64,000 bases of DNA, from contig JAUVNS010000001.1 of NCBI GenBank assembly GCA_030599585.1, forward strand, positions 32,001 through 96,000, written 5' to 3'. Of the stretch, positions 1-64,000 are shown piece after piece. A program made the position numbers and the translations under genes. Within the stretch, counting starts at the first letter, position 1; every line of letters begins with the position of its first letter. Origin of the DNA: Promethearchaeota archaeon (GTDB lineage Archaea; Asgardarchaeota; Lokiarchaeia; Sigyniarchaeales; SOKP01). The notes under the pieces were generated by a model. That model was not told the DNA's origin. It searched no databases and worked only from the letters and a program-made list of their open reading frames with translations.

Positions 1-265
1 TACACTCTTCAATATTGATGTTATCGTATCCTGTTCCAGCTCGAACAATCACTTTCAATTTTTTTCCAGCTTTAATTATTTCCGGAGTAATTTTAGTAGC
101 GCTCCTAACTATTATACCATCGAATTGTTCTATAATGTCAAGAAGTTGTTCTCTACTTGTTTTGTCGTTAATCGTAAGTTCAAAATTTTTAAATTTCTTT
201 AATATCTCAACACCTTCTTGAGCTAAACCGTCAGAAATCAGAAGTTTGTAATTTTTTAATTCCAT
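1..265 (-). CDS. D-3-phosphoglycerate / D-2-hydroxyacid dehydrogenase, N-terminal part (runs off the window edge)
   Basis: Not in ORF track. Manual translation MELKNYKLLISDGLAQEGVEIL...FDGIIVRSATKITPEII...LKVIVRAGTGYDNI matches SerA-family motifs. Alternative in-frame ATG at 271. Confidence 0.85.
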   Translation of the reverse strand, partial: MELKNYKLLISDGLAQEGVEILKKFKNFELTINDKTSREQLLDIIEQFDGIIVRSATKITPEIIKAGKKLKVIVRAGTGYDNINIEEC

Positions 266-451
266 AATCATTCATACCGTAAAGTTAATCGTAATTAAAT
301 TTTAATTAAACACTTAGTAGGAATAAACACCGTAAATTTATTATCTTTTCGAATTAAGTAGATCGATAAAAACATGAAGAAAATATATTAAGAATACTTT
401 AGAATAAAATAAAAGTTAAAAAATAAAAAGTTTAATTAATTAAAAAATTTT

Positions 452-1798
452 TTAATAAAATTCACAATCTTCAAGTATCATAGACAAATCTATGACCGGT
501 AAGTCAGGTTTGTTTCGACTGGCAGCTAAATGTAAATTATTTTTACAAAAGACACAAGCGCTAACCAAAACTTCAGCATCTGTTTCGATTGCTTCTTTTA
601 AGCGATCTTCGTTAATGTCCTCCCAGCAAGCTACAGTTTCATCTAAACGGTTATTAGCAATATCAAGTGAGATTTCTCCGTATAAGGCTCTTACTCCGCC
701 TCCAGCACCGCAGCATAACGACATTTCTCTGTTATGTTTCATCTCGATAAACTTAATGCCTTCAATCATGTTCATTAGTTCTCTTGGCTCATCGTAAACT
801 CCACAATATCGTCCTAAGTGGCATGGATCGTGATATGTGATAACCATAGGGTCTTCTTTCGTACGTTTCTTGTATCTTATTTTAAGACCTTTTTGTTTTA
901 CGATTTTAGGAACAAATTGAACTAAGTGAGAAAGCTCAAACCCAAGATCTCCGCCAGCAAATTTAGTATATTCTGTTGTAAATGTAGAAAAACAGCCTGC
1001 ACAAGAAAAGACGAGTTCGTTTACTCCTAATTTACGGACCATGTCAAGGTTATATTCAACTAATTGAAGAGCTTCGTCTTCTAACCCAGTTCGGAACAGA
1101 ACCGACCCACAGCAGTATTCATCTGGAAAGATTAAGAACTTAACGCCTAGTTTTTCTAAAATTCGACTAGTTGCTGTGCTTAACTCGTTATTACGATACG
1201 AACTTGTACAACCAACAAAATATCCTACTAAATGTTCTTCAATATTGCTCGGCTTTAATTCTCCAGATTTTATTGCTTTAGTAAGGTCAGCACCACGCTG
1301 ATAAGCGTCGTATCCTTCTTTACAGGTTTCTGAATCACACCATTTATATCTATCAGTTCCATCTTCGAGAAACGGATTTTTATTTGTCAGTATCGAGTTT
1401 TTTAAGATTCCTAGTTTTTCAGGTAGAACACCTTTACGCACTGCAGTTCTTCTATAATTTTGAAAAACTTCTAATGTATCAATTCCAACAGGGCAAACGG
1501 TTCTACAATGGCCACAAAGCATACACTGATAGAGGGCAGGAATGATTTCTTCTTTATCGAAATCAAGTTCTTTTTTAGATAAGGCTCTGAGGATTCTATT
1601 GCGTCCACCAGCATAGTCTCTTTCAGAAAAGGTTATACTGTATACTCTACAAACGTTACGGCAATAACCGCATTGTATGCATCGCTCGAAATCGTTGTCT
1701 GTTTTATGTCCCGGATCAACTAAATTCTCTTGGTCTGGTGCAAAAAATCCTGAGACTGGAGAGCCAGTTGTTATTACATTTTTAATTTTTTCATTCAT
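452..1798 (-). CDS. Fe-S oxidoreductase, 2x[4Fe-4S] plus two CCG domains (GlcF/HdrD-like)
   Basis: CxxCxxCxxxC twice; YFVGC, CCGS, YHDPCHLGR, CCGAGGG, CVFC motifs. Confidence 0.9.
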   Translation of the reverse strand: MNEKIKNVITTGSPVSGFFAPDQENLVDPGHKTDNDFERCIQCGYCRNVCRVYSITFSERDYAGGRNRILRALSKKELDFDKEEIIPALYQCMLCGHCRTVCPVGIDTLEVFQNYRRTAVRKGVLPEKLGILKNSILTNKNPFLEDGTDRYKWCDSETCKEGYDAYQRGADLTKAIKSGELKPSNIEEHLVGYFVGCTSSYRNNELSTATSRILEKLGVKFLIFPDEYCCGSVLFRTGLEDEALQLVEYNLDMVRKLGVNELVFSCAGCFSTFTTEYTKFAGGDLGFELSHLVQFVPKIVKQKGLKIRYKKRTKEDPMVITYHDPCHLGRYCGVYDEPRELMNMIEGIKFIEMKHNREMSLCCGAGGGVRALYGEISLDIANNRLDETVACWEDINEDRLKEAIETDAEVLVSACVFCKNNLHLAASRNKPDLPVIDLSMILEDCEFY

Positions 1799-1827
1799 TT
1801 TTTTTTACCTCATTTAGTTTTATAATT

Positions 1828-3303
1828 TTAGGCTGCTTTGTAGAGTCGTTTTGCTATCCAAAATAGGAGTCCAACGCGCCAAGTTCTCATCTTTGCTTTC
1901 ACCAATCTATAATTGTTAACGAGATCTTTGGGATCAATTTTGTTTTTCATAGCTAGTAAGGCTGCTGCTTTTTCAGGATGGAATTTTAAAAAGTAGAACG
2001 TATTTACTACACCTAAGGTGTATAAACTGTCTCCATTTTCGTAGTTGTTTATAGTAATATCGTTAAAAACTGCTTTAATTCCGAAAAATTCTCGAGAGTC
2101 CTTAATATCCGAAAGACCGAACAATTTGATTCTGTTTCCTCCTATGGCTCCAGACATCATATAGAATGCTTTTCGATACTTCTTGCCAGCTTTTTCAAGA
2201 TAAAAGTTGTAAAAATCTTCAACTCTATTATCCGATACATAATATTCTTGAAATATCAGATTTTCACACCATCGGCCTAAGTTTAATTCAGTATCAGCCA
2301 TGTCTCTCCATTTTTCTTTTAGATACCATTCCTCAACGCTAAGTCCGTCTAACTTTGAAGCTGTTTCTTTCGCAAATGAAACGCTTTGAGAGGTCACACT
2401 AGAGTCGTCAGAATATACAGCATAGACAAAAAAGCCTCGTGATGGATAAGTCCAGTGAGCATATTTCTCAAATTCTTTATCTGAGAGCGAAAGGAAAAGT
2501 GGTTTACTTGCCTCGTTATTTTTTAATGTTCGAAAGAACTCACTTGCCATTTTAAATGTATTAAAACTATATCCTACCATTTCTAGTGAAGTTTTAAGAG
2601 AAGTAATTTCTAATTCTACTTCAGCAACGGCGCCAAATATCCCAAAAGAGCCTATAATATCATCAAGTGATAAATCTCCTTGAGAATCTTTAGTGATTGT
2701 TTCAGTAGAACCATCAGGTTTCACAAAAACAACAGATCGTAATACATCTTGCATAACTCCATTTTTCAAGACACCAACTCCTACTTTACCAGAAGTAACA
2801 ACAAATCCGCTAACACAACTAGATTTATAGCTAGTAGGGTAGCATTTTGGAGCTAATCCGTACTCGAGAAGTTCTTCCATGAGTTTTTGCCAAGTAATTC
2901 CAGCGTCGCATTTGACAGTCATGTTTTCCTTGTCAATGTTGTGAACTTTGTTCATTCGTCTTAGATCAATTATTACACCACCATTAGTAGGTGTAGAAGA
3001 AGAATAACACGAAGTTCCTGCGGCTCGAAGGGTCATAGGCATTGAATATTCATCGCATTTTTGCATTAATTTAGAAAGCTCTTCGGTATTACCAGGACGA
3101 ATTACGTGACTCGCTCGATATTCTGCTTTAAACTTGTAGTGATACTTCGATAACAGCGAAAGATCACCGGAAGTTGCTTCAATCTCGTAGATATCTGTGC
3201 TTACATGTGGTGAGACTATGAATTCTTCTACTTCTTTAGTAAATTTTGTCTTTCCAATTTCTTGGTTTTCATCAATTTTTGCTTCATTCATTTTTTTTTT
3301 CAC
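1828..3303 (-). CDS. FAD-binding oxidoreductase (GlcD / D-lactate dehydrogenase-like, VAO/PCMH fold)
   Basis: P-x-x-x-EELS, RAAGTS, GGVIIDLRRMN, GSFGIFGAV and C-terminal IDPKDLVN motifs. Confidence 0.85.
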   Translation of the reverse strand: MKKKMNEAKIDENQEIGKTKFTKEVEEFIVSPHVSTDIYEIEATSGDLSLLSKYHYKFKAEYRASHVIRPGNTEELSKLMQKCDEYSMPMTLRAAGTSCYSSSTPTNGGVIIDLRRMNKVHNIDKENMTVKCDAGITWQKLMEELLEYGLAPKCYPTSYKSSCVSGFVVTSGKVGVGVLKNGVMQDVLRSVVFVKPDGSTETITKDSQGDLSLDDIIGSFGIFGAVAEVELEITSLKTSLEMVGYSFNTFKMASEFFRTLKNNEASKPLFLSLSDKEFEKYAHWTYPSRGFFVYAVYSDDSSVTSQSVSFAKETASKLDGLSVEEWYLKEKWRDMADTELNLGRWCENLIFQEYYVSDNRVEDFYNFYLEKAGKKYRKAFYMMSGAIGGNRIKLFGLSDIKDSREFFGIKAVFNDITINNYENGDSLYTLGVVNTFYFLKFHPEKAAALLAMKNKIDPKDLVNNYRLVKAKMRTWRVGLLFWIAKRLYKAA

Positions 3304-3307
3304 CTCA

Positions 3308-3916
3308 TCAGTATACGGGAGGAATGGGTAGATGTAATAAGAGCCCTAAAAGAAAAGCCCCCCACCATCCTGCTAACGTAAAGTATCCAGTCATTCTTGC
3401 GATATTTCGTTGCCCAGAAGCTCCAAATAAAAAGCTTGCGACACCTGTCATCAATCCAAAGGCTCCAAGAAATATATGAAGCGTGTGGATCATTCCGGAA
3501 TAGTTAAGTATTTCCGGTGGACTCAAGAATATTAATAGAATAACGTTAATTATCGTTATAATTAATGAACTTCCAGCAGTTAACCCGTGCCACATAACAT
3601 ATTTAGCTTCGTCGTATAAGACAAGAATCGTCCCAATAGATAGCAAAATTAATGCTGGTAACCCTAAAATTAGACCAATATGCCAACTACCAAAAATTGG
3701 ATCAAATCCAGGAGATTGATAATCAGCCAGTCTAAGAGCAAATATTTCAATACCGTCTAATACTACTATTACAGTCATCAAAACTCCGAATATCGTTGCC
3801 ATAATCCAAATGAGCGCTTTTTGTGTACCCTGTTTTCTATAGTTCAAAATGACAATCAGTGCTATAAATATTGCTACAGCTGCAAAGGAAAGGATTATTT
3901 GTATTTCAGGTTCCAT
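3308..3916 (-). CDS. Polytopic membrane protein with intramembrane His (possible cytochrome b561/DUF420-like heme binder)
   Basis: About 6 hydrophobic segments; WHIG, WHGL, IHTLHIF; only 4 nt from the downstream FAD gene. Confidence 0.5.
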   Translation of the reverse strand: MEPEIQIILSFAAVAIFIALIVILNYRKQGTQKALIWIMATIFGVLMTVIVVLDGIEIFALRLADYQSPGFDPIFGSWHIGLILGLPALILLSIGTILVLYDEAKYVMWHGLTAGSSLIITIINVILLIFLSPPEILNYSGMIHTLHIFLGAFGLMTGVASFLFGASGQRNIARMTGYFTLAGWWGAFLLGLLLHLPIPPVY

Positions 3917-4017
3917 ATATCTTTACCTTTTTTTTTTTATTTTGTTTAAATTTGTAGTTAAATTTTGATATTTTATTTAATCATTTATAATGCTAAATAA
4001 ACCTTGTTATTCCATAA

Positions 4018-4905
4018 TCACCTAAAAATTACACCTAAGAAGACTAATAAAAACCCAACTAGCATGTAAAGTGAAGCGATCTTGAAGATTAGAAACGTAA
4101 GTTTATTCGTCGGTTTTATCAAACTTTTGATTGATAGAATTATGATAAATAACGACATGACACCCCAGATAATTCTGATAATCGCATTTGCACCTAATAA
4201 TCTCGCAGCTTCGTAAAGCGCTACACTACTAAGAAACGCACCAATAGCTATTACGCGCATAGTCTGGGCTTGTGAACTAACAACAGGCCACATAGGTACC
4301 TTTGCTTTTTTATACCCCTCAAAATTTCTAGGAATTAATGCTATCGTAAGAATATGCACAGGTATCCAAGTAAGAATGAAAATTAGCAATAAAAATCCAA
4401 TCCAATCTAAACTCCCAGTTATTGCGACTCGACCTGCCCAAGCAGGGAGCCCACCGGCTATCCCTCCGAAGATAATACTATATTTAGTTCTTCTTTTTAA
4501 CCAGATGCTATAAATTACCACATCAAAGAAGAATCCAAAAAACACGATTAAAGCGGCTAACCAATTTAGGGTAACAAACGCAAGTAATATTCCTAAAACA
4601 GTGAATATGGTTCCAAATGTAAGCACTGAGGAGGCAGTAACTTTTCCACTAGGTAGGGGTCGATCTTTTGTCCGTTCCATGATTGCGTCGATATCTCTGT
4701 CTATGTACATATTAAGCACCGTAGTTCCCGATACTGCAAGATACAGCGAAATTGCTAAATGGAGTAAATTAAACCAGTTAATTTCTACTGCTAAACTTAC
4801 AGCCGTTATCAAATAAGTAAAAACACCAGTATACACTAAAAGTATTGTCTGTCTCGCTTTAATAAGTTCTCCGAAGAGCGTTAATATATTTTTAAAGTTC
4901 AACAA
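4018..4905 (-). CDS. ctaB: Protoheme IX farnesyltransferase (heme O synthase), UbiA family
   Basis: NMYIDRDIDAIMERTKDRPLPSG, YSIWLKRRT, GGIAGGLP, WIPVH, YKKAKVPMWPVV. Confidence 0.93.
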   Translation of the reverse strand: MLNFKNILTLFGELIKARQTILLVYTGVFTYLITAVSLAVEINWFNLLHLAISLYLAVSGTTVLNMYIDRDIDAIMERTKDRPLPSGKVTASSVLTFGTIFTVLGILLAFVTLNWLAALIVFFGFFFDVVIYSIWLKRRTKYSIIFGGIAGGLPAWAGRVAITGSLDWIGFLLLIFILTWIPVHILTIALIPRNFEGYKKAKVPMWPVVSSQAQTMRVIAIGAFLSSVALYEAARLLGANAIIRIIWGVMSLFIIILSIKSLIKPTNKLTFLIFKIASLYMLVGFLLVFLGVIFR

Positions 4906-5081
4906 TATCCCCGAGCGTTTACTATTATTATTCAGTTTATAAATGAAATAAATACCAAATAAAAGTTTAATAGTGAAATTAAGAATACTTTATAAAATTT
5001 TATTTCGAGAAATATAAGATTAGAATAGAACAAAATAAGAATAGAAAAAAATAAGATTAGAAAAAAATTTTTTATCCGATT

Positions 5082-6608
5082 TTAAGCGGTTTTTTCAGTA
5101 AGAATCAGAGGTTTAGATACTCCGTGAGCCGCTGGTGGTAAAGTTTTTACATTTTTAGCAAGCGCGTATAATCCGAGTACAAAGCCTGTTAAGAGAACCC
5201 ATACTCCTATAAATGTTACGGTTCGAAAGCCGTCGAAGTTTTCCAATCCTTGAAAACGTATCATATGCAACATTGCGAAAGGAAATGTTAAATTAACTCC
5301 GATAAAAAATGTCCAACCCAGAATTTGTTTTAACCTACCCTTAACCTTGAAAAAGTCAATAGCGTGTATCATCAGAGCCACAGCGATCATCACTGCCAAT
5401 TGGTGCCAGTGAGCAACATTAAAGTTATACTCCAGCGTTACCATAATAGGTAATCTATAATATTCATCTACTAAAAGACCAACATAGATTTGAGGAAAAA
5501 CTAAAATTTCTGCGATAAAAAGCAGGTAATAATACGACAACTTTACAGGTTCCTTAAACAATGCTTTAAGCTTTTGCCCACGCGATGCATCCCGGAAATC
5601 GTCTCCCATATGATCCTTAATAGTGTTCTTCATGCCAATAATTGACATAACAACCGTTACGAGGATCAATATACCTGCTCCGACCCATATTATGTAATGA
5701 TTTAGGACCCAAGCACCCCACGATAATGTTATAACGCCAATCGGAGTAATTACCAAGAGTCTAGTATAAAGTTTACCTGACATTTTACTCGTACGGAAGG
5801 CGACCAACATAACCATAGCGGCTGATTGAGCAAGCTGTATGTGTAGGTGACCAACTATCATGTCTTGGACGATATCGTGATGCCCGCCAAATGTTATACC
5901 TTTTCTGATGATGGCTTCTGCTAAGAAGGCAATAGGTTCCCGACCTAATCCCCAAATAGTACCAGTAAAGTTTTCAATAGCGGACAGAGCGCCATATATT
6001 GCCGAAACCATAATACATATAGCGAGGACACAAAGATTGAAGTATTCCAAATTTAACCCGCGAAAAGTCGATCCATCGGGGTTATGTTTTGGAAATCTAT
6101 TTTTCACGGGCCAAGCTGCTATAAGAAATACTAATCCACCGATAAAACACAATAGCATCCCGAACGTGAAAAGTTCGTGGAAAATTCTTAGACGTGTATA
6201 GGCAAAAATCATTCCGTTTATACCTACAAGAAACGCACTAGGTATAAAGAGAATTTTTAAGGTTGGTAACCACCTCTTACGGACTTCGTAGTGTTCTAAT
6301 ATCCAGAATGTGTTCGCGATAAAAAAGGGTAGCGCTAACGAGTGATATATCATGACAAGTCGAGCTGTCCTTGACATCACAGTGTCGTTAAGCATCCAAG
6401 GCCAGATCGGCTCTCCACCAATTAAAACGGTTAAGGGTTCAGAGAATGTCATATAGAATAATACTTGTATAAAGACAAAAGCGAACAACATAAAATGTAT
6501 CTTCTTAAAATTCGTTTCTGATTCAACTTTCATATCCTGTGTTTCCATTGACTTTTCTACACCAGTTTCCATTGGGACTGTTTCTGTTATTTCTGTTATT
6601 TTTAACAC
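5082..6608 (-). CDS. ~12-TM protein with heme-copper oxidase subunit I-like His pattern (divergent)
   Basis: Three 4-helix repeats carrying RLVMIYHS, MIVGHLH and FNVAHWH; adjacent to ctaB. The start may be a downstream ATG. Confidence 0.55.
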   Translation of the reverse strand: MLKITEITETVPMETGVEKSMETQDMKVESETNFKKIHFMLFAFVFIQVLFYMTFSEPLTVLIGGEPIWPWMLNDTVMSRTARLVMIYHSLALPFFIANTFWILEHYEVRKRWLPTLKILFIPSAFLVGINGMIFAYTRLRIFHELFTFGMLLCFIGGLVFLIAAWPVKNRFPKHNPDGSTFRGLNLEYFNLCVLAICIMVSAIYGALSAIENFTGTIWGLGREPIAFLAEAIIRKGITFGGHHDIVQDMIVGHLHIQLAQSAAMVMLVAFRTSKMSGKLYTRLLVITPIGVITLSWGAWVLNHYIIWVGAGILILVTVVMSIIGMKNTIKDHMGDDFRDASRGQKLKALFKEPVKLSYYYLLFIAEILVFPQIYVGLLVDEYYRLPIMVTLEYNFNVAHWHQLAVMIAVALMIHAIDFFKVKGRLKQILGWTFFIGVNLTFPFAMLHMIRFQGLENFDGFRTVTFIGVWVLLTGFVLGLYALAKNVKTLPPAAHGVSKPLILTEKTA

Positions 6609-6933
6609 CTTAATTTGTAATATAGATTAAAAAAGTATTTTTTTACTAATTAAATAATTATTGATTAATATATCTTTTGTTTAAGCGAAAAACTATGAGA
6701 GATAGAAGTAGTTACCCTATTCCTTATAAATTTAATAATTGAGAATGATGTAAAATAGAATTTTTTGATTGGGTTATGCTTTAGGATTAATAAACCTAAC
6801 GGATAAATGAGATTTATATACGAGATTAATTGTCTTAAATTGAATAACCGAATTTCAAGAGTAGAGGTTATTAGTAAAAAAAATAAAAAATAAAAAAAAA
6901 TTTATTGTATAAATGCATTTTAATTAATTTAGC

Positions 6934-7746
6934 TTAGTCTTCTAATTCAATACCTGCAATATCAAAGCCCCATCTTTTAGGAACGAATGTTCCCCAAGCA
7001 AAGGCTGCAATAGCTAACGTTAAAGCAAATGGAAATACTGATAGGACTATAAATAGATATCCGACTAATATGTAATTACCCGTATCTACTACCATCGTTT
7101 GAGCATCGTATGGGAATGAATACCCGAACAAAGCTGCAAGACCTATAAGAAGTCCTACTAGACTCATTATAGCACCTGCTGCTACGAATGCCCATGTGGA
7201 AGGTCCGTTTTCTTCCTTCGTTGTTATTGGCAGATAAATTATTAAAGCTGCGCTGGGAATGTGTAGAGCCAATACTAGAATCGTAGTAACAATACCGGGA
7301 ATCACTTGAAAACCGTATGTATAAGGAACGGCAATATTTGGATTTTTAAGAACCATTATTGCTACAGACATACAAACAACATACAGTAATAGGAGATTTC
7401 CGATCCTTGTCTTTTCAGGCTTAACATTTTTCCATAGACCTACCGCAAACAGCCCTAATGTTAAAGCTGAAAAACCGGCAGGTATCGCAGTTAGAAAATA
7501 CTCGAAATCACCACCCGGAATAGCTAAGTGGAGATTTATCCAGAGCAAAGCAAATGAAATACCCCAAAGGAAGTGTTCTTGTTTCCTACTATTGAAATAG
7601 GAAGCCAACAGAAATAATGCGAAAATTATTGAGATAATAGCTCCAATCCACATTACGACTTCAATCATTTGACTATTAGGATATCCTTCAAAGCCGAACT
7701 CCCAAGGACCCGGAGGGGGACCACTAGGCGGTTGAAATAACACCAT
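6934..7746 (-). CDS. ~7-TM membrane protein of unknown function
   Basis: 270-aa ORF with about seven hydrophobic helices and a Pro-rich N-terminus. Confidence 0.7.
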   Translation of the reverse strand: MVLFQPPSGPPPGPWEFGFEGYPNSQMIEVVMWIGAIISIIFALFLLASYFNSRKQEHFLWGISFALLWINLHLAIPGGDFEYFLTAIPAGFSALTLGLFAVGLWKNVKPEKTRIGNLLLLYVVCMSVAIMVLKNPNIAVPYTYGFQVIPGIVTTILVLALHIPSAALIIYLPITTKEENGPSTWAFVAAGAIMSLVGLLIGLAALFGYSFPYDAQTMVVDTGNYILVGYLFIVLSVFPFALTLAIAAFAWGTFVPKRWGFDIAGIELED

Positions 7747-7769
7747 TTTTTATATCACTTTTTTTTGTA

Positions 7770-7922
7770 TTTTTTTTATTTAATTTTATATTTATTTAAA
7801 AAAGTTTGTTTTGTAATTTTTTTTTAAATAATAGTAATAAATAGAAATGCTCTAGTATAAAAAGGTTTGTGATTGAAACCACATATGAATTATGATTCAA
7901 AATAAGAATAAATCTTTAAATA
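7770..7922 (-). repeat. Left arm of ~153-bp inverted repeat (upstream region of 6934..7746)
   Basis: Reverse complement of 8581..8733 with about 4 mismatches by manual alignment. Confidence 0.95.
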
Positions 7923-8173
7923 ATAGTTGTCGACACGGGGTAGATGTTCATCTTCCATCTGTAATCTAACGACGCTGCTGGTAAAGCCCGACCGAACGAA
8001 CAACGATAACACAACAATCCATGATATTACAAACACTGTTACTAGTTAGGCGAATTTTGTGTGTTTTTGAGGTTATTTTTTATTCACTATTTATTTTTTT
8101 TAACTTCGTTTTATATTTTACCTTAATTTTTACATATAAAAGTCTGTTTATATTGATTTTTTTTTCTTTAGTC

Positions 8174-8398
8174 TCAAGTATGTCGTTTTGAAATCGCTAT
8201 ATAATTATGATTTCTACCTGGAAATAATTTTTCCTTCCACTCTGTAATACCTTCTTCGATTTCTTTTTTGTGTTTTAGATGCGATCCACGGTAATAAGGT
8301 ATATAAGGATTCATTCTATTGGTTTAATTTACGTAATTATCCATTCTAAATTGGTTTAGCTCGAGTTCGATTATGTCTTCCTTGTTTTTGGCCCAGTA
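8174..8398 (-). pseudogene. Degenerate coding remnant inside the inverted-repeat spacer
   Basis: Protein-like frame YWAKNKEDIIELELNQFRMDNYVN*TNRMNPYIPYYRGSHLKHKKEIEEGITEWKEKLFPG... with an internal TAA; family not recognised. Confidence 0.3.
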
Positions 8399-8580
8399 AC
8401 TTGGTTATTATCCCTAGACCAATCATCAAAGAATTAAACTTCTATAGATTTACACTTAAGTATCACATTTACAATCAAATGCAATGGGTTGGAATCGTTT
8501 TTGTCCCAACTCAACTGATCATCGTAGGAGAATCGTCTATTTTAGCTAATTTCTCGAATTTAACGGATGAAGTATTTTAC

Positions 8581-8733
8581 TATTTAAAGACTGATTCATA
8601 TTTTGAATCATAATTCATATGTGGTTTCAATCACAAACCTTTTTATACTAGAGCATTTCTATTTATTACTATTATTTAAAAAAAAATTACAAAACAAACT
8701 TTTTTAAATAAATATAAAATCAAATAAAAAAAA
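8581..8733 (+). repeat. Right arm of ~153-bp inverted repeat (upstream region of 8742..9503)
   Basis: Matches the reverse complement of 7770..7922; contains TTTTTATA (8640-8647) and two small dyads. Confidence 0.95.
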
Positions 8734-8741
8734 ACAAATAT

Positions 8742-9503
8742 GTGGTGTTTAAAACGCGGATAAAACGATCTGAATTTATATTTAATATTATAGTGTTAGC
8801 TCTTTTTGCGATTGTAGCGAGTACTCAAATACTCAGTGCTTATGGGGCTATATGTGTAGTGTGGGATTTACCCCGTGGTCCAGGATTTCCTGTACCCAAT
8901 AGCACGTGGGGTAATGATACAGTCAGAGCTTTAAGTTGGCTATATCAACCATCGAATGTAGTAACCTGGATTGTAGCATTTGCTTACGGCGTTTTGATGT
9001 ACTTATACTTAACGAAAATGCCTTGGAAACGTTTCTTTTTAATTTCTATGGCTGTCGCCTTCGCAGGATTCATTACTGGACTTCTCCCTGCACTTGCCTC
9101 AGATACTTCTGGATTTACTGTTCCGTTTGAGGGAATTGGTTCCCCGAATTGGGGGCGAACAATAGGAAATGCAATAATGATGGTTCTACTTGTTGTGATG
9201 AACTTTGTACCAAGATTAAATGTAGCGACCAAAAAATTTATTGAAGAGCGTAGCATAGCTGGACAATATGTAAAACAAATGATTTTAATATCCTTGTTTT
9301 TCTTCTGGTTAGCAGCGACTTCATTCCTCGGGACACAGTTCATGAGAGATGCTCACGTAGTAGACGGAATTAATATTTGGACTACTGTTGACTTCCAATT
9401 TGCTGGTGGAGTAATTACGACAATCATTGGTGCTTCAATAATGTCAACCGCTTTGATTTACAATCAAATTCGACCATCCTCAGCGCTTATAACAACTAAG
9501 TAA
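8742..9503 (+). CDS. Polytopic membrane protein of unknown function
   Basis: 253 aa, about 6 hydrophobic segments, followed by a T-tract. Confidence 0.7.
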   Translation: MVFKTRIKRSEFIFNIIVLALFAIVASTQILSAYGAICVVWDLPRGPGFPVPNSTWGNDTVRALSWLYQPSNVVTWIVAFAYGVLMYLYLTKMPWKRFFLISMAVAFAGFITGLLPALASDTSGFTVPFEGIGSPNWGRTIGNAIMMVLLVVMNFVPRLNVATKKFIEERSIAGQYVKQMILISLFFFWLAATSFLGTQFMRDAHVVDGINIWTTVDFQFAGGVITTIIGASIMSTALIYNQIRPSSALITTK

Positions 9504-9567
9504 AAGTAGATAATGCTAAAAATATTATAAATGATGTAGCATTCCGCAAGTAATTGGAGTGTTTAAA

Positions 9568-9602
9568 TTTTTTTTTCTTTTTTTTTTTTCTCATATTTTT
9601 TT
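9568..9602 (+). terminator. Archaeal-type oligo-T terminator
   Basis: Long T runs about 65 nt after the stop of 8742..9503. Confidence 0.5.
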
Positions 9603-10290
9603 CCTTACGTTTGAATTCGCCGTTTTTTGACTTAAACTATCTAAACAACCATCTAAAGAGCATTATTTTTTGACTTTTTAAATTATTTACACGAACATCG
9701 ATGTTTGTTTTAATCACGTGTTATTTATTGATGGTTTAATAAATTCAAGTTGTTAGGATTAATAGTATTTCTATAATTTTTTTTTTCCAATTTAACCCAA
9801 GATTTATGCATTTCACAAATACTTCTTTTTTACATCTAACAACTTAATTACGATATTGATCTTACCTAAAACAACTTAAGAAAATGAATGCATATGTTCC
9901 AAATTAAGGCTAAAATTCCTGTTATTTTAACAATTATTGGATATTGATTATCATTCATTAAAAAAAATAGAATTATTTCTTATGAAAATAAATTAGAAAA
10001 ACGAATTTGAGAAGTGTTGTTGAAAGTGTTGCTAATCAATATAGTATTGATGATATTATAATGGTAATTGACTAGTCATAGGTTTAATCGAGAAAATTGA
10101 CCTTAAATTTCCTCTTTTAACAGAGAAAAGATGGAATATTTCCTGAACGATATAATGATTATATTTCTCATTAGTTAATTAAAATAGGAAGGAAAAAATT
10201 GTGTTTTATCTAAATAAAAATCATATTAGTTGTAAGTTAAAAAGTAAGAAAATAAAACAAGTAAAAAAATTTGTTTTTATTTAATTTTGT

Positions 10291-10977
10291 TTAAAGTTTG
10301 TGTTTACCTTCTAATTTTGGTACGTTTTTTTGTCCTAACAGTGGTAACGTGTAAAGTAATACAATTACGACTATCGTCGAGATAGTTGCCGGCATAGCTG
10401 CTTCAGCGAAGGTTAGATGTGGGTTATAGTATGGTAATCCAACGTAATAATGCTCTGTTAGCGAGCCCCCGAGGGAACATTTAACATCTACAGTAATATT
10501 AGTCCGACCTACACCTAGAAATGGTACATATCTTTCGAAGTTTTCGTCATATGGTGGATTATCTATCACATCTCCGGTTTTCTGGAGTCCTGGTAAAGGA
10601 AGTCTATAAATAGCTATTGTGTGAGAGACTGTGATGGGAGTCACATGAGTTGGTTGTTCAGAGTAGGTGAATGTATAATTAGGCGCTACTGTAGGAAGTA
10701 TGGCAATAGCATAATTATCCTGATCATCGAAATGATATGTGTGTTCTATATGACGTTGCCATACTTGTGTGACATTAACCCACACATCTATTTCGTATAT
10801 ATAGTGGACCGTAGGATCAGAAATTCCGTGCGTAAGTCTAATGGCAAGTTCTCCATCTGCTACAGAGTATTCTAAATCAATATTTATAGGCGGATGCGCT
10901 CTCGCGTTAAGAACGCTCATCGTAGCACCGAGAAGCAAAAAAACAGACAAAACGTAAAATATTTTTTTTTTAGACAT
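10291..10977 (-). CDS. Secreted, C-terminally anchored putative metal-binding protein
   Basis: Signal peptide ending ARA then HPP; THG, VHYI, CSLGG motifs; C-terminal TM helix. Confidence 0.6.
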   Translation of the reverse strand: MSKKKIFYVLSVFLLLGATMSVLNARAHPPINIDLEYSVADGELAIRLTHGISDPTVHYIYEIDVWVNVTQVWQRHIEHTYHFDDQDNYAIAILPTVAPNYTFTYSEQPTHVTPITVSHTIAIYRLPLPGLQKTGDVIDNPPYDENFERYVPFLGVGRTNITVDVKCSLGGSLTEHYYVGLPYYNPHLTFAEAAMPATISTIVVIVLLYTLPLLGQKNVPKLEGKHKL

Positions 10978-11253
10978 GTTAATTCGTTTTTTTTTTTTAA
11001 AATATAAATTTATGAATTGTTAAAATAGTTTAGCAATTTAATATTTTTACATTTTCATTGAGAAAAATTACAACCTCCTTGAATAATTTCACGCTTTAAT
11101 CACGTAAAGGTAATTTTTGCACATTGTTTAATATGGCTTGAGTTCGTATTACTTGAGTTCTTACTAATAAAAAAAAAGAACACATAACACTTACATTCAG
11201 TTTAAATATATTATAGAATAGAATAAAAAAAAAGATCGAACAAATTAATCAGA

Positions 11254-12495
11254 TTAATCTTTTTTAAGATATTTTAAGAGAACTACGAGGACGATAGCTA
11301 TGATTAAGGGAACGATGATTCCTAATGCCAAAGTTAATTGGGCGTTAAAAATTTCGTAAACATGAGTCGAAATTGGCGCTCCAATGGCTACTCCAGTAAC
11401 TATCAGAGCATAGAATGCTCCTGTAGCTAAACCGCTCTCGGAACCCTTGGTTTTCTCTTTAACAGCACCTGCTGAAGATGGAAAAATCAATCCATGCCCT
11501 AGACCAAGGAAGACCATACCAATCATAGGTATATACATAGGTATTGGGATTTCGGGGGAAATTATGAAAACTCCAAATGCAGATGCTATCAACAATAATC
11601 CTATTAACATTACTTTGGTATAACCTATTTTGTCGCTCAATATACCTGCTGGATAATGAATTATTATCGAAAAAATAACCATTATACTAAGTATCATTCC
11701 CGTTTGACCAGCAGTATAGGCTGCAGACTCCAGTATTACCGTATAAGCCGCTGTAACAATTCCCATGTTAAACATCATTGCTAACATCGAAAAATAAGGA
11801 CTTATCATGGATTTTCTAATGACGATTTCTCTAAATTTTTTGATTTCCTTGCGGAGGTTTAATTTCTCTTTAGACGGGTGATAAATCTCAGGAAGAAGTA
11901 GCGATGTAAATGACATAACGAATAATATAATTGCTATTATGAAAAATAAATTGCTTGCTCCAATTATTTGAGCAACTAACCCACCTAACATGAACCCTAC
12001 CAAATTTGAAAATCCGATGGACATTCCATATAGTGCCATCCCCCTTCCGCCCCTTTTCTGGGAAGTAGCGTCTGATATATAAGACATTGTAGCAGGCCCT
12101 CCAAAACCTCCTCCTATTCCGTGAATTATCCTTCCAAATAAAAGGAAAAAAGGGTCTTGCGCTAACGCATATAGAAGCATTGATACACCATCTAAAAATA
12201 TCCCGAAAGCTATTAATCTTTTTCTGCCGAATCTGTCCACTAACCTTCCAAAAATTAAATTTGAGGGAATATGGACCATGGAGTAAATTCCTACAATAAA
12301 TCCCATGAATAATAACGAGGCTCCTAAATCTAACGAATACGTGGCAATTATCGGAATTGCTGCGTTGCTGTCAAAATTGACCAGAAATGATAATGTAAGT
12401 GCTAAAAAAATATGTTTTTTTTCAATTATCAGATTTTTATGGCTTTTCTCTTCTGTAACACCTAAAGAATCTTGTGAAATCTGTTTTCTCACCAA
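11254..12495 (-). CDS. MFS transporter
   Basis: GRLVDRFGRKR motif A, second repeat GILSDKIG, 12 TM. Confidence 0.92.
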   Translation of the reverse strand: MVRKQISQDSLGVTEEKSHKNLIIEKKHIFLALTLSFLVNFDSNAAIPIIATYSLDLGASLLFMGFIVGIYSMVHIPSNLIFGRLVDRFGRKRLIAFGIFLDGVSMLLYALAQDPFFLLFGRIIHGIGGGFGGPATMSYISDATSQKRGGRGMALYGMSIGFSNLVGFMLGGLVAQIIGASNLFFIIAIILFVMSFTSLLLPEIYHPSKEKLNLRKEIKKFREIVIRKSMISPYFSMLAMMFNMGIVTAAYTVILESAAYTAGQTGMILSIMVIFSIIIHYPAGILSDKIGYTKVMLIGLLLIASAFGVFIISPEIPIPMYIPMIGMVFLGLGHGLIFPSSAGAVKEKTKGSESGLATGAFYALIVTGVAIGAPISTHVYEIFNAQLTLALGIIVPLIIAIVLVVLLKYLKKD

Positions 12496-12607
12496 AATTA
12501 GTTTTTCTATTTATTTTCCTGTTAACATACTGAAATTTCACATCAAAATTAAAATTTTTTGTAATAAATCAAATTATTTTAATGTTAGTTTTTATTATGT
12601 TAAGTGA

Positions 12608-12949
12608 ATGAACATGACTCCTTCTAAAAATCGCCTAGAACAAGAATACGAAACAATTAAAACTATGATTCAAATGTATTGTAAAAAGGTTCATGACTGT
12701 GAGGAAGGATTATGTCAAGAATGCTCTGATCTTCTCAAATACGCTGAAGAACGATTGAATAATTGTAAATTTGGTGAAGATAAACCCCCATGTGATGCGT
12801 GCTCAATTCATTGTTATAAACCTGACATGAGGGAGAAAGTCCGAGAAGCGATGCGTTATGCCGGGCCACGGATGATTTACACGCATCCTATTATGGGATT
12901 TAGGCACTTGTTTAAAAAAATGAAAAAAAAAGAAAATTTAGATAAATAA
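12608..12949 (+). CDS. YgbA / nitrous oxide-stimulated promoter family Cys-rich protein
   Basis: MIQMYCKKVH, LCQEC, CKFGEDKPPCDACSIHCYKP, MRYAGPRM..HP. Confidence 0.85.
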   Translation: MNMTPSKNRLEQEYETIKTMIQMYCKKVHDCEEGLCQECSDLLKYAEERLNNCKFGEDKPPCDACSIHCYKPDMREKVREAMRYAGPRMIYTHPIMGFRHLFKKMKKKENLDK

Positions 12950-12973
12950 GAATTCCAGAGTTTTGTTTGAATT

Positions 12974-13795
12974 TTAATTATAAATTATTTTTGTCAGTTC
13001 ACTTTCTTGTCCTTTTAGATGGTTCTTGAGAACGCCCTTCTTGTTCATTGAGAGGATAACTACTTCAAGACCTTCTTGTATTTGATCTTTAATTGAGATT
13101 AGTGAAAACAATTTACCCTGCATCTTGCCAGAAGCATCTTTGCTAGTTTCTTCCTCCGTCTTGCCAAATAATTGTTCAATCTCATTGATATTTATTTCCC
13201 TAAGCAATTGTGCGTGCTCTTCCAATTTTGGGTCTTTATCGAACACGCCAGATACATCTGTTGCAAATATTAGTTGTTTAGCGCGTAATACACGTGAAAG
13301 AACGACAGCTAATTGATCTCCACTACAAACGCTAAAACCCATGGTCTTATCGTACATCATATCTCCTCCTATTAGTGGAACCATCCCTAAAGATAAAAAG
13401 CCTTTTAAAGAGTTAAATGTATAATCAGCTATCGCCATCTTATCACCTACAATTATCGAAGAGGCGTGCATCAAGTTAATAGGAACCCCTTCCTCAATAA
13501 ATGTGATCGCAATCGTTTTTCGAAGCTCATTCACGATTTGCTGCGTTTTTGACATAGAGATTAATTGATCTTTGTTTCTAAACCCCTTATGAAGGTTGTA
13601 TTTTAACACTGGAGGATGGCCGAAAGAACCTACTCCGTGGACAATCACAAGATTTTTGATTAATCCTAAATCAATACATTCTTTTATTTCCGCGGCAACC
13701 GCCTTTATAACACTTTCTCTAAGTTTGTACGGGGTTGATTTGTCCGTAAACAATGAACCGCCAAGCTTTAAAACAATTAAGTCTTCTGCCGTCAT
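12974..13795 (-). CDS. ipk: Isopentenyl phosphate kinase (amino-acid kinase family)
   Basis: LKLGGSLFTDK, VHGVGSFGH (IPK-specific His), SGDQL, TDVSGV, DASGKMQGK. Confidence 0.88.
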   Translation of the reverse strand: MTAEDLIVLKLGGSLFTDKSTPYKLRESVIKAVAAEIKECIDLGLIKNLVIVHGVGSFGHPPVLKYNLHKGFRNKDQLISMSKTQQIVNELRKTIAITFIEEGVPINLMHASSIIVGDKMAIADYTFNSLKGFLSLGMVPLIGGDMMYDKTMGFSVCSGDQLAVVLSRVLRAKQLIFATDVSGVFDKDPKLEEHAQLLREININEIEQLFGKTEEETSKDASGKMQGKLFSLISIKDQIQEGLEVVILSMNKKGVLKNHLKGQESELTKIIYN

Positions 13796-13815
13796 TTGTA
13801 TTCCTAGATATTATA

Positions 13816-14616
13816 TTAGAAAATAGTGGGATAAGGCCAGAAGGCTGGAACTGCAAATTCAAGTATCAAGGTCGTGATTATGACCGCCACAAAAATTGTG
13901 AAATTATCTGAATTCTTAGGTGATATCGCTTCTACTATCGTAGCAATTATACTAACAACTATTATCGGCAAAATCAGAGTAGCTATATCAAAACTCGGAA
14001 CTTCTAGAGAAAAAATTAAGACGAGAATAGAGCTTACTAATATCGATCCAACCAACATGCCTATACTTCCTATAAAGGTTTTTTCGCTCCCCTTGATTCC
14101 AATCTTTTTCCTCCCAAATTTACGCCCTATTATATCAGCTAACCCATCTCCACCGGAAACACATCCAATTATAAGTAGAGCAGTAGGATTAGCGTTACTT
14201 ATACCGGTAGACGGTACGTAAAACCAGAAATATGTCATTAACACCATTACAATTGAATAGTAGAGCGTTCCTTGTAGAAGTTCTCGAGGGTCTCCCGATC
14301 TCGACATTGATGCCACAAAACTTTCGTTCTTTATAACACCAATACCGATAGTTATGAATTGTAATACGAATAACAACGGCACTATTACAGCTATATAATG
14401 ACTAACAATCTCACCTGAAAAGAGCATCCATGTAACTACGAATACGGGACCTACTAAAATATGCACAAGTTTCCTCGTAATGATCGGTGAAACTTTTCCC
14501 TTTTTCTGAATATAAGCGACAATCTGAACTATAGCTAATAGTATTACAATAGATATGACAGTCGCCACTAAATCCCAAACAAAAACCAAATTACTTCCAA
14601 ACGGATTAAATACCAT
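13816..14616 (-). CDS. Phytol/farnesol/dolichol kinase family (CTP-dependent)
   Basis: RKLVHI, MSRSGDPRELLQGTLYY, GDGLADIIGRKFG, KTFIGS, DNFT. Confidence 0.88.
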   Translation of the reverse strand: MVFNPFGSNLVFVWDLVATVISIVILLAIVQIVAYIQKKGKVSPIITRKLVHILVGPVFVVTWMLFSGEIVSHYIAVIVPLLFVLQFITIGIGVIKNESFVASMSRSGDPRELLQGTLYYSIVMVLMTYFWFYVPSTGISNANPTALLIIGCVSGGDGLADIIGRKFGRKKIGIKGSEKTFIGSIGMLVGSILVSSILVLIFSLEVPSFDIATLILPIIVVSIIATIVEAISPKNSDNFTIFVAVIITTLILEFAVPAFWPYPTIF

Positions 14617-14771
14617 GTTTAATCACTATTTACATTATATAATTATTTTATGATAGAATTAACTCCTAAAAATCTTGGAAAATATAAAATTCATTTGGTT
14701 TGGTTTCAAATAAAAAATATAAAAAAATAATAAATAAAAAAAAATTTAGTTTAGTTTCTTAAATTTCTTGA

Positions 14772-15071
14772 TTACATATTGATAATGGAATCGTTTTCGA
14801 AAATTATGTCAATTACCTCATCAGAAGCAACCAGTCTGATTTTATCAGAAATAAACTTATTGAGTCCCCGAATATCTATGTGCTCTTTACAAGCAGCAAC
14901 TTTTTTCTTTTGATTAAGCGCTTGTGAAATTGCGCTATTAGATTTATTCGCAAAATAGACTGCGTTTTGAAGTAAAAGGATTGTAACGTCGTCGTCGTCT
15001 GTGTGTTCCATTGCAAGCTCTACGCCTGTAATATCTTCACTCGTTATAAAATATAACACTTTTTTGCCCAT
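14772..15071 (-). CDS. DsrH/TusB-like sulfur relay protein
   Basis: LLLQNAVY, DIRGL; last gene of a DsrE-F-H-like trio. Confidence 0.75.
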   Translation of the reverse strand: MGKKVLYFITSEDITGVELAMEHTDDDDVTILLLQNAVYFANKSNSAISQALNQKKKVAACKEHIDIRGLNKFISDKIRLVASDEVIDIIFENDSIINM

Positions 15072-15086
15072 TTTTTTTCAATCCTC

Positions 15087-15431
15087 CTAGAATGGTATGG
15101 TTACGGATGAATCCGCAATTATTTTTAATATCTCTCCATGTTCTTTTACTTCAACTTTATCGATGAGATCGTCTTTAGTTAAACCACGCTCATCAAGCGA
15201 TTTCTTGTCAACAAATATATCTAAATCAATATTTCTAATAAAATCTATGTGCATAGCGTACATTGTTTTATCGACATCCTTTGTAAAGGTGTAAACAGCG
15301 TCGTTAATCGCAATTGTAATCGGGTCGAAATCAGCACTAACAGCAACCGTCATTCTTAGTCCTTCAACGGGATATAGCGTCCCGTGAGGAGGTTGCCGTA
15401 AAAGTATAACCACATTTTTTTCTTCTGCCAT
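15087..15431 (-). CDS. DsrF/TusC-like protein
   Basis: RQPPHGT..EGLRM, DAVY, SLDERGL. Confidence 0.78.
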   Translation of the reverse strand: MAEEKNVVILLRQPPHGTLYPVEGLRMTVAVSADFDPITIAINDAVYTFTKDVDKTMYAMHIDFIRNIDLDIFVDKKSLDERGLTKDDLIDKVEVKEHGEILKIIADSSVTIPF

Positions 15432-15442
15432 TTTTTATCACC

Positions 15443-15823
15443 TTAACAAATTACTACAAGTCTATCGGTTTCTTCTATAATTTTAGCAAGATCGGGAGTT
15501 CCTGCCCGTTTCACATCGCCGCACTCTTTTTTTAAACAGTTTTTCATAGTTCCTCTAACTAAGAGACATAGATTACACAATCTTATCGTAGCTCCCTTAT
15601 TTAGAATTTCTCTGAAACCCTCTTCAATATTGAAAATTCCTTCAATTTTTTTCTGATTCTCTAAGAGTGCATTTACGGCATCCATATAGCAAAAGATACG
15701 AACTTCGTGTCCTTTGTCTAAGGCAGCATCAGCTAGTTTAACCACTGTTTCAGAGGCTTGTGTTTGGTACGGCCCATCAAAAAAAAGAATACCTAATCGA
15801 GACATTTTTTTTGTCAACTCCAA
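15443..15823 (-). CDS. DsrE/TusD-like sulfurtransferase
   Basis: GPY, AALDKGHEVRIFCYMDAV, CNLCLLVRG (active Cys). Confidence 0.85.
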   Translation of the reverse strand: MELTKKMSRLGILFFDGPYQTQASETVVKLADAALDKGHEVRIFCYMDAVNALLENQKKIEGIFNIEEGFREILNKGATIRLCNLCLLVRGTMKNCLKKECGDVKRAGTPDLAKIIEETDRLVVIC

Positions 15824-15826
15824 TAC

Positions 15827-16861
15827 TTAATCTTTTCTCATGAAGAGAAGATACGCCATTATCCAGGATCCAAACATAATGCAAGCGCCAGTTATAATGC
15901 TGTGTAGTGAAAGTTGTGGAACACCGCCTAAGATGTTCGTAATATTACATCCCATAGCTGTTACTGCGCCAAATCCCATTAAAATTCCGCCAAAGAACTG
16001 CTTCAATAATGTAAAAGCATTTTTTGGAACTCTTAATTTAAATTCACCGGCAATAACAGCAGCAATGAGCGATCCAAGAATAGCACCAACGATAATGAAA
16101 CCTGGCCACGCAAGTGGATCATTTAACGTAAGCCATTTGCTTATATCCATCCAGCCACCAGTAATACCTAGTACTCCTTGACCTGCAATATATGCGATTA
16201 TTCCAACTATTCCAATAACGATTCCAGTAACCCACCAAGGATATCCCTTTTTAAAAATGGATTCAAAGACGTTATCAAATTTAACTAAAGGTTCTTTAGT
16301 TTCCCTTCTCTTTTTTAGTGCTGGCCATGCCCAGAAATAGAACATTAATGCCATACCGACTAAACCTAAAATAAGCATAAAAATCGGTGTGAGTTCTCCC
16401 GCTTCTCCGAAAAGTGTAAGAGGTGCGCCTGTTCCAATTGTAGTCGTTTGTAAGGCAGTTTTCAGTTCAGTTAAAACACCACCTGCAGTCATTAAAGCTC
16501 CTGTAGTCAACCCAAAAGCAGCTACAACTGAGCCCATCATGCCTTCTCCTACGCGGTACGTAGTTCCACTAGCACATCCGGCCGCAAGAACCATTCCGAC
16601 ACCAAATACTAGACCGCCAACAATTGCCCCCCATATTTTTAAGGGTTTTGGAGCTAGAGTTATTACTCCGCTCATAGCAAAAATAGCGAATCCCACCATC
16701 AAAACTGCCAATGCCACAACAACTGCTTTTGCCAATTTAAACTCTTTTAAGAGAATTATATCTCTAAAAGCAGAGTTCATGCAAAATCTTCCGCGTTGCA
16801 ACACGAAGCCAAAAAGAGCTCCAACTAAAAGTCCAACAATTAAAGCATACATAAATTCCAT
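15827..16861 (-). CDS. YeeE/YedE sulfur-compound (thiosulfate-type) transporter
   Basis: LQRGRFC, FGVGMVLAAGCASG, GFGAVTAMGCNI conserved Cys motifs. Confidence 0.92.
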   Translation of the reverse strand: MEFMYALIVGLLVGALFGFVLQRGRFCMNSAFRDIILLKEFKLAKAVVVALAVLMVGFAIFAMSGVITLAPKPLKIWGAIVGGLVFGVGMVLAAGCASGTTYRVGEGMMGSVVAAFGLTTGALMTAGGVLTELKTALQTTTIGTGAPLTLFGEAGELTPIFMLILGLVGMALMFYFWAWPALKKRRETKEPLVKFDNVFESIFKKGYPWWVTGIVIGIVGIIAYIAGQGVLGITGGWMDISKWLTLNDPLAWPGFIIVGAILGSLIAAVIAGEFKLRVPKNAFTLLKQFFGGILMGFGAVTAMGCNITNILGGVPQLSLHSIITGACIMFGSWIMAYLLFMRKD

Positions 16862-16876
16862 AGTTGTTTTTACACC

Positions 16877-17110
16877 TTATTTTATTTTTATCAGGATTTG
16901 CCACTCAGATTTCCCTGTCTTTTCCGACGAGACTATTTCATGACCTAGAGACTCCATAGTTTCAGGAATTCTCTCAGCAGAGAGAGGATAATCTACTAAA
17001 ATCTTTAAGACTTCTCCTGACTTCATTTTCTTCACTTTTCTTTTACTTTTTACGTCTGGATATGGGCATACTTCGCCCGTAACATCCAATGTTTCAGTTA
17101 TATCAACCAT
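16877..17110 (-). CDS. TusA/YeeD sulfur carrier
   Basis: LDVTGEVCPYP (CPxP), GEVLKILVD. Confidence 0.92.
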   Translation of the reverse strand: MVDITETLDVTGEVCPYPDVKSKRKVKKMKSGEVLKILVDYPLSAERIPETMESLGHEIVSSEKTGKSEWQILIKIK

Positions 17111-17696
17111 TTTTTATAAACCAGTATGTTTTGTGTTATTTTTTTGAATATCTATTCAATAATAATAGATAATTGTGATCATATTCAGTTGCATTTAAAA
17201 TTTGTTAATAATCATTCAAAAAAGAGCCCTACTTTCACGAAAAACTGTTTCTTTTATGCCAAATTTGCTAAATTAATTTTTTTTAAACAACATTGCATCA
17301 AAAATTAGAAGTTTTATGCATATCTGGAACTTTAAGAATAATTATTCAAAAATTATTAACCCATTCTGTTTATATTTTGTTAGAATACATTTTTTGTATC
17401 ATGACTATTTATAACTTCATCGCAAAGTAAAAATTGCTTTTTTAGCTAACTCACAAAATTTATCGATGTATCTTTCTCTAAATTATCATTATCTGGTTTT
17501 TTATGATCAAATATGAACTTTTATTTAGAGATTTGAAACTTTTTACCGTAGCAAAGTTACGGAATCAGAACTTTCTGTAAAAAAATATGATAAAATTTAA
17601 ATTAAAACAAATTAAATAAAATAGAATCAAATTTTAAAACAAATTAACAAATTTAGAAACTTAATTAAAAAAAAAAAAAAAATTGGAAGATGAAAA

Positions 17697-19013
17697 ATGG
17701 CAGTAAAAGTAGCTTTTATGCAGGCCAGTGATTGCTGGGGCTGTCATCAATCCTTATTGAACGCACATTTAGGATTGTTGCCTGTTCTCCCAGCGCTCGA
17801 TATAGTTTATTGGCCAGCAGTTGTAGATTTCAAACACGATTCACTAAAAGCGCGACCAGACGGTGACATACTTGTAGGCTTCTTAGAAGGAAGTATGAGA
17901 ACAAATGAGGATGTAGAAAACGCCAAACTCATGAGGGCTAAATGCCAACTCATAGTTGGGTTTGGTAGTTGTGCATGCTACGGAAATGTTCACGGATTAG
18001 CTAATGAGTGGGATATTGAAGATGTTATTAAACGGAAGTACGAACAAACCGAATCAATTACCGATGAATCTCCGCACGAACCAAAAGAACACATGCCAGG
18101 ATTTACGGGAAAAATCGTTCCATTGGACGAAGTCATAAGCGTTGATATATTTATGGCGGGATGTCCTCCGAAACCTGAAGCTATTATAAGCGCAGTTCAA
18201 TTTTTGCTTGGTCAAAAGCCACAGCCAATGGCAGATTTGTCTTTCTGTAACGATTGCTCTTTAAATAATGAGAATTGTTTACTAGAAAAATACGAATTAT
18301 GTTTTGGTCCTATTACTAGTATCGGATGTACCTTAAAATGTACTGATAATGGAGAACCATGCGTTGGCTGTCTCGGTCCAGCAAAAACAGTTTCGGCAAG
18401 AGCAGAAAAATTGAAAACAATGACACAGAATATGCATCAACTTAGTTCTGGTGACAAGAAGAATTTACACGAGTTCTTAACGTTGTTTTTAAATGTTCCT
18501 CTCATGTCTGGATTTGATTTAGCAGGAGACATTTTAAAACAAGTGAGAAAAACTGGTGAAGCTCAAACCGCTTTAGCTAACGTACCTGCTGATACAGGCG
18601 ATATATACGCTAACCTTATGAAATTTCTGAAGAACAATCGAGAATTCATAAAGATTTCAAATGTGTGCGACCAATGCGACCTTGAAATTGGAAGCAAATC
18701 TCAAATGACGAAAGTTAAACGGGATTACGAAGGACTTCCAAACTCAACCGATTGTTTAATAGAACAAGGTTACCTATGTGCAGGTCCGATAACAAGAGCT
18801 GGATGTGGAGGTTTGTGTATGAGAGTTAACACACCTTGTTCCGGCTGCTTTGGTCAAACCGCTTGGAATGTTGATCAAGCTGAACGCTTTGCTGATGTAG
18901 TAACGAAGGGCTTTAATGTGGCTTTATCTAAAGAAGAATTGCTTGCGCAAGTTAAGGATAAGCTTGGCTTCATGGAAAAATTCACATTGGCTACAAACAA
19001 AAATTATAGGTAG
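17697..19013 (+). CDS. vhuG: Group 3c [NiFe(Se)] hydrogenase small subunit with duplicated C-terminal Fe-S module
   Basis: SDCWGC, FGSCACYG, GCPP; two copies of CxxC..CL..CxGPxTxxGC..C..PCxGCxG. Confidence 0.88.
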   Translation: MAVKVAFMQASDCWGCHQSLLNAHLGLLPVLPALDIVYWPAVVDFKHDSLKARPDGDILVGFLEGSMRTNEDVENAKLMRAKCQLIVGFGSCACYGNVHGLANEWDIEDVIKRKYEQTESITDESPHEPKEHMPGFTGKIVPLDEVISVDIFMAGCPPKPEAIISAVQFLLGQKPQPMADLSFCNDCSLNNENCLLEKYELCFGPITSIGCTLKCTDNGEPCVGCLGPAKTVSARAEKLKTMTQNMHQLSSGDKKNLHEFLTLFLNVPLMSGFDLAGDILKQVRKTGEAQTALANVPADTGDIYANLMKFLKNNREFIKISNVCDQCDLEIGSKSQMTKVKRDYEGLPNSTDCLIEQGYLCAGPITRAGCGGLCMRVNTPCSGCFGQTAWNVDQAERFADVVTKGFNVALSKEELLAQVKDKLGFMEKFTLATNKNYR

Positions 19014-19024
19014 GTGTAAAAAAA

Positions 19025-20329
19025 ATGGTAAAAGAAATAACAGTAGAACCAGTCACTCGATTAGAGGGACATGGTGGATTAAGAGTTGTCATAGGAGATG
19101 ACGGTAAGGTAAAAGACGCTCAGTTTAACATAACTTCGACACGATTTTTCGAGAAATTTCTTGAAGGACGTTATTGCGAACATATACCGAGAATCACGCC
19201 TAGAATTTGCGGAATTTGTCCAATCCCACATCATTTAACTCCCACTAAAGCAATAGAAGATGCTTGGGGCGTTAAAATACCAGAACCCGCTCGAAAATTA
19301 CGAATTTTGCTACAAAATGCGAAACAATATTCTTCACATATGCTTCATTTTTATGCATTAGCAGCACCTGATTTCTTACTGGGGCCTTTTGCGGATCCAG
19401 CTTTGAGGAATGTTGTTCATGTGATAAACAAGATGCCCGATGTTGGGGCAATGGCATTGAAGATGATGGATTTTGGTCAAAAACTATGCGCTGAAATCGG
19501 TGGAAAGTCAGTTCACCCCGTTTCTGCAATTGTAGGCGGGATGAAAAAACCAATGGACGAAGCCGCAAGGGATAAGTTCCTAAAAATGGTCCCTGAACAA
19601 GTTGATTTCATGTTGAAGACAGTTGATATTGCTCTAAAAGTTGTAACCGATTATTGGGATGTCGTTGCTAATGTAGGTGTTGTACCAACTTACTATCTTG
19701 GTATGACTAAGAACGGAGTACACGATATTTACGAAGGTGATCTTAGGATAGTTACACCTGAAGGCAAGAAGATTGATTACGACGTTCATAATTATTTGGA
19801 CGTACTTGGCGAACATATTCCAGAACATTCGTATGCAACACATATGTATTATAAACCAGCAGGATATCCCGATGGAATTTATCGAGCCAATACTCTGGCA
19901 ATGACGAATTGTGCTGATAAAATGGCAACACCTTTAGCTGACAAGGCTTTAAAGGAAATGAAAGCCAAAATTGGCGATGTGTCGCATCATACCTTTGCTT
20001 ATCATTGGGCACGAATTATTGAAGCTGTGGAGTCAATTGAATTAATCGCAAAATATCTTGAAGACCCTGATATAGTGAATCCTGATTGTAAAACTTTGGA
20101 TGTGCAACCAAGAGAAGGAAATGGTGTAGCGATAACTGAGGCCCCTAGAGGCTTATTGTTGTATCATATCTGGTCTGATGCTGAAGGAATATGTAAGAAA
20201 GCAAATCTCTTAGTAGCAACTAATCATAACATTGCTGGAATTGAAAAGACGCTAATGCATGTTGCCAAACAAGTGTTTGAAGATAAGGCACTAGAAGGAT
20301 TAAAATTACCAGACCCTTGGATTAATTAA
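19025..20329 (+). CDS. vhuA: Group 3c hydrogenase large subunit lacking the C-terminal L2 motif (split type)
   Basis: PVTRLEGHG, L1 RICGICPIPH, EAPRG, VATNHN; no DPCxxCxxH before the stop. Confidence 0.92.
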   Translation: MVKEITVEPVTRLEGHGGLRVVIGDDGKVKDAQFNITSTRFFEKFLEGRYCEHIPRITPRICGICPIPHHLTPTKAIEDAWGVKIPEPARKLRILLQNAKQYSSHMLHFYALAAPDFLLGPFADPALRNVVHVINKMPDVGAMALKMMDFGQKLCAEIGGKSVHPVSAIVGGMKKPMDEAARDKFLKMVPEQVDFMLKTVDIALKVVTDYWDVVANVGVVPTYYLGMTKNGVHDIYEGDLRIVTPEGKKIDYDVHNYLDVLGEHIPEHSYATHMYYKPAGYPDGIYRANTLAMTNCADKMATPLADKALKEMKAKIGDVSHHTFAYHWARIIEAVESIELIAKYLEDPDIVNPDCKTLDVQPREGNGVAITEAPRGLLLYHIWSDAEGICKKANLLVATNHNIAGIEKTLMHVAKQVFEDKALEGLKLPDPWIN

Positions 20330-20353
20330 AAAAGAGGAAACCGTGATTAAAAA

Positions 20354-20506
20354 ATGAGCGAAGAAATACCGGAAGGAGTAGTAAACCTTTTAGAAATGAT
20401 TGTGCGTTGCTTCGATTGTTGACTATCGTGTGCAGCCCACATAACCGTTGTTAAAGAAAACGGGGAAGAGATTTACTCTCGCAAGTTGAACGTTGGCTTA
20501 GGATGA
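20354..20506 (+). CDS. vhuU: Selenoprotein VhuU (separately encoded L2 peptide, Sec at TGA 20420-20422)
   Basis: Not in ORF track. MSEEIPEGVVNLLEMIVRCFDC[TGA]LSCAAHITVVKENGEEIYSRKLNVGLG*; the TGA sits at the first Ni-ligand position of L2. Confidence 0.93.
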
Positions 20507-20563
20507 ATATCCAATAAAAACAATAGATTGGATACAACGCCCCCTGCCCGGGGTAAAAGCCAA
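20491..20563 (+). promoter_or_regulatory. Candidate SECIS-like structured 3' element of vhuU
   Basis: ATGA, then 8-bp stem TATCCAAT(20508-15)/ATTGGATA(20527-34) with A-rich loop; outer TTGGCTT/AAGCCAA pairing; GC hairpin at about 20539-20554. Lacks the canonical 3' GA. Confidence 0.45.
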
Positions 20564-20604
20564 TAAATATATAAAATAAATGGAAATGAAAAATTGGAAA
20601 AGAC

Positions 20605-21120
20605 GTGAAAAAAATGACAGTAGATTTTGAATTTCGAAAACAAGTTATGGATTATCATATCGGGTCTGATTTAATTAAGTATTGTTATCAATGTAGTCGT
20701 TGTGCAGATAATTGTCCAGTTAGTGCTGTGACGACAGACTTCTATGGGACTACAGGATACAATCCAAGAAGTAATATTCTTAATGCTTTGTTAGGATACA
20801 AGGATGCGATATTTTCTGCTGATGCCTTGACTATTTGGGGTTGTACAGTATGCGATACATGCGACGAGGTTTGTCCACAGAACATTGAATTAACTGAGAT
20901 TTTTACGCTTTTAAAGAATCAAAGTGTAGCAAATGGAGATGCGCCTGATTTTATTTATTCGCAAGCAAAAGCAATTTTTGACAATGCGAAGGCTATTCCA
21001 TCTCAGCCTGCTATAGTCCGTAGACGAGAACAATTTGGTCTACCCGCTGTTGCGGAGCCAGATGTTAGTGAATTCCAAACTTTATTAAAAAACATGGGAG
21101 TAGATAAAAAACTTAAATAA
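20605..21120 (+). CDS. hdrC: Heterodisulfide reductase subunit C
   Basis: CYQCSRCADNCP, IWGCTVCDTCDEVCPQ; upstream of hdrB. Confidence 0.9.
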   Translation: MKKMTVDFEFRKQVMDYHIGSDLIKYCYQCSRCADNCPVSAVTTDFYGTTGYNPRSNILNALLGYKDAIFSADALTIWGCTVCDTCDEVCPQNIELTEIFTLLKNQSVANGDAPDFIYSQAKAIFDNAKAIPSQPAIVRRREQFGLPAVAEPDVSEFQTLLKNMGVDKKLK

Positions 21121-21135
21121 GAGGTATAAAAAAAG

Positions 21136-22008
21136 ATGACAGAATATAAAATGTTTGAAGGTTGTGTACTCGGAAACCGTATACCAGCTATAGAAGCCGC
21201 ATGTAGAAAAGTTTTTGATAAAGTGGGTATTGAAACATCGCAAGCGCCCTTTTCTTGTTGCCCTGATCCTACGGGCATGAAATCGTTTGATAATGACGCT
21301 TGGTTAGCAATTGGCGCGAGAAACTTATGTTTAGCTGAAGCTGAAGGAAAAGACATAATTTCTTTATGTAATGGTTGTACTAATACGCTTCGAGGCGTTC
21401 AGCATCAATTAAAACACGATTCGTGGAAAATGGACAAGATAAATGGTGAACTCGCTAAAATCGGGAAGGAATACAAAGGATCCATTGATATTAAACACTT
21501 TGTAGATGTGCTAAGCGACAATTTAGACAAGGTCAAAGGAGCAATTACTAAGCCACTTGAGGGTCTAAAAGTTGCTGTCCATCCAGGATGTCATTATATG
21601 CGCCCTGGTGAGTGGATGGAATCAGACGATCCCATGAGGCCAACAACGTTAAAGAAGCTCGTAGAAGCAAGTGGAGCAACCGTAGTTGATTATGGAGAGG
21701 AAATTTTATGTTGCGGGAATGCCGTAACTAACGCTTACCCTGAACACGGATTTGCTAACTTAAAGATTAAGATGGATGCTATCAAAAAATCTGGCGCAGA
21801 TGTGATTGCAGTAAATTGTCCTGCGTGTTATCAACAATTCGATGAAAAGCAGAGAGATTTAGGCAAGAAATACGAGACTGAATACGGGATTCCAGCGATG
21901 TATATCACAGAGCTTTACGCTTTGGCGATGGGCTTCACTCCAGAAGATATCGGCTTGAAATTTCACAGAACTCGATTAAAATCCACGTTAGAAAAACTTG
22001 GACTATAA
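21136..22008 (+). CDS. hdrB: Heterodisulfide reductase subunit B
   Basis: GC, SCCP, ARNLCLAE, CNGC, HPGCHYMRP, CCG, CPACYQQFD. Confidence 0.93.
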   Translation: MTEYKMFEGCVLGNRIPAIEAACRKVFDKVGIETSQAPFSCCPDPTGMKSFDNDAWLAIGARNLCLAEAEGKDIISLCNGCTNTLRGVQHQLKHDSWKMDKINGELAKIGKEYKGSIDIKHFVDVLSDNLDKVKGAITKPLEGLKVAVHPGCHYMRPGEWMESDDPMRPTTLKKLVEASGATVVDYGEEILCCGNAVTNAYPEHGFANLKIKMDAIKKSGADVIAVNCPACYQQFDEKQRDLGKKYETEYGIPAMYITELYALAMGFTPEDIGLKFHRTRLKSTLEKLGL

Positions 22009-22025
22009 ATAACCAAATTTATAAC

Positions 22026-22047
22026 TTTATTTTTTTATTTTTTTATT
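22026..22047 (+). terminator. Oligo-T terminator after the vhu-hdr operon
   Basis: T-rich tract shortly after the hdrB stop. Confidence 0.5.
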
Positions 22048-22268
22048 CTTACTTATTATTAAGAGTTATTTTCAATTTCTCCGAATGAAATTATATACCA
22101 GATTCTCCTATTAATTCAAAATAAACCTTTAATTGGGTAATAGATTATAATCTAAAGCAGTCATAACAATTAAAAATCTCAAAAAATAATTGTAGCTTGA
22201 GAAAAATAATGATTATGTACTCAATAAGTTCGATTCCCTAAATACTACACATGTAATTATCACTTGAT

Positions 22269-23402
22269 TTAATGAATTTTTATAACTTTACCGAAATTTT
22301 TATCTTTTATTCTCTTCTCCTTAAGTAAAGCCTTATTTTTCGAGATAACTTGATACATATCAATGAAACTTTTTGGAGGTATCGATTCTTCTTTTTTTTT
22401 GACTAGTTTTCGTGCATTTTCCGGACATCTTGGAATACAAACGCCACAACCTATACAATAGCCTAAATTAACTTCAGAAACTCCATTTTCATTAATTTTA
22501 GTCGCATCCATGTGGCAACTCGGGACGCAATCGCCGCAACCTTTACAAATTTCTTCGTTAATGGATAGGTAATAATTAGAAGTGATATATTGTGCGGGAT
22601 TTTCATATTTTTTAAGATTTTCTAGAACCATACATGAGCAACCACAACAGCAACAAATCATAGATGGTTTCTGAGAGTTGGTTGGGCAAAGAACCATTCC
22701 CCTTTCCTGTGCCATTCGTAGGACCTCAAGAGCTTCTTCTTTTGTAACTTCACGACCTTGATTCAAATTAACTCGTGAGCCTTTACCAAATGTTAAGCAA
22801 GTTTCTTTTGGGTGGTCACAACCCTTTCCCTGTATTTCTTTTGATTGTCTACATATGCAAGGGCTTAAAAAAAAAGTTGTGTGAACATTATCTAAAAGAC
22901 TTGTAATCTCATCATAATTGGAGATATTATATTCTATAGGGATACTTTTTTCAATAGGGATTGTTCTTAGTTGAATAATACCATTTTCCAACATTTTAGA
23001 CATAAATCCTTCATCACAATACTGATCAAAATCTTCTGCAAATTCTTTTGTAAGTTTATCAATTTGAAAATCAATAAATCCAATAGCTAAAGGGACGATA
23101 CCAAAATAATTTATTCCCTCTTTAGATTTAATCCAATTTATTGAACCTTTTTTTGCCAGTGTGAGAAGCTTATTAGAAAACTGTTCTAGGGTCCAACCAT
23201 TCTTTTTAAAAGGTCTAAATAGTTTTTTTGCCTCCTGAGGAATTACTTTTAACCTTAATGCAATTTCTGCTTCTTGAGGGGTAAAAAGGTGCTTTAAAAT
23301 CCTAATTTCAACCCCCGATTCTGTCTCAGGATAGTCTATTGGAAGTGTATCAAGATATTGTTGAAGTTTTCTATAGACATCGCCGTTGTTTTTAGAAATC
23401 AT
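22269..23402 (-). CDS. Multi-Cys 4Fe-4S dicluster protein
   Basis: ILKHLFTPQEAEIA N-domain, CICR, CCCCGCSC, two ferredoxin CxxCxxCxxxC motifs. Confidence 0.85.
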   Translation of the reverse strand: MISKNNGDVYRKLQQYLDTLPIDYPETESGVEIRILKHLFTPQEAEIALRLKVIPQEAKKLFRPFKKNGWTLEQFSNKLLTLAKKGSINWIKSKEGINYFGIVPLAIGFIDFQIDKLTKEFAEDFDQYCDEGFMSKMLENGIIQLRTIPIEKSIPIEYNISNYDEITSLLDNVHTTFFLSPCICRQSKEIQGKGCDHPKETCLTFGKGSRVNLNQGREVTKEEALEVLRMAQERGMVLCPTNSQKPSMICCCCGCSCMVLENLKKYENPAQYITSNYYLSINEEICKGCGDCVPSCHMDATKINENGVSEVNLGYCIGCGVCIPRCPENARKLVKKKEESIPPKSFIDMYQVISKNKALLKEKRIKDKNFGKVIKIH

Positions 23403-23501
23403 AAAATGATAATTAATTTTAATATTTAAAAAGTTTATAGTTGCTTAGAGGAAGAGAACACTTCAATAGGCAAAAATTGAATAATACGAACAACATTCTT
23501 T

Positions 23502-23580
23502 TCAAAAAATAATTAGGTTAAGAATTATAATATCAATTATTAAAATAACAGATACTTTTTGAAAATTAACCTGTTGTTAA
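23502..23580. repeat. Direct repeat copy 1 flanking the SRPBCC gene
   Basis: TCAAAAAATAATTAGGTTAAGAATTATAATATCAATTATTAA; 40/42 identical to the copy at 24118, weaker similarity beyond. Confidence 0.85.
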
Positions 23581-23585
23581 GATGT

Positions 23586-24017
23586 TTATGGGCTTACCAT
23601 GAGTTGCTTCTTATCAAAGTCCTCTGCATTTCCTCCTTCTTCTAGAAAATCTACAAAATTCTTTAAAGCTTTTAGGGTTAACTCACCAACCTTCTCGTAA
23701 CCCTTTGCCAATTTTTTGTTATCCAAATCGACCCATAAAGTTGTTTCAACAATATCTCCTTTAGGTTCTAAAATATAACCAAGAGAATTCATGGTGCTAT
23801 TCTTCATATGCCAAGTTACGTATTCATTTTCAACCTGTTCCCAATCTACAATAAAAATATCTCCTATAGAAGATTTTAGATGAAATTCTTTTCCTTCCTC
23901 TTTTTCTGTTATTTCATCAACACCAAGATTCCATTTTGTAATAATTTCTGCATCAATAAGAATATCATAAATTCTTTTTGGACTTGATTTAATTTCAATT
24001 TTTTTCTCCATTCTCAT
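23586..24017 (-). CDS. SRPBCC/START-fold protein
   Basis: IEIKSSPKRIYDIL..W N-terminus and LKALKNFVD C-terminal helix. Confidence 0.75.
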   Translation of the reverse strand: MRMEKKIEIKSSPKRIYDILIDAEIITKWNLGVDEITEKEEGKEFHLKSSIGDIFIVDWEQVENEYVTWHMKNSTMNSLGYILEPKGDIVETTLWVDLDNKKLAKGYEKVGELTLKALKNFVDFLEEGGNAEDFDKKQLMVSP

Positions 24018-24117
24018 TTAAAAATTACCTCTATTTGATTTTAGGTAGAAATAATGTCAACATAATTTTTATACATTTGTGTCGCTATTTTGAAAATAGA
24101 TTGAATATGTTATACAA

Positions 24118-24205
24118 TCAAAAAATAATTAGGGTAAGAATTATAGTATCAATTATTAATTTTTAAAATAGCAGATTTTTTATTTGAAAATCGAATTGCT
24201 GCTAA
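24118..24205. repeat. Direct repeat copy 2
   Basis: TCAAAAAATAATTAGGGTAAGAATTATAGTATCAATTATTAA. Confidence 0.85.
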
Positions 24206-24242
24206 TAAGTATAAGAGAATCGTTTTTTAGTGTGATTTACGA

Positions 24243-25226
24243 ATGCAAAAATTTATTTCAGACTACGATGATGATGATACAACTGTTTCTTCGAAGTATA
24301 ATGGCCCGAAATTTGATGCCCACGTTCATTTAGGGAGTATGAAAGGTATTCATAATTTAATTAAGTACAGAGAAGAGTTTAACATAAAAAAATCGGTCGG
24401 TATTGTCTGGGACGATAAGACTGATGTATATGAGAAAAGATTTCCAGATAAGTTTGTGCTGGCAAAGTATTTTAGAAGTAAGCATATGTTTACTGCAAAC
24501 CCGGATTCTAAATTGTTAACGGAAGAGATAGAAAAAATTTACCAACAAGGATTTCCAATTGTTAAATTCTGGTTTGGACCGAGAGTGAGAGACTACGTAA
24601 AAGAATACTTCAAATTAGAACCAAAAACAATTCACTTATCTGATCCCATTTTTAAATCCATATTCGCTAAGATGGAAGAATTGGGGCTCTATTTATTAAT
24701 TCACGTTAGCGATCCTGATCAATGGTATGAGAAAGTGTATCAACCGGTTAGCCGATATGGTACAAAGAAAGAGCATTTAGATGATTTTGAGGAGGTTTTG
24801 TCAAGTTTTCCAAAATTAAAAGTGCTCCAAGCACATTTTGGGAGTCAACCAGAAGATCTAGACCATTTATCGAGGTGGTTTGAATCATATCCAAATTACT
24901 ATGTAGATATGTCTTCAGCAAGATGGATGGCACGAGAGCTTGGGAGGGATCCAGAAAAAGCACGGGAATTTTTCATTAAATATTCAGACAGGATTCTTTT
25001 TGGGTCCGATCTTGTACAGGATCGAAACAAACCCGTTTCCACCTATTATCGAACTCGTTATTTTACGTTTCAAGCAATTTTAGAGACTTCGGTCAGAGAT
25101 TTACCTTTACCTTTTCCAGATCCTGAAAATAATAATGAAACAAAGATTAATGGGTTGGATCTTCCCTTAGATATCTTAAAGAAAATTTATTGGGAAAACG
25201 CAAATAAGTTCCTCAAACTCACTTGA
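24243..25226 (+). CDS. Amidohydrolase_2 family metallohydrolase
   Basis: DAHVH, IHVSDP, AHFG, DRILFGSD, KIYWENA. Confidence 0.88.
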   Translation: MQKFISDYDDDDTTVSSKYNGPKFDAHVHLGSMKGIHNLIKYREEFNIKKSVGIVWDDKTDVYEKRFPDKFVLAKYFRSKHMFTANPDSKLLTEEIEKIYQQGFPIVKFWFGPRVRDYVKEYFKLEPKTIHLSDPIFKSIFAKMEELGLYLLIHVSDPDQWYEKVYQPVSRYGTKKEHLDDFEEVLSSFPKLKVLQAHFGSQPEDLDHLSRWFESYPNYYVDMSSARWMARELGRDPEKAREFFIKYSDRILFGSDLVQDRNKPVSTYYRTRYFTFQAILETSVRDLPLPFPDPENNNETKINGLDLPLDILKKIYWENANKFLKLT

Positions 25227-25236
25227 ATCGTTAAAC

Positions 25237-26946
25237 TTAGAGAAAAATTTCCATTCCAGGGGGAAGCCACGGTTTGTAAATTCGCATGTGATCTTTAAAG
25301 AAATTTGAAAAACCATTTTTTAAACATAAATCTAACCAATGAAATACTACTTCTTGCCCATGTTTTTCTTTAGAGATTTTTCCGAACATATTACTCAAAT
25401 AACTTCCGACAATATTTTTATGTTCTGAAGGTATATCTGTTGCTTGGATATTTACTAAGATATTTTCAAGTTGCTCCATGTAAGATTTAAAATTTGTTAA
25501 GAGTTCTAATATTTTAGCTCTATCTTGAGGATAATCCTTGGGTTTAGTATTTAATTTACTAAACTTGCCAAGATTTTTCATAAGACCTTTAATGTTGTCT
25601 AAAAAGTGTGGTATATTTAATTTGACTAAATCTTGTTCTAATTTCCTAGTTATAAAAGTATTCATTGTTATTTTATTGTAGAAATAAATAACTGGTAAAG
25701 AAATTGTTTTGTCAAACTGTTTAATTAACGGGATTCCCATTGTATAATATCTGGCTTCACCAGTACCTGCAATATGAATTGCTGGTTTGATGGTTTTTGA
25801 AACTAAATATTGGCGTGATTCAACTCTTGGAGTAAAAAAAGCAACGTGTTCAGAAAGATCAGGGCTATCCTTTTCGAGGCTAAAATCTATTAAATTCCCG
25901 CAATTATCGCACTCACATTTAACATGGATCATTGAGGTATAGTCTTGCCCGGTTAATTCCAACCTTCTGCAGTTACACTGTTCGTTATCGCACTCATAAA
26001 AAAAGGGGACAAAATCACGTCTAATCTCTCTTAAGGGAGGGCGAATATTATGCTCCATAAATTGATTTTTCAAATTGATATAAGTATCAACATACCTACT
26101 TTGATTCTCTAATAGAGTTTCATAAAATGGCGTTAATAGCTTCTTAAATTCTAAATCTGAAGCAGAAATGAAAAGATATCCTTGGTCAAAGATAACATTG
26201 GAAATTGTCCCAATTATGTTGATGAACCAATCTGTATAGTTCTCTGCGTTATTGTGGGCTATTTTGATTAATCGAAACGCTTCTTCTAGCCGTTCTTCTA
26301 ATAGCTTTTTATGCCAATTATCTTCTACACTGGAATTAATAGAATTACTGTATTTTTTTCTAATTTCTTGAAATTGCTCCATGAGATAAGATACAGATGG
26401 TAGCGGAAGATTTCTAATTCTCATTCCAAGAAATTCCTTTTCTATTTCAGGTTTTATTGAAATTGAAAATCCATTAGGGGAATCGCTTTGGGAAAATTTA
26501 GTTTTTATTAATTCTGAATGAATCTTATCATAATCAGCAACGTAAAAAATTGGAATTACGTTAGGATCAAGGTTGGTGAAAGCTGCTCCGCATGCAATTT
26601 TGTTAAAAAGAAACCTTTCACCACCTAAAAATTTTGGTTGATGTGAAACTTCTAAGTTAAGACTATTATTATCGGTAAGAAAATTTTCCAAATGTCTTTT
26701 GGCTTTGCCAGTTAGCAGATTATATTTCTTATTTGTGTTTTCAAAAATTTTTCCCAGTGCTACTTTTATTTTTTCATTATTTGTATCTTTTTCCGTTTCT
26801 CTATTTACTTTCTTTGCAAGTAAAATGGCATCGCTCATAGTTTGGGGTATAAGACCTTTCATACCTTCAGAAATCCAAGATTTTTGTCCTTCTAAGGCAT
26901 ATAACAAGTAATATTTTAATGGGTCTTCGAATTTATCGTTCGACAT
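25237..26946 (-). CDS. BshC-like (bacillithiol cysteine-adding) protein
   Basis: SHQPKFLGG, PIFYVADYD, PFFYEC, AGTGEARYY resemble BshC motifs; BshC-like length; directly after bshB1. Confidence 0.65.
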   Translation of the reverse strand: MSNDKFEDPLKYYLLYALEGQKSWISEGMKGLIPQTMSDAILLAKKVNRETEKDTNNEKIKVALGKIFENTNKKYNLLTGKAKRHLENFLTDNNSLNLEVSHQPKFLGGERFLFNKIACGAAFTNLDPNVIPIFYVADYDKIHSELIKTKFSQSDSPNGFSISIKPEIEKEFLGMRIRNLPLPSVSYLMEQFQEIRKKYSNSINSSVEDNWHKKLLEERLEEAFRLIKIAHNNAENYTDWFINIIGTISNVIFDQGYLFISASDLEFKKLLTPFYETLLENQSRYVDTYINLKNQFMEHNIRPPLREIRRDFVPFFYECDNEQCNCRRLELTGQDYTSMIHVKCECDNCGNLIDFSLEKDSPDLSEHVAFFTPRVESRQYLVSKTIKPAIHIAGTGEARYYTMGIPLIKQFDKTISLPVIYFYNKITMNTFITRKLEQDLVKLNIPHFLDNIKGLMKNLGKFSKLNTKPKDYPQDRAKILELLTNFKSYMEQLENILVNIQATDIPSEHKNIVGSYLSNMFGKISKEKHGQEVVFHWLDLCLKNGFSNFFKDHMRIYKPWLPPGMEIFL

Positions 26947-26957
26947 ATTTATTTTAC

Positions 26958-27653
26958 CTACAATTTCAAGTTTTCAAAATCCAGCATTAAATGTTCAGGA
27001 TTAATAAATCCTTCAGCGAATTTTACCCCTATTTGATATCCCAAATATCCGGCACGTTCTTTTATATAATCAAAAATCCTTAAATGCTTTTTATTATCAA
27101 CAAACTGTGATTTATAGGCTTTAAGCGCATTTATTTTTTCTTCGATTGAATCAGAAATATCGATTAAAAAGTCCAATTTTCGATTCTTATCTTTTAAATG
27201 TGAATGATCAAAATAAAAAACATATTTTGGGTAGTATTCTCGATATTCGGATTCAGTTTTTGTTAGTTTTGCTTGAAATTTAGCGGCATTAACAATCCGG
27301 TGACAAGCTATGTGATCTGGGTGCCAATCATTGGATGGATGGGTAATGAGAATATTGGGTTTATATTTTCTAATCACTTCAGAAACTTTTTTTCTATTCT
27401 CTATTGTATTTTCAATATATCTATTTGTCATATCGAGAGTAATTCTTAGATCTAGATTTAAAATTTCAGAAGCTGCTTTAGCCTCAGCCATCCTTTTTTC
27501 TACAGTACCGAATGGAGTAGGTTCTCCATTTGATAAATCCAGCACTCCAATTTTTTTACCCTTTTTCTTGTAATGGGCAATTGTTCCTCCACATCCGATT
27601 TCTGCGTCATCAGGATGGGCTCCTATTACTAAAATATCTAATTCAAGCTTCAT
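26958..27653 (-). CDS. bshB1: Bacillithiol-type GlcNAc deacetylase (PIG-L/LmbE family)
   Basis: AHPDDAEIGCGGTIA, DLSNGE, HPDH, DISD..K..A..AYKSQF, GVKFAEGF. Confidence 0.85.
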   Translation of the reverse strand: MKLELDILVIGAHPDDAEIGCGGTIAHYKKKGKKIGVLDLSNGEPTPFGTVEKRMAEAKAASEILNLDLRITLDMTNRYIENTIENRKKVSEVIRKYKPNILITHPSNDWHPDHIACHRIVNAAKFQAKLTKTESEYREYYPKYVFYFDHSHLKDKNRKLDFLIDISDSIEEKINALKAYKSQFVDNKKHLRIFDYIKERAGYLGYQIGVKFAEGFINPEHLMLDFENLKL

Positions 27654-27662
27654 TTTATTCTA

Positions 27663-28568
27663 CTAAGTTTCCAGTTCTTTAATTTGTGTAAATATTGATT
27701 CTTGTATTTTTTTAAAATTATATTTATTAATATCATCCACACCATTGAAATAATCTGAAAAAATTGACTTAAAAACATTAATATTTGTTTTTAAGGGAGT
27801 ATTCACAAGTGATTCAATTAACTGAATATATCTTTCAATTCTTTCTTCTCCTTTTTTAAACAAAAAGCTATCTTTTGCATTTTTTAAAATTGCATCTCTA
27901 TCTTTATATATTACTGGAACTCCTTTTTCAACAATTTTGTACCCTTTTTTCATTGATTTAATCCAGATTTCGATGGGTATTTCATATCCGTTTATTTCTA
28001 AATCCAAATCATTAATTGCATTACATTCATATGCCTTTAAACCACAAAATGCGTCTGTAATAGAAAATCCGAGTGTATTGAGAATTCCCGTGATGATCGC
28101 ATTCACAAGAAATCTATCTTTCCAAGGTTTTTGCCATGAATGTTCTAAATTTTTATATCTTGACCCCGAAATAATTTGATCTGTTGGTTTTTCAAGAATT
28201 AGATCAATAAACTTGTATAAATAGTTTGGTTCATGTTGGCCATCCATATCGAACGATATTATCCAAGAAAATTTCATTTCTTTAGCGTATTTAAAACCTC
28301 TTATGAGTGTATACCCATAACCTTTATTTTCTTTAAAATTAACAATAGAAAAAAGAGAATCATGATTGTTTTTATCCAAAATTTGCATAGTTCCATCTGT
28401 AGAACCATCATTAATGATAAGGATTTTCAAATTAAATTCGCTGCTTCTTTGCGAATTTTGTTTTACACAACGGAGATGCTCTAGTATATGTTCAATGTTT
28501 TCTTCTTCATTAAAACACGGGATTAGTAAGAGAATATCAATTATTTTTTCAGAAATATCGATAACCAA
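27663..28568 (-). CDS. Glycosyltransferase family 2 (DPM1-like)
   Basis: IPCFNEE, INDGSTD, NKGYG, DMDGQH, SGSR, TDAFCGLKAY. Confidence 0.9.
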   Translation of the reverse strand: MVIDISEKIIDILLLIPCFNEEENIEHILEHLRCVKQNSQRSSEFNLKILIINDGSTDGTMQILDKNNHDSLFSIVNFKENKGYGYTLIRGFKYAKEMKFSWIISFDMDGQHEPNYLYKFIDLILEKPTDQIISGSRYKNLEHSWQKPWKDRFLVNAIITGILNTLGFSITDAFCGLKAYECNAINDLDLEINGYEIPIEIWIKSMKKGYKIVEKGVPVIYKDRDAILKNAKDSFLFKKGEERIERYIQLIESLVNTPLKTNINVFKSIFSDYFNGVDDINKYNFKKIQESIFTQIKELET

Positions 28569-28642
28569 TCATTTTTTATAAATCTTCATTGAAATAATGC
28601 ATCAAAATTTTTAGAATTGTTGATTTTGAGTTATAAGAAATC

Positions 28643-29173
28643 ATGAAAGAATTCAAAATCAACGAATTCATTACCAAAAAATTTATTTGCTTAACATCCC
28701 CTTTAGAAATCATGCCAGAAAGTATCAAATCTTTAGAGTTTTTATATGATTACGTTAAAAGTTTGTTTGAAAAGCGAAAAGATAATCATTTTGAAGAATC
28801 CATGAAAGAATCGTTATTTAAAGGAGAGAAAACCGCTCTCGATTTATTTGTACATTCTGTTAGCACGCTTCATTTTGCAATGAAAAAAACGACTAATCCT
28901 AATGCAGATATGAAAGATATAGCAATAAAGTTAGATCCCAAATCCACCACACCTTTGCATGAACAATTGTTAGATTTATTTAATAAAGCAAATGAAGCCT
29001 ATACAGAAGAAAGAATAAAATATAATGAAGAAGACCTTAAAAATATGTTTAAATCCCCTTTTGGGAGAGAGATGACGTACGAAGATTGGTTTGGGTTCAT
29101 TATCCATCACACAATCGGGCATATTTATCAGTCTCTTAGATTGCAGGCAATTTATCTAAGACATAAAATTTAA
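28643..29173 (+). CDS. DinB/YfiT-like protein
   Basis: LFVHS and HHTIGHIYQ His triad; SPFG-x-MT motif. Confidence 0.7.
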   Translation: MKEFKINEFITKKFICLTSPLEIMPESIKSLEFLYDYVKSLFEKRKDNHFEESMKESLFKGEKTALDLFVHSVSTLHFAMKKTTNPNADMKDIAIKLDPKSTTPLHEQLLDLFNKANEAYTEERIKYNEEDLKNMFKSPFGREMTYEDWFGFIIHHTIGHIYQSLRLQAIYLRHKI

Positions 29174-29301
29174 ACGAGCCGTTATCTATCTTAAGAGTAC
29201 AAAATGTGAAACCTACAAAAAAGAAAGAAAGCTCGGTTACCGAAAAAGTTAAATGATAATGCTAATCTTCACAATTTCAATATTTTAAGAGTTTAATAAT
29301 A

Positions 29302-30012
29302 TTAGATCAGAAATCCTTTAAGGACTACCAGAGCCCCAATATCGATAATAATCAACGCTAAAATCTCTATCGCAATTAACGAGAAAATTCCCCCTATTAC
29401 ATTGATAAAAATCCCTAAAATAAATAATATTACTCCTATAGAAAACCATTTTAATCGATTTCTAGTTTCGCCTTCTATTTTTCTGGTATCGTCCTCTATT
29501 TTTTTCGTAATTCCAATATATCTATAAGCAGCAAATGCAGTTAAAAATATCCGAACGGCATTCACAAAAATTAACAATCCGAGAGGAGTATGAGTATTTA
29601 CTATACGCAGAGCATAATCACCCATATCTAAATACGGTGGAAATATAAAATATCCCATACTCATGACAAAGAATAAAATTAGCATGGTTCCAAGATACTT
29701 CATGCCCATGGCAATCTTAGTATGTTTTTCAAGCACGAACAGGGTCATCACGAGAGAAATTGAGTTAAAATTAAAAAAGATATGGGCTGTTATCATGAGT
29801 GGAATAATAATATCCGGATTGTCTAAAATTAAATGATAAATCGCATAAATGAAAAATCCTAAGGATGAGGATATAAAATATAAGGCAAACCATCTGTTCA
29901 ACAAATCTCTTTTGTTTAAAAGAAGAACTCGTAATCCAATAATTAGTGCGATAGCTGCTGTAATTATTGTCGTTATTATTTTTATTATATTATATGTATC
30001 CAAGTTATTCAA
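29302..30012 (-). CDS. Stand-alone 7-TM protein (HisKA_7TM-like sensor region)
   Basis: Seven hydrophobic helices; LNRWFALYF motif; no cytoplasmic kinase domain. Confidence 0.55.
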   Translation of the reverse strand: MNNLDTYNIIKIITTIITAAIALIIGLRVLLLNKRDLLNRWFALYFISSSLGFFIYAIYHLILDNPDIIIPLMITAHIFFNFNSISLVMTLFVLEKHTKIAMGMKYLGTMLILFFVMSMGYFIFPPYLDMGDYALRIVNTHTPLGLLIFVNAVRIFLTAFAAYRYIGITKKIEDDTRKIEGETRNRLKWFSIGVILFILGIFINVIGGIFSLIAIEILALIIIDIGALVVLKGFLI

Positions 30013-30283
30013 ACCTTAGAATTAAATTATTCTGTCTATAGTTATTTGGCGCGTATAATATATATAGATATAACTACCCCTTTGAATATCCGCAATTATT
30101 GATATTATTTTTTCTTACTATTTGCGTTATATTTCTAGTGTCTGTCAAGGTTTATATCGCAAACATTAAAAATAGTGGTGGCGATTAATTATGTGCATAT
30201 ATTTCAATGTAGTGAAGAAGTATATATTAGGTATAAGATATATATAATTCATCTGAATGAGACATATTAGGAGTAGAGATTAA

Positions 30284-31069
30284 ATGATATCGTTTGAAAC
30301 AGAGCGCACACCACCATGGTTTTTCCAATATATTGAGAATTATTCTCATATCATGTTAGATTTGCGATTTAAGACAGAAGATGTATCAGCCGAGATGTTA
30401 AACTTCTCGCTCGATTTAGAAATTCAAGGATTTGAGGGGTTGATTTTTTATATTTACAAACCATCGTTTAATAGGATAGAATTCGACCTTCTTGACCATA
30501 GAAACGAGATGATTCATACTATAAAAGATTTGTATATCAACGTGAAAGATTATTCCTCTTCTGATTCGCTGGATCTCATAGTTATTCCGTTTGGACGTTT
30601 TAAAGAAGATCATAAATTTATCCCCGTGATTCGTAGTGGAAATGTCGTTTCAAACTTTCAAATTTTTTCATGGACTCCTTCTCTCCTTTTTAAAAACATA
30701 AAGTCTGTAATAAAAATATCTAATAGGTACGAGGAAATAATTCCAATGGAGTATTTCGATCGATATTATTACCAATTTAAAAGTACTTTTAAAGGAAATA
30801 AAACAGAATTTTTATTCAGCCTTATTAATCTACTCGTTCGGCTTGAGGACATCCCTGATGTTGAGCCTTTAGTCACAAAAATTAAAATGATAATTTCAAA
30901 AACCAACGAGCTTTTGTTTGAATTGATCGAAAGATCGATTCCCTTAGAGATGATAAACCTGCTCAAGGAAATAGAACGATTGAAATTTAACCTCGATAAT
31001 TTATCGAAAGAAGAAATCTATAACTGGTTAGATGATTTATTAACCTCGTACAGTGAAAAGATTAACTAG
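30284..31069 (+). CDS. Hypothetical protein
   Basis: 261-aa ORF, preceded by AGGAG; no recognised motif. Confidence 0.65.
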   Translation: MISFETERTPPWFFQYIENYSHIMLDLRFKTEDVSAEMLNFSLDLEIQGFEGLIFYIYKPSFNRIEFDLLDHRNEMIHTIKDLYINVKDYSSSDSLDLIVIPFGRFKEDHKFIPVIRSGNVVSNFQIFSWTPSLLFKNIKSVIKISNRYEEIIPMEYFDRYYYQFKSTFKGNKTEFLFSLINLLVRLEDIPDVEPLVTKIKMIISKTNELLFELIERSIPLEMINLLKEIERLKFNLDNLSKEEIYNWLDDLLTSYSEKIN

Positions 31070-31118
31070 CGTATATTTTATTAAATGGATTAAAAGAAAA
31101 AACGAGAATTTATTGAAT

Positions 31119-31664
31119 CTATTTCTTAAATCGTTTAATTATGGTCAGGACTAAGACAATTAAGAAGAAGATTGCCCCTACCAATAGTAAACCAAATTTA
31201 ATAAACGCTGTTATCGAAGCAATCGAAGGTACGAAAGATGCGAAGTTAGGAGTATCGTTAAGCATGATAAGAAGGTTGACATTTTCAACTAAGTCGAAAA
31301 TTCCTGCGACTAATGGCGTAAGACTTATGTAAAGGCCGATGTCTACTATTTTACCGCTTAATTTTCGAGTGAATAATAAAATTAATGCAAATAAAGGCAC
31401 TGAGTATCCTATGATATAGAAAAAGTCCCAATACACTCCATTAGCTTGTAAAGCCATTCCAACGCCCCCCCACTCTGTAAAAATAATTAAAATTTGGTCT
31501 TTAGTCCAAGCAAATTCGAAATCAAGGATTCCATAAAAAAAACCTGAATTTGCTAGGGGTTCAAAAACAACCATATTTATAACTAGAAGGATAATGATAC
31601 CTATAGCCGCGATTATTAATAAAATTAAATCGCTTGGTGTTTTTTTTAATTTTTCTAAAATCAT
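31119..31664 (-). CDS. 4-TM membrane protein
   Basis: FEFAW, WDFFYIIGY, FDLVEN motifs. Confidence 0.7.
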   Translation of the reverse strand: MILEKLKKTPSDLILLIIAAIGIIILLVINMVVFEPLANSGFFYGILDFEFAWTKDQILIIFTEWGGVGMALQANGVYWDFFYIIGYSVPLFALILLFTRKLSGKIVDIGLYISLTPLVAGIFDLVENVNLLIMLNDTPNFASFVPSIASITAFIKFGLLLVGAIFFLIVLVLTIIKRFKK

Positions 31665-31848
31665 TCTATTTTTTCACGTTGTTGTGATATTAAATTTAAT
31701 TATTTAATGTATTATTTGCTGTAAGTAATATAAAGAATTCGCGTATGAGTTAAAGAAGAACTAATCGATGTATAATAATAATAATCATTACTTTTTTTTA
31801 GCCTCTAATATTACATAATGTAGTTAAAATCGCTGAATTATATTACTC

Positions 31849-32091
31849 ATGTGTCTCGCAATTCCAGGTAAAATTGTAAGTATTGATGGGCATTCCGCAT
31901 TAGTCGACTTCGATGGAATAGAGCAAAAAATTATCATAGCGCTAGTCTTAAACCCTGAAGTAGGTAAGTACGTTATTGTTCACGCCGGTTACGCAATTGA
32001 ACAAATGGAAGAGAAGGATGCTATGGAGGCGATAGAACAATGGAAAGAAATCGCTGAGGATCAGAATCTCGATTTATCCGATATGTTATGA
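31849..32091 (+). CDS. hypC: Hydrogenase maturation chaperone HypC
   Basis: MCLAIPGKI, YVIVHAGYAI. Confidence 0.96.
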   Translation: MCLAIPGKIVSIDGHSALVDFDGIEQKIIIALVLNPEVGKYVIVHAGYAIEQMEEKDAMEAIEQWKEIAEDQNLDLSDML

Positions 32092-32115
32092 TTACGGATA
32101 TCCAACTAAAAGAAA

Positions 32116-32301
32116 CTACTTCTTCTTCTTATCTATGGTTGACATTACCAAATATTTTGCGTTTGAAAATATCGCAGCACCAATAAAAAGTAAACTTATC
32201 ACATCAAGGATTATATTCGCATTACCAAACATCTCAAAGATAAACGCAGTTATCAAGCAAAACATTCCTAATACTAGTAGATTCTCTTTTTTCTTAACCA
32301 T
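32116..32301 (-). CDS. Small 2-TM protein
   Basis: Two hydrophobic helices with basic termini; GGAG upstream. Confidence 0.55.
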   Translation of the reverse strand: MVKKKENLLVLGMFCLITAFIFEMFGNANIILDVISLLFIGAAIFSNAKYLVMSTIDKKKK

Positions 32302-32449
32302 CTATCTCATCCCTCCTTTTATTAATTTTAATAATTTTTGGATTGCTCCAATCACGAAAGTTAAATTTGCTTATTTATTGATTCCATATATAGACTATAT
32401 ATTTTAAATAATTGGGAGAAACAAGGGATGTAGAGAAACTTTACTCCGA

Positions 32450-33253
32450 TTACAAATCAAATAGCTCTAATTTTAGTTTCTTTAATTTATCGTAAAGTCT
32501 TTTAATAGATTGGATCGCTTCTGATTGATCATTATGATCTAAAGGGGAGGTACCTTCTAAATCGGCTTTTCCAATTTCAAGATCAAAAGGGATGGAATGA
32601 TAGAGCGGGATTTCCCAGGTTTTAATTCTCTCGTTAATTGCAGATAATTGAGTATCGTCAAAAATTTTATTGGCAATAAGAAAAATGTTAACAACTCCTA
32701 ACTTTTTTGAGAGATCGATTATTTTATTACATAAGTCCAATGATTTTTGAGAGGGTTCAGTAACTACGAGCATCACATCGATTCCTTTAGCAGTTCCGCG
32801 ACCTAAATGCTCCAGTCCCGCTTCAAAATCTACAATTATTACTTCATTTCTTTTTACAAGTAAATTAAATAGCAAGGTTCTAATGAGCGCGTTTTCGGGG
32901 CATAAACATCCAGATGCGGGTTCTTCTATACCCCCTAAAACTAGAAGCTGTAAGTTATCTGGACCAGTAACTTTGAATCTATCTGGAATATCCGAGACTT
33001 TGGGATTAATGTTATAAACGCCGGCACCAGCTCCCTTTACAGATGTCCGCTCTTCAATCATAGCTGTCATCTCAGAAATCGGGACAATTTTTGATTTCAC
33101 ATCGTCTTCAATCCCCAGAGTATAACTTAGATTCATTGCCGAGTCGTTGTCAATCGCTAAAACATTAAATCCGTCTTTAGCAAATAGTCGAGCAATTGTT
33201 CCAGCTACAAGCGTTTTACCTACGCCTCCTTTTCCCGAAATCGCAATTTTCAT
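32450..33253 (-). CDS. cooC: CooC/AcsF-type nickel-insertion ATPase
   Basis: GKGGVGKT, GCLCPEN (CxC), DFEAGLEHLGRGT. Confidence 0.9.
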   Translation of the reverse strand: MKIAISGKGGVGKTLVAGTIARLFAKDGFNVLAIDNDSAMNLSYTLGIEDDVKSKIVPISEMTAMIEERTSVKGAGAGVYNINPKVSDIPDRFKVTGPDNLQLLVLGGIEEPASGCLCPENALIRTLLFNLLVKRNEVIIVDFEAGLEHLGRGTAKGIDVMLVVTEPSQKSLDLCNKIIDLSKKLGVVNIFLIANKIFDDTQLSAINERIKTWEIPLYHSIPFDLEIGKADLEGTSPLDHNDQSEAIQSIKRLYDKLKKLKLELFDL

Positions 33254-33423
33254 AAGAGATCCCTATTGAATTATAATATAAACTATATTTATTATGTTGT
33301 ATTAGATTTAAAAGCTTGAGATTTGATTCTGTAAATGACTCATAAGAATAGTTTAACATTAATAAGAAATTTTACAAATAATTAATATATTATTAGCACG
33401 GAATGTCAAAGGCGTTATTGAAG

Positions 33424-33684
33424 CTAACAGCTCTTACCCATCGATTGCATTCTTTTTGAGACTTTCATCATCTCATTAAAAATATCTGAGTTCTTTTTCG
33501 GATCTTTACACATAATTAACTTATCGTTCAGAATTTTAATTTTCATGGTTAACTCTGTGAATTCTTTAGGAGGATTTATTTGATAATGGTAAAGTAATGT
33601 TCCATTATCATCGCACTCAATAAATACCCATTGTTGATCTTTTTGAGACCAGTTCCATCTATTCTGAGTTAATTTTCGTATCAT
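33424..33684 (-). CDS. Hypothetical protein
   Basis: 86-aa ORF filling the intergenic space. Confidence 0.55.
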   Translation of the reverse strand: MIRKLTQNRWNWSQKDQQWVFIECDDNGTLLYHYQINPPKEFTELTMKIKILNDKLIMCKDPKKNSDIFNEMMKVSKRMQSMGKSC

Positions 33685-33826
33685 ATTGAATAAACTTTCA
33701 GGAATTGATTAATAAATGCAGAGAAATGAAGATTCAAATGCTTAAACCTGTTTATTATTTAATGTTTTATGCGAACTGCTATTTATTTTTTTTAGAAAAA
33801 ACATATTAACGAGAAAATATAATATT

Positions 33827-35290
33827 TTAGGATTGCTTTAAATCTGAAAGCATGCTTAGTGCAGCTTCGCGAACATCAGTATCTTTATCTTCTAGCATTT
33901 TTTTTAATAACGGAGTTATATCATCTTTTTTAAAGTATCGAAATGCCTTAATAAGATAGAGTTTAACTATCCAATCATCGTCATTAACAATATCTTTTAA
34001 CACTTCAAATATGCGATCTCCTTTAATAACACTTAATATTTTTATAGCGTATGTCCTTACATCTCTGATATGGCTATTTAGGTCGTCGATCAATTGATTT
34101 ACGATGGTTAATTTATCACCTTCGCTTAAAAATCGATACATTCTAAAGAAAAGATTGGGAGGTAAGTATTCGTACACAACACTTTTAGGAGTACTTTCGA
34201 CCTCTATGGTTTTACCGTTATCATCTTTTTGTACTTTTAAGTCGACAATAATATCACTGAGTTGTTTGTTAGCATTCTCAAACTTCTGCGATTTAAGAAT
34301 TAGTTTATTTAACATTTCTTCTTTTTCTATAACTTTTTCCCGTAAATCATCGATTTTTTGAGTTCTAAAATTTATTTCTTCTCCTAATTTCTTTTCCATA
34401 TCGCTGTTTCTTTGTTTTAAATTTTCTATTATGGAAATATTAGTGTTAACGAGGTTATTCAAATCGTTATTCTCAATCTCTAAGTCAAATAGGATTTTAT
34501 TTAATTCTTCGAGCTCATTGTTATCTCCTTCAGCTTTAGGTAATTCAACTTGAAGTTTTACTGTTTCTTCTAATTTTTGTTGTATATAATTTACCTTTGC
34601 ATGATACTGATCGTTATCGTAAGTTAATTGGTCTAATATTTTATTTGTTTCACCTAACTCGCGTGAGAATTGATTTTTTAATGTTTCGTTCTCTTGATTT
34701 TGTTGTTTAAGATTTTCTAGCTCTTGTTGGAAATTTGCAATTTGCACGCGACTAATCCCGTTCTCTTCAGTTAATTGGATAATCAATTTTTTAGCATCTA
34801 GTAAATCAGAGCCCTCTTCGTCTGGATCTTCTTTAAGATTGACTGACTCTTTCTGGAGATTTGCCAAGCTGATATTAAGCTCTTCAACTTTTAATCGAAA
34901 ATTTTCGTTTTCTTCTGTTAATTGAACAATTTCTTTATTCGCATAGATTAGTTCTTCGTTTTCTCCTTCATATTTTTGAACATTTTCTAATTCCACAGTA
35001 ATTTCTGAAATCGTTTGTTGGAGAATTTCAACATCTTTATCCTTTTTTATAATATCTTGCCGTTGTTGCGTTACCAATTCTTTTAGCACAGAAATGTCTT
35101 CAGGAATATTACCGTTTGGAAAATTGGAAAGCTTTGACTCTTGGTTTTGAATTATTCTTATCTGTTCATCGATAGTAAAGTTTAAACGTTGGACCTCTTC
35201 TTTAAGCTCTCTATTCATTGTTTCTAAGTCAGCTTGAGCTTGATTAGCCGAATCAACCGAATCTATTAAATCTTTTAGTTCTTTACTCAT
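33827..35290 (-). CDS. Long coiled-coil protein with C-terminal HEAT repeats
   Basis: About 360 aa of heptad-rich E/Q/N/K/L sequence, then DVRTYAIKIL, DDDWIVKLY, DKDTDVREAA. Confidence 0.8.
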   Translation of the reverse strand: MSKELKDLIDSVDSANQAQADLETMNRELKEEVQRLNFTIDEQIRIIQNQESKLSNFPNGNIPEDISVLKELVTQQRQDIIKKDKDVEILQQTISEITVELENVQKYEGENEELIYANKEIVQLTEENENFRLKVEELNISLANLQKESVNLKEDPDEEGSDLLDAKKLIIQLTEENGISRVQIANFQQELENLKQQNQENETLKNQFSRELGETNKILDQLTYDNDQYHAKVNYIQQKLEETVKLQVELPKAEGDNNELEELNKILFDLEIENNDLNNLVNTNISIIENLKQRNSDMEKKLGEEINFRTQKIDDLREKVIEKEEMLNKLILKSQKFENANKQLSDIIVDLKVQKDDNGKTIEVESTPKSVVYEYLPPNLFFRMYRFLSEGDKLTIVNQLIDDLNSHIRDVRTYAIKILSVIKGDRIFEVLKDIVNDDDWIVKLYLIKAFRYFKKDDITPLLKKMLEDKDTDVREAALSMLSDLKQS

Positions 35291-35400
35291 TTTAAACGCA
35301 AATTAATGTTCTAATTTGAATTATTAATAAAGGCATAGGCTAATAAATCTTTCTGATCGTAAATTTTAAAAAACATTTTTTCATAAAGGAAGTTTGCTAA

Positions 35401-35544
35401 ATGGGTGAAGGAAAATTAGGTAATGTATATAAAGATAAAAAAGAAGAAGAGAATTATGATTACGAAGATAACGAAGAAGACGATGACGATGACGAAGATG
35501 ATGATGACTACAATGATGGGGGATGGGATGAAGAAGATGAGTAA
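35401..35544 (+). CDS. 47-aa highly acidic peptide
   Basis: Not in ORF track. MGEGKLGNVYKDKKEEENYDYEDNEEDDDDDEDDDDYNDGGWDEEDE*; mixed GAT/GAC/GAA codons indicate protein-level selection. Confidence 0.7.
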   Translation: MGEGKLGNVYKDKKEEENYDYEDNEEDDDDDEDDDDYNDGGWDEEDE

Positions 35545-35619
35545 AATGTGTGTTAGTGAAAAAATCGAAAAAGAAGTAAGAAAAAAAAAAGTTTGTCCGT
35601 TGAATTTTACTTCTTAAAA

Positions 35620-36096
35620 TTATACAATCTCAATTGCCGTTATTTTATCTCCTTGTGCAATCTTGTCAACTACACTTTGATCCGCAGAACTTACTACTTC
35701 TCCAAAAATCGTGTGCTTGTTGTTTAAGTGAGGAGTAGGGACGTGCGTTATGAAAAATTGCGAACCATTCGTGCCAGGTCCAGCATTTGCCATGGCCAAT
35801 ATACCTGCTTTAATAAAGACTTTTCCTGATTTAAATTCGTCTGCGTAAGGATATGATACGTCTTTTCCTTGAAAGGGGAAAGATTTTACTCCAACTGCGC
35901 CCGGACCACCCGTACCATTTCCAAGAGGATCGCCCCCTTGAATCATAAAGTTAGGAATTACTCGATGAAATTTTATTCCGTTATAGAACCCTTTATTTAC
36001 TAAAAACAAGAAACTTGAAACAGTGAGTGGAGCTTCCTCGTCGAATAAGGTAATATTAATATCTCCTTTAGTTGTAATCATTTTTACTATTGTCAT
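35620..36096 (-). CDS. Cyclophilin-type peptidyl-prolyl isomerase
   Basis: [40 protein letters not shown]. Confidence 0.96.
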
Positions 36097-36261
36097 AATA
36101 CCTATAAAAAAGCATTTTTAAAAAATTGTTATAAAAAATTTCTTGGTAATAAACCCTAAAATAGAATTAATTTTTTTATGAAAAAAATATAAAAATTTTT
36201 AACTTACTAGAGATAAAACAGTTTTAGAATACAGTAAAAGTTCCAAATCACCCCAATTACT

Positions 36262-38430
36262 ATGGTAGAAAATAACGATATTTCTTATTTCTTTGATCCT
36301 AAAAGCATTGCAATCATAGGAGCAAGCTCAAAACCAGGAAAAGTAGGATATAATGTATTGAAAAATATCGTTGAATCAAAGTATAAGGGTAAACTATTTC
36401 CTATCAACCCTAAAGCAGAAGAGATACTTGGATTCACATCATACAAAAGCGTCTTAGATGTTCCAGAAGAAATCGACATAGCCATAATCGTTATTCCCGG
36501 TAAGCTTGTTAATCCTATAGCAGAAGAGTGCGGAAAGAAAAATATAAAGGGGTTGGTTATCATTACTGCAGGCTTCAAAGAAATTGGAGGAGCCGGAATT
36601 ATTCTAGAACAAGAATTAGTCAAAATTGCTAAGAAATATGATATGAGAGTTATTGGGCCTAATTGTTTAGGTCTAATTGGCGTAAACTATAATGGTTCCT
36701 TCGCTGCCAATACTCCTAAAAAGGGGGAAATAGCTATGATTTCTCAATCAGGAGCCATGCTAACGGGAATGATGGATTATTCCATGGACCAAGCATTCGG
36801 ATTCTCTTGTAATATAAGCTTGGGAAATAAAGCCGACATGGACGAGGTTGATTTTATTGAATACTTGGCTAACGACCCAAACACTAAAGTAATCTTGTGC
36901 TATTTAGAAAGCATTGAAGATGGAAAAAAATTCCTTCGAGTTGTTTCGAAAGTTGCTCGCAAAAAACCTATTATTATTTTAAAATCTGGAGTTAGTCCTG
37001 CAGGTGCTCGAGCGGCTTCAAGCCATACTGGAGCTTTGGCAGGATCCGATATAGCTTACGATTTAGCTTTCGAAAAATGTGGAGTTTTAAGGGCAAATTC
37101 AATTGCGGAGCTTTTTGATTACGGTGAACTCTTTTTATATCAACCTATACCAAAAAAGAACTCTTTTGCTATTGTCACTAACGCAGGCGGACCCGGAATT
37201 GTAGCAACAGATGCATTTGAAAGAGAAGGTCTAAAATTTGCTCAATTTTCTGAACCAGTTTTGCACTTGTTAAGAGAAAATTTACCAGCTGAGGCGGCAA
37301 TATTTAATCCTATAGATATAATCGGAGATGCAACTCCTAAACGTTATGAATTTACGATTAAAACGATTTTTGGATTAAATCACGAAACAGTCCAAGGTTC
37401 TATCGAAGAAGAAGATATTACAACCTATGGCGCTCTAATTATAATGAGCCCCCAAGCTCAAACGAAACCAGCTGATGTTGCTAAATTAATTTATGATATA
37501 GCATCAAAACATCTATCTGATAAACCGATTGTATGTGCACTCATAGGTGGAGTCTCTATGGCAGAAGCTACAAAATATTTAAAACAGCACCGAATTCCCT
37601 GTTATCGATTTCCTGGAAGAGCTGCTCAATCTCTTAAAGGTATGGTAGAATATAGTGGCTTTATAAATAGAAAAAAGATAGAAGATTTAGAAGTAACAAA
37701 ATTTAAGGTAGAGCAAGAGAAAGTAGCAGAAATATTCAAGGAAGTCAGAGCCGATGGAAGAACAGTTCTCTTAAGCCACGAAACGAGTGAAATTTTCGAT
37801 AAATACGGAATTGTTTCACCAAAATCAAGATTAGCAAAAACACCAGCACAAGCGAGAAAATTACAGCGTGAAATAGGAAAATCAGTTTTAAAAATTGTCA
37901 GTCCCAATATTATCCATAAAACCGATGTAGGGGGAATATTCTTAAATATTGAAACCGAACAAGAAGCTTTTGAAGCTTATGTGCAAATCATTGAAAATGC
38001 TAAAAAATTTGGACCCCAAAACGCCCGCATTTATGGTGTCGAGGTCCAAGAAATGATCGATATTAAAAAAGAACTCAAAGTGAATGAAATTATTATCGGA
38101 ATGTCTGAAGATCCACAATTTGGACCTCTACTGATGTTTGGAACAGGTGGAATTTATGCTAATTTCATGAAAGACGTAAATTTTGCGTTGGCATGCAAGT
38201 TTACTAAGGAAGGAGCTAAAAAGTTAATCGAAAATACCAGAATCTATAGTTTACTTCAAGGAGTTAGAGGTGAACCCTCTTCTGATATTAATGCTATTAT
38301 AGAAGTTTTGTTAAGACTATCCCAACTTGTAAACGAATTCCCGGAGATTGTGGAATTAGATATCAATCCTCTACTTTCATTTGTTAAAGGGTATAGTGCG
38401 GTTGACATTAAAATTACGATATCGCGTTAA
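36262..38430 (+). CDS. Acetate/acyl-CoA ligase (ADP-forming), fused alpha-beta
   Basis: GPNCLG, SQSGA, SHTGALAG (phospho-His), NPIDIIGD, HKTDVGG, ELDINP. Confidence 0.93.
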   Translation: MVENNDISYFFDPKSIAIIGASSKPGKVGYNVLKNIVESKYKGKLFPINPKAEEILGFTSYKSVLDVPEEIDIAIIVIPGKLVNPIAEECGKKNIKGLVIITAGFKEIGGAGIILEQELVKIAKKYDMRVIGPNCLGLIGVNYNGSFAANTPKKGEIAMISQSGAMLTGMMDYSMDQAFGFSCNISLGNKADMDEVDFIEYLANDPNTKVILCYLESIEDGKKFLRVVSKVARKKPIIILKSGVSPAGARAASSHTGALAGSDIAYDLAFEKCGVLRANSIAELFDYGELFLYQPIPKKNSFAIVTNAGGPGIVATDAFEREGLKFAQFSEPVLHLLRENLPAEAAIFNPIDIIGDATPKRYEFTIKTIFGLNHETVQGSIEEEDITTYGALIIMSPQAQTKPADVAKLIYDIASKHLSDKPIVCALIGGVSMAEATKYLKQHRIPCYRFPGRAAQSLKGMVEYSGFINRKKIEDLEVTKFKVEQEKVAEIFKEVRADGRTVLLSHETSEIFDKYGIVSPKSRLAKTPAQARKLQREIGKSVLKIVSPNIIHKTDVGGIFLNIETEQEAFEAYVQIIENAKKFGPQNARIYGVEVQEMIDIKKELKVNEIIIGMSEDPQFGPLLMFGTGGIYANFMKDVNFALACKFTKEGAKKLIENTRIYSLLQGVRGEPSSDINAIIEVLLRLSQLVNEFPEIVELDINPLLSFVKGYSAVDIKITISR

Positions 38431-38473
38431 ATTAATTATAAAATAATAATAATAATAAAAAAATTAAAAAGAA

Positions 38474-39547
38474 GTGAGTAAAGTGGTAAAAGCATTCTAT
38501 TTGTGTAGTTTAGCACAAAGAGCTGGAAAGAGTTTTCTTTCCATTGGTTTTATTCAAAAATTACAAAAAGAAGGGAAACGTTTTGCGTACTTTAAACCGA
38601 TCGGGTGCCCACATGGAGCGTATAGTTCTAAGGCAGACAAAGATATTGAGTTCATTTTACAAAATGTCTATAAGGATCGAAGCCCTTATGATTTAGTTTG
38701 TCCAGTTTCTATTCCCGATTCATATTATATCGATTTAATTGATTCTAGTAAAAAATCAGAGTATATCCAAAAGATCAAGACGGCATACGACAAAATCGTT
38801 AAGGATGTTGATTACGTAATTATAGAAGGAGCACCTTCAATTCGGAAATTTGTGAGAGTGGGAATCGATGATGTTAGTATCGCAAAAGCTTTAGGCATCA
38901 ATGACTTAATCTATGTCTCTCCCGAATCTTCAGATGATTGCATTGATAATATATTTTTTACGAAAAATTACTTTGAATTCAGGAACGTTAGGATATCTGG
39001 GGTTATTTTTAATAAAATAGACCTAGAATACATAGCAAGAATCAAAGAGCTTCAAAAAGACCATATTGTTAAGTATAATTTACCAGTATTAGGTATAATA
39101 GAAAGGAGCATTGCATTATTTTCTCCCCGTGTGAACGAAGTGATGGAGGCAATAGGTGGAGAATTTATTAACGAAATGGCGTCAGCAGGCTTGAATAATA
39201 CTGTTGAAACTTTTATCATCGGAGCTATGAATGCTCAAGCTGCTCTTAAATATTTAAGACAAGTTAAAAAAGCGGCTGTAATTACAGGTGGAGATCGCGC
39301 AGATCTTGCGTTAGCAGCGCTATATGAAGATGTATCCGTGCTTATTTTAACTGGTTTTATACAACCCGATGCGAAAGTGATTACAGTAGCCAATGAGAAA
39401 AATATTCCGATAATTCTTAGCCCTTCTGATACGTATACGACAATGAGAAATCTCGAGAGAATAAAACCGGGAATTCAAGAGGATGAAATTCAAACAGTTT
39501 TAGATTTAATGGAAAACGAAATCGACTGGGATTTTTTGTTACAATAA
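38474..39547 (+). CDS. BioD-like/DRTGG phosphotransacetylase N-terminal family protein
   Basis: GKS, YFKPIG, IIEGA, ITGGDRAD; typical neighbour of ACD genes. Confidence 0.85.
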   Translation: MSKVVKAFYLCSLAQRAGKSFLSIGFIQKLQKEGKRFAYFKPIGCPHGAYSSKADKDIEFILQNVYKDRSPYDLVCPVSIPDSYYIDLIDSSKKSEYIQKIKTAYDKIVKDVDYVIIEGAPSIRKFVRVGIDDVSIAKALGINDLIYVSPESSDDCIDNIFFTKNYFEFRNVRISGVIFNKIDLEYIARIKELQKDHIVKYNLPVLGIIERSIALFSPRVNEVMEAIGGEFINEMASAGLNNTVETFIIGAMNAQAALKYLRQVKKAAVITGGDRADLALAALYEDVSVLILTGFIQPDAKVITVANEKNIPIILSPSDTYTTMRNLERIKPGIQEDEIQTVLDLMENEIDWDFLLQ

Positions 39548-39614
39548 AAAACATAACTTTTTTGAAGCTCTTTGAAGCGTGCTCAAAATCAATAAAAATA
39601 AAAAAAAGGAAATC

Positions 39615-41729
39615 TCAAATGTACTTCTCTTTAAACTCTTTTAACTTTGCCAATACCTCGTCTCGTAAAGGACCAACGATTAATTTATCTGGCCATTTTG
39701 TTTTGAGATCTTTGGCAAACTGCATAAATTGATGCAATACCGGTCCAGGGGGAAATCGATCTTTCATATTTTCAATGAAATCTCCAAAGGTTCCTCCAGT
39801 TATGGTTTGATCTATTTTTTTAGATATACTTAAAAAAAGATCGTTAATAATTGCACTTTTTTCAGGACGCATAACCGAAACTGAACCACCAACACTTTTT
39901 TCTGTCTTATCTGATTGTATATTAGAAGAAGGAGCCAATTCTGAGCCTTTACGACCTTGAACAAGGATTTCTGGTTCATATCTTGGATATTCACCTTGTC
40001 CAGTACAACTATAATTAAGATTTAATGATTCATTTCCTTTTAACTCTGCAATCTTGACATGTAACTCAGATTCTTCCCCAATTTTAACAATTTCGTAATC
40101 TTTGATGTTGATATCAGTTAAATCGAAACCCTTAGGAATTTTATCTTTTACAATTATATTTTCTAGTTCTACATTTCCTTTATTCTGGAGCCTGACGCTG
40201 ATAGAAAACTCTCCATCAGAGATACCAGGTTTTATACTTTTAAGTGTTTTCAATTTTCGCTTTACATATCTTACTTTAATTTCTGGTTCAATATCTGGAG
40301 TTTTAATATACAGATTTCCTTCTAATGGGCTATTCATTTCTATTGTTACAGGAGTTTTGTAAAGCATTTCGGTAGGTGGGCGAGGATTTCTTGCTTTAAG
40401 AGGGTACGAAACGATTAATTTAGCATCTGCTTTAAACTCGCTAGATAAATTGAAAAGTTCGATAATGATTTGGTGTTTTTCATCTGGATTTTGATTATTT
40501 GGTTCAATTTGAAGCTTTTTTGTGAAATCTGTCCGAGAACTAATGTCAATCGCCCCCAATGTAAATCTTATCTGGTTTAACATAGGAGGAATAAAATCTT
40601 GGGGAATTTCATCTATTATATTAATTGTCCCTATATCTGAGGTGCCATTATTTACAATAATAATTTCTGATACCATATCAGTATTTGCGTACGCGTCAAC
40701 TTCTGCGGGATTAAGAGATTTATTTACAGTGGCGCTTAGAACGGGATAAACAGTAGATTCTTTATTAATTTCACCACACACTCTGGTGATAACAACGAAT
40801 AAAGGCGTGAATTCAATAACAGAACTTAATTCTGGAACATTCTTAGACTCAATTGGAAAATCAAAACTCCAAGATTGGTTTGGATTAAGCAAATGGTTAG
40901 GTGCTTGAGATACTACAGGTTCGATTCCTGTAGTGATTTTCTGTGAAACTTTAGCGCTCTCCAATTTTACTTGAAATTCCGACTCGTTAATAAACTCAAC
41001 ACTACAATCCCACATTCCTGGTTGAGTTCCTTCATCTCTGTCAATCCCGGACATTGAATCCGTAAGTCCTCGGACTTCTGGATTAACCAATGTTAATTTA
41101 TAATTATTAATTAAATAAGTTACATTTAAAGCGCCTAATGCTTTTACATCTGTATCCTTTAAATTTACAGTACATTTTAACACCAATTCAGCTCTTTGTT
41201 GTCCATCTAATGATATAATATCCCAATTCAAAGCCTTCTCCTCTCCATCCTCAGCAATACCTGCAATCCCAATGTTCGGATTAGCTAATTCAATTTCTTG
41301 GAAAAATGAGGGGATTTTTCTGTTCACTTTGATGTTTGATATAGGTATATCTAAAGGATTTGTTAGTATTAAACTCAGTTTACACTTATTCTCTGTTTCA
41401 AATAGAAATGTGTTATTTAATTTATCTGGCATAGAAATAGCAGTATCAAATATTTCAACGACTTTAAGAGAAGGTTCCTTTAAATTATGAATCTCGTATT
41501 CTTTTGAGTATTCTTGGTTTGGATTTAAAATTCCCACACTTAATTCTCTTGAATTAAATGTTGTATTAACAATCTCCTTTAAGTTGCATTCCAAATTCCA
41601 TAGTCGACTTTTCTGAGAAGGATTCTTTATTAGAATTTTTCCATTTCCTTTAATTTCTTTTTGATTTAGTTGACCATCTAAAAGAATTTTTTCATTTTCA
41701 GTAATATCTACAATTATTAAATCAGACAT
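39615..41729 (-). CDS. Multi-beta-sandwich protein, N-terminus resembling an adaptin mu-homology domain
   Basis: Repeated N-x-G..I.NI.I.D.IP..F Ig-like units; no signal peptide or TM. Confidence 0.5.
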   Translation of the reverse strand: MSDLIIVDITENEKILLDGQLNQKEIKGNGKILIKNPSQKSRLWNLECNLKEIVNTTFNSRELSVGILNPNQEYSKEYEIHNLKEPSLKVVEIFDTAISMPDKLNNTFLFETENKCKLSLILTNPLDIPISNIKVNRKIPSFFQEIELANPNIGIAGIAEDGEEKALNWDIISLDGQQRAELVLKCTVNLKDTDVKALGALNVTYLINNYKLTLVNPEVRGLTDSMSGIDRDEGTQPGMWDCSVEFINESEFQVKLESAKVSQKITTGIEPVVSQAPNHLLNPNQSWSFDFPIESKNVPELSSVIEFTPLFVVITRVCGEINKESTVYPVLSATVNKSLNPAEVDAYANTDMVSEIIIVNNGTSDIGTINIIDEIPQDFIPPMLNQIRFTLGAIDISSRTDFTKKLQIEPNNQNPDEKHQIIIELFNLSSEFKADAKLIVSYPLKARNPRPPTEMLYKTPVTIEMNSPLEGNLYIKTPDIEPEIKVRYVKRKLKTLKSIKPGISDGEFSISVRLQNKGNVELENIIVKDKIPKGFDLTDINIKDYEIVKIGEESELHVKIAELKGNESLNLNYSCTGQGEYPRYEPEILVQGRKGSELAPSSNIQSDKTEKSVGGSVSVMRPEKSAIINDLFLSISKKIDQTITGGTFGDFIENMKDRFPPGPVLHQFMQFAKDLKTKWPDKLIVGPLRDEVLAKLKEFKEKYI

Positions 41730-41877
41730 TTTCTCTATAACCTTAATATGTTTTAAAAGTATTATTAAACAATTTTTTTTATATAAAAAAAATAAAGTTC
41801 AAAAATATAAGTTTTCGGAAATCAAAAATTTTTAAAAAATAAAAAAAAATAGAGATTAATTAAAAGTAAAAATACAT

Positions 41878-42153
41878 TTAGAGAGTTGGTAATATGGCTC
41901 CAAGTCCCATCAGGATTAAGAAAACTAGTAACATTGGTAAGATGAATAGAATAAATACTATATCGAAAATACCAAATATTAATCCTGCTATTGCCATCCC
42001 TTTAGATTCGTCCGCAATCAGGCCTACAATGCCAAGAACGATAGCCGCTCCTGGTAAATAGTAAAAACCAAAAGGAAGAGAACCTAACAAAAGCCATGCA
42101 AATAACCCTAATATCCCACAAAGTAAAGCGAGAATCCCAAAAAGTTTACCCAT
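41878..42153 (-). CDS. Small 3-TM protein (paralog of 59084..59347)
   Basis: LCGILGLFAW, YYLPGAAI; ATG at 42153 preferred. Confidence 0.7.
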   Translation of the reverse strand: MGKLFGILALLCGILGLFAWLLLGSLPFGFYYLPGAAIVLGIVGLIADESKGMAIAGLIFGIFDIVFILFILPMLLVFLILMGLGAILPTL

Positions 42154-42290
42154 TTTTATCACTAAATTTAGTTTTTATTAGTTTTAATTTCTATGTAGAG
42201 TTTATTAATCTTTAATGAGTGCAAGATCTATAAAAATCTTAGTATAAATAAAAGGGTAAAAGAGTTAAAATATAGCCTAATTCTGTAAAT

Positions 42291-42986
42291 TTACTGTTCT
42301 GATCCACAATTTGGGCAAAATTTTGCTTCAAACGATATTTTTGTACCACAATGTGCGCAGAATTCCGGTCTTGGACTATATGAACTCTCTTGTTTTTTGA
42401 CACTTGTGGGTTCCTTCGTTATTTCTGAAGATTTGATCGATGGTTTGACCGATCCAGAAAAATTTGCTTTAATCTTAGAAACATCTTCAATAAGTTGTAC
42501 ATCATTTTTTCTTTTTTTCGAAAAGCTATTAGTTAGTACCCAAAAGATTATCATAGCCGGAACGAGTGCAATGATAAGAACCATGAAAATAATTATCGAG
42601 TATAGCGATCCAAAAATGCCCCACATCGACCCAAAAGATATCGGGATGATACCTACTACTACTAATACTCCTATGACTAAACCAATTGTAACTAAAATAG
42701 CAGAAGTTAGCGACATATAATACATCCAATCACTTGATCCTTCTAACATGTTTTCTTCAATGTTTCTCGATTGGTTAATGATGTAATTGATCCTTACTTT
42801 ATTCCCCGAGGTTGTGGTTCCAATTACGATAATATTATCTGATGGACTCAGAGTTGGTCTTTTTTTCGTTGAAAAACAATAATGTAAGTTATTTTGCGAG
42901 TCTTCTAACATAAAAGACAAATTTCCCGAATAGGATTTTGTGAAACTTTTAACCATTCCTTCCAAAACAATTGTGTGTTCAGACAT
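42291..42986 (-). CDS. Membrane protein with C-terminal zinc ribbon
   Basis: OB-like N-domain, 2 TM, FCAHCG..FCPNCG. Confidence 0.8.
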   Translation of the reverse strand: MSEHTIVLEGMVKSFTKSYSGNLSFMLEDSQNNLHYCFSTKKRPTLSPSDNIIVIGTTTSGNKVRINYIINQSRNIEENMLEGSSDWMYYMSLTSAILVTIGLVIGVLVVVGIIPISFGSMWGIFGSLYSIIIFMVLIIALVPAMIIFWVLTNSFSKKRKNDVQLIEDVSKIKANFSGSVKPSIKSSEITKEPTSVKKQESSYSPRPEFCAHCGTKISFEAKFCPNCGSEQ

Positions 42987-43122
42987 TTTGTTAAATCAAC
43001 TCGAAATTAATATTGAATAATGTTAAATTAATATCGTATGGTCTTAATTTATAAGAAATTTAAACTAATATTTAATTTTTTCAGCATAAAGTAGGTTGTG
43101 TTGGAATTATCATTTAGGATTC

Positions 43123-43695
43123 TTAACTTTTTCTCTCACGAAAACCATGTTCGTATAATTTATCTCGAATCTTTTTCATTCCGGGACAATCATCCCAATT
43201 TCCTTGGTAGTCACATTTAATACAATCCTTTTTAAGACGGTTTGCTCGAATGTAGGCTATTGCTCCAATTAGGAAATTAATTTCTAACAATGTAAGTATT
43301 TTTACGAATAATGGGAAAGGTAATAGAAATACGGAAACGAGATGTAATCCTACTCCTATTCCGTTAGAGGCTTTTGAGAATATCTTTAGGAATCGGTACT
43401 TGGTTAAACCTATAACGCTGAGGATTATAGGTATAAAAAAGATAGGTGAAATGAGATACATAATGATCAAATTGTATATGTTTAGGTCTATAAACAATAA
43501 AGTAAGAATGATAGTGATTATTATTACGGGATAGAAAGTAAAGCAACCAATACAGAGCCGCCGTTTTCCTAAGTGATATACATGGGCTGAGAACTCATCG
43601 CAATTTGGATGGTGCGATAACATGATTGGTTTAAAATCCGATAAAAGCAAGCGGAAACGAGAAAATTTATGTCTTATCTTTTTAAAAAACTTCAC
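43123..43695 (-). CDS. Cys/His-rich membrane protein (DUF2085-like)
   Basis: LSHHPNC, LCIGC, 4 TM, CIKC..CPG. Confidence 0.65.
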   Translation of the reverse strand: MKFFKKIRHKFSRFRLLLSDFKPIMLSHHPNCDEFSAHVYHLGKRRLCIGCFTFYPVIIITIILTLLFIDLNIYNLIIMYLISPIFFIPIILSVIGLTKYRFLKIFSKASNGIGVGLHLVSVFLLPFPLFVKILTLLEINFLIGAIAYIRANRLKKDCIKCDYQGNWDDCPGMKKIRDKLYEHGFRERKS

Positions 43696-43800
43696 CTTGG
43701 TTTGTAAAGTATCCTCAAATATTTTTTCTGAAAATAAAATTACTTGAATCCAATCAAAATTAAAAAAAAAAGAATAGATTGTTATAAATAATATTCTAAT

Positions 43801-44019
43801 TTAATCTCTAACTACTAAATAGATGATGCAGCCTATACATCCTGTAACTAAAACTATTAATAACCAGACTGCTGCATTCATGTCTCTTTTCTTAGCGTCC
43901 TTATATACCCATATAGCGACTATTATTGCGATAATAAACCAGACTCCAGCCAAGATTAAGGGTAGTATCAATAAGAATCCTAACGCTCCAAAAGGATCAA
44001 ATGGGAAAGTAAATAACAT
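43801..44019 (-). CDS. Small membrane protein (PLDc_N-like)
   Basis: WVYKDAKKR..WLLIV..IIYLVVR. Confidence 0.75.
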   Translation of the reverse strand: MLFTFPFDPFGALGFLLILPLILAGVWFIIAIIVAIWVYKDAKKRDMNAAVWLLIVLVTGCIGCIIYLVVRD

Positions 44020-44225
44020 TTTTTTTTGCCTCAGTTTTGTTTTTATACTACAAATTTTTTAAATTTGTTGTAATTAACATAGTCATCGTGTTATTTAAAG
44101 ATGCTTATTTCCCAGCACTAACCCACTATTAAACTTATTACAATTCTTGAATTAAATGCAATAATTGCATGTAATTTCTCTTTGATAATAATATAAAATA
44201 ATAATAAAAACATCTGACTATTGAG

Positions 44226-45503
44226 ATGCCTCGGCAAATTTTAAATAAGAACCGTATTACATTTCTCTCTTTTGTAGTGTTGTTTTTAGTTTCAAATATA
44301 ACAATGTTTTCTATTTTTGTCGACAATAACATGATGCCTACTTATTTAGATGTAGATCGAAAAGCCAATGGAAACACCATGATTTCTACATTCAGTTTTT
44401 TAGAAGTATTGAATTATCCAAATAGAATGCTAAATCAGATTCCAGTAGAACCAAATAGTTCAGATCATAAAATCTTTGAAGTAGATCGATCAGGAAATAA
44501 AGTATGGGAGCTAATTGGCTTAGCGCAACCTCATGAGATTGAGGAATTACCGAATGGACATTTATTAATAGCCGATACTGGCTTTGATAGGGTAATAGAA
44601 ATCGATTATCCAAATAAAAATATAGTATGGGAATGGAAACCAGAGCACATTAATTGGACCAAGGTAAACCCACTCTGGGATTCTAGCCATTATTACAATG
44701 GGCCTCCAGCTTTTGATTGGACTCATCTAAACGATGTGGATTTTAAGCAGTACTCTACTTGGAACGCGTGTTTAATTTCAATTCGGAATTTTGATATGAT
44801 TGTAGAAGTTAACTATACTGCAGAAAAATTAGGTCCCAGTAATAATCCCGATAATATTGTGTGGTATTATGGGGATTATAAAAACCATTCAGTTCTACAA
44901 CGACAGCATAATCCGGATTATTTAAGTAATGGAAACATTATCATTGCTGATTCTGAAAATAATCGAATCATAGAGGTCAATTACACCACTAAAAAGGTAG
45001 AATGGGTATATCAAAGCGGATTAGATTGGCCAAGAGACGCAGATGAAATACTCAACGGAAATATTTTGATCACAGATTCGTTAAATAGTAGGGTCTTTAT
45101 AATTAATAAAGAGTCTAAAGCAATTTTATGGCAATTCAAAGGTGATTTAGTAAATCCATATGAAGCCGATATGCTCGACAATGGAAATATACTAATTGGT
45201 AATGGTATAGGAGGTGTTGTATATGAACTTAATAGAGATGGTGCCATAGTTTGGAAATATGGTTTGTCCTATTTAAAGAGTGTAGTGTACCTTAATTGTA
45301 TCATTACTGTGCTTATGTCGGGAGCGTTTTTATTTTTTCTATTTACCAAGAAAAACTGGAAAGCAGAGTTTACAAAAAGAAAATTAAGTTTTTCGATCAA
45401 ATCAGGGGTTTTAATAAGCCTCATTATAATTTCTATTACAGTATTACTCACTTATACTTCAATTACAATGTTGGTGTTCCGAATCTTGTTTAGTAGTAGA
45501 TGA
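44226..45503 (+). CDS. Arylsulfotransferase (ASST)-like beta-propeller, membrane anchored
   Basis: DWTHLNDVD, ISIRN, QHNPD, WPRDAD; N- and C-terminal TM helices. Confidence 0.82.
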   Translation: MPRQILNKNRITFLSFVVLFLVSNITMFSIFVDNNMMPTYLDVDRKANGNTMISTFSFLEVLNYPNRMLNQIPVEPNSSDHKIFEVDRSGNKVWELIGLAQPHEIEELPNGHLLIADTGFDRVIEIDYPNKNIVWEWKPEHINWTKVNPLWDSSHYYNGPPAFDWTHLNDVDFKQYSTWNACLISIRNFDMIVEVNYTAEKLGPSNNPDNIVWYYGDYKNHSVLQRQHNPDYLSNGNIIIADSENNRIIEVNYTTKKVEWVYQSGLDWPRDADEILNGNILITDSLNSRVFIINKESKAILWQFKGDLVNPYEADMLDNGNILIGNGIGGVVYELNRDGAIVWKYGLSYLKSVVYLNCIITVLMSGAFLFFLFTKKNWKAEFTKRKLSFSIKSGVLISLIIISITVLLTYTSITMLVFRILFSSR

Positions 45504-45577
45504 TGACTCAAATAATTATTAAATTTTGACTTACCTAAAAAAACTTAAGTATAGAGATGTAATTAAAGAACAATAAT

Positions 45578-47128
45578 ATGAGAATTAGAAACCCTTTTTC
45601 CATTCGAATCGCACTACATCTAATTCTATTATTATTACAATTACTATTTTGGAATTTCACCATAGACGATGCGTTTATCTCGTTTAGATACGCTAAAAAT
45701 CTTTTTTTCAATCAAGAAATGGTATTTAATGTAGGTGAGGCTCCCGTTGAAGGTTATTCGAATTTCTTATGGGTAATGTGGATGACGTTAAGTTTCGCTT
45801 TTAACATAGAAATTGTCTTTTTTTCCAAAGTTTCTGGATTGATTTTTTGTCATTTTAGCGTTGTAATCCTTTACAAATTAGCTTTTCGAATAAGTAAATC
45901 AAAAGATTCAAGCTGTCTGATAATTCTTTTTTATGTTTTAACTCCAAACATAGCTCTATGGTCAGTGGGTGGTTTAGAGACTTCCCTATTCTCCTGTCTT
46001 TTACTTGTATCCGTTTACTTTTTTATTCAAGATGTATCTGTTAGGAAAAATCGAATTGTTAAGCTATCACCTTTTTCTTTCCTGTTGTTAAGTTTAACGC
46101 GTCACGAAGGAGCAGTCTTATATACCCTAACATTGATTTTCTTTATTTATTTACTCATCAAGAGCAAAGAAATTGAAGTCAATAGACGAATCATTCTTCT
46201 TTTTTGTTATGGAGGAACATTTTTGCTTACATACGCACCATATTTTCTATGGAGAATCGCTTATTATAACAACATCCTCCCCCATACATTCGTAGCAAAG
46301 CAAACGGGTTTTGATTTATTGTTGTTTATGGGGCGATTGGTTTTTTATTTACCGTTAATAATCTTTCTATTACCTACTTTTCTCCTAATTATGCTATATT
46401 ATATTAAACGCTCCAATTACCGAATAAAGGATGTAATTCAACAGTATATTATTCTAATTATACTTTCATTATCAATTATAATCCTATTCTTAACAGCTTG
46501 GATGCCCGGATTTAGATTTACCGTGCCGATAATTCCATTAGTCTATTTACTACTACTGAAACCGCTTAATTTCATATTTACTACTTATAGAAACAAATTT
46601 AAACTCAGCATTTTGTCTAAGAACTTCAAATATATAACTGTAACAATAATTTGCGTATTAAGTTTCTCACAGATTTTTACATTCTATCCTTTCGTTGATT
46701 TTTATGGAACTGGAATCAACGATTGTAATATAGTTTTAGGAAAGTGGATTGACGAGAATTCATCAGAAAATGCATCTCTTGCCGTTTGGGATGCTGGAGC
46801 TATTCCATTTTATTCTAATATCCGCACAATAGATATATACCCCGATAGTTTACAAGATCTACATTTATATAATAATCCGGAGGATACAGATTATATTTTA
46901 GACCAAAATATAACTTTTCTTATATTGAATGACGAGTATTTTAGTTACATTAAAGCAGATGTTCGCTTTCTCAATAATTATCACTTAATATTTTTCGCCC
47001 AGTTCTATTATGCTGACAATTTCTACGGAAGAGATTATGTCTACCAAATGTATTTATTCAATGAATTTAATATCTCTGAATCAGCGATCAGCGCCTTGAT
47101 TAACTCTTCTAATAGATTTTACATTTAA
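45578..47128 (+). CDS. GT-C fold membrane glycosyltransferase
   Basis: DDAFISFRYAKNL, VEGYSNFLW, GLET, TRHEG, RF, DAGAIPFYS. Confidence 0.82.
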   Translation: MRIRNPFSIRIALHLILLLLQLLFWNFTIDDAFISFRYAKNLFFNQEMVFNVGEAPVEGYSNFLWVMWMTLSFAFNIEIVFFSKVSGLIFCHFSVVILYKLAFRISKSKDSSCLIILFYVLTPNIALWSVGGLETSLFSCLLLVSVYFFIQDVSVRKNRIVKLSPFSFLLLSLTRHEGAVLYTLTLIFFIYLLIKSKEIEVNRRIILLFCYGGTFLLTYAPYFLWRIAYYNNILPHTFVAKQTGFDLLLFMGRLVFYLPLIIFLLPTFLLIMLYYIKRSNYRIKDVIQQYIILIILSLSIIILFLTAWMPGFRFTVPIIPLVYLLLLKPLNFIFTTYRNKFKLSILSKNFKYITVTIICVLSFSQIFTFYPFVDFYGTGINDCNIVLGKWIDENSSENASLAVWDAGAIPFYSNIRTIDIYPDSLQDLHLYNNPEDTDYILDQNITFLILNDEYFSYIKADVRFLNNYHLIFFAQFYYADNFYGRDYVYQMYLFNEFNISESAISALINSSNRFYI

Positions 47129-47134
47129 AACAAT

Positions 47135-47947
47135 TTAATCTAATTTTAACCCTTTAACCGGCTTGCGTGATCGTGGAGGAGCTCGTTTGAAGGTTATGTT
47201 AGGATATCCAATCATAAAAGCTCCAATACGTTTCCCTCTCACACCAGCTAATTTCATAATTTTCTTATTGTGCTGAGATGCAATATTAATAAAACCATTC
47301 CAACACGTACCTAAACCTAAAGATTGTGCTGCGAGTCTACCATACGTAATTATGATACCAATATTATGATCAGCAAGTTGCATATCAAACATGGATGATA
47401 CAAATATCACATGAGGAGCATCATGGAATAAGGGATTAGCATAATTTTTTTTCCGAGCTTCAAAAGATTCTCCATATTGTGCTCTCATGCCAAGTTTATT
47501 AAATAACGTGTCAATTACCTCATCTGATAAACTCTTTAATATCTCTTGATCAGATACAATCGCATACTTTTCATACCTGAGATTACTGGCTGTTGGAGCA
47601 TGTTGCATAAGATCCAGGACTTTTTTTAAGATATTCTTAGGCACTTCTTTCTTTTTGTACTGCCTTATAGAACGGTGACCTCTTAGAAATTTATACAGAT
47701 TATCGTAGGGTACGATTGAATCGAGTTTTTCAATCCCTTCAAAAGCGAAAGCCTCATCTCCAAAATCTTCGTAAATTATTGCATCTTGTGGACAAACTGC
47801 AATACAGTGCCCACAAAGCATACACATATTGTCTAAATCTTCAAAAAGGACATTATTTTTGGCTTCATCTAACGAATAAAATCGACACTCTTGAATACAC
47901 AAACGGCAACCATTACATCTTTCATAATCTATTCCCACGATCGGCAT
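47135..47947 (-). CDS. Ferredoxin-nitroreductase fusion
   Basis: Two CxxCxxCxxxC, RSIRQY, APTASN, GLGTCWNG. Confidence 0.92.
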   Translation of the reverse strand: MPIVGIDYERCNGCRLCIQECRFYSLDEAKNNVLFEDLDNMCMLCGHCIAVCPQDAIIYEDFGDEAFAFEGIEKLDSIVPYDNLYKFLRGHRSIRQYKKKEVPKNILKKVLDLMQHAPTASNLRYEKYAIVSDQEILKSLSDEVIDTLFNKLGMRAQYGESFEARKKNYANPLFHDAPHVIFVSSMFDMQLADHNIGIIITYGRLAAQSLGLGTCWNGFINIASQHNKKIMKLAGVRGKRIGAFMIGYPNITFKRAPPRSRKPVKGLKLD

Positions 47948-48112
47948 AATTTTCCACGATTTGTATTTTTATAGAATATATTAAAGAATAGAATTTCTTT
48001 AAATTTTCGGGTTAATAATATTAGTATTTTGAAATTATATCAATGAAAAAGAATTGGCGTAATTTGAATCAACTGAGAATGATTTTTAAAGTGTCAAGAA
48101 TTTTAGAAAATT

Positions 48113-49222
48113 ATGATAAGTGATTTTTACGAAAAATTAGCTAAATTAGCAGTAAATTATGCCGTGGACGTAAAAAAGGGCCAACGAGTGGCTGTAGTAG
48201 GACCAACATTGGCTAAAGAACTCTTTCAAGCAATTTATGTAGAGGTTATAAAAGTGGGTGCTCATCCAACTTTGGTTCCTGATATCGAAGGAACTCAAGA
48301 ATTACTTTATAAATATGGTTCTGAAGAACAATTGGAATATGTTGATACCATCCAAAAAATGGTGATTAACGAATTTGACTGCCTTATTAGTATTTTTGCG
48401 GATTATAACCAGAAAAAACTGTCGTTAGTCGATCCAAAAAAGGTTGCTAAATCTCGAGGATCACCAGGACGTCGAGAAATGATGGGAATTTATATGGAAA
48501 GATACGCTAAAGGTGAATTGAATTGGGTTATAGTTCCTTTTCCGTGTAATGCATTTGCACAAGAAGCAAATATGGATCTTTTCTCGTACTTTGACTTTGT
48601 AAAAACCGCATTACTCTTAGATAAGGATGATCCCGTAAAAGAGTGGAAGGAAATTGAGAAGAAACAAGATAAACTCGTCGAAATTTTAGACAAAGTGGAA
48701 AAAATACAAGTTTTAGGGCAAGATACGGACTTAACTGTTTCAGTGAAGGGTAGAAAATGGATTAATTGCTGCGGACATAATAATTTACCTGATGGTGAGG
48801 TATATACAAGTCCTTTAGAAGATTCTGTTAATGGACACATAAGATTTACATATCCCGGAATTTATAGCGGTAGAGAAGTAGAAAATATATACTTAGAATT
48901 CAAAGATGGAATAGTTACCAAAGCTACTGCAGATAAGGCTGAGGACTTGCTTCATGAGTTAATTGCTATCGAAGGTGCTAAAATCCTTGGTGAATTCGCT
49001 TTCGGAACTAACTATGGTGTCACCGATTTTACAAAAAATATGTTGTTTGACGAAAAAATGGGAGGGACTATGCATTGTGCGTTAGGTGCAGGACCACCCG
49101 ATACAGGATCAACCAACAAAAGTGCGATTCACTGGGATATCCTTAAAGATATGAGCTTACCAGGTTCTAAGGTTATTGCTGACGGAAAAATTATTTACGA
49201 AGAGGGTAAGTGGAAGATTTAA
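48113..49222 (+). CDS. Aminopeptidase, M29 family
   Basis: NLPDGEVYTSP, GEFAFGTN, LFDEKMGGTMHCALG, SAIHWD. Confidence 0.95.
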   Translation: MISDFYEKLAKLAVNYAVDVKKGQRVAVVGPTLAKELFQAIYVEVIKVGAHPTLVPDIEGTQELLYKYGSEEQLEYVDTIQKMVINEFDCLISIFADYNQKKLSLVDPKKVAKSRGSPGRREMMGIYMERYAKGELNWVIVPFPCNAFAQEANMDLFSYFDFVKTALLLDKDDPVKEWKEIEKKQDKLVEILDKVEKIQVLGQDTDLTVSVKGRKWINCCGHNNLPDGEVYTSPLEDSVNGHIRFTYPGIYSGREVENIYLEFKDGIVTKATADKAEDLLHELIAIEGAKILGEFAFGTNYGVTDFTKNMLFDEKMGGTMHCALGAGPPDTGSTNKSAIHWDILKDMSLPGSKVIADGKIIYEEGKWKI

Positions 49223-49300
49223 ACAAATTCTATTTACTAATAAAACTTTTAACTAAATTTTCTCTTTTAATTTTAAATTGATTGATAAATTCGTAAAAAT

Positions 49301-50296
49301 ATGATTAAAGAGGAAGAGAAAGATACTTCTACTGACCAAAATAGAAGGATTTTAAGCATAGATGTATTTAAAGGGTTAACTATCCTTTTAATGGTTTTTC
49401 TTAACACTTTTCATCCCTACGACGACGTTCCAGCTTGGTCTAAACACGCTGGGGAATACGGACTAACATATGTTGATTTAGTAGCACCTTTTTTTGTATT
49501 TATGCTGGCGCTTAATATGAAAATCTCATATAGACGCCGTGCTGAAAAATTTGGAAAGAAAAGAGTGGTATTAAGATTTGTACGCAGATTTTTAATTTTC
49601 ATTGCCATAGGTTTGTTATTAACTATATATATCGATTACGACGGTTTTTACTTTCGATGGGGTACTCTTCAAGTGTTAGGGTTTTCAGGATTAATGGTAT
49701 TACCTCTACTCGAATTAAAACCATTTGTGAAGCTAACCTTTGCCATCGTTTTTATGGTTTTACATCAATTAATTCTTCTTACACCTGCAAGCGTAATAAT
49801 TTACGATTCGGTAGAAGGAGGTCTTTTAGCAGTACTTTCGTGGGGTTCTATGATGATTTTATCCTCGTTTTTATCCGAGGGATTAGAGAAGGGTAAAGAA
49901 CATGTAAAGCACTATTTCTTGTATGGGGGGTTGATTTGCTTACTAATTGGGATTGGAACTGGATTCTTTTTGGGTGTAAGTAGATCTTATATTTCGCTTC
50001 CTTATATTTTAATTAGCGTAGGAATAGCATCGATGCTATATTATCTTTTATCCTTTATATTTGAAGAATGGAAAACTAATTATAATTTCGTTAAAAATGA
50101 GAAGATATTCAGCGTTGTAGGGAAGAACGCGTTTATTTTTTATCTAATTCATATGTTGATTGCTTTCACGATTTATTCGATATTTCCTTTCGATACTCCT
50201 AGCATAATTCTTTTCCCATTAGCTATCGTTCATACTGCTTTCATCTGGCTCCTAGCGTATTTTATGAACAAACTGGAAATTTATATCGTAATATGA
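49301..50296 (+). CDS. HGSNAT/DUF1624-like membrane acyltransferase
   Basis: RILSIDVFKG..M...N, H..YGLTYVDLVAPFF, GTLQ. Confidence 0.8.
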   Translation: MIKEEEKDTSTDQNRRILSIDVFKGLTILLMVFLNTFHPYDDVPAWSKHAGEYGLTYVDLVAPFFVFMLALNMKISYRRRAEKFGKKRVVLRFVRRFLIFIAIGLLLTIYIDYDGFYFRWGTLQVLGFSGLMVLPLLELKPFVKLTFAIVFMVLHQLILLTPASVIIYDSVEGGLLAVLSWGSMMILSSFLSEGLEKGKEHVKHYFLYGGLICLLIGIGTGFFLGVSRSYISLPYILISVGIASMLYYLLSFIFEEWKTNYNFVKNEKIFSVVGKNAFIFYLIHMLIAFTIYSIFPFDTPSIILFPLAIVHTAFIWLLAYFMNKLEIYIVI

Positions 50297-50349
50297 GATT
50301 GAATATCTTAAAAGAACAGTTTCTATAACTAATTGTAGAAATATCTAAG

Positions 50350-51537
50350 TTAAAAATAATCTCTTACTCGAAACCATCTATACGACCTGATCCCTTGTGT
50401 TACTTCTAGTAATTTTTCTCTCATCATTTTTAGTAATAAATGCGTAGGATAATACTTTAATAGCGTATTAACTCGATTAAAAATAAGCCATCTTAGCTTC
50501 ATTGTGTATTGAAACTCAGAGTAAAGATATTTAGTTAATAAGTGTAAATAGAAGCTGGTAGATTTCTTTACGTTTTGTAAATTTTTTAAAATTGCGTAAG
50601 AGGCGAATTCAGCGGTTTTTTGTGCGTAATAAATTCCCTCACCCCAATATGGATCAGCAATACCCGCCGCATCACCTATTAACATTACTTTGTTTTTATA
50701 AATAGGAGTGACTTTGAAATTTCCATAGGGGATAGGATGCCCATGGATTTCGGAAATATCTTCTGGATTTATACCCAACGCAGATATAAAATTATGCAAC
50801 GCTTTTTTAAAAAAGCCTTTATTTTTTCTAATGAGACCTCCAACTCCAAGAATTACTTTATCTTTATTTGGAAACAACCAATTATATCCATATTTTAAAA
50901 ACCCTAATGAAATCATAGGATATTTGAAAAGCTCTTTATCTAAATCCTTTCTATCAATAAAACACTCCAGTCCTGTAGCTAAATTATAATTCCATTGCTC
51001 TTTTTTAATTATTCGATTACGGATAAATTCTTGCTTCACTATACTATTAACTCCATCAGCGCCTATGATAATATTTGCTTTAAATGTATCACCTTTCGAT
51101 AAACTTATTTCGCAAGATTGTAAATTTACCTTCTCAACTTTATCTCCTTCGATTACATCTACGCCAGCTTCCTTCGCCTTGTCCAAAAGGAAATTATCAT
51201 ATACTAATCTGTCCACGAAGTAAAAAGGAAACTGGGAAATATTGCTTGACATAATCCTTTTTACTTTATAATTAATTTCAAAACGATTTGTAAAATAATT
51301 TATAATATGCTTATCCAGAAGTGATTCCACCGTTTCGCCGAATATTCTCTTTAAAAGCTTAAAAGTTTTAAAAGTCAGGATACCACCACATAGCTTTTGT
51401 CGAGGAAATATATCTTTATCGATTATTTGTACATTGAGTCCGAGTCTCTTTAATAAATAACCCGCAGTAGATCCGCCTGGGCCTCCACCAACTATGATAA
51501 CATCGTAATCAACAGTTTGTTGAGAAATTTTGTCCAC
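50350..51537 (-). CDS. Geranylgeranyl reductase family flavoprotein
   Basis: GGGPGG, FPRQKLCGG, GADG, YNWLFP, GDAAG..DP..GEGI. Confidence 0.9.
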   Translation of the reverse strand: MDKISQQTVDYDVIIVGGGPGGSTAGYLLKRLGLNVQIIDKDIFPRQKLCGGILTFKTFKLLKRIFGETVESLLDKHIINYFTNRFEINYKVKRIMSSNISQFPFYFVDRLVYDNFLLDKAKEAGVDVIEGDKVEKVNLQSCEISLSKGDTFKANIIIGADGVNSIVKQEFIRNRIIKKEQWNYNLATGLECFIDRKDLDKELFKYPMISLGFLKYGYNWLFPNKDKVILGVGGLIRKNKGFFKKALHNFISALGINPEDISEIHGHPIPYGNFKVTPIYKNKVMLIGDAAGIADPYWGEGIYYAQKTAEFASYAILKNLQNVKKSTSFYLHLLTKYLYSEFQYTMKLRWLIFNRVNTLLKYYPTHLLLKMMREKLLEVTQGIRSYRWFRVRDYF

Positions 51538-51712
51538 CTATAAAAATAATGATATGATCAAATAGTTAACCCGTTTTTCTATTTATATTTTTAAGTTTAA
51601 AATCTTTTTCTTAAAAAAAAAAAATTTTAAATTTAAAGGTAAATCTAAGCATAGTAAATTTTCATAGATAAAGCTTATAAAAAAGAATTGCATAATTGTT
51701 ATTTGCACTTTT

Positions 51713-52045
51713 TTGTATATTATATTCACAGGAATTAATATGAATATCTTAGAAGAACAATTTCATTTGTTTGAAATAGATGAGGAAAACGAAGATTTTA
51801 TGAAAATTGAAGTTGAAAACGGTCCAATTCAAACTCCTTTAGATACATCATCAATTTTTATAATTGTGGACCCTGTAAATAAAATAGTTTGGATATATCA
51901 CGGAAAGAATGTTAATGTTAGAAAGAAATTTATTGCGGCTCAAAAAGTACCAAATATACGAGACAATTATGGAATAGATTTTAAAATTGTAGCCGTTGAC
52001 GAGGGAAGTGAACCGTCTAAATTTAAGGAAATCGTAGGTCTATAA
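51713..52045 (+). CDS. Single gelsolin/villin-like domain protein
   Basis: LDTSSIFIIVD..IVWIYHG..VDEGSEPSKFKE; the start is probably ATG 51740. Confidence 0.75.
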   Translation: MYIIFTGINMNILEEQFHLFEIDEENEDFMKIEVENGPIQTPLDTSSIFIIVDPVNKIVWIYHGKNVNVRKKFIAAQKVPNIRDNYGIDFKIVAVDEGSEPSKFKEIVGL

Positions 52046-52182
52046 CAATTTCTCTACTCTAAAATGTTCGAAAAAATTACATTAGGGCAAAGATCATAAT
52101 ATGTAGATGTCGTTCTACGAATACGGGTGTATACACAATTTAGCGTGAAATGAATCTTTCACGATCTTTATGTTAATTGTAT

Positions 52183-53220
52183 TTATTGCAACAAGTTATA
52201 AAGCGATTTCGCTATAGTATAAAAGGCATATTCAACATTTTCACCAGTTAAAGCGCTGGTTTCAATGTATCCTAAATTAAGGTAACTCGCGAGATCAGAC
52301 CCTTTTTCAGAAGTGCTCTCTGAAGATTGGCCAATATCTTTTTTATTTCCAATAATATAACCTGTTAAAGCCGGTCTATCTGTTAGCTGGTTCTGAATGT
52401 CATAATACCAATTTGAAACGCTTTCTAGCGAGTTTGGCTTTGATAAGTCGAAGATGAGGAATATGCCATCAGATCCTAAATAGAATTGTTGTCTCATAGT
52501 TTCGAATTTTGCTTGTCCTGCTATGTCCCATAGAACCAATTGTATGTAAGACTCTTCTATTTGAAATATCTTATCCGAGACGTGCACCCCAAGTGTTGGA
52601 ATATAATGCCTTCGAAACGCGTTGTTAGTGAATCTTAATATTAACGAGGATTTACCAACAGAGGGATCGCCACAGATAATTATTTTAAATTTATAATTAA
52701 TTAACTTAGCTTCTTTTATTTTCTGATCAGGAAAAGCTTTTGCGTTTTCCTCAGCGATCTCGTTATTTTTAAACTCGGTTAAAAATTGGTCAATAGTGAG
52801 GAAAATTTCATTTAAAATATCTATATAATTCTCTCTTGGAGCTTTTGATTTTTGCAAGTGTGCAACTTTTTCAGCCACTTCTTCAAATGGAGCCTGAAAA
52901 TAATTCAAATATTTATAAAAGATAACATCGTCAGATTCCTTAAACAATAAGGTAATTGCTCCTTGCCCAATTCCGCCTCGTCTGGACTCATCGTTCCATT
53001 TTATATATTTTATTAATCCTTTTAAATTTAAGGAAGGAAATGGAAGAATTACTAACGATTCAGGAATAAGACCATCTTCTCCTGATAGAACTGTAATTGT
53101 CTTAACACTAATATGAATTCTACTCGATTGAGGAACATCTCCTAACCATACAAATGGATTTGGCCCAAGTTCGTCGTCCAATTCTGTGTACAATATTCCC
53201 TTTATTAGTTTAGCTTCCAT
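52183..53220 (-). CDS. Longin/uDENN-like domain fused to Rab-like small GTPase
   Basis: GDPSVGKSS, PTLG, WDIAGQ, GNKKD, ETSA; ~170-aa N-domain with LDDELGP. Confidence 0.9.
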   Translation of the reverse strand: MEAKLIKGILYTELDDELGPNPFVWLGDVPQSSRIHISVKTITVLSGEDGLIPESLVILPFPSLNLKGLIKYIKWNDESRRGGIGQGAITLLFKESDDVIFYKYLNYFQAPFEEVAEKVAHLQKSKAPRENYIDILNEIFLTIDQFLTEFKNNEIAEENAKAFPDQKIKEAKLINYKFKIIICGDPSVGKSSLILRFTNNAFRRHYIPTLGVHVSDKIFQIEESYIQLVLWDIAGQAKFETMRQQFYLGSDGIFLIFDLSKPNSLESVSNWYYDIQNQLTDRPALTGYIIGNKKDIGQSSESTSEKGSDLASYLNLGYIETSALTGENVEYAFYTIAKSLYNLLQ

Positions 53221-53364
53221 CGTAAGGCGATCGTAATAAAAACAAAAAATTGAAAATTTCTTAATATTATTATCGTGTAGAAATATAAATATTAACGCTT
53301 TTTAGAGTGAAAAAGTTTTAATTATGTTTGAAATACAAATAAGAAGAGATTAAAATGGTAAAAA

Positions 53365-53652
53365 TTAATCTTTTATATTTTCTAAGAGTGAGATTATCCG
53401 ATAAATAGTAGTTCGCGAATGAAATGGAATATTTGCATCTTGAGATAAGTCTGTAATCATATACATTACACTACTGGCAAGAACTGCGGGAGAATCATCT
53501 TCACGCTTTAATTCCTCGATTCCTTTGCTCGCAACTCGTTTTATATTTCTTGGAACGCCTCGGTCGTTAATCATTCCATTAAGTAGGTAATCCACTTTTG
53601 AAAATGCATCCAAGATATCTTCAGTAAATTCTGGTCCCCTTGGCATAATCAT
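53365..53652 (-). CDS. UPF0147 family archaeal protein
   Basis: DRGVPRNIKR, D.NIPFHSRT.I..IISLLE. Confidence 0.88.
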   Translation of the reverse strand: MIMPRGPEFTEDILDAFSKVDYLLNGMINDRGVPRNIKRVASKGIEELKREDDSPAVLASSVMYMITDLSQDANIPFHSRTTIYRIISLLENIKD

Positions 53653-53791
53653 CTCACTTTTTAATTTAGTCTAAAAAAAATAATAATAAAATACTCTATT
53701 ACTTGACTTTTTAAATATTGATTAAAATTTAATTTTTTTGATTTTCTAATATAAATAAATAGAGAAGTAGGGAAAGAATAATGATAGAAGA

Positions 53792-56707
53792 CTAGAAAAT
53801 TCCAAATTCACGTATTTTTTTCGTTAATTTTGGAATTTCTTCTTCGAACGTTTTTAATTGATTTTGATATCTATCATAAATTTCACTAAACGCTGAGCTT
53901 CCAGCTTGATTCAAATCTTTAACGAAATCATAAGATATTTCAGATATCTCTGTAAAAACATTATTAAATTTCTCAGTAATTTCTACTAACTTCGGTTCGA
54001 CCTTTTTTCTTTGTTTCCTTTTCATGTTCCTCAATTTTCCTCGAGGGATTCTTATATTATCTATTAGCTTATCACATTTATCCAAAAATAAATATGTGTC
54101 CACTCGATTCTCTTCCGGTAAATTAGTTTCAATGATCTCGGTACGCCAAGTATTTATTCGTCCTCGCGCAAATGTGTCAAAATTAAGGGAAATAGAATCG
54201 ATACCTTCCCTGACTAAAAACCGTAGAAATTCGGGATCGTCACTAGGAGCTTGACCACAAATACCGACTTTTCTATTTCGTTCATGGGCAGTTTTTATCA
54301 AGTGACTTACCGATCTCCGAATTGATTCGCTGTTTGTGTTATAATCGTAATCATTCATGAGGGGAATCATTTTTTCGTTGTCTCTACCTACACCATATGT
54401 TAATTGGGTAAGATCATTGCTTCCGATGCTGAAGCCGTCGAAATATTCGCAGAATATGTCGGCACATATGATATTCGATGGAATCTCGGCCATAACATAG
54501 ACCTTAAGACCGTCCTGACCTCTAATTAATCCTTCGTTTTCCATAATCTCTATGATTTTCTTGGCTTCCTCGGGACTTCGACAGAATGGAAGCATTGGAA
54601 TTATGTTGATCAGCCCCCATGCTCTCGCTTTTTTAATTGCTTTCAGTTCTAAAATGAAGGCCTCTTGGAATTCTTCGTGAACGTAGCGTGAACAGCCCCT
54701 AAAACCAAGCATAGGATTATTTTCATCTCCTTCGTATATCCATCCTCCGATTAGATTTGCGTATTCATTAGTCTTGAAATCTGAAAGACGTACTACGCAT
54801 TCAGCTAACTCCCCATTTGGTAATATTTTCCAGACTCCGGCTGCGATAGTGGCAATTCCTTCTGCTAGTTTTTCAATATAAAATTCTTCCTTGTCGTCGT
54901 AACCCGCTGTAAGTTCCCTAATCATGTCAAGAGTTTCCTTCAATTTCAAAATTTCTCTATTAAATGGATCTTTGTGGTATAGATCGCTTTTCTTGATGTT
55001 TTCAATTTTTTTCCTATGATCTAGCAAAACTCCATACCTCATAACTAGGGAATCAAACGCGATCAAAGCGTTAGGGTGTATCCGAATCTCGTCGTTTATA
55101 ATAAATTCTAACCGGGCTAAACCAGTACCATCAGGATATTTGCCTGAAGATAAAGCCCCCTTAGGGATTCCTAAATTAACTAAAACTTGAGTTTTGGTCG
55201 AGGGAAGTTGTGCAAATTCGATAGAATCGAAATCATACTCTACATCTTTAAGCCAGAGCCGGGGTTCTCCTTCGCTACAATCAATCGTAACGCTTTCAAG
55301 ACCGTCTCTTTGCTTTTCCTTAATTTTTTGTATTATATTATCTGCTCCTACTACTGATGCGATATTTAATTCTCGGGATACTATAGCTGCGTGACAAGTT
55401 GGGCCCCCTTTTTCAGTAATAACGCCACCTAAATTCTGCATATAAGAGGTCCAATCGGGGTTTGTTTCTTCCGTAACTAATATATCTCCTTCCTCTAATA
55501 AGTGTGCATCGTTAATAGATTCAATTACTTTGATTTTACCATATCCAATTCTACGACCTATAGCAGTTCCATTATTATCAACTAAAAAGCCATCGTTAAT
55601 GAGTTTTACAGGATCTTCTAATAAATAAAAAATTTCCTCGGTATCTCCTTTCTGTGAATGAACTGTTTCAGGTCGAGCTTGAACAATATAAATTTTACCG
55701 TCGTTGCCTAAAGCCCATTCGATGTCCATAGGTCGACCATAATGCTCCCGAATTTTGATAGCGTATTCTGTTAAAATCTTAACTTCATCCTTACTCAAAC
55801 AAAATTGTTTTTGTCTTTCTAATTCCACTGGTAAAGTTATCGTTCCACCTTTTTCGGTGTCAAAAATCATCATTTGTTCTTTTTTTACCAACTCGCGACT
55901 TATTATTTGTAAATTAGGTCCGTGCTTGAAGACAATAAACTCGTCCCCTTTCTCAACTCCTTGAACAATAAGTTCTCCTAAACCCCATGTTCCTCTAATC
56001 ACAACTACATTTGGATTTCCAGAATCGGGATCTTCAGTAAACATAACACCTGAGGATTTTACACCTTTTAACCCTCCGGCTATTTCTTGTACACCTACGC
56101 TTAATTTAACGGTAAAGTGATCGAAACCAGCTCTTTCTCTGTACATCGTAGCTCTTGTTGTGAAAATCGAGGCCATATCTTTAAGGATATATTCTAAAAT
56201 TTGATTTTCTCCAGAAATATTTAAGTGTGTATCTTGTTGACCGGCAAAAGAGGCATCAGGTAGATCTTCTGCCGTAGCAGAGCTTCTAATTGCAAAAGTG
56301 GTTTCACTTCCGATTCGACCCACCAAAATGTGGTATGCTTCGATTATCTCGTCAGCCAAACTATCAGGTATTTTGGCTTGTTCGATGACGTAACGGATAT
56401 CAGCACAAAATTTATCTACCTTTTGAATTGATTTTATATCCTCTTTTTTAAGCTCCTTTTCGATCTTGTTTATGTCTCGTTTAATGTAATTTTTTAAGGT
56501 TATCTCTTCATTTTTAATCCTAAAATAATTAGTCTCTAAAATATAATCATAAGCATCAGCTGTAACAGCAAATCCTAACGGTACTGGGATTCCAAAAGAA
56601 AGAAGTTCTCCCAAAGAAGCGTTTTTTCCTCCAACAATACCCACATCATTAGCTCGAACGTCGTCGAAAAATTTGATGTAGTGAAAGCTTGGTTTTTCTT
56701 CATTCAT
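53792..56707 (-). CDS. ppsA: Phosphoenolpyruvate synthase (pyruvate,water dikinase)
   Basis: VGGKNASLGE, RSSATAEDLPDASFAGQQDT, QARPETV, TCHAAIVSREL, FSIGSNDLTQL, GICGQAPSD. Confidence 0.96.
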   Translation of the reverse strand: MNEEKPSFHYIKFFDDVRANDVGIVGGKNASLGELLSFGIPVPLGFAVTADAYDYILETNYFRIKNEEITLKNYIKRDINKIEKELKKEDIKSIQKVDKFCADIRYVIEQAKIPDSLADEIIEAYHILVGRIGSETTFAIRSSATAEDLPDASFAGQQDTHLNISGENQILEYILKDMASIFTTRATMYRERAGFDHFTVKLSVGVQEIAGGLKGVKSSGVMFTEDPDSGNPNVVVIRGTWGLGELIVQGVEKGDEFIVFKHGPNLQIISRELVKKEQMMIFDTEKGGTITLPVELERQKQFCLSKDEVKILTEYAIKIREHYGRPMDIEWALGNDGKIYIVQARPETVHSQKGDTEEIFYLLEDPVKLINDGFLVDNNGTAIGRRIGYGKIKVIESINDAHLLEEGDILVTEETNPDWTSYMQNLGGVITEKGGPTCHAAIVSRELNIASVVGADNIIQKIKEKQRDGLESVTIDCSEGEPRLWLKDVEYDFDSIEFAQLPSTKTQVLVNLGIPKGALSSGKYPDGTGLARLEFIINDEIRIHPNALIAFDSLVMRYGVLLDHRKKIENIKKSDLYHKDPFNREILKLKETLDMIRELTAGYDDKEEFYIEKLAEGIATIAAGVWKILPNGELAECVVRLSDFKTNEYANLIGGWIYEGDENNPMLGFRGCSRYVHEEFQEAFILELKAIKKARAWGLINIIPMLPFCRSPEEAKKIIEIMENEGLIRGQDGLKVYVMAEIPSNIICADIFCEYFDGFSIGSNDLTQLTYGVGRDNEKMIPLMNDYDYNTNSESIRRSVSHLIKTAHERNRKVGICGQAPSDDPEFLRFLVREGIDSISLNFDTFARGRINTWRTEIIETNLPEENRVDTYLFLDKCDKLIDNIRIPRGKLRNMKRKQRKKVEPKLVEITEKFNNVFTEISEISYDFVKDLNQAGSSAFSEIYDRYQNQLKTFEEEIPKLTKKIREFGIF

Positions 56708-57025
56708 GACAAAATCACTAAAATTTTATTTTTCTATTACTTTTTTTTTAAGTTTTTTATGCTTAAAAAAATTGTTAATTTTATTAGATGCATATAATCC
56801 TCTTTTCCCATTAAGTACTAATTTTAAAATTAAACATTTAAAAGAAAATCTGTATTCCATGGACTCCTCATGCATTAACAAATGCTTAAAGGTCATTTTT
56901 AGTAACCCGTTATTTTATTACACAAATGTAAAATTTATATTACACTGTTTCTAATTATTAATTACTTCGGAATTTTTAGTAGAAGTAAATTTCTAAAGGA
57001 ATTAATAACGAGATGAATGTGAAAA

Positions 57026-57352
57026 ATGCCATATATGTTTACAACGTCTTCTTACCCGACCGATTTAAGAGAAGAAGCAGTCGAAGCTTATTTTAAAATG
57101 TTAAAAGAAATGCCTTTTGATAAATCTCTCGGAAAAGAAACGATAAAGGTAGCAGTCACAACCACTCCAAAGGGAGTGAAGACGTTAAGTATTATGAGCG
57201 TAAAAGAAGGTAAACTTACGGAAGCTCTTTTATGGGATTATAGAAGGATGTCTTATTTTCAGCTTATCAAGGGATTTGAGTTCAAAATTCGAGTGTGGAC
57301 AAATATAGTGGAAGCCCTAGATAGTATCAATCGAAGTTTACCAAGTCAATAA
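57026..57352 (+). CDS. Hypothetical protein
   Basis: 108-aa ORF followed by a T-tract terminator. Confidence 0.7.
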   Translation: MPYMFTTSSYPTDLREEAVEAYFKMLKEMPFDKSLGKETIKVAVTTTPKGVKTLSIMSVKEGKLTEALLWDYRRMSYFQLIKGFEFKIRVWTNIVEALDSINRSLPSQ

Positions 57353-57631
57353 AATAACTATTTTTTTTATTTTTATTCTAATATTAAATAAAATAAATTT
57401 GTTAATTTCTAGTTATAGATTAACGGTGTTAGTCATTATCCAATAATTATGGATGACTTCTACATACACAACTTAATTTATTAATACAACTTTTCTAAAA
57501 AAAAAGAAAAAATGAAAATTAAGTGAGTAAAAATGGAGTACAAAAATAATATTTTACACCTACTTAAATCTTAATCTTTACTAATATATTCAAAAAAAGT
57601 GTAAATAATTTTCTATTGACAGAATTGTGAT

Positions 57632-58165
57632 TTAATTCAAATTTAACTCCCTATTGAAAACTTCGTAATCAGAAGTGCTATATAGGCAAAAAACAACTTC
57701 CCTTATTTGAGTTTCTCCAGCAAGGTATTTTTTTACGCTAAAGATCATTATCTTTGCACATCTATCGATGGGATATCCAAAAATTCCCGTTGATATAGCT
57801 GGAAACGCAACAGTCTTCAGTTCGTGCTCGTCCATGAGTTTAAGGCTATTTAAAACGGCGTTGGTTAATTTAGAATCCTCATCGCCCTCACCCATACGAG
57901 GTCCAACAGCGTGAATAACAAATTTAGCTTTTAAATTCCCTCCTGTTGTAATAACAGCACCACCTACGAATGTCCCTCCAATTTTATTACATTCTTCTTG
58001 AATTGTTGAACCTCCTGTCCGTCTAATCGCACCCGCTACTCCTCCACCAAGGATTAATTGGGCATTCGCGGCGTTGACTATAACATCAGTGTCTAAATCT
58101 GTTATATCTGCTTGCACAATTTTGATCAAAGAGTTTTTAACAACTATAGAATACATTTTGTCCAA
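57632..58165 (-). CDS. Macro domain (ADP-ribose binding/hydrolase) protein
   Basis: DIT, IVNAAN..L..GGGVAGAI, VIHAVGP, FPAISTGIFGYP. Confidence 0.95.
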   Translation of the reverse strand: MDKMYSIVVKNSLIKIVQADITDLDTDVIVNAANAQLILGGGVAGAIRRTGGSTIQEECNKIGGTFVGGAVITTGGNLKAKFVIHAVGPRMGEGDEDSKLTNAVLNSLKLMDEHELKTVAFPAISTGIFGYPIDRCAKIMIFSVKKYLAGETQIREVVFCLYSTSDYEVFNRELNLN

Positions 58166-58209
58166 AGTTTATATGTGCAACTCCAAAAATAAATAATAAA
58201 AAAATAAAA

Positions 58210-58959
58210 TTATTCTGGTTGGGGTTCTTGGCCTTTCTTTAAAATCTCATCAAGTTGAGAACGATCTTCGTCACTCATTTTCGACATCGCGTCCATGTTT
58301 TGCTTCATTAAATCCATCATTACTTTCTGTGAAATTAACTGGCTTAATACTGGTAAAGCAATCCTCATTCGAGTGAGTTCATAGAACATTTGTTTCGCTG
58401 TGTCTCTCATATCCTTCAAGTTTTCTTTAGTCATTCCTTCCTCACCTATTCCAGGGCATTCTACATCGACAACAGTGAAATTTTTTCCATCAAATTCTAA
58501 CGGATAAGTTCTGCAACTCAGAGGGCGGTTATCATACACTAAACATTCTTTTTTCTCTTTGTTATAGAGAGCACACTTAATTTCTAGTAAATCTTCTATT
58601 GGAACTCCACCAAATGGATCCCGTGGTTTTTCTTCTTCACCTTCTTTTGGAGTAGGTGGTAAAGGTTTTAGGACCAAATCAATTCCTCCACTTGGTTTAT
58701 TATATATATCCAAATATGGTAAAAAGTTCGTAACAACGCCATTTCTTGCCCACAATTCAAGATCCCAAAAGGTAATCGGTATCGGTCCACGAGTTAAACA
58801 ACATTTATCGGATCGAGTACACTTAAATGTGAATTTTGCTTTTGGCTCTTCAATGTCGGTCTTGGTCTCAGATTCCTCTTTGATGTCCTCTATTTTCTTA
58901 TCTTCTTCTTTTACTTCCGGTTTTTCATCATTTTTATTATTTTCAACCATAACAAACAC
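58210..58959 (-). CDS. YkgJ-family (CxxCxxCC) cysteine cluster protein
   Basis: FKCTRSDKCC, CALY..CLVYDNRPLSCRTYP, CPGIG. Confidence 0.85.
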   Translation of the reverse strand: MFVMVENNKNDEKPEVKEEDKKIEDIKEESETKTDIEEPKAKFTFKCTRSDKCCLTRGPIPITFWDLELWARNGVVTNFLPYLDIYNKPSGGIDLVLKPLPPTPKEGEEEKPRDPFGGVPIEDLLEIKCALYNKEKKECLVYDNRPLSCRTYPLEFDGKNFTVVDVECPGIGEEGMTKENLKDMRDTAKQMFYELTRMRIALPVLSQLISQKVMMDLMKQNMDAMSKMSDEDRSQLDEILKKGQEPQPE

Positions 58960-59083
58960 TAATAAAAGTTTGATAAATTTTGATACTTTTCAATTTAAAG
59001 AATTAATCATTGAAAAAAAATTTTCTTTTTTTATATGATAAATTGGTATACTATTCTTTAAATTTTAGGTGCTATTGTTTTAT

Positions 59084-59347
59084 TTAATCGTAAAGTGCTA
59101 AGAGTACAAACTGAATTATCACTGGCAATGTAAATATACCTATAAAACCTAATATAATACCGATAATCGATAGAACTTCAGAATCGTCATATTTCGATCC
59201 AATAACTCCAAATATGATCGCCGCTCCCGGTAAATAGTAATAGGTAAAAAAATATAAGCATAATGGAAATACTAAGCAAATAAAATACCATGCAAAGAAG
59301 CCGAATATACCACAAAGTAATGAAATAATCCCAAAAATTTTTCTCAT
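59084..59347 (-). CDS. Small 3-TM protein (paralog of 41878..42153)
   Basis: MRKIFGIISLLCGIFGFFAW..YYLPGAAI; start moved to ATG 59347 by alignment with the paralog. Confidence 0.7.
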   Translation of the reverse strand: MRKIFGIISLLCGIFGFFAWYFICLVFPLCLYFFTYYYLPGAAIIFGVIGSKYDDSEVLSIIGIILGFIGIFTLPVIIQFVLLALYD

Positions 59348-59528
59348 TTCATTCACTAAACTTAGTTTTATTAAGTTGATCCTTGAAAAATTCTTTTTTT
59401 TATTTATCTTTTGATTTGGAAATGCATTTAATTGTGAAAAATTCGATCTCCTTTTCACTTCATTCTAATTGCCTATTTAAAGGAAGACTAATATGTTTTA
59501 ACAAATAATCTTAAAAATATTATTACAT

Positions 59529-59550
59529 TTCCTAGTAAGTCTACTAGGAA
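59529..59550. promoter_or_regulatory. Perfect dyad TTCCTAGTA-N4-TACTAGGAA
   Basis: 9-bp perfect arms about 40 nt upstream of the archaeosortase gene, in a divergent intergenic region. Confidence 0.5.
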
Positions 59551-59589
59551 CTAAATCTAGAGTCAATTTATCAGTTTTAGGACAACATT

Positions 59590-60651
59590 ATGAAAACCTT
59601 GATCACTAATAAATATCTAATATGGCTTATTTTATCATTTTTACTTGTTGCTAGCTTTTTTCTTGGTATGTTTTTATTTGCTTCGTCTCTAGAAGTGACT
59701 ATCATTATCCTGGTAGTATTGATCATCTCTTTCTGTATCCAAATTCTTTTAATTTTAAATTTTGCGAGCAGTAGAATAAAAAATCGATTGAAGATTGGAA
59801 TGCTAACTACGCACTCGTTGAATTTGTTATTTGCTATCGTTATTGGATTTTCCATTTCGGTGATGGAATCTGATTTCAAATATAATTTTGGGATAGTAAT
59901 GATTCCTTTACTTCTAATATTGAGTCTCGTTATAACAGATAAATATGATAACGATATGAAGGGTTTTACCCTTGAGAAAGAGGAAAAGCCGAAAAAGAAA
60001 TCAACAAGACCCGTTATAGAATTCGAAAACAAAAAGTACGTTTTTTCGTTAAATTCTTTAATAATATTAGGAGTTGGCACACCTCTTCTAGCAATAGTCA
60101 TTTATTTCTTCTTCGATATTGAGGCTCAATTTTGGCTACACGAAATAGTTGTGAAACAGACTATCTATTTCCTTAATTTATTTTTTGACATGGATGTATC
60201 TACTAGCTATATTCCAAGTGGGAAATATCATTGGAGTTTTAATTTTGTAGGGAGTATTGATGGAGACCCGTTAAGTAGTATTTATTTTGAGACGTTCTGT
60301 ACGGGCATTCAAGCTATCTGCGTATTCGCAGGTATCATCATTTGCACTCCTCACTCCCAAGATAAACGCACTAACAAGGATATAATTTGGAGAAAAGCTA
60401 AAGCATTAATTGTATCTTCAATTATCTTCTACGTGGTAAATGTTATTCGAATGTTAATCCAGATTGAATTATATTACCTTGGATATCCCTGGGATAGCAT
60501 ACATGTTTCGATCAGCGCAGCAAGCTCTTTCATTGCAGCTATTATTATTCTCTTACTTCATAAATGGATCCCCGAATTCATCATTAGCATCATATATATT
60601 GGCACTTTAATTAGCAAAAGAGTTAAACGCGTGAGAAAGCCAAAAGAATAG
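59590..60651 (+). CDS. Archaeosortase/exosortase family protein with extra N-terminal TM domain
   Basis: Catalytic triad pattern FCTGI (Cys), NVIRM (Arg), SIH (His); multi-TM. Confidence 0.8.
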   Translation: MKTLITNKYLIWLILSFLLVASFFLGMFLFASSLEVTIIILVVLIISFCIQILLILNFASSRIKNRLKIGMLTTHSLNLLFAIVIGFSISVMESDFKYNFGIVMIPLLLILSLVITDKYDNDMKGFTLEKEEKPKKKSTRPVIEFENKKYVFSLNSLIILGVGTPLLAIVIYFFFDIEAQFWLHEIVVKQTIYFLNLFFDMDVSTSYIPSGKYHWSFNFVGSIDGDPLSSIYFETFCTGIQAICVFAGIIICTPHSQDKRTNKDIIWRKAKALIVSSIIFYVVNVIRMLIQIELYYLGYPWDSIHVSISAASSFIAAIIILLLHKWIPEFIISIIYIGTLISKRVKRVRKPKE

Positions 60652-60713
60652 TAATAAAATTTTAAACATACCAATTGTTCATTTGTTCAATAACTAAAAA
60701 GTTAGAGATAATC

Positions 60714-61616
60714 ATGTTAAATTTTGAGAAAGAGCAAATAGTTTCAAAAATCGGTAATGTATCCGTAGGAGGGCAACCGGGTGAGAATCCCGTAGTAATG
60801 GTTGCTACCGTTTTTTACACTAACCACGCTGCTTTACTAGACGAGAAAACTGGAAAAATTGATAAAAAACTCGTCGAACAAGAATTAAATGAATACTCAG
60901 AAATTATTGAAGAAACCGGAATGCAAGGAATAATAGACGTGGTAGGAGGATATCCCGAGGCATTACTAAAACAGTGTGAGTTTGTCGCTGACATTGTGGA
61001 TTATCCGTTTTTAGTTGATGGGTTAAACGATAGTTCCCGAATTCCAGCAATGGAGGGTTTAAAAGACATTGGATTGTTGGATAGAGCCATCCTAAACAGC
61101 ATTGATGAAGCAACCAGCGAGGAAAGTTTGCAAAAGCTGAAAGAAATTGGGGTGAAACATGCCGTGTTGTTAACTTTCGGAAACAGGTATATTTTTCCTC
61201 AAAAAAAAATCGATTTTTTAAAAAATACTTTGCTTAAAAAAGCTCAAAGCGCTAATATAGAAAATGTACTAGTCGATACTGCGGTTTTAGACCTACCTTC
61301 GATAGGAATTAATGCTGAGACAACCCGGTTAGTAAAATCAGAGTTAGGTTTGCCCACCGGATTTGCCCCCGCCAATGCAATTTATGGTTGGAATTTTGTT
61401 AAAAAATATGGTGACAAAGCGAGATGTGGTGGCATCGCTTCTTTGATGGCTTATTGTGTCAACGCTGGGAGTGATTTTGTGTTATTTGGGCCTGTTAAGT
61501 TCGCAAAGTGCATTATTCCCTCAATGTCCCTGATTTCTGCTATTAATTCTTATTATCGAAAAAGAGTTTTAAGAAAAGAAATATCTGACCGAACTCCGTT
61601 GAAACACATCTTCTAA
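60714..61616 (+). CDS. mtrH: MtrH-family tetrahydromethanopterin methyltransferase
   Basis: FEKEQ..IGNVSVGGQPGENP, RAILNSI, VDTAV, GLPTGFAPAN, DFVLFGP; start set at ATG 60714. Confidence 0.88.
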   Translation: MLNFEKEQIVSKIGNVSVGGQPGENPVVMVATVFYTNHAALLDEKTGKIDKKLVEQELNEYSEIIEETGMQGIIDVVGGYPEALLKQCEFVADIVDYPFLVDGLNDSSRIPAMEGLKDIGLLDRAILNSIDEATSEESLQKLKEIGVKHAVLLTFGNRYIFPQKKIDFLKNTLLKKAQSANIENVLVDTAVLDLPSIGINAETTRLVKSELGLPTGFAPANAIYGWNFVKKYGDKARCGGIASLMAYCVNAGSDFVLFGPVKFAKCIIPSMSLISAINSYYRKRVLRKEISDRTPLKHIF

Positions 61617-61624
61617 GATTTGTT

Positions 61625-63148
61625 TTAAGATATATACCTCAGTAGTAAATCTTGCGTGCGATTAAGAAAATCTTGAAGATGTTGGTTAATGATATCTTTT
61701 TTACTTTCTTCATCAATTAAAAAGAGGACATATAACTCGTAGTTTACGATTTCTACTCGCTTTAACAAGATTATTGAGTTTGAAACTCTAAAGATTGCTT
61801 CTTCTTTCTCAGACAATTTAAATTTGTAAAAAATCTTGAATAATGTAGTAAACTGAGGGGCAACGACTTCAAACACATTTATTAACTCTTCAGAATTTTG
61901 CATATTAGTAATTTTCATTGCTTCTGGGGTGAAGTGCTCTGCTAACACTAAACCATCGCTACTCAAAAGGAGCACTAACGATGAGCCTGTGAGCGAAGTA
62001 AATTCTCGAAGATTTTGTTCGATTAAATTCCTATTTGGGCTCAATTTTGCTATACCAGATGAAAAAGCTCTTAAAATTGAAAAGATTTTAAACATACTCG
62101 TCACATATATTTCAGGACTTCCGATAGAAGATAAATTTGTTAAGTTTTTTTTAAGGTCTTTTATGTTTGATTGCATTTCAATAGAATCGATAATGTCAGG
62201 ATCTCCTTTCGAAAAAATGTAAATTATTGGAGTATTCTGCTCCAAATTTTTCAAAGCAGTTCTAATTTTTTTGAGATATTCAATGCTTTCGCTGAACCTC
62301 TCTTCATCTCGAAGGTCGATAAAATAAAAGAGCAAATCAGCTTCAAATAAGTAAATTTGAGATTTATCGAGATATCCTTCTTGATAGCGTCGTTGTCCCC
62401 CTAAGTCCCACAAAAAGATATTTGTTCCTAAAGCTTCTATTGAGCTTACATCTGCTCCTCTTGTGGGTTTTAATCCAATCAGCTTTGAGAATTTTCTATC
62501 AACAGATAATATAAAGCTGGTTTTTCCGCTATTATCAAGACCAGAGAGAATAATTTTCATTTTTCTCTGTGTTGTTATTGGTGTTGATGGTGTTTGTTCA
62601 ATGTTAATTATTTTTTCTAAGAGCTTTTTAAAATCTCTTGCTACCTGTTCTTGAGGTAATAGTTCTTCAGTGATATGTTTATCAAATTCTGAAAAAAAAT
62701 CAGTAATTACATTTTTTAATCGTTTTATATTATCGTATAAGAAACTCCTTTTTTTTTCATCTATTAATATGCAAAAAGCACTTGCTAGTGGTATTTCTGA
62801 AAATTTAGCATCAATAAAATGAAAGTAACTAAGCGAAGTTAAATGAAAATCAGGAAATGGCATGATACCAAAATGGTGGTATTTCTTCAATGCGTTAAAA
62901 TCTTGTTTAAAAATATTTCCATCCCCAAGTAATAAGGAGATATTTTTAATCGCAATCTGCGTGTAATCTCTTAAGGAAATTCCAAGTTTATTCGCCTCTC
63001 CATTATCTGAATTGGCTTTTTCCCGCAGGTCCTCATCAATAGGCTCTGGAAACATATAAATTGGTTGAGGTCCGAGTTTATCGAATGCAGAGAATAATAT
63101 TCCTTTAATTATAGACGATTCAATTAATTTATCAATTAATTTATCCAT
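61625..63148 (-). CDS. Longin/uDENN-like + Arf-like GTPase + roadblock-like three-domain protein
   Basis: FDKLGPQP N-domain; GLDNSGKTS, PTRG, WDLGGQ, SKGD; C-terminal LLSSDGLVLAE. Confidence 0.85.
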   Translation of the reverse strand: MDKLIDKLIESSIIKGILFSAFDKLGPQPIYMFPEPIDEDLREKANSDNGEANKLGISLRDYTQIAIKNISLLLGDGNIFKQDFNALKKYHHFGIMPFPDFHLTSLSYFHFIDAKFSEIPLASAFCILIDEKKRSFLYDNIKRLKNVITDFFSEFDKHITEELLPQEQVARDFKKLLEKIINIEQTPSTPITTQRKMKIILSGLDNSGKTSFILSVDRKFSKLIGLKPTRGADVSSIEALGTNIFLWDLGGQRRYQEGYLDKSQIYLFEADLLFYFIDLRDEERFSESIEYLKKIRTALKNLEQNTPIIYIFSKGDPDIIDSIEMQSNIKDLKKNLTNLSSIGSPEIYVTSMFKIFSILRAFSSGIAKLSPNRNLIEQNLREFTSLTGSSLVLLLSSDGLVLAEHFTPEAMKITNMQNSEELINVFEVVAPQFTTLFKIFYKFKLSEKEEAIFRVSNSIILLKRVEIVNYELYVLFLIDEESKKDIINQHLQDFLNRTQDLLLRYIS

Positions 63149-63229
63149 AAGTTGGGGTTCTGGAATATAGTTTTTTAATATTAATTAATTATCAATCTAA
63201 TTATATTAAATTATATATAGATTAATTAT

Positions 63230-64000
63230 ATGCTAGATAAAATTGCTGAATATATTAGAACAAATCTAAACATCATAGAAAAGACTGAAATTAGCCCATT
63301 TGTTCAAAATATTAACGAGAATTCCTATAAAAGCCCTCGAATATTTTCAGATATTGGTCAAGACTCAGCAGCTGTTACAAATAATAACGATATGCTCACA
63401 TTAATCACTACTGATAGAATAAAGACTAGTTATATAGAAAATTTCCCATTGGGTGCGGGATTTAGCTCAATCTTGGTCGGTGTAGACGATATATATGCGT
63501 GTGGAGGAAAACCGATAGCAGCAAGCATAATTATATCATTCAAAGATCAAATCCTTGGTCAAAAAATGATCGATGGTATTTGTAAGGGTTCGAGATTATT
63601 TCAGGTTCCAATAGTTCGTGGTCACACGAATTTAAAAGAGTTTAACGAATTGAGTTCGACTGTGATAGGCGAAATTAAGAAAGACGAGTATATATCTGCG
63701 ACTAATGCGCAAGATAAAGACGAAATTATCCTAGCTGTAGATTTTAGTGGAAATGTTGGAAAAGCAAGTAAGCTCCATTGGGATACAGTTACTTTTAAAA
63801 GCTCTGAGGAAGTTTTGAATAAAAGGAAGTCGATGAATGAAATTGCTAAACTAAAAATCGTAAACTCCGCTAAGGATATATCAAACGGAGGTATTTTCGG
63901 CACGATTTTACAGTTAATTAATTATTCCAAAGTTGGAGCGGACATAAATATAGAAAAGATCGTAATGCCTCCCGTGTTAATAGAAAAAGCTTACAATTTA
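63230..64000 (+). CDS. AIR synthase/PurM-like ATP-binding protein (marker-2/sll0787-like), truncated by the window end
   Basis: Not in ORF track. IGQDSAAV, GVDDIYACGGKP, VRGHT, SAKDISNGGIFGT. Confidence 0.82.
   Translation, partial: MLDKIAEYIRTNLNIIEKTEISPFVQNINENSYKSPRIFSDIGQDSAAVTNNNDMLTLITTDRIKTSYIENFPLGAGFSSILVGVDDIYACGGKPIAASIIISFKDQILGQKMIDGICKGSRLFQVPIVRGHTNLKEFNELSSTVIGEIKKDEYISATNAQDKDEIILAVDFSGNVGKASKLHWDTVTFKSSEEVLNKRKSMNEIAKLKIVNSAKDISNGGIFGTILQLINYSKVGADINIEKIVMPPVLIEKAYNL

Follow-up and report, generated by a model that had tools for sequence, protein, structure and literature searches.

A deeply divergent haem-copper oxidase-like protein encoded next to a haem O synthase in Asgard archaea

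Reduction of O2 in the haem-copper oxidase (HCO) superfamily requires a His-Tyr cofactor and a three-His CuB site (Murali et al. 2024, PMC11214002), and the same work covers the newer nitric oxide reductase (NOR) families eNOR, sNOR, gNOR, and nNOR. In Escherichia coli bo3 oxidase (NC_000913), the haem O synthase gene cyoE shares an operon with the gene for subunit I, CyoB, which uses haem O and has the histidines H333/H334, the Tyr of an HPEVY motif, D- and K-channels, and subunits II to IV as partners. Outside Heimdallarchaeia, Asgard archaea are regarded as having no terminal oxidases, and the handling of oxygen by the archaeal ancestor of eukaryotes is debated (10.1101/2025.02.26.640444). 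In this study, we characterized an HCO-like protein (hereafter P0001) encoded in a 64,000-nt stretch of DNA from a Loki-type Asgard archaeon (hereafter the window); all coordinates are positions in the window, and residue numbers refer to the 508-amino acid P0001. Literature searches found no description of the P0001 family, which is not reported among the NOR families surveyed in PMC11214002 and is distinct from the distant HCO homologue of Meheust et al. 2022 (PMC9258230), a family of Halobacteria.

P0001 is encoded at 5082 to 6608 on the minus strand from a GTG start codon; the open reading frame given in an initial annotation of the window, which had been made from the DNA letters, is real, but its strand needed correcting. 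All the motifs quoted there (RLVMIYHS, RIFHE, GGHHD, MIVGHLH, VLNHY, and FNVAHWH) are found in the protein. P0001 carries no family annotation: searches against Pfam at E values up to 1 returned zero families, with COX1 (PF00115), NnrS (PF05940), and CtaA (PF02628) all unmatched, NCBIfam gave zero matches, and a PDB sequence-profile search found nothing. The AlphaFold2 model of P0001 (pLDDT 81.6, pTM 0.82) shows 12 long helices, in line with the approximately 12 transmembrane (TM) helices counted earlier, and all 12 superpose on HCO subunit I. In a Foldseek search with this model, the top 16 PDB hits were HCO or NOR subunit I, each with a probability of 1.00, and VIA-align gave HCO/NOR subunit I for 50 of the 50 best structural matches. 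The best of these was the cbb3 subunit CcoN (8smr_E), with a Z score of 23.1 and an rmsd of 3.7 Å over 398 residues, and Z scores for aa3 oxidases and NorB were 20 to 21 overall (about 21 for aa3, 21.2 for NorB 4xyd_A, and 20.2 for NorB 3o0r_B). Profile comparison by hhalign gave the same relationship, at 96.9% probability and an E value of 2.5e-10 over 466 columns between a 41-sequence alignment of the P0001 family and a CyoB-led HCO alignment, and at an E value of 8.4e-5 between a narrower 48-sequence alignment and canonical subunit I. The HCO subunit I fold, for which the initial annotation had proposed a structural comparison with COX1, NorB, and NnrS, is thus borne out by the model and the two structural searches; COX1- and NorB-type proteins fill all 50 best matches, but NnrS is not among them. 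A complex prediction of P0001 (residues 31 to 490) with three haems, Fe, and the neighboring protein P3 gave ipSAE values of 0.01 and 0.00, which are neutral on binding.

The closest described structures, the CcoN subunits of cbb3 oxidases (8smr_E, 9g6b_A, 3mk7_D, and 6xkw_n; Z 22.4 to 23.1, rmsd 3.7 to 3.9 Å, 389 to 399 residues), share with P0001 the minimal 12-TM fold, a His in helix II, an HxH in helix X, and a His in helix VI, the CcoN-type His facing the active site. By contrast, P0001 is 9 to 11% identical to them and unmatched by PF00115, has a single His where they have the His-His pair of helix VII and no active-site Tyr, and is encoded in a genomic context without the cytochrome c partners CcoO and CcoP. 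It also has the residues H144, H254, and E231, which are invariant additions relative to canonical HCOs, and a dedicated haem O synthase. Other polytopic, His-rich proteins tied to NO stress or prenylated haem are the haem- and copper-containing 12-TM NO-stress protein NnrS and CtaA, but P0001 differs from both in matching neither Pfam model and in having structural matches exclusively to HCO/NOR subunit I among the best 50.

Conservation was examined in a narrow set of 48 P0001 homologues with identities down to 42% and in a wide set of 41 family sequences with identities down to about 24%. H89, H144, H244, H254, H256, H304, H400, and H402 are all invariant in the narrow set. In the wide set, H89, H144, H254, and H400 are present in 41 of 41 sequences, H402 in 40, and H256 and H304 in 39 each, so that seven histidines pass the check on homologues that had been proposed for them; in these alignments, the conservation is far beyond chance. 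The GGHHD motif (H243/H244) that had also been pointed out is present, but it is conserved only among closer relatives, and the conservation of H244 does not extend to the wider family. The earlier view that the haem ligands are retained agrees with the hhalign alignments, in which the histidines of P0001 map to homologous helix II and helix X positions and CyoB H106, H284, H419, H421, and R481 correspond to P0001 H89, H256, H400, H402, and R451, respectively. H89, in the helix II motif RLVMIYHS (6339 to 6362, minus strand, as are all P0001 motifs given below), where R83 and Y88 are also invariant, is predicted to bind the low-spin haem axially. The helix X motif FNVAHWH contains H400-W-H402 (5403 to 5411), which aligns with the CyoB ligands of the high-spin haem (H419) and the low-spin haem (H421). 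By alignment, P0001 therefore keeps H89 and H402, the predicted bis-His pair of the low-spin haem, as well as H400, the predicted proximal His of the high-spin haem, and it is this homology mapping that suggests a convergence of the ligands on metal sites.

The helix VI motif MIVGHLH contains H254-L-H256 (5841 to 5849), an HxH that proved to be family-specific, as had been noted from the sequence; H256 aligns with the CuB histidine H284 of CyoB, and H254 aligns with CyoB W282 and, within P0001, with H400. In helix VII, the canonical His-His is replaced by N303-H304 (VLNHY, 5697 to 5702). The pair as such is gone, as claimed previously, but the site is not wholly lost, since H304 is nearly invariant (NHY against the canonical HHF); of the three CuB/FeB histidines, H256 and H304 therefore remain. 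H304 lies one residue off CyoB H334 in the profile alignment, and its register relative to the canonical His-His is uncertain because the region is aligned with low confidence and has variable insertions. Position 303 is N, D, A, S, M, or P in the family; gNOR, like P0001, breaks the three-His rule at the active-site metal, but has a conserved Asp (PMC11214002) whereas position 303 is variable. The absence of the H-x3-Y cross-link was likewise borne out by the family alignment: the helix VI position of the cross-linked Tyr is a gap or Q258/M, within a four-residue gap at the PEVY of CyoB, and at the helix VII position used in the C family, Y305, which comes directly after H304, varies in the wider family. 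NorB (cNOR 4xyd_A and 3o0r_B) and the newer NORs have the fold in common with P0001, and they too are without a cross-linked Tyr. However, the FeB glutamate of cNOR and qNOR, four residues past the helix VI His, corresponds to a nearly invariant Ala in the P0001 family (A260), and no NorC or cupredoxin subunit was found. In one paralogue clade (L051:3935-5551, P0143), H256 and H304 are lost together, whereas H89, H144, H254, H400, and H402 are kept; this joint loss is a single evolutionary event. An alternative register, with H254 as the CuB histidine and H256 at the E286 position, was ranked lower because both hhalign runs set H256 on H284 and the paralogue clade drops H256 with H304 while keeping H254.

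Directly downstream of P0001 on the same strand, as had been noted, lies the gene for P0002 (4018 to 4905, minus strand), a haem O synthase (CtaB/CyoE-type UbiA prenyltransferase) with the Asp-rich motif NMYIDRDID. P0002 scored 214.3 bits against TIGR01473, for which the cut-off is 210.3 bits, and the next best family type reached about 50 bits. CtaBs linked to HCO-like genes scored 194 to 225 bits on this model, and some therefore fall just under the cut-off. The co-occurrence of the two genes, which had been put forward as a check, is close to complete: of 17 distinct loci that could be assessed, 16 have a haem O synthase gene directly after the HCO-like gene, and all 22 Asgard genomes in which the first profile found the HCO-like gene, within a 151-genome sample, have a CtaB of at least 190 bits. 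Genomes carrying COX1 as well as the HCO-like gene have separate ctaB copies, and the linked CtaBs, Asgard and bacterial, form one clade (100/97 support) apart from COX1-adjacent CtaBs. The HCO-like protein and a haem O synthase lineage of its own are thus inherited together. In this respect, the locus resembles the E. coli cyo operon, but the partner subunits of CyoB have no counterpart here, PF00116 being absent.

Further along the minus strand, the locus encodes P4 (3308 to 3916), a 202-amino acid, 6-TM protein with invariant H79, H110, H144, and H147, which occurs in Loki/Thor-type clusters only and is a candidate haem b membrane relay or assembly factor. Its assignment as DUF420/CtaM or cytochrome b561 was not adopted, since the Atlas leads to DUF420 and cytochrome b561 are weak (below 0.9) and DUF420 is unmatched at the locus. 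Then follow an FAD-binding flavoprotein (GlcD/D-lactate-dehydrogenase-like; 1828 to 3303, minus strand; PF01565, E 6.7e-31), which is conserved in Loki/Thor clusters, and an HdrD/GlcF-like iron-sulfur protein with two 4Fe-4S motifs and two CCG domains (452 to 1798, minus strand; PF02754 and PF13183), whose TfrB/LdhH/GlpC/GlcF-like NCBIfam matches are all under cut-off. The flavoprotein, iron-sulfur protein, and P4 genes are absent from Heimdall/Hod-type and bacterial clusters. On the other side, the recurrent upstream neighbor P3 (6934 to 7746, minus strand) is a 270-amino acid, 7-TM protein with invariant H58 and W61 (model pLDDT 77.5); it was not assigned as a COX3-like subunit, the model being a generic 7-TM bundle with a best Z score of 15, to GPCRs, which is in the range of any helical bundle. 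The 6-TM family protein orf253 (8742 to 9503, plus strand) recurs in HCO-like clusters, one of them bacterial. Another recurrent gene of Loki/Thor loci, located upstream of the HCO-like gene, is orf228 (10,291 to 10,977, minus strand), whose product is a His-rich exported domain anchored by a TM segment at its C terminus. A superoxide-reductase-like assignment of orf228 was not adopted, the Desulfoferrodoxin lead of 0.75 (Atlas), with no Pfam hit, being a lead and not a finding. No relationship among P3, orf253, orf228, and P4 was detected by hhalign. A gene of the YgbA_NO family ("nitrous oxide-stimulated promoter" family; 12,608 to 12,949, plus strand; PF11756, E 3.6e-42; NF007714, 130 bits against a cut-off of 88) lies divergent from an MFS transporter gene (11,254 to 12,495), and this pair also flanks the HCO-like cluster on a Thor-type contig (L051). 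In bacteria, a Crp/FNR-type regulator is found upstream of an operon with the HCO-like gene, and bacterial HCO-like proteins are linked to an FGE-like domain, either by coupling or by fusion; a lipobox and an extra TM helix predict that this domain lies on the outer side of the membrane.

The host genome is 100% complete by markers, and searches of it found no COX1 (PF00115), COX2 (PF00116), CtaA (PF02628), cytochrome bd, ALAD, or PBG deaminase, in agreement with the expectation that the host has no canonical oxidase. As for a secondary redox subunit, neither PF00116 in the genome nor cupredoxin or cytochrome c domains among the cluster neighbors were found. The protein had been placed in a lineage considered anaerobic, but the family is not confined there and spans several Asgard families and bacteria. 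Among the 151 sampled Asgard genomes, 25 carry the HCO-like protein (22 found with the first profile and three more with a wider one), and nine carry canonical COX1. The gene accompanies 25 of the 31 Asgard genomes with a strong CtaB and thus accounts for the majority of haem O synthase genes in the phylum, and it is patchy within the genus of the host (four of 12 sampled relatives). ALAD is missing from nearly all Asgard genomes with the HCO-like gene, and the system would therefore run on scavenged haem.

Taken together, the sequence comparisons and the structural model favor, with a probability of approximately 60%, P0001 as a subunit of the catalytic type from a deeply divergent and so far undescribed HCO branch that would depend on haem O and reduce NO or scavenge O2. 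Because P0001 is accompanied by a haem O synthase of its own in a genome without an ordinary oxidase or haem synthesis, anaerobes that are supposed to be oxidase-free probably have a haem O enzyme that has so far gone undescribed. The haem, metal content, and activity that we infer for P0001 would fit together as follows. The host, presumably unable to make tetrapyrroles, would scavenge haem b, which the adjacent CtaB would farnesylate to haem O for insertion into P0001, with cyoABCDE as the precedent. Because the cross-linked Tyr is missing and the metal site has two histidines, four-electron O2 reduction of the canonical kind is unlikely; a haem/non-haem-metal center is more likely to carry out two-electron chemistry, either NO reduction or slow O2 scavenging, as detoxification in an anaerobe. 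In Loki/Thor clusters, electrons could pass from the 2-hydroxyacid-type flavoprotein through the HdrD-like iron-sulfur protein and the four-His membrane protein P4 to the HCO-like protein. The YgbA_NO neighbor, the Crp/FNR-type regulator, and the FGE coupling are hints, from neighboring genes, of a role in NO or O2 metabolism.

The initial annotation had also proposed three repeats of four helices, and these are detectable at the sequence level: hhalign aligned helices V to VIII (residues 185 to 340) with helices IX to XII (residues 352 to 490) of P0001 at 96.7% probability and an E value of 3.3e-10, whereas reversed or column-shuffled controls gave E values of 0.06 to 0.67, and repeat 2 against repeat 3 of canonical HCOs gave 0.1. 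In this alignment, H254/H256 fall on H400/H402, and E231/R235 fall on D381/R385. Accordingly placed are E231 and R235 (FLAExxxR, 5904 to 5918), in the outer-face loop preceding helix VI, as the repeat-2 counterpart of D381 and R385 preceding helix X, and H144-E145 (RIFHE, 6174 to 6179), at the start of helix IV, of which H144 is the repeat-1 counterpart of H304. H254, H144, E231, and R235 in helices III to VI would thus repeat what helices VII to X use for the high-spin haem, and are predicted to form a third cofactor pocket, probably with a third haem, at the site of the D-channel pore of canonical enzymes. Such a cofactor could act as the electron entry point, since no CuA or cytochrome c subunit was found. 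From the repeat homology and the conservation pattern, we tentatively suggest that P0001 may be a nearly three-fold-symmetric, three-haem relative of HCOs that keeps an ancestral triplicated subunit I, with the helix III-VI pore holding an H254/H144-ligated cofactor, framed by E231/R235 in exact repetition of the H400 and D381/R385 geometry, in place of subunit II as the electron entry; we hold this as a possibility with odds well short of even.

Three further readings are less probable. P0001 could be a true low-level O2 reductase, an O2-scavenging terminal oxidase with haem O and a non-standard distal site that serves survival of oxygen traces. The use of terminal oxidases for aerotolerance by strict anaerobes is accepted (10.1101/2025.02.26.640444), the nearest structures of P0001 are high-affinity cbb3 oxidases, haem O has a classic role as the high-spin cofactor in O2 reduction (cyo operon), and the exported orf228 has its weak superoxide-reductase-like lead; however, with no conserved Tyr at the helix VI and VII positions, and with two of the three CuB histidines that are needed together with the His-Tyr cofactor (PMC11214002), we consider a true oxidase unlikely. 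A different role for haem O, as a substrate rather than a cofactor, would make P0001 a protein that modifies, stores, or delivers prenylated haem, for example, an alternative haem A-type synthase. The near-obligate adjacency to ctaB and the co-inheritance with one CtaB clade fit this role, as do hosts that are haem auxotrophs needing to manage scavenged haem and the lack of a recognizable electron-donor subunit in most lineages, but ctaB within an oxidase operon is a normal arrangement (cyoE). Moreover, the fold and ligand positions are those of an HCO catalytic subunit, including a bis-His low-spin haem for electron transfer, PF02628 is unmatched in P0001 and in the genome, and the dehydrogenase module of Loki/Thor clusters is sensible only for electron flow, which leaves haem O handling improbable.

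Comparably improbable is a non-catalytic, multi-haem membrane cytochrome that relays electrons to an outer-face metal enzyme domain, FGE-like in bacteria and orf228 in Loki/Thor clusters. Such a relay would suit P0137, in which the HCO-like protein is fused to an FGE-sulfatase domain via an extra 13th TM helix, the locus L053, where a lipoprotein FGE gene lies between the HCO-like gene and ctaB, the presence of orf228 upstream in five loci, and the paralogue clade, which keeps all the putative haem ligands without H256 and H304. In the main family, however, 39 of 41 sequences retain H256 and H304, which points to a functioning non-haem metal site, and the outer-face partners vary by lineage, with none within 8 kb at many loci.

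With P0001 as a catalytic-type subunit, the HCO superfamily would gain a branch that has a two-His metal site and repeats whose symmetry exceeds that of any described family, and the family would bear on the evolution of O2 and NO reductases. If the three-haem reading is true, the family would show the enzyme in a state that predates CuB, the tyrosine cofactor, and proton pumping, and Asgard anaerobes would gain a self-contained, haem O-based NO/O2-reducing system that uses scavenged haem. The P0001 family may also bear on eukaryogenesis, as an oxidase-fold protein that is commoner than COX1 in the Asgard sample (25 versus 9 of 151 genomes).

The gene at 5082–6608 on the minus strand is a single ORF with a GTG start, and its 508-residue product (hereafter P0001) had no match in Pfam or NCBIfam at E values up to 1 and none among PDB entries in a sequence-profile search. 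All the motifs quoted in the initial annotation, which had proposed a haem-copper oxidase (HCO) fold, were found in the translation. An AlphaFold2 model built with 48 homologues as input (pLDDT 81.6, pTM 0.82) contained 12 long helices, and the best 16 Foldseek matches were all HCO or NOR subunit I. In VIA-align, the model superposed on cbb3 CcoN (8smr_E) with a Z score of 23.1 and an rmsd of 3.7 Å over 398 residues, on NorB (4xyd_A) with a Z score of 21.2, and on the aa3, bo3, and ba3 enzymes with Z scores of about 20–21; the best 50 rows were all subunit I chains, spanning P0001 residues of about 28–498. Judged from this model, the likeness to subunit I is far above the level for unrelated helical bundles, which bears out the proposed fold. 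Profile comparison with a canonical HCO alignment of E. coli CyoB and twelve Asgard COX1 genes gave an E value of 8.4e-5 for a 48-sequence alignment of the P0001 family, and 96.9% probability and an E value of 2.5e-10 over 466 columns for a wider 41-sequence alignment (to about 24% identity). The N-terminal 30 residues (6537–6608, minus strand) were poorly modelled. M21-E-T-Q is (nearly) invariant in the family and forms the very first residues of some homologues, so translation may really begin at the ATG at 6548 and not at the GTG at 6608, although 'LKIExE' upstream of M21 is conserved as well.

Approximately 100 homologues were found, every one labelled hypothetical, and full-text searches of the literature found no description of the family. 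Those with a named source belong to Loki-, Thor-, Hod-, and Heimdall-type Asgard archaea; the closest are 'Promethearchaeota archaeon' (87% identity) and 'Lokiarchaeota archaeon' (77%), names that suggest a Loki-type Asgard archaeon as the source of the window. An exhaustive search across 1.8 billion representatives yielded 74 clusters only, which marks the family as small and divergent. In the ESM Atlas, a search by shape matched P0001 to an unnamed 508-aa cluster with mostly bacterial (Chloroflexota) labels (TM 0.82) and to a COX1-FixO cluster (TM 0.67). Three otherwise full-length homologue matches each carry a single in-frame stop, namely, TGA in L014 (G141:C43), TAG in L024 (G145:C21), and TGA in L081 (G072:C45).

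The residue mapping from P0001 to CyoB was identical in the 48- and 41-sequence alignments. P0001 H89 and H402 correspond to the low-spin haem ligands H106 and H421 of CyoB, H400 to the high-spin haem ligand H419, H256 to the CuB ligand H284 in helix VI, and R451 to R481, which interacts with the haem propionates. The canonical 'PEVY' motif, which contains the cross-link tyrosine, aligns to a gap in the P0001 family. Opposite the canonical 'WLHHF' lies 'VLNHY', in which H304 alone is conserved; it is one residue out of register with the canonical histidine in a stretch aligned with low confidence, and the preceding position is variable (N, D, A, S, M, or P). Thus, of the active site first proposed, the retained haem ligands, the missing tyrosine, and a separate HxH in helix VI hold, but the helix VII site, described as absent, is halved, as H304 is kept. 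Among the 41 sequences, R83, Y88, H89, H144, E231, H254, R385, and H400 occur without exception, H402 in 40, and H256 and H304 in 39 each; a second alignment confirmed these counts. The two sequences without H256 also lack H304. They form a paralogue clade (L051:3935–5551, on a Thor-type metagenome contig, and P0143, at L055:2460–3938) with H256 replaced by R and H304 by N, and keep every other histidine (H89, H144, H254, H400, and H402). Being a single evolutionary event, the joint loss lends only modest support to a common site for both residues. The paralogue gene follows an MFS gene and precedes P3-like and orf253-like genes (described below), and one contig of this clade has no adjacent ctaB.

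The family alignment was then cut into three four-helix units, which were aligned pairwise. Unit 2 (residues 185–340) matched unit 3 (352–490) with 96.7% probability and an E value of 3.3e-10, and unit 1 matched unit 3 with an E value of 1.4e-6, well beyond the reversed or column-shuffled controls (E 0.06–0.67), in agreement with the three four-helix repeats initially described. In canonical HCOs, units 1 and 3 are detectably similar too (E 1.3e-6), whereas units 2 and 3 gave an E value of only 0.1; by this sequence measure, the P0001 family is a more symmetric subunit I than the canonical HCOs. The unit 2/unit 3 alignment pairs H254 with H400, H256 with H402, E231 with D381, and R235 with R385, and the unit 1/unit 2 alignment pairs H144 with H304. 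In the bovine and Paracoccus structures, one helix X histidine points into the pore of helices VII–X and the next into the neighbouring pore; the pore of helices III–VI is the aromatic-plugged D-channel in canonical enzymes. If the geometry is shared with the helix X histidines, H254 should face the helices III–VI pore, in which H144 (helix IV) also lies, and from this placement we infer a putative third cofactor pocket, most simply for a third haem.

Directly downstream on the same strand, as initially noted, lies the gene for haem O synthase (CtaB; 4018–4905, minus strand; TIGR01473 score 214.3 bits, cut-off 210.3). Among 19 fetched loci, 17 of which were assessable and distinct, ctaB immediately follows the HCO-like gene in 16, in addition to the window itself; in the exception, G089, it sits on a different contig. 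A maximum likelihood tree placed the HCO-linked CtaBs, Asgard and bacterial, in one clade (100/97 support) separate from the COX1-adjacent CtaBs, and genomes with both COX1 and the HCO-like gene carry separate ctaB copies. Since the HCO-linked CtaBs form their own clade, the HCO-like gene and ctaB represent an old co-inherited module. One bacterial contig has the order Crp/FNR regulator, HCO-like gene, FGE-sulfatase-type lipoprotein (PF03781, lipobox LAAC; L053:2879–3793), ctaB, and orf253-like gene. In another bacterial relative, P0137 (L056:8001–10358), an FGE-like domain (PF03781) is fused at the C-terminus via an extra 13th TM helix, with a predicted outer-face topology, and a UbiA gene lies 3.7 kb upstream. 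A gene for an isopentenyl phosphate kinase (NF040647, 180.7 bits) and one for a 266-aa protein without annotation lie near the cluster in the window (12974–14616, minus strand) and in two genus relatives; in G089 (L074:31–3460), both immediately adjoin the unlinked ctaB as well as an orf253-like gene. The kinase may thus connect CtaB to a prenyl supply.

Of 151 Asgard genomes sampled, 9 contained canonical COX1 and 31 a CtaB of at least 190 bits; the HCO-like gene was found in 22 with the first profile, a wider profile adding 3 genomes, all of one family. The expected co-occurrence was borne out, as all 22 genomes possess a strong CtaB. Of the 31 strong-CtaB genomes, 25 have the HCO-like gene, 3 have COX1 alone, and 3 have neither, two of the last being 76–88% complete. 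The host genome (4.85 Mb, 100% complete by markers, 8.9% contamination) gave no match to COX1, COX2, CtaA, cytochrome bd subunit I, ALAD, or PBG deaminase in genome-wide profile searches. Of the 151 genomes, just 7 yielded an ALAD match, and none was found in one family whose members carry canonical COX1; haem auxotrophy and haem scavenging thus look widespread in the phylum, which does not speak against haem proteins.

Further downstream on the minus strand are P4 (3308–3916), a membrane protein of 202 aa in which four histidines are invariant, an FAD-binding GlcD-like flavoprotein (1828–3303), and an HdrD/GlcF-like Fe-S/CCG protein (452–1798), all three limited to Loki/Thor-type clusters among the compared loci. 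P3, a 7-TM protein (6934–7746, minus strand), recurs near the HCO-like/ctaB pair in 11 loci, and the divergent orf253, a 6-TM protein (8742–9503, plus strand), in 9, one of them bacterial. Directly upstream of each lies one arm of a 156-nt inverted repeat (7770–7925 and 8578–8733; 97% complementary, 652-nt spacer), and these near-identical upstream regions indicate co-regulation or an invertible segment. An exported His-rich protein, orf228 (10291–10977, minus strand), recurs in 5 loci; it has a signal peptide ending in A-R-A followed by H-P-P, a C-terminal TM anchor, invariant H28, H50, H58, Y59, and C167, and no Pfam match. In the Atlas, its one lead, to Desulfoferrodoxin, is weak (0.75), and orf228 may be a mononuclear metal protein of the cell surface. 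A YgbA_NO family gene (12608–12949, plus strand; PF11756, E 3.6e-42) and a divergent MFS transporter gene (11254–12495, minus strand) border the cluster in the window as well as in the Thor-type contig L051, a possible link to nitrosative stress.

These results show that P0001 belongs to the HCO superfamily as a deeply divergent member: its haem ligands are intact, its distal metal site is reduced, and it lacks both the tyrosine cofactor and the classical partner subunits. Its evolution is tied to that of its own haem O synthase. In this superfamily, O2 reduction needs the His-Tyr cofactor and a three-histidine CuB site, NO reduction is supported by several different active sites, and gNOR was the first family described with an active-site histidine replaced (Murali et al. 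2024, PMC11214002). Because of these active-site requirements, two-electron chemistry is favoured for P0001, and a true O2-scavenging oxidase is unlikely. Less probable still, and to a similar degree, are an enzyme that handles haem O, the product of the neighbouring synthase, and a cytochrome without catalysis of its own that passes electrons to a partner enzyme at the outer face, where the fused FGE-like domain is predicted to lie; all three rank below two-electron NO or O2 chemistry. In the Loki and Thor types, a 2-hydroxyacid-type dehydrogenase would supply the electrons, and the HdrD-like protein and P4 would carry them on to P0001, for which we favour a putative protective function, with two-electron chemistry serving NO reduction or slow O2 scavenging.

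Follow-up and report, generated by a model that had tools for sequence, protein, structure and literature searches.

A cassette of four genes, encoding a GT2 glycosyltransferase, a PIG-L deacetylase, a BshC-fold protein and an Amidohydro_2 hydrolase, occurs as an optional block in one Lokiarchaeial order and is co-inherited with a DinB-family gene. It was analyzed here in a 64,000-nucleotide stretch (the window) from the genome of a Loki-type Asgard archaeon (Promethearchaeota). We interpret the cassette and its DinB companion as a rewired bacillithiol-type pathway, most likely yielding a soluble Cys-GlcN-X thiol, an interpretation that we hold at roughly even odds. Because the last two bacillithiol enzymes are kept but the first is an unrelated sugar transferase, the product is probably an undescribed cysteine-aminosugar compound. 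This compound could be sought in two cultured relatives, L. ossiferum and P. syntrophicum MK-D1, in which the same four-gene block was found.

Layout and distribution of the cassette

The minus strand carries, in order, GT2 (27663..28568, 301 aa), PIG-L (26958..27653, 231 aa) and the BshC-like gene (25237..26946, 569 aa), with gaps of 9 nt between GT2 and PIG-L and 11 nt between PIG-L and the BshC-like gene, the ORFs matching exactly the tight operon described in the sequence-only reading. On the plus strand, the DinB gene (28643..29173) diverges from GT2 across 74 nt, and the Amidohydro_2 gene (24243..25226, 327 aa) converges on the BshC-like gene with 10 nt between them; the ORF positions bear out both orientations proposed earlier. 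A scan with a GT2 alignment recovered the identical order GT2, PIG-L, BshC-like, Amidohydro_2 in 25 of 28 Promethearchaeia loci, the remaining three stopping at or near a contig end. Since the 25 loci keep all four genes in order, the arrangement is not chance, and the proposed GT2-bshB1-bshC synteny is confirmed with Amidohydro_2 as an addition. At one extra locus (L102), the BshC-like gene is truncated and has no adjoining Amidohydro_2 gene.

The Amidohydro_2 gene adjoins the block in all complete loci and is co-directional with it in L. ossiferum and MK-D1. GT2, BshC-like and Amidohydro_2 genes have identical distributions in the 75 sampled genomes of families f1 and f2, each occurring in the same 9, and GT2 orthologs are confined, among sampled genomes, to those with the BshC-like gene or block. 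Across the phylum sample, Amidohydro_2 is limited to families with a BshA or BshC-like gene. A new result of this analysis is that Amidohydro_2 accompanies bsh-type genes through much of the phylum and belongs to the block as its conserved fourth gene. The possibility that the convergent amidohydrolase is an incidental neighbor was ruled out by this conserved adjacency and co-occurrence.

Comparison with same-genus genomes places the block on a presence/absence segment of about 8 kb (22046..30091). In genomes of the genus without the block (G071 C8, G065 C20 and G083 C12), flanks matching 19000-22045 and ~30092 onward lie ~0.2-1 kb apart, and another genome (G264) has the block and is colinear with the window over 23583-28665. 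The block is dispensable within the genus, which is likewise new here. The ORFs of the segment include no identifiable flippase or GT-C gene, and no transmembrane (TM) segment was found in any of the five cassette proteins. Searches of the genome with PF06491 (BrxA/B, DUF1094) and TIGR04019 (YtxJ) returned no matches, and the best YpdA match (TIGR04018) scored 82 bits against a cut-off of 339.9. By these searches, the proteins that normally redox-cycle bacillithiol (bacilliredoxin, YtxJ and a YpdA-type reductase) are missing from the genome.

Enzymes of the cassette and the BshA position

Canonical bshA was assessed by the BshA equivalog criterion (TIGR03999, at least 273.7 bits), and a control search recovered BshA of B. 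subtilis and D. radiodurans. The best match in the window's own genome scored 130.7 bits, three further single-contig genomes bearing the block reached at most 104 bits, and none of the 75 sampled genomes of the order contained a BshA over the cut-off. BshA and BshC homologs in Asgard archaea have been noted in a review (Rawat and Maupin-Furlow 2020, PMC7278568). Asgard-type BshC lies beside true BshA in most other Asgard families: sampled BshC-like genes of f7, f9, f14, f16, f20 and f27 have a GT4 gene adjoining or a few kb away, BshA above the cut-off occurs in nearly all genomes of these families, and five scanned GT4 proteins beside Asgard BshC-like genes scored 325-400 bits on TIGR03999. 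The earlier proposal of a GT2 in place of BshA therefore holds by comparison, sister families having true BshA in that slot. The BshC-like and PIG-L proteins are ~26-30% identical to their counterparts in the BshA-linked clusters, whose PIG-L proteins score 82-94 bits on the BshB1 profile, versus 206 here.

The GT2, a protein of DPM1/GtrB/ArnC type, starts with a TTG codon at the position where its orthologs also begin, and matches PF00535 at 78.8 bits in the family profile search. Its best NCBIfam matches fall far under their cut-offs (PpgS 75.9 versus 370 bits; AglJ 59.5 versus 325), the ArnC profile gives 43.8 versus 529 bits, and a profile search of the PDB returned Dol-P-Man synthase 5MLZ (71 bits, residues 7-214). 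The PpgS match spans residues 11-223, and homology to polyprenyl-phosphate glycosyltransferases (PpgS, AglJ, ArnC, DPMS) runs across the whole catalytic domain, acceptor half included. Motifs invariant in the ortholog alignment are D54-G-S-x-D58, D107-x-D109-G-Q-H and T171-D172-x-F-C-G-x-K-A. The protein is predicted to be soluble, and its GT-A domain leads into a C-terminal domain of three helices. In VIA comparisons, its model fits DPMS at Z 21.4 (24-25% identity), ArnC at Z 20.4, mannosylglycerate synthase at Z 20.2, in a match that takes in the C-terminal helices, and GpgS at Z 19.2, with identity to the retaining GT-A enzymes of just 12-17%. The inverting mechanism proposed for the GT2 gains no support from this comparison, the model fitting inverting DPMS and ArnC and retaining mannosylglycerate synthase about equally. 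No TM segment was found in the GT2, its top 19-residue hydropathy window (KD 1.84) being beta strand 1. Helix 153-171 is hydrophobic (KD 1.59), and we take it to be the counterpart of the membrane-interface helix of polyprenyl-phosphate glycosyltransferases. TM helices are likewise absent from some DPM1-type GT2s, human DPM1 and PpgS among them, and the GT2 orthologs of family f2 bear Cys-rich C-terminal tails.

The PIG-L/LmbE deacetylase scores 97.7 bits on PF02585 and 205.8 bits on the BshB1 profile TIGR04001, above the cut-off of 182.5, and its best PDB sequence matches are B. cereus BshB (2IXD, 124 bits) and B. subtilis BshB1 (6P2T, 120 bits). Residues H13, D15, D16, R54, H111 and H114 align with the metal and catalytic residues of 2IXD as named in PMC4101496, the metal ligands His12, Asp15 and His113 corresponding to H13, D16 and H114, and Arg53 to R54. 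Arg109, a substrate contact of BshB, is replaced by Trp110, and by Trp or Phe among cassette PIG-L proteins. Since BshA-linked Asgard PIG-L proteins likewise have no Arg at this position, its loss is a weak argument against authentic bacillithiol.

The third protein scores 33.2 bits on PF10079, over the cut-off of 27, and 33.2 bits on TIGR03998, far short of the equivalog cut-off of 265.8. Its AF2 model (pLDDT 92.4) superposes on BshC 4WBD with a VIA Z of 35.0 and an rmsd of 2.9 A over 453 residues (model 6-569, chain 11-537), compared with Z 23.5 for class I LysRS 1IRX; 4WBD was also retrieved by profile match (E 1.1e-5) and Foldseek (E 7.5e-16). Two of its motifs, HQPKFLGGERFLxNK and GTGExRYY, align with BshC motifs. 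These results support the homology to BshC proposed for this gene, and the model shows a Rossmann core like that of class I aaRSs and a coiled coil in the C-terminal part. The extra Cys cluster reported earlier is present as C319-x4-C324-x-C326 ... C344-x-C346-x2-C349, but only part of it is retained: all 21 homologs compared keep C319, C324, C346 and C349, and C326 and C344 are not conserved. The four conserved residues are set among beta strands at 312-358 of the model, forming a zinc-ribbon-like insert (25900..25992, minus strand). Among the BshC-like proteins sampled, families f9, f14 and f24 have the Cys4 motif; none was found in families f7, f16, f20, f26 and f27 or in two bacterial-type representatives. 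By sequence, the ribbon appears common to most Asgard-type BshC proteins, BshA-linked ones included, and is thus no mark of the GT2 variant. In the tree, the GT2-linked BshC proteins are monophyletic (SH-aLRT 100), with a long stem of 0.83, and nest in the Asgard-type clade (SH-aLRT 98), a pattern compatible with a substrate change when GT2 replaced BshA.

The Amidohydro_2 protein scores 68.6 bits on PF04909 (threshold 26.4), and H27-x-H29, H154, H198 and D256, invariant in six orthologs, correspond to the metal ligands of TIM-barrel hydrolases. NCBIfam and PDB sequence searches with this protein returned nothing from which a subfamily could be assigned. Characterized PF04909 members include decarboxylases, hydratases and lactonases, activities that fit no known step of the bacillithiol pathway.

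The DinB-superfamily protein, a candidate thiol-dependent S-transferase, is borderline on DinB_2 (24.5 bits versus a cut-off of 24.8), with all nine scanned orthologs matching at E<0.01, and a PDB sequence search gave no significant match. Three histidines (H71, H155, H156) are invariant, and a fourth, H160, is conserved within the Loki set. Translation probably begins at M24 (28712). An ortholog is present in six of eight block-bearing f1 genomes, often on a different contig, versus 0 of 74 other f1 genomes searched, and a DinB/MST gene also lies beside a BshA-type cluster at locus L041. The gene is co-inherited with the block even when unlinked, a further new result, and the DinB link suggested at the outset is real in this sense.

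Proposed pathway and competing interpretations

The homologies, the conserved order of the genes, the lack of a BshA over the cut-off and the co-inheritance are direct results of the comparisons above; from family membership and gene order we infer the donor, acceptor, anomer, added amino acid and each reaction step. The DPM1-like GT2 would move GlcNAc from UDP-GlcNAc onto an acceptor X, the BshB1-type PIG-L would strip the acetyl group, and the BshC-fold protein would acylate the free amine with cysteine to give Cys-GlcN-X, whose thiol the DinB protein would use to conjugate electrophiles. Amidohydro_2 may supply or recycle part of the molecule through an amidase- or lactonase-type step, or may help the ligase. 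The amino acid added is an assumption, because reconstitution of the BshC reaction has not been achieved for any organism, Bacillus included (PMC5790435). Acceptor X would be a small, soluble, anionic group, making the product a soluble low-molecular-weight thiol related, not identical, to bacillithiol. Counted in favor of a soluble thiol are the DinB co-inheritance in f1, the DinB/MST gene by the L041 cluster, the five proteins without a TM segment and the segment without a flippase or GT-C gene; counted against it are the acceptor-half homology, which is specific to polyprenyl-phosphate enzymes, and the hydrophobicity of helix 153-171. The missing redox partners, the unreconstituted BshC reaction and the dispensability of the cassette in the genus also weigh against this reading, which draws further support from the enzyme identities, the gene order and co-occurrence, and the GT2-for-BshA swap.

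It is possible, though somewhat unlikely, that the pathway is lipid-linked, with the GT2 acting as a polyprenyl-phosphate GlcNAc synthase (compare archaeal AglK and bacterial CsbB, GacI and PpgS), PIG-L deacetylating, and the BshC-fold protein aminoacylating to a membrane-bound cysteinyl-glucosaminyl phosphopolyprenol, a membrane thiol or surface-decoration donor. PIG-L deacetylates GlcNAc-PI, and the GT2 is most closely related to Dol-P-Man synthase, by bit score, Z and identity, and to ArnC and GtrB. Every NCBIfam match across its acceptor half is a polyprenyl-phosphate enzyme, helix 153-171 is hydrophobic, the tails of the f2 orthologs might serve as anchors, and one other Asgard genus has a gene with an MprF-type flippase domain near its BshC-like gene. 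An archaeal GT2 making Dol-P-GlcNAc, AglK, is on record in a passage of PMC8993221 that cites Larkin 2013. Nevertheless, TM segments in the cassette proteins and flippase or GT-C genes among the segment ORFs were not found, and mannosylglycerate synthase, a soluble enzyme using a hydroxy acid, fits the GT2 model nearly as well. The deacetylase is of the BshB1 type, whose enzymes work on a soluble substrate, and the co-inherited DinB family (YfiT/BstA, MST) is known for soluble thiol substrates.

Authentic bacillithiol through non-orthologous displacement, in which the GT2 would make BshA's alpha-GlcNAc-L-malate and the remaining pathway would be ordinary, is very unlikely. The GT2 is closer in sequence to DPMS (24-25%) than to the retaining enzymes (12-17%) and keeps the T-D172 motif characteristic of DPM1-type enzymes, although retaining GT-A enzymes for small hydroxy acids (mannosylglycerate synthase, GpgS) fit its model closely and the DPM1-like AglK reportedly yields an alpha-linked product. 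The deacetylase exceeds the BshB1 equivalog cut-off, yet both it and the BshC-like protein are distant from the BshA-linked Asgard proteins, the BshC clade is long-stemmed, Trp or Phe stands at the Arg109 position (a weak point), and Brx, YtxJ and YpdA were not found in the genome. A non-thiol pathway would have the enzymes modify a glycan or metabolite otherwise, for example by placing a non-cysteine amino acid on a deacetylated aminosugar or by salvaging GlcNAc-containing compounds, the BshC fold merely marking an aaRS-like ligase. It is consistent with the TIGR03998 score (33 versus 265.8 bits), the absence of bacillithiol redox partners from the genome searches, and a BshC chemistry unknown even in bacteria (PMC5790435). 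It is nonetheless very unlikely, given the co-inherited DinB gene, the link of the Asgard-type BshC clade elsewhere to true BshA, and the retained transferase, deacetylase and ligase logic of bacillithiol and mycothiol synthesis. The PF04909 activities named above, suiting no known bacillithiol step, would accord with such a pathway.

By analogy with its relatives, the GT2 might attack UDP-GlcNAc via a phosphate oxygen, giving a cysteinyl-glucosamine 1-phosphate ester (polyprenol-bound or a soluble glycosyl phosphodiester), and the lack of Amidohydro_2, as a partner or additional step, may explain why BshC-type ligases have resisted reconstitution in vitro. This combination is speculative and unlikely; if true, the ester would add a chemically new class to the protective thiols, in the archaea that are the closest relatives of eukaryotes yet cultured.

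Comparison with known systems

The cassette follows the same step order as bacterial bacillithiol synthesis (BshA, GT4, TIGR03999; BshB1, TIGR04001; BshC, TIGR03998/4WBD), known from Bacillus, Staphylococcus, Deinococcus and others. A glycosyltransferase, a PIG-L deacetylase over the BshB1 cut-off and a full-length BshC fold are common to both, and a DinB-family gene is linked here as BstA/YfiT is to bacillithiol. The systems differ in the first enzyme, a GT-A fold GT2 of DPM1 type rather than a retaining GT-B fold GT4, in a BshC-like protein far below the equivalog score and carrying a Cys4 ribbon, in the extra Amidohydro_2, and in Brx, YtxJ and YpdA, none of which was found in this genome. 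The BshA-linked Asgard clusters (f7, f9, f14, f16, f20, f27) share the BshC clade, many with the same Cys4 ribbon, and several of these families also have an Amidohydro_2 ortholog in the genome; they differ in having true BshA (325-400 bits) instead of the GT2 and a PIG-L of 82-94 bits instead of 206.

The polyprenyl-phosphate glycosyltransferases (5MLZ, GtrB 5EKP, ArnC 9BHC, PpgS, AglJ, AglK) are the closest sequence and structure matches of the GT2 and share its DxD and T-D-x-x-x-G-x-K motifs. The GT2 differs in having a predicted soluble three-helix domain in place of a transmembrane domain and is set in a cassette of apparently soluble enzymes without a flippase or GT-C partner. The pairs ArnC/ArnD (a deformylase) and PIG-A/PIG-L first transfer an N-acyl aminosugar and then deacylate it, and the cassette has the same logic. 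Mycothiol synthesis (MshA, MshB, MshC) offers a further parallel, with GlcNAc transfer, LmbE-type deacetylation, Cys ligation by a class I aaRS-like enzyme and use of the product by DinB/MST transferases. MshB scores just 48.6 bits, MshA and MshD were not seen, and MshC, a CysRS paralog, gives Z 10.5 to the BshC-like model, versus 35 for BshC.

The gene block and the place of BshA

The locus comprises five ORFs, lying at exactly the positions assigned to them in the sequence-only reading. The GT2 gene (27663-28568, minus strand), with a TTG start shared by its orthologs, precedes a PIG-L deacetylase gene (26958-27653, minus strand) scoring 205.8 bits on the BshB1 equivalog model (cut-off 182.5) and the gene of a 569-aa BshC-like protein (25237-26946, minus strand), with gaps of 9 and 11 nt. 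On the plus strand, an Amidohydro_2 gene (24243-25226) converges on the BshC-like gene, their ends 10 nt apart, and a DinB-superfamily gene (28643-29173) diverges from the GT2 gene across 74 nt. Seven DinB orthologs begin at the methionine corresponding to M24, with stop codons upstream in frame, and contain nothing equivalent to the first 23 codons of the window's ORF (28643-28711); the true DinB start is probably 28712.

The proposal that a GT2 stands in the place of BshA is borne out by the window's genome and by its sister families. The genome, 100% complete by marker genes, contains no BshA over the cut-off of the equivalog model TIGR03999 (best score 130.7 vs 273.7), and its best scorers sit in large glycosyltransferase clusters. 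Across the phylum, 301 genomes were surveyed with the Amidohydro_2 and GT2 proteins, a BshC-like profile and the BshA model; the counts give matching genomes out of those searched. BshC-like proteins and BshA over cut-off were found, respectively, in 27/28 and 27/28 genomes of family f7, 71/76 and 69/76 of f9, 17/19 and 16/19 of f14, and 11/11 and 11/11 of f16; both are also present in f20, f26 and f27. At sampled loci of f7, f9, f14, f16, f20 and f27, a GT4 gene adjoins the BshC-like gene or lies a few kb off, and the five GT4 proteins scanned score 325-400 bits on TIGR03999. The window's family f1 and family f2, together one Lokiarchaeial order, carry BshC-like proteins in 5/68 and 4/7 genomes and BshA over cut-off in 0/68 and 0/7. 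Within this order a GT2 ortholog (42-88% identity) is present in exactly the nine BshC-positive genomes, and the phylum survey found it in no other family. Three single-contig genomes of the order have the GT2 adjoining the BshC-like gene and no BshA above 104 bits.

Scanning named genome records with a GT2 alignment retrieved 28 Promethearchaeia loci, including those of Lokiarchaeum ossiferum Loki-B35 and Promethearchaeum syntrophicum MK-D1. The gene order GT2, PIG-L, BshC-like, Amidohydro_2 is kept in 25 of them, and the three loci lacking the full order stop at or near a contig end. The best paralog of the GT2 in the window's genome is 31-33% identical. Strict co-occurrence and conserved gene order thus mark the GT2 as a dedicated cassette member, not a housekeeping enzyme. 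The sole non-archaeal match of the scan, at 28% identity, has no cassette; Atlas look-alikes of the GT2 and Amidohydro_2 proteins pointed to Planctomycetota clusters, and a bacterial counterpart of the cassette was not confirmed.

Further loci were inspected around these results. Among four distant BshC-like representatives (P0311, P0258, P0260, P0273), a PIG-L neighbour was found only at P0258, the contexts being short or uninformative. No third cluster type could be made out in the BshA-less families f24 and f30; the weak GT2 matches there (~30% identity) do not adjoin PIG-L, BshC-like or Amidohydro_2 genes. In one genus of f24 (L049 7965-14257, L051 3303-9665), the BshC-like gene adjoins aminotransferase and arginyl-tRNA synthetase genes and a stand-alone MprF-type flippase domain (LPG_synthase_TM), a neighbourhood that hints at a link between this aaRS-like BshC family and aminoacylated lipids. 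Loci L090, L100 and L111, labelled Hodarchaeota, Thorarchaeota and Bathyarchaeota, encode GT2 proteins 59-81% identical to the window's, with the whole cassette also in L090 and L100; these MAG labels are probably wrong.

The BshC-like protein and its partners

The 569-aa protein passes the threshold of the Pfam BshC Rossmann-like domain (33.2 vs 27) and falls far under the BshC equivalog cut-off (33.2 vs 265.8). A phmmer search of the PDB with the single sequence gave no match, and 4WBD, the only solved BshC, was reached only by profile and fold searches. A profile of 21 homologs matches 4WBD in three colinear pieces, taking in the HQPKFLGGERFLxNK and GTGExRYY motifs. The AlphaFold model built from the 21-homolog alignment is confident (pLDDT 92.4), has 4WBD as its top Foldseek match (E 7.5e-16) and aligns with it in VIA-align at Z 35.0 (rmsd 2.9 A, 453 residues, model 6-569); the next-best structural matches are a class I lysyl-tRNA synthetase (Z 23.5) and then further class I synthetases (Z 10-12). 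Judged by profile and predicted fold, the third cassette gene is a BshC homolog, in agreement with the sequence-only reading. In a tree of 74 BshC-like proteins, the GT2-linked members form one clade (SH-aLRT 100) with a long stem (0.83), nested in an Asgard-type clade (98) whose remaining branches are BshA-linked; the simplest history would be a BshA-type ancestor followed by a glycosyltransferase swap in one Lokiarchaeial order.

The extra cysteine cluster described earlier is present; only C319, C324, C346 and C349 of it are invariant. These lie among four beta strands at 312-358 of the model, an insert that looks like a Cys4 zinc ribbon. The ribbon also occurs in sampled BshC-like proteins of f9, f14 and f24 and is therefore not diagnostic of GT2-linked proteins; none was found in the proteins sampled from f7, f16, f20, f26 and f27 or in two bacterial-type representatives. 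In a separate clade of ~515-aa BshC-superfamily proteins (P0278, P0308, P0311, P0314 and others; L067, L068), the corresponding position is taken by a CxxC ... CxxC ribbon, and one member adjoins a TIR/AAA_16 gene.

In L. ossiferum and MK-D1 the Amidohydro_2 gene runs in the same direction as the rest of the cassette, and an adjacent copy is also found within one BshA-type locus, L041. Unlinked orthologs (37-54% identity) were found in f7 (22/28), f9 (69/76), f14 (17/19), f24 (16/21), f29 (9/11) and f30 (2/2); in the phylum survey, none was found in the families with neither BshA nor the BshC type, and f16, f20 and f27 lack it. This distribution makes the protein a strong lead for a conserved partner of bsh-type genes, treated as a lead and not as a statistic because relatives are non-independent. 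A PDB sequence search returned no match for it, and NCBIfam has no model. The predicted complex with the BshC-like protein scored 0.00, which counts neither for nor against binding. The DinB ortholog is co-inherited with the cassette, being present in 6/8 cassette-bearing f1 genomes, often on another contig, and in 0/74 of the remaining f1 genomes searched. As a separate observation, BshA is present in 10/11 genomes of f29 and the Asgard BshC profile matches 0/11; these genomes may use a more distant BshC.

Presence and absence within the genus

Not every member of the genus carries the cassette. Three complete genomes lack it, and there the matches to window 19000-22045 and from ~30092 onward are ~0.2-1 kb apart; a carrier genome keeps colinearity with the window across the block. 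An origin of the contig from bin contamination (8.9%) was considered and dismissed: both segment flanks match same-genus genomes at 70-85% DNA identity, which together with the colinear carrier assigns the contig to the genus. Since species of this genus differ in having the block, carriers and non-carriers can be compared physiologically.

The presence/absence segment (22046..30091) also holds the gene of a 377-aa 4Fe-4S dicluster protein (22269-23402), absent at this spot in the carrier G264 and 73% identical to a copy elsewhere in genome G065; it looks like a separate insertion. In the single-contig genome G305 (L066, L102), the BshC-like gene beside the GT2 and PIG-L genes (G305:C1 2318406-2319401) spans residues 5-338 only, residues 450-570 match 1.9 Mb away (436670-437032), and no Amidohydro_2 gene adjoins. 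The cassette may be decaying there.

Possible products and comparison with known systems

In the proposed pathway, the GT2 would move GlcNAc to an acceptor X, the deacetylase would remove the acetyl group and the BshC-fold enzyme would add cysteine; the DinB protein would use the thiol, with Amidohydro_2 acting in supply, recycling or ligase support. By its sequence, the GT2 belongs with the polyprenyl-phosphate glycosyltransferases: PpgS, AglJ, ArnC and Pyrococcus Dol-P-Man synthase match over the whole catalytic domain, and the remaining GT2 families over the nucleotide-binding half only. The GT2 model gives Z 21.4 to Dol-P-Man synthase (24-25% identity), 20.4 to ArnC, 20.2 to mannosylglycerate synthase (12% identity, 256 residues aligned including the C-terminal helices), which is soluble, retaining and hydroxy-acid-using, and 19.2 to glucosyl-3-phosphoglycerate synthase. 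With such close scores to retaining and polyprenyl-phosphate enzymes, the earlier statement that the GT2 is inverting, hence giving a different anomer, becomes a reasonable guess. Hydropathy indicates no transmembrane segment; helix 153-171, at KD 1.59, comes close to one in hydrophobicity. Small acids, phosphate esters and polyprenyl phosphates are all candidate acceptors. GT2 orthologs of f2 and relatives (L040:8339-9334, L042:5960-7201, L043:6204-7112, L057:8336-9358) bear Cys-rich C-terminal tails of the pattern CxC ... CxC (e.g. C-R-C ... C-K-L-N) that might bind a metal or serve as lipid anchors; the window's GT2 has no such tail.

A soluble thiol distinct from bacillithiol is the reading placed first, at about an even chance. 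A polyprenyl-phosphate-linked product, favoured by the family grouping and disfavoured by the missing transmembrane segment, is rather unlikely. Authentic bacillithiol is improbable, and no bacilliredoxin, YtxJ or YpdA was found in the genome, which speaks against any simple bacillithiol system; least likely is that the cassette serves no thiol pathway. To our knowledge, the literature contains no measurement of a low-molecular-weight thiol from an Asgard archaeon. Both cultured strains examined, P. syntrophicum MK-D1 and L. ossiferum, carry the cassette, which opens its product to direct search.

The BshC reaction is unsolved in bacteria (PMC5790435), and Amidohydro_2 is a candidate for its missing factor. 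A 2020 review mentions Asgard homologs of BshA and BshC (PMC7278568), no archaeon had the complete bacillithiol pathway in a 2025 RefSeq survey (bioRxiv 10.1101/2025.07.06.663066), and our literature search found no paper on the GT2 swap. New here are the presence/absence segment, the co-inherited DinB gene and the distribution of Amidohydro_2 across the phylum. In the PIG-L protein, the metal-binding residues of B. cereus BshB and its Arg53 are conserved; residue roles, including that of Arg109, the second arginine contacting the substrate, are described for the B. cereus enzyme (PMC4101496). The Arg109 equivalent is Trp in the window's protein; the cassette orthologs all have Trp or Phe there, and the PIG-L proteins of BshA-linked Asgard clusters have Tyr. 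The pocket differs from that of the Bacillus enzyme, but the residue at this position does not tell the two types of Asgard cluster apart. With BshA-type clusters in most Asgard families and GT2-type clusters in one order, the contrast between lineages shows which parts of the pathway can be exchanged.
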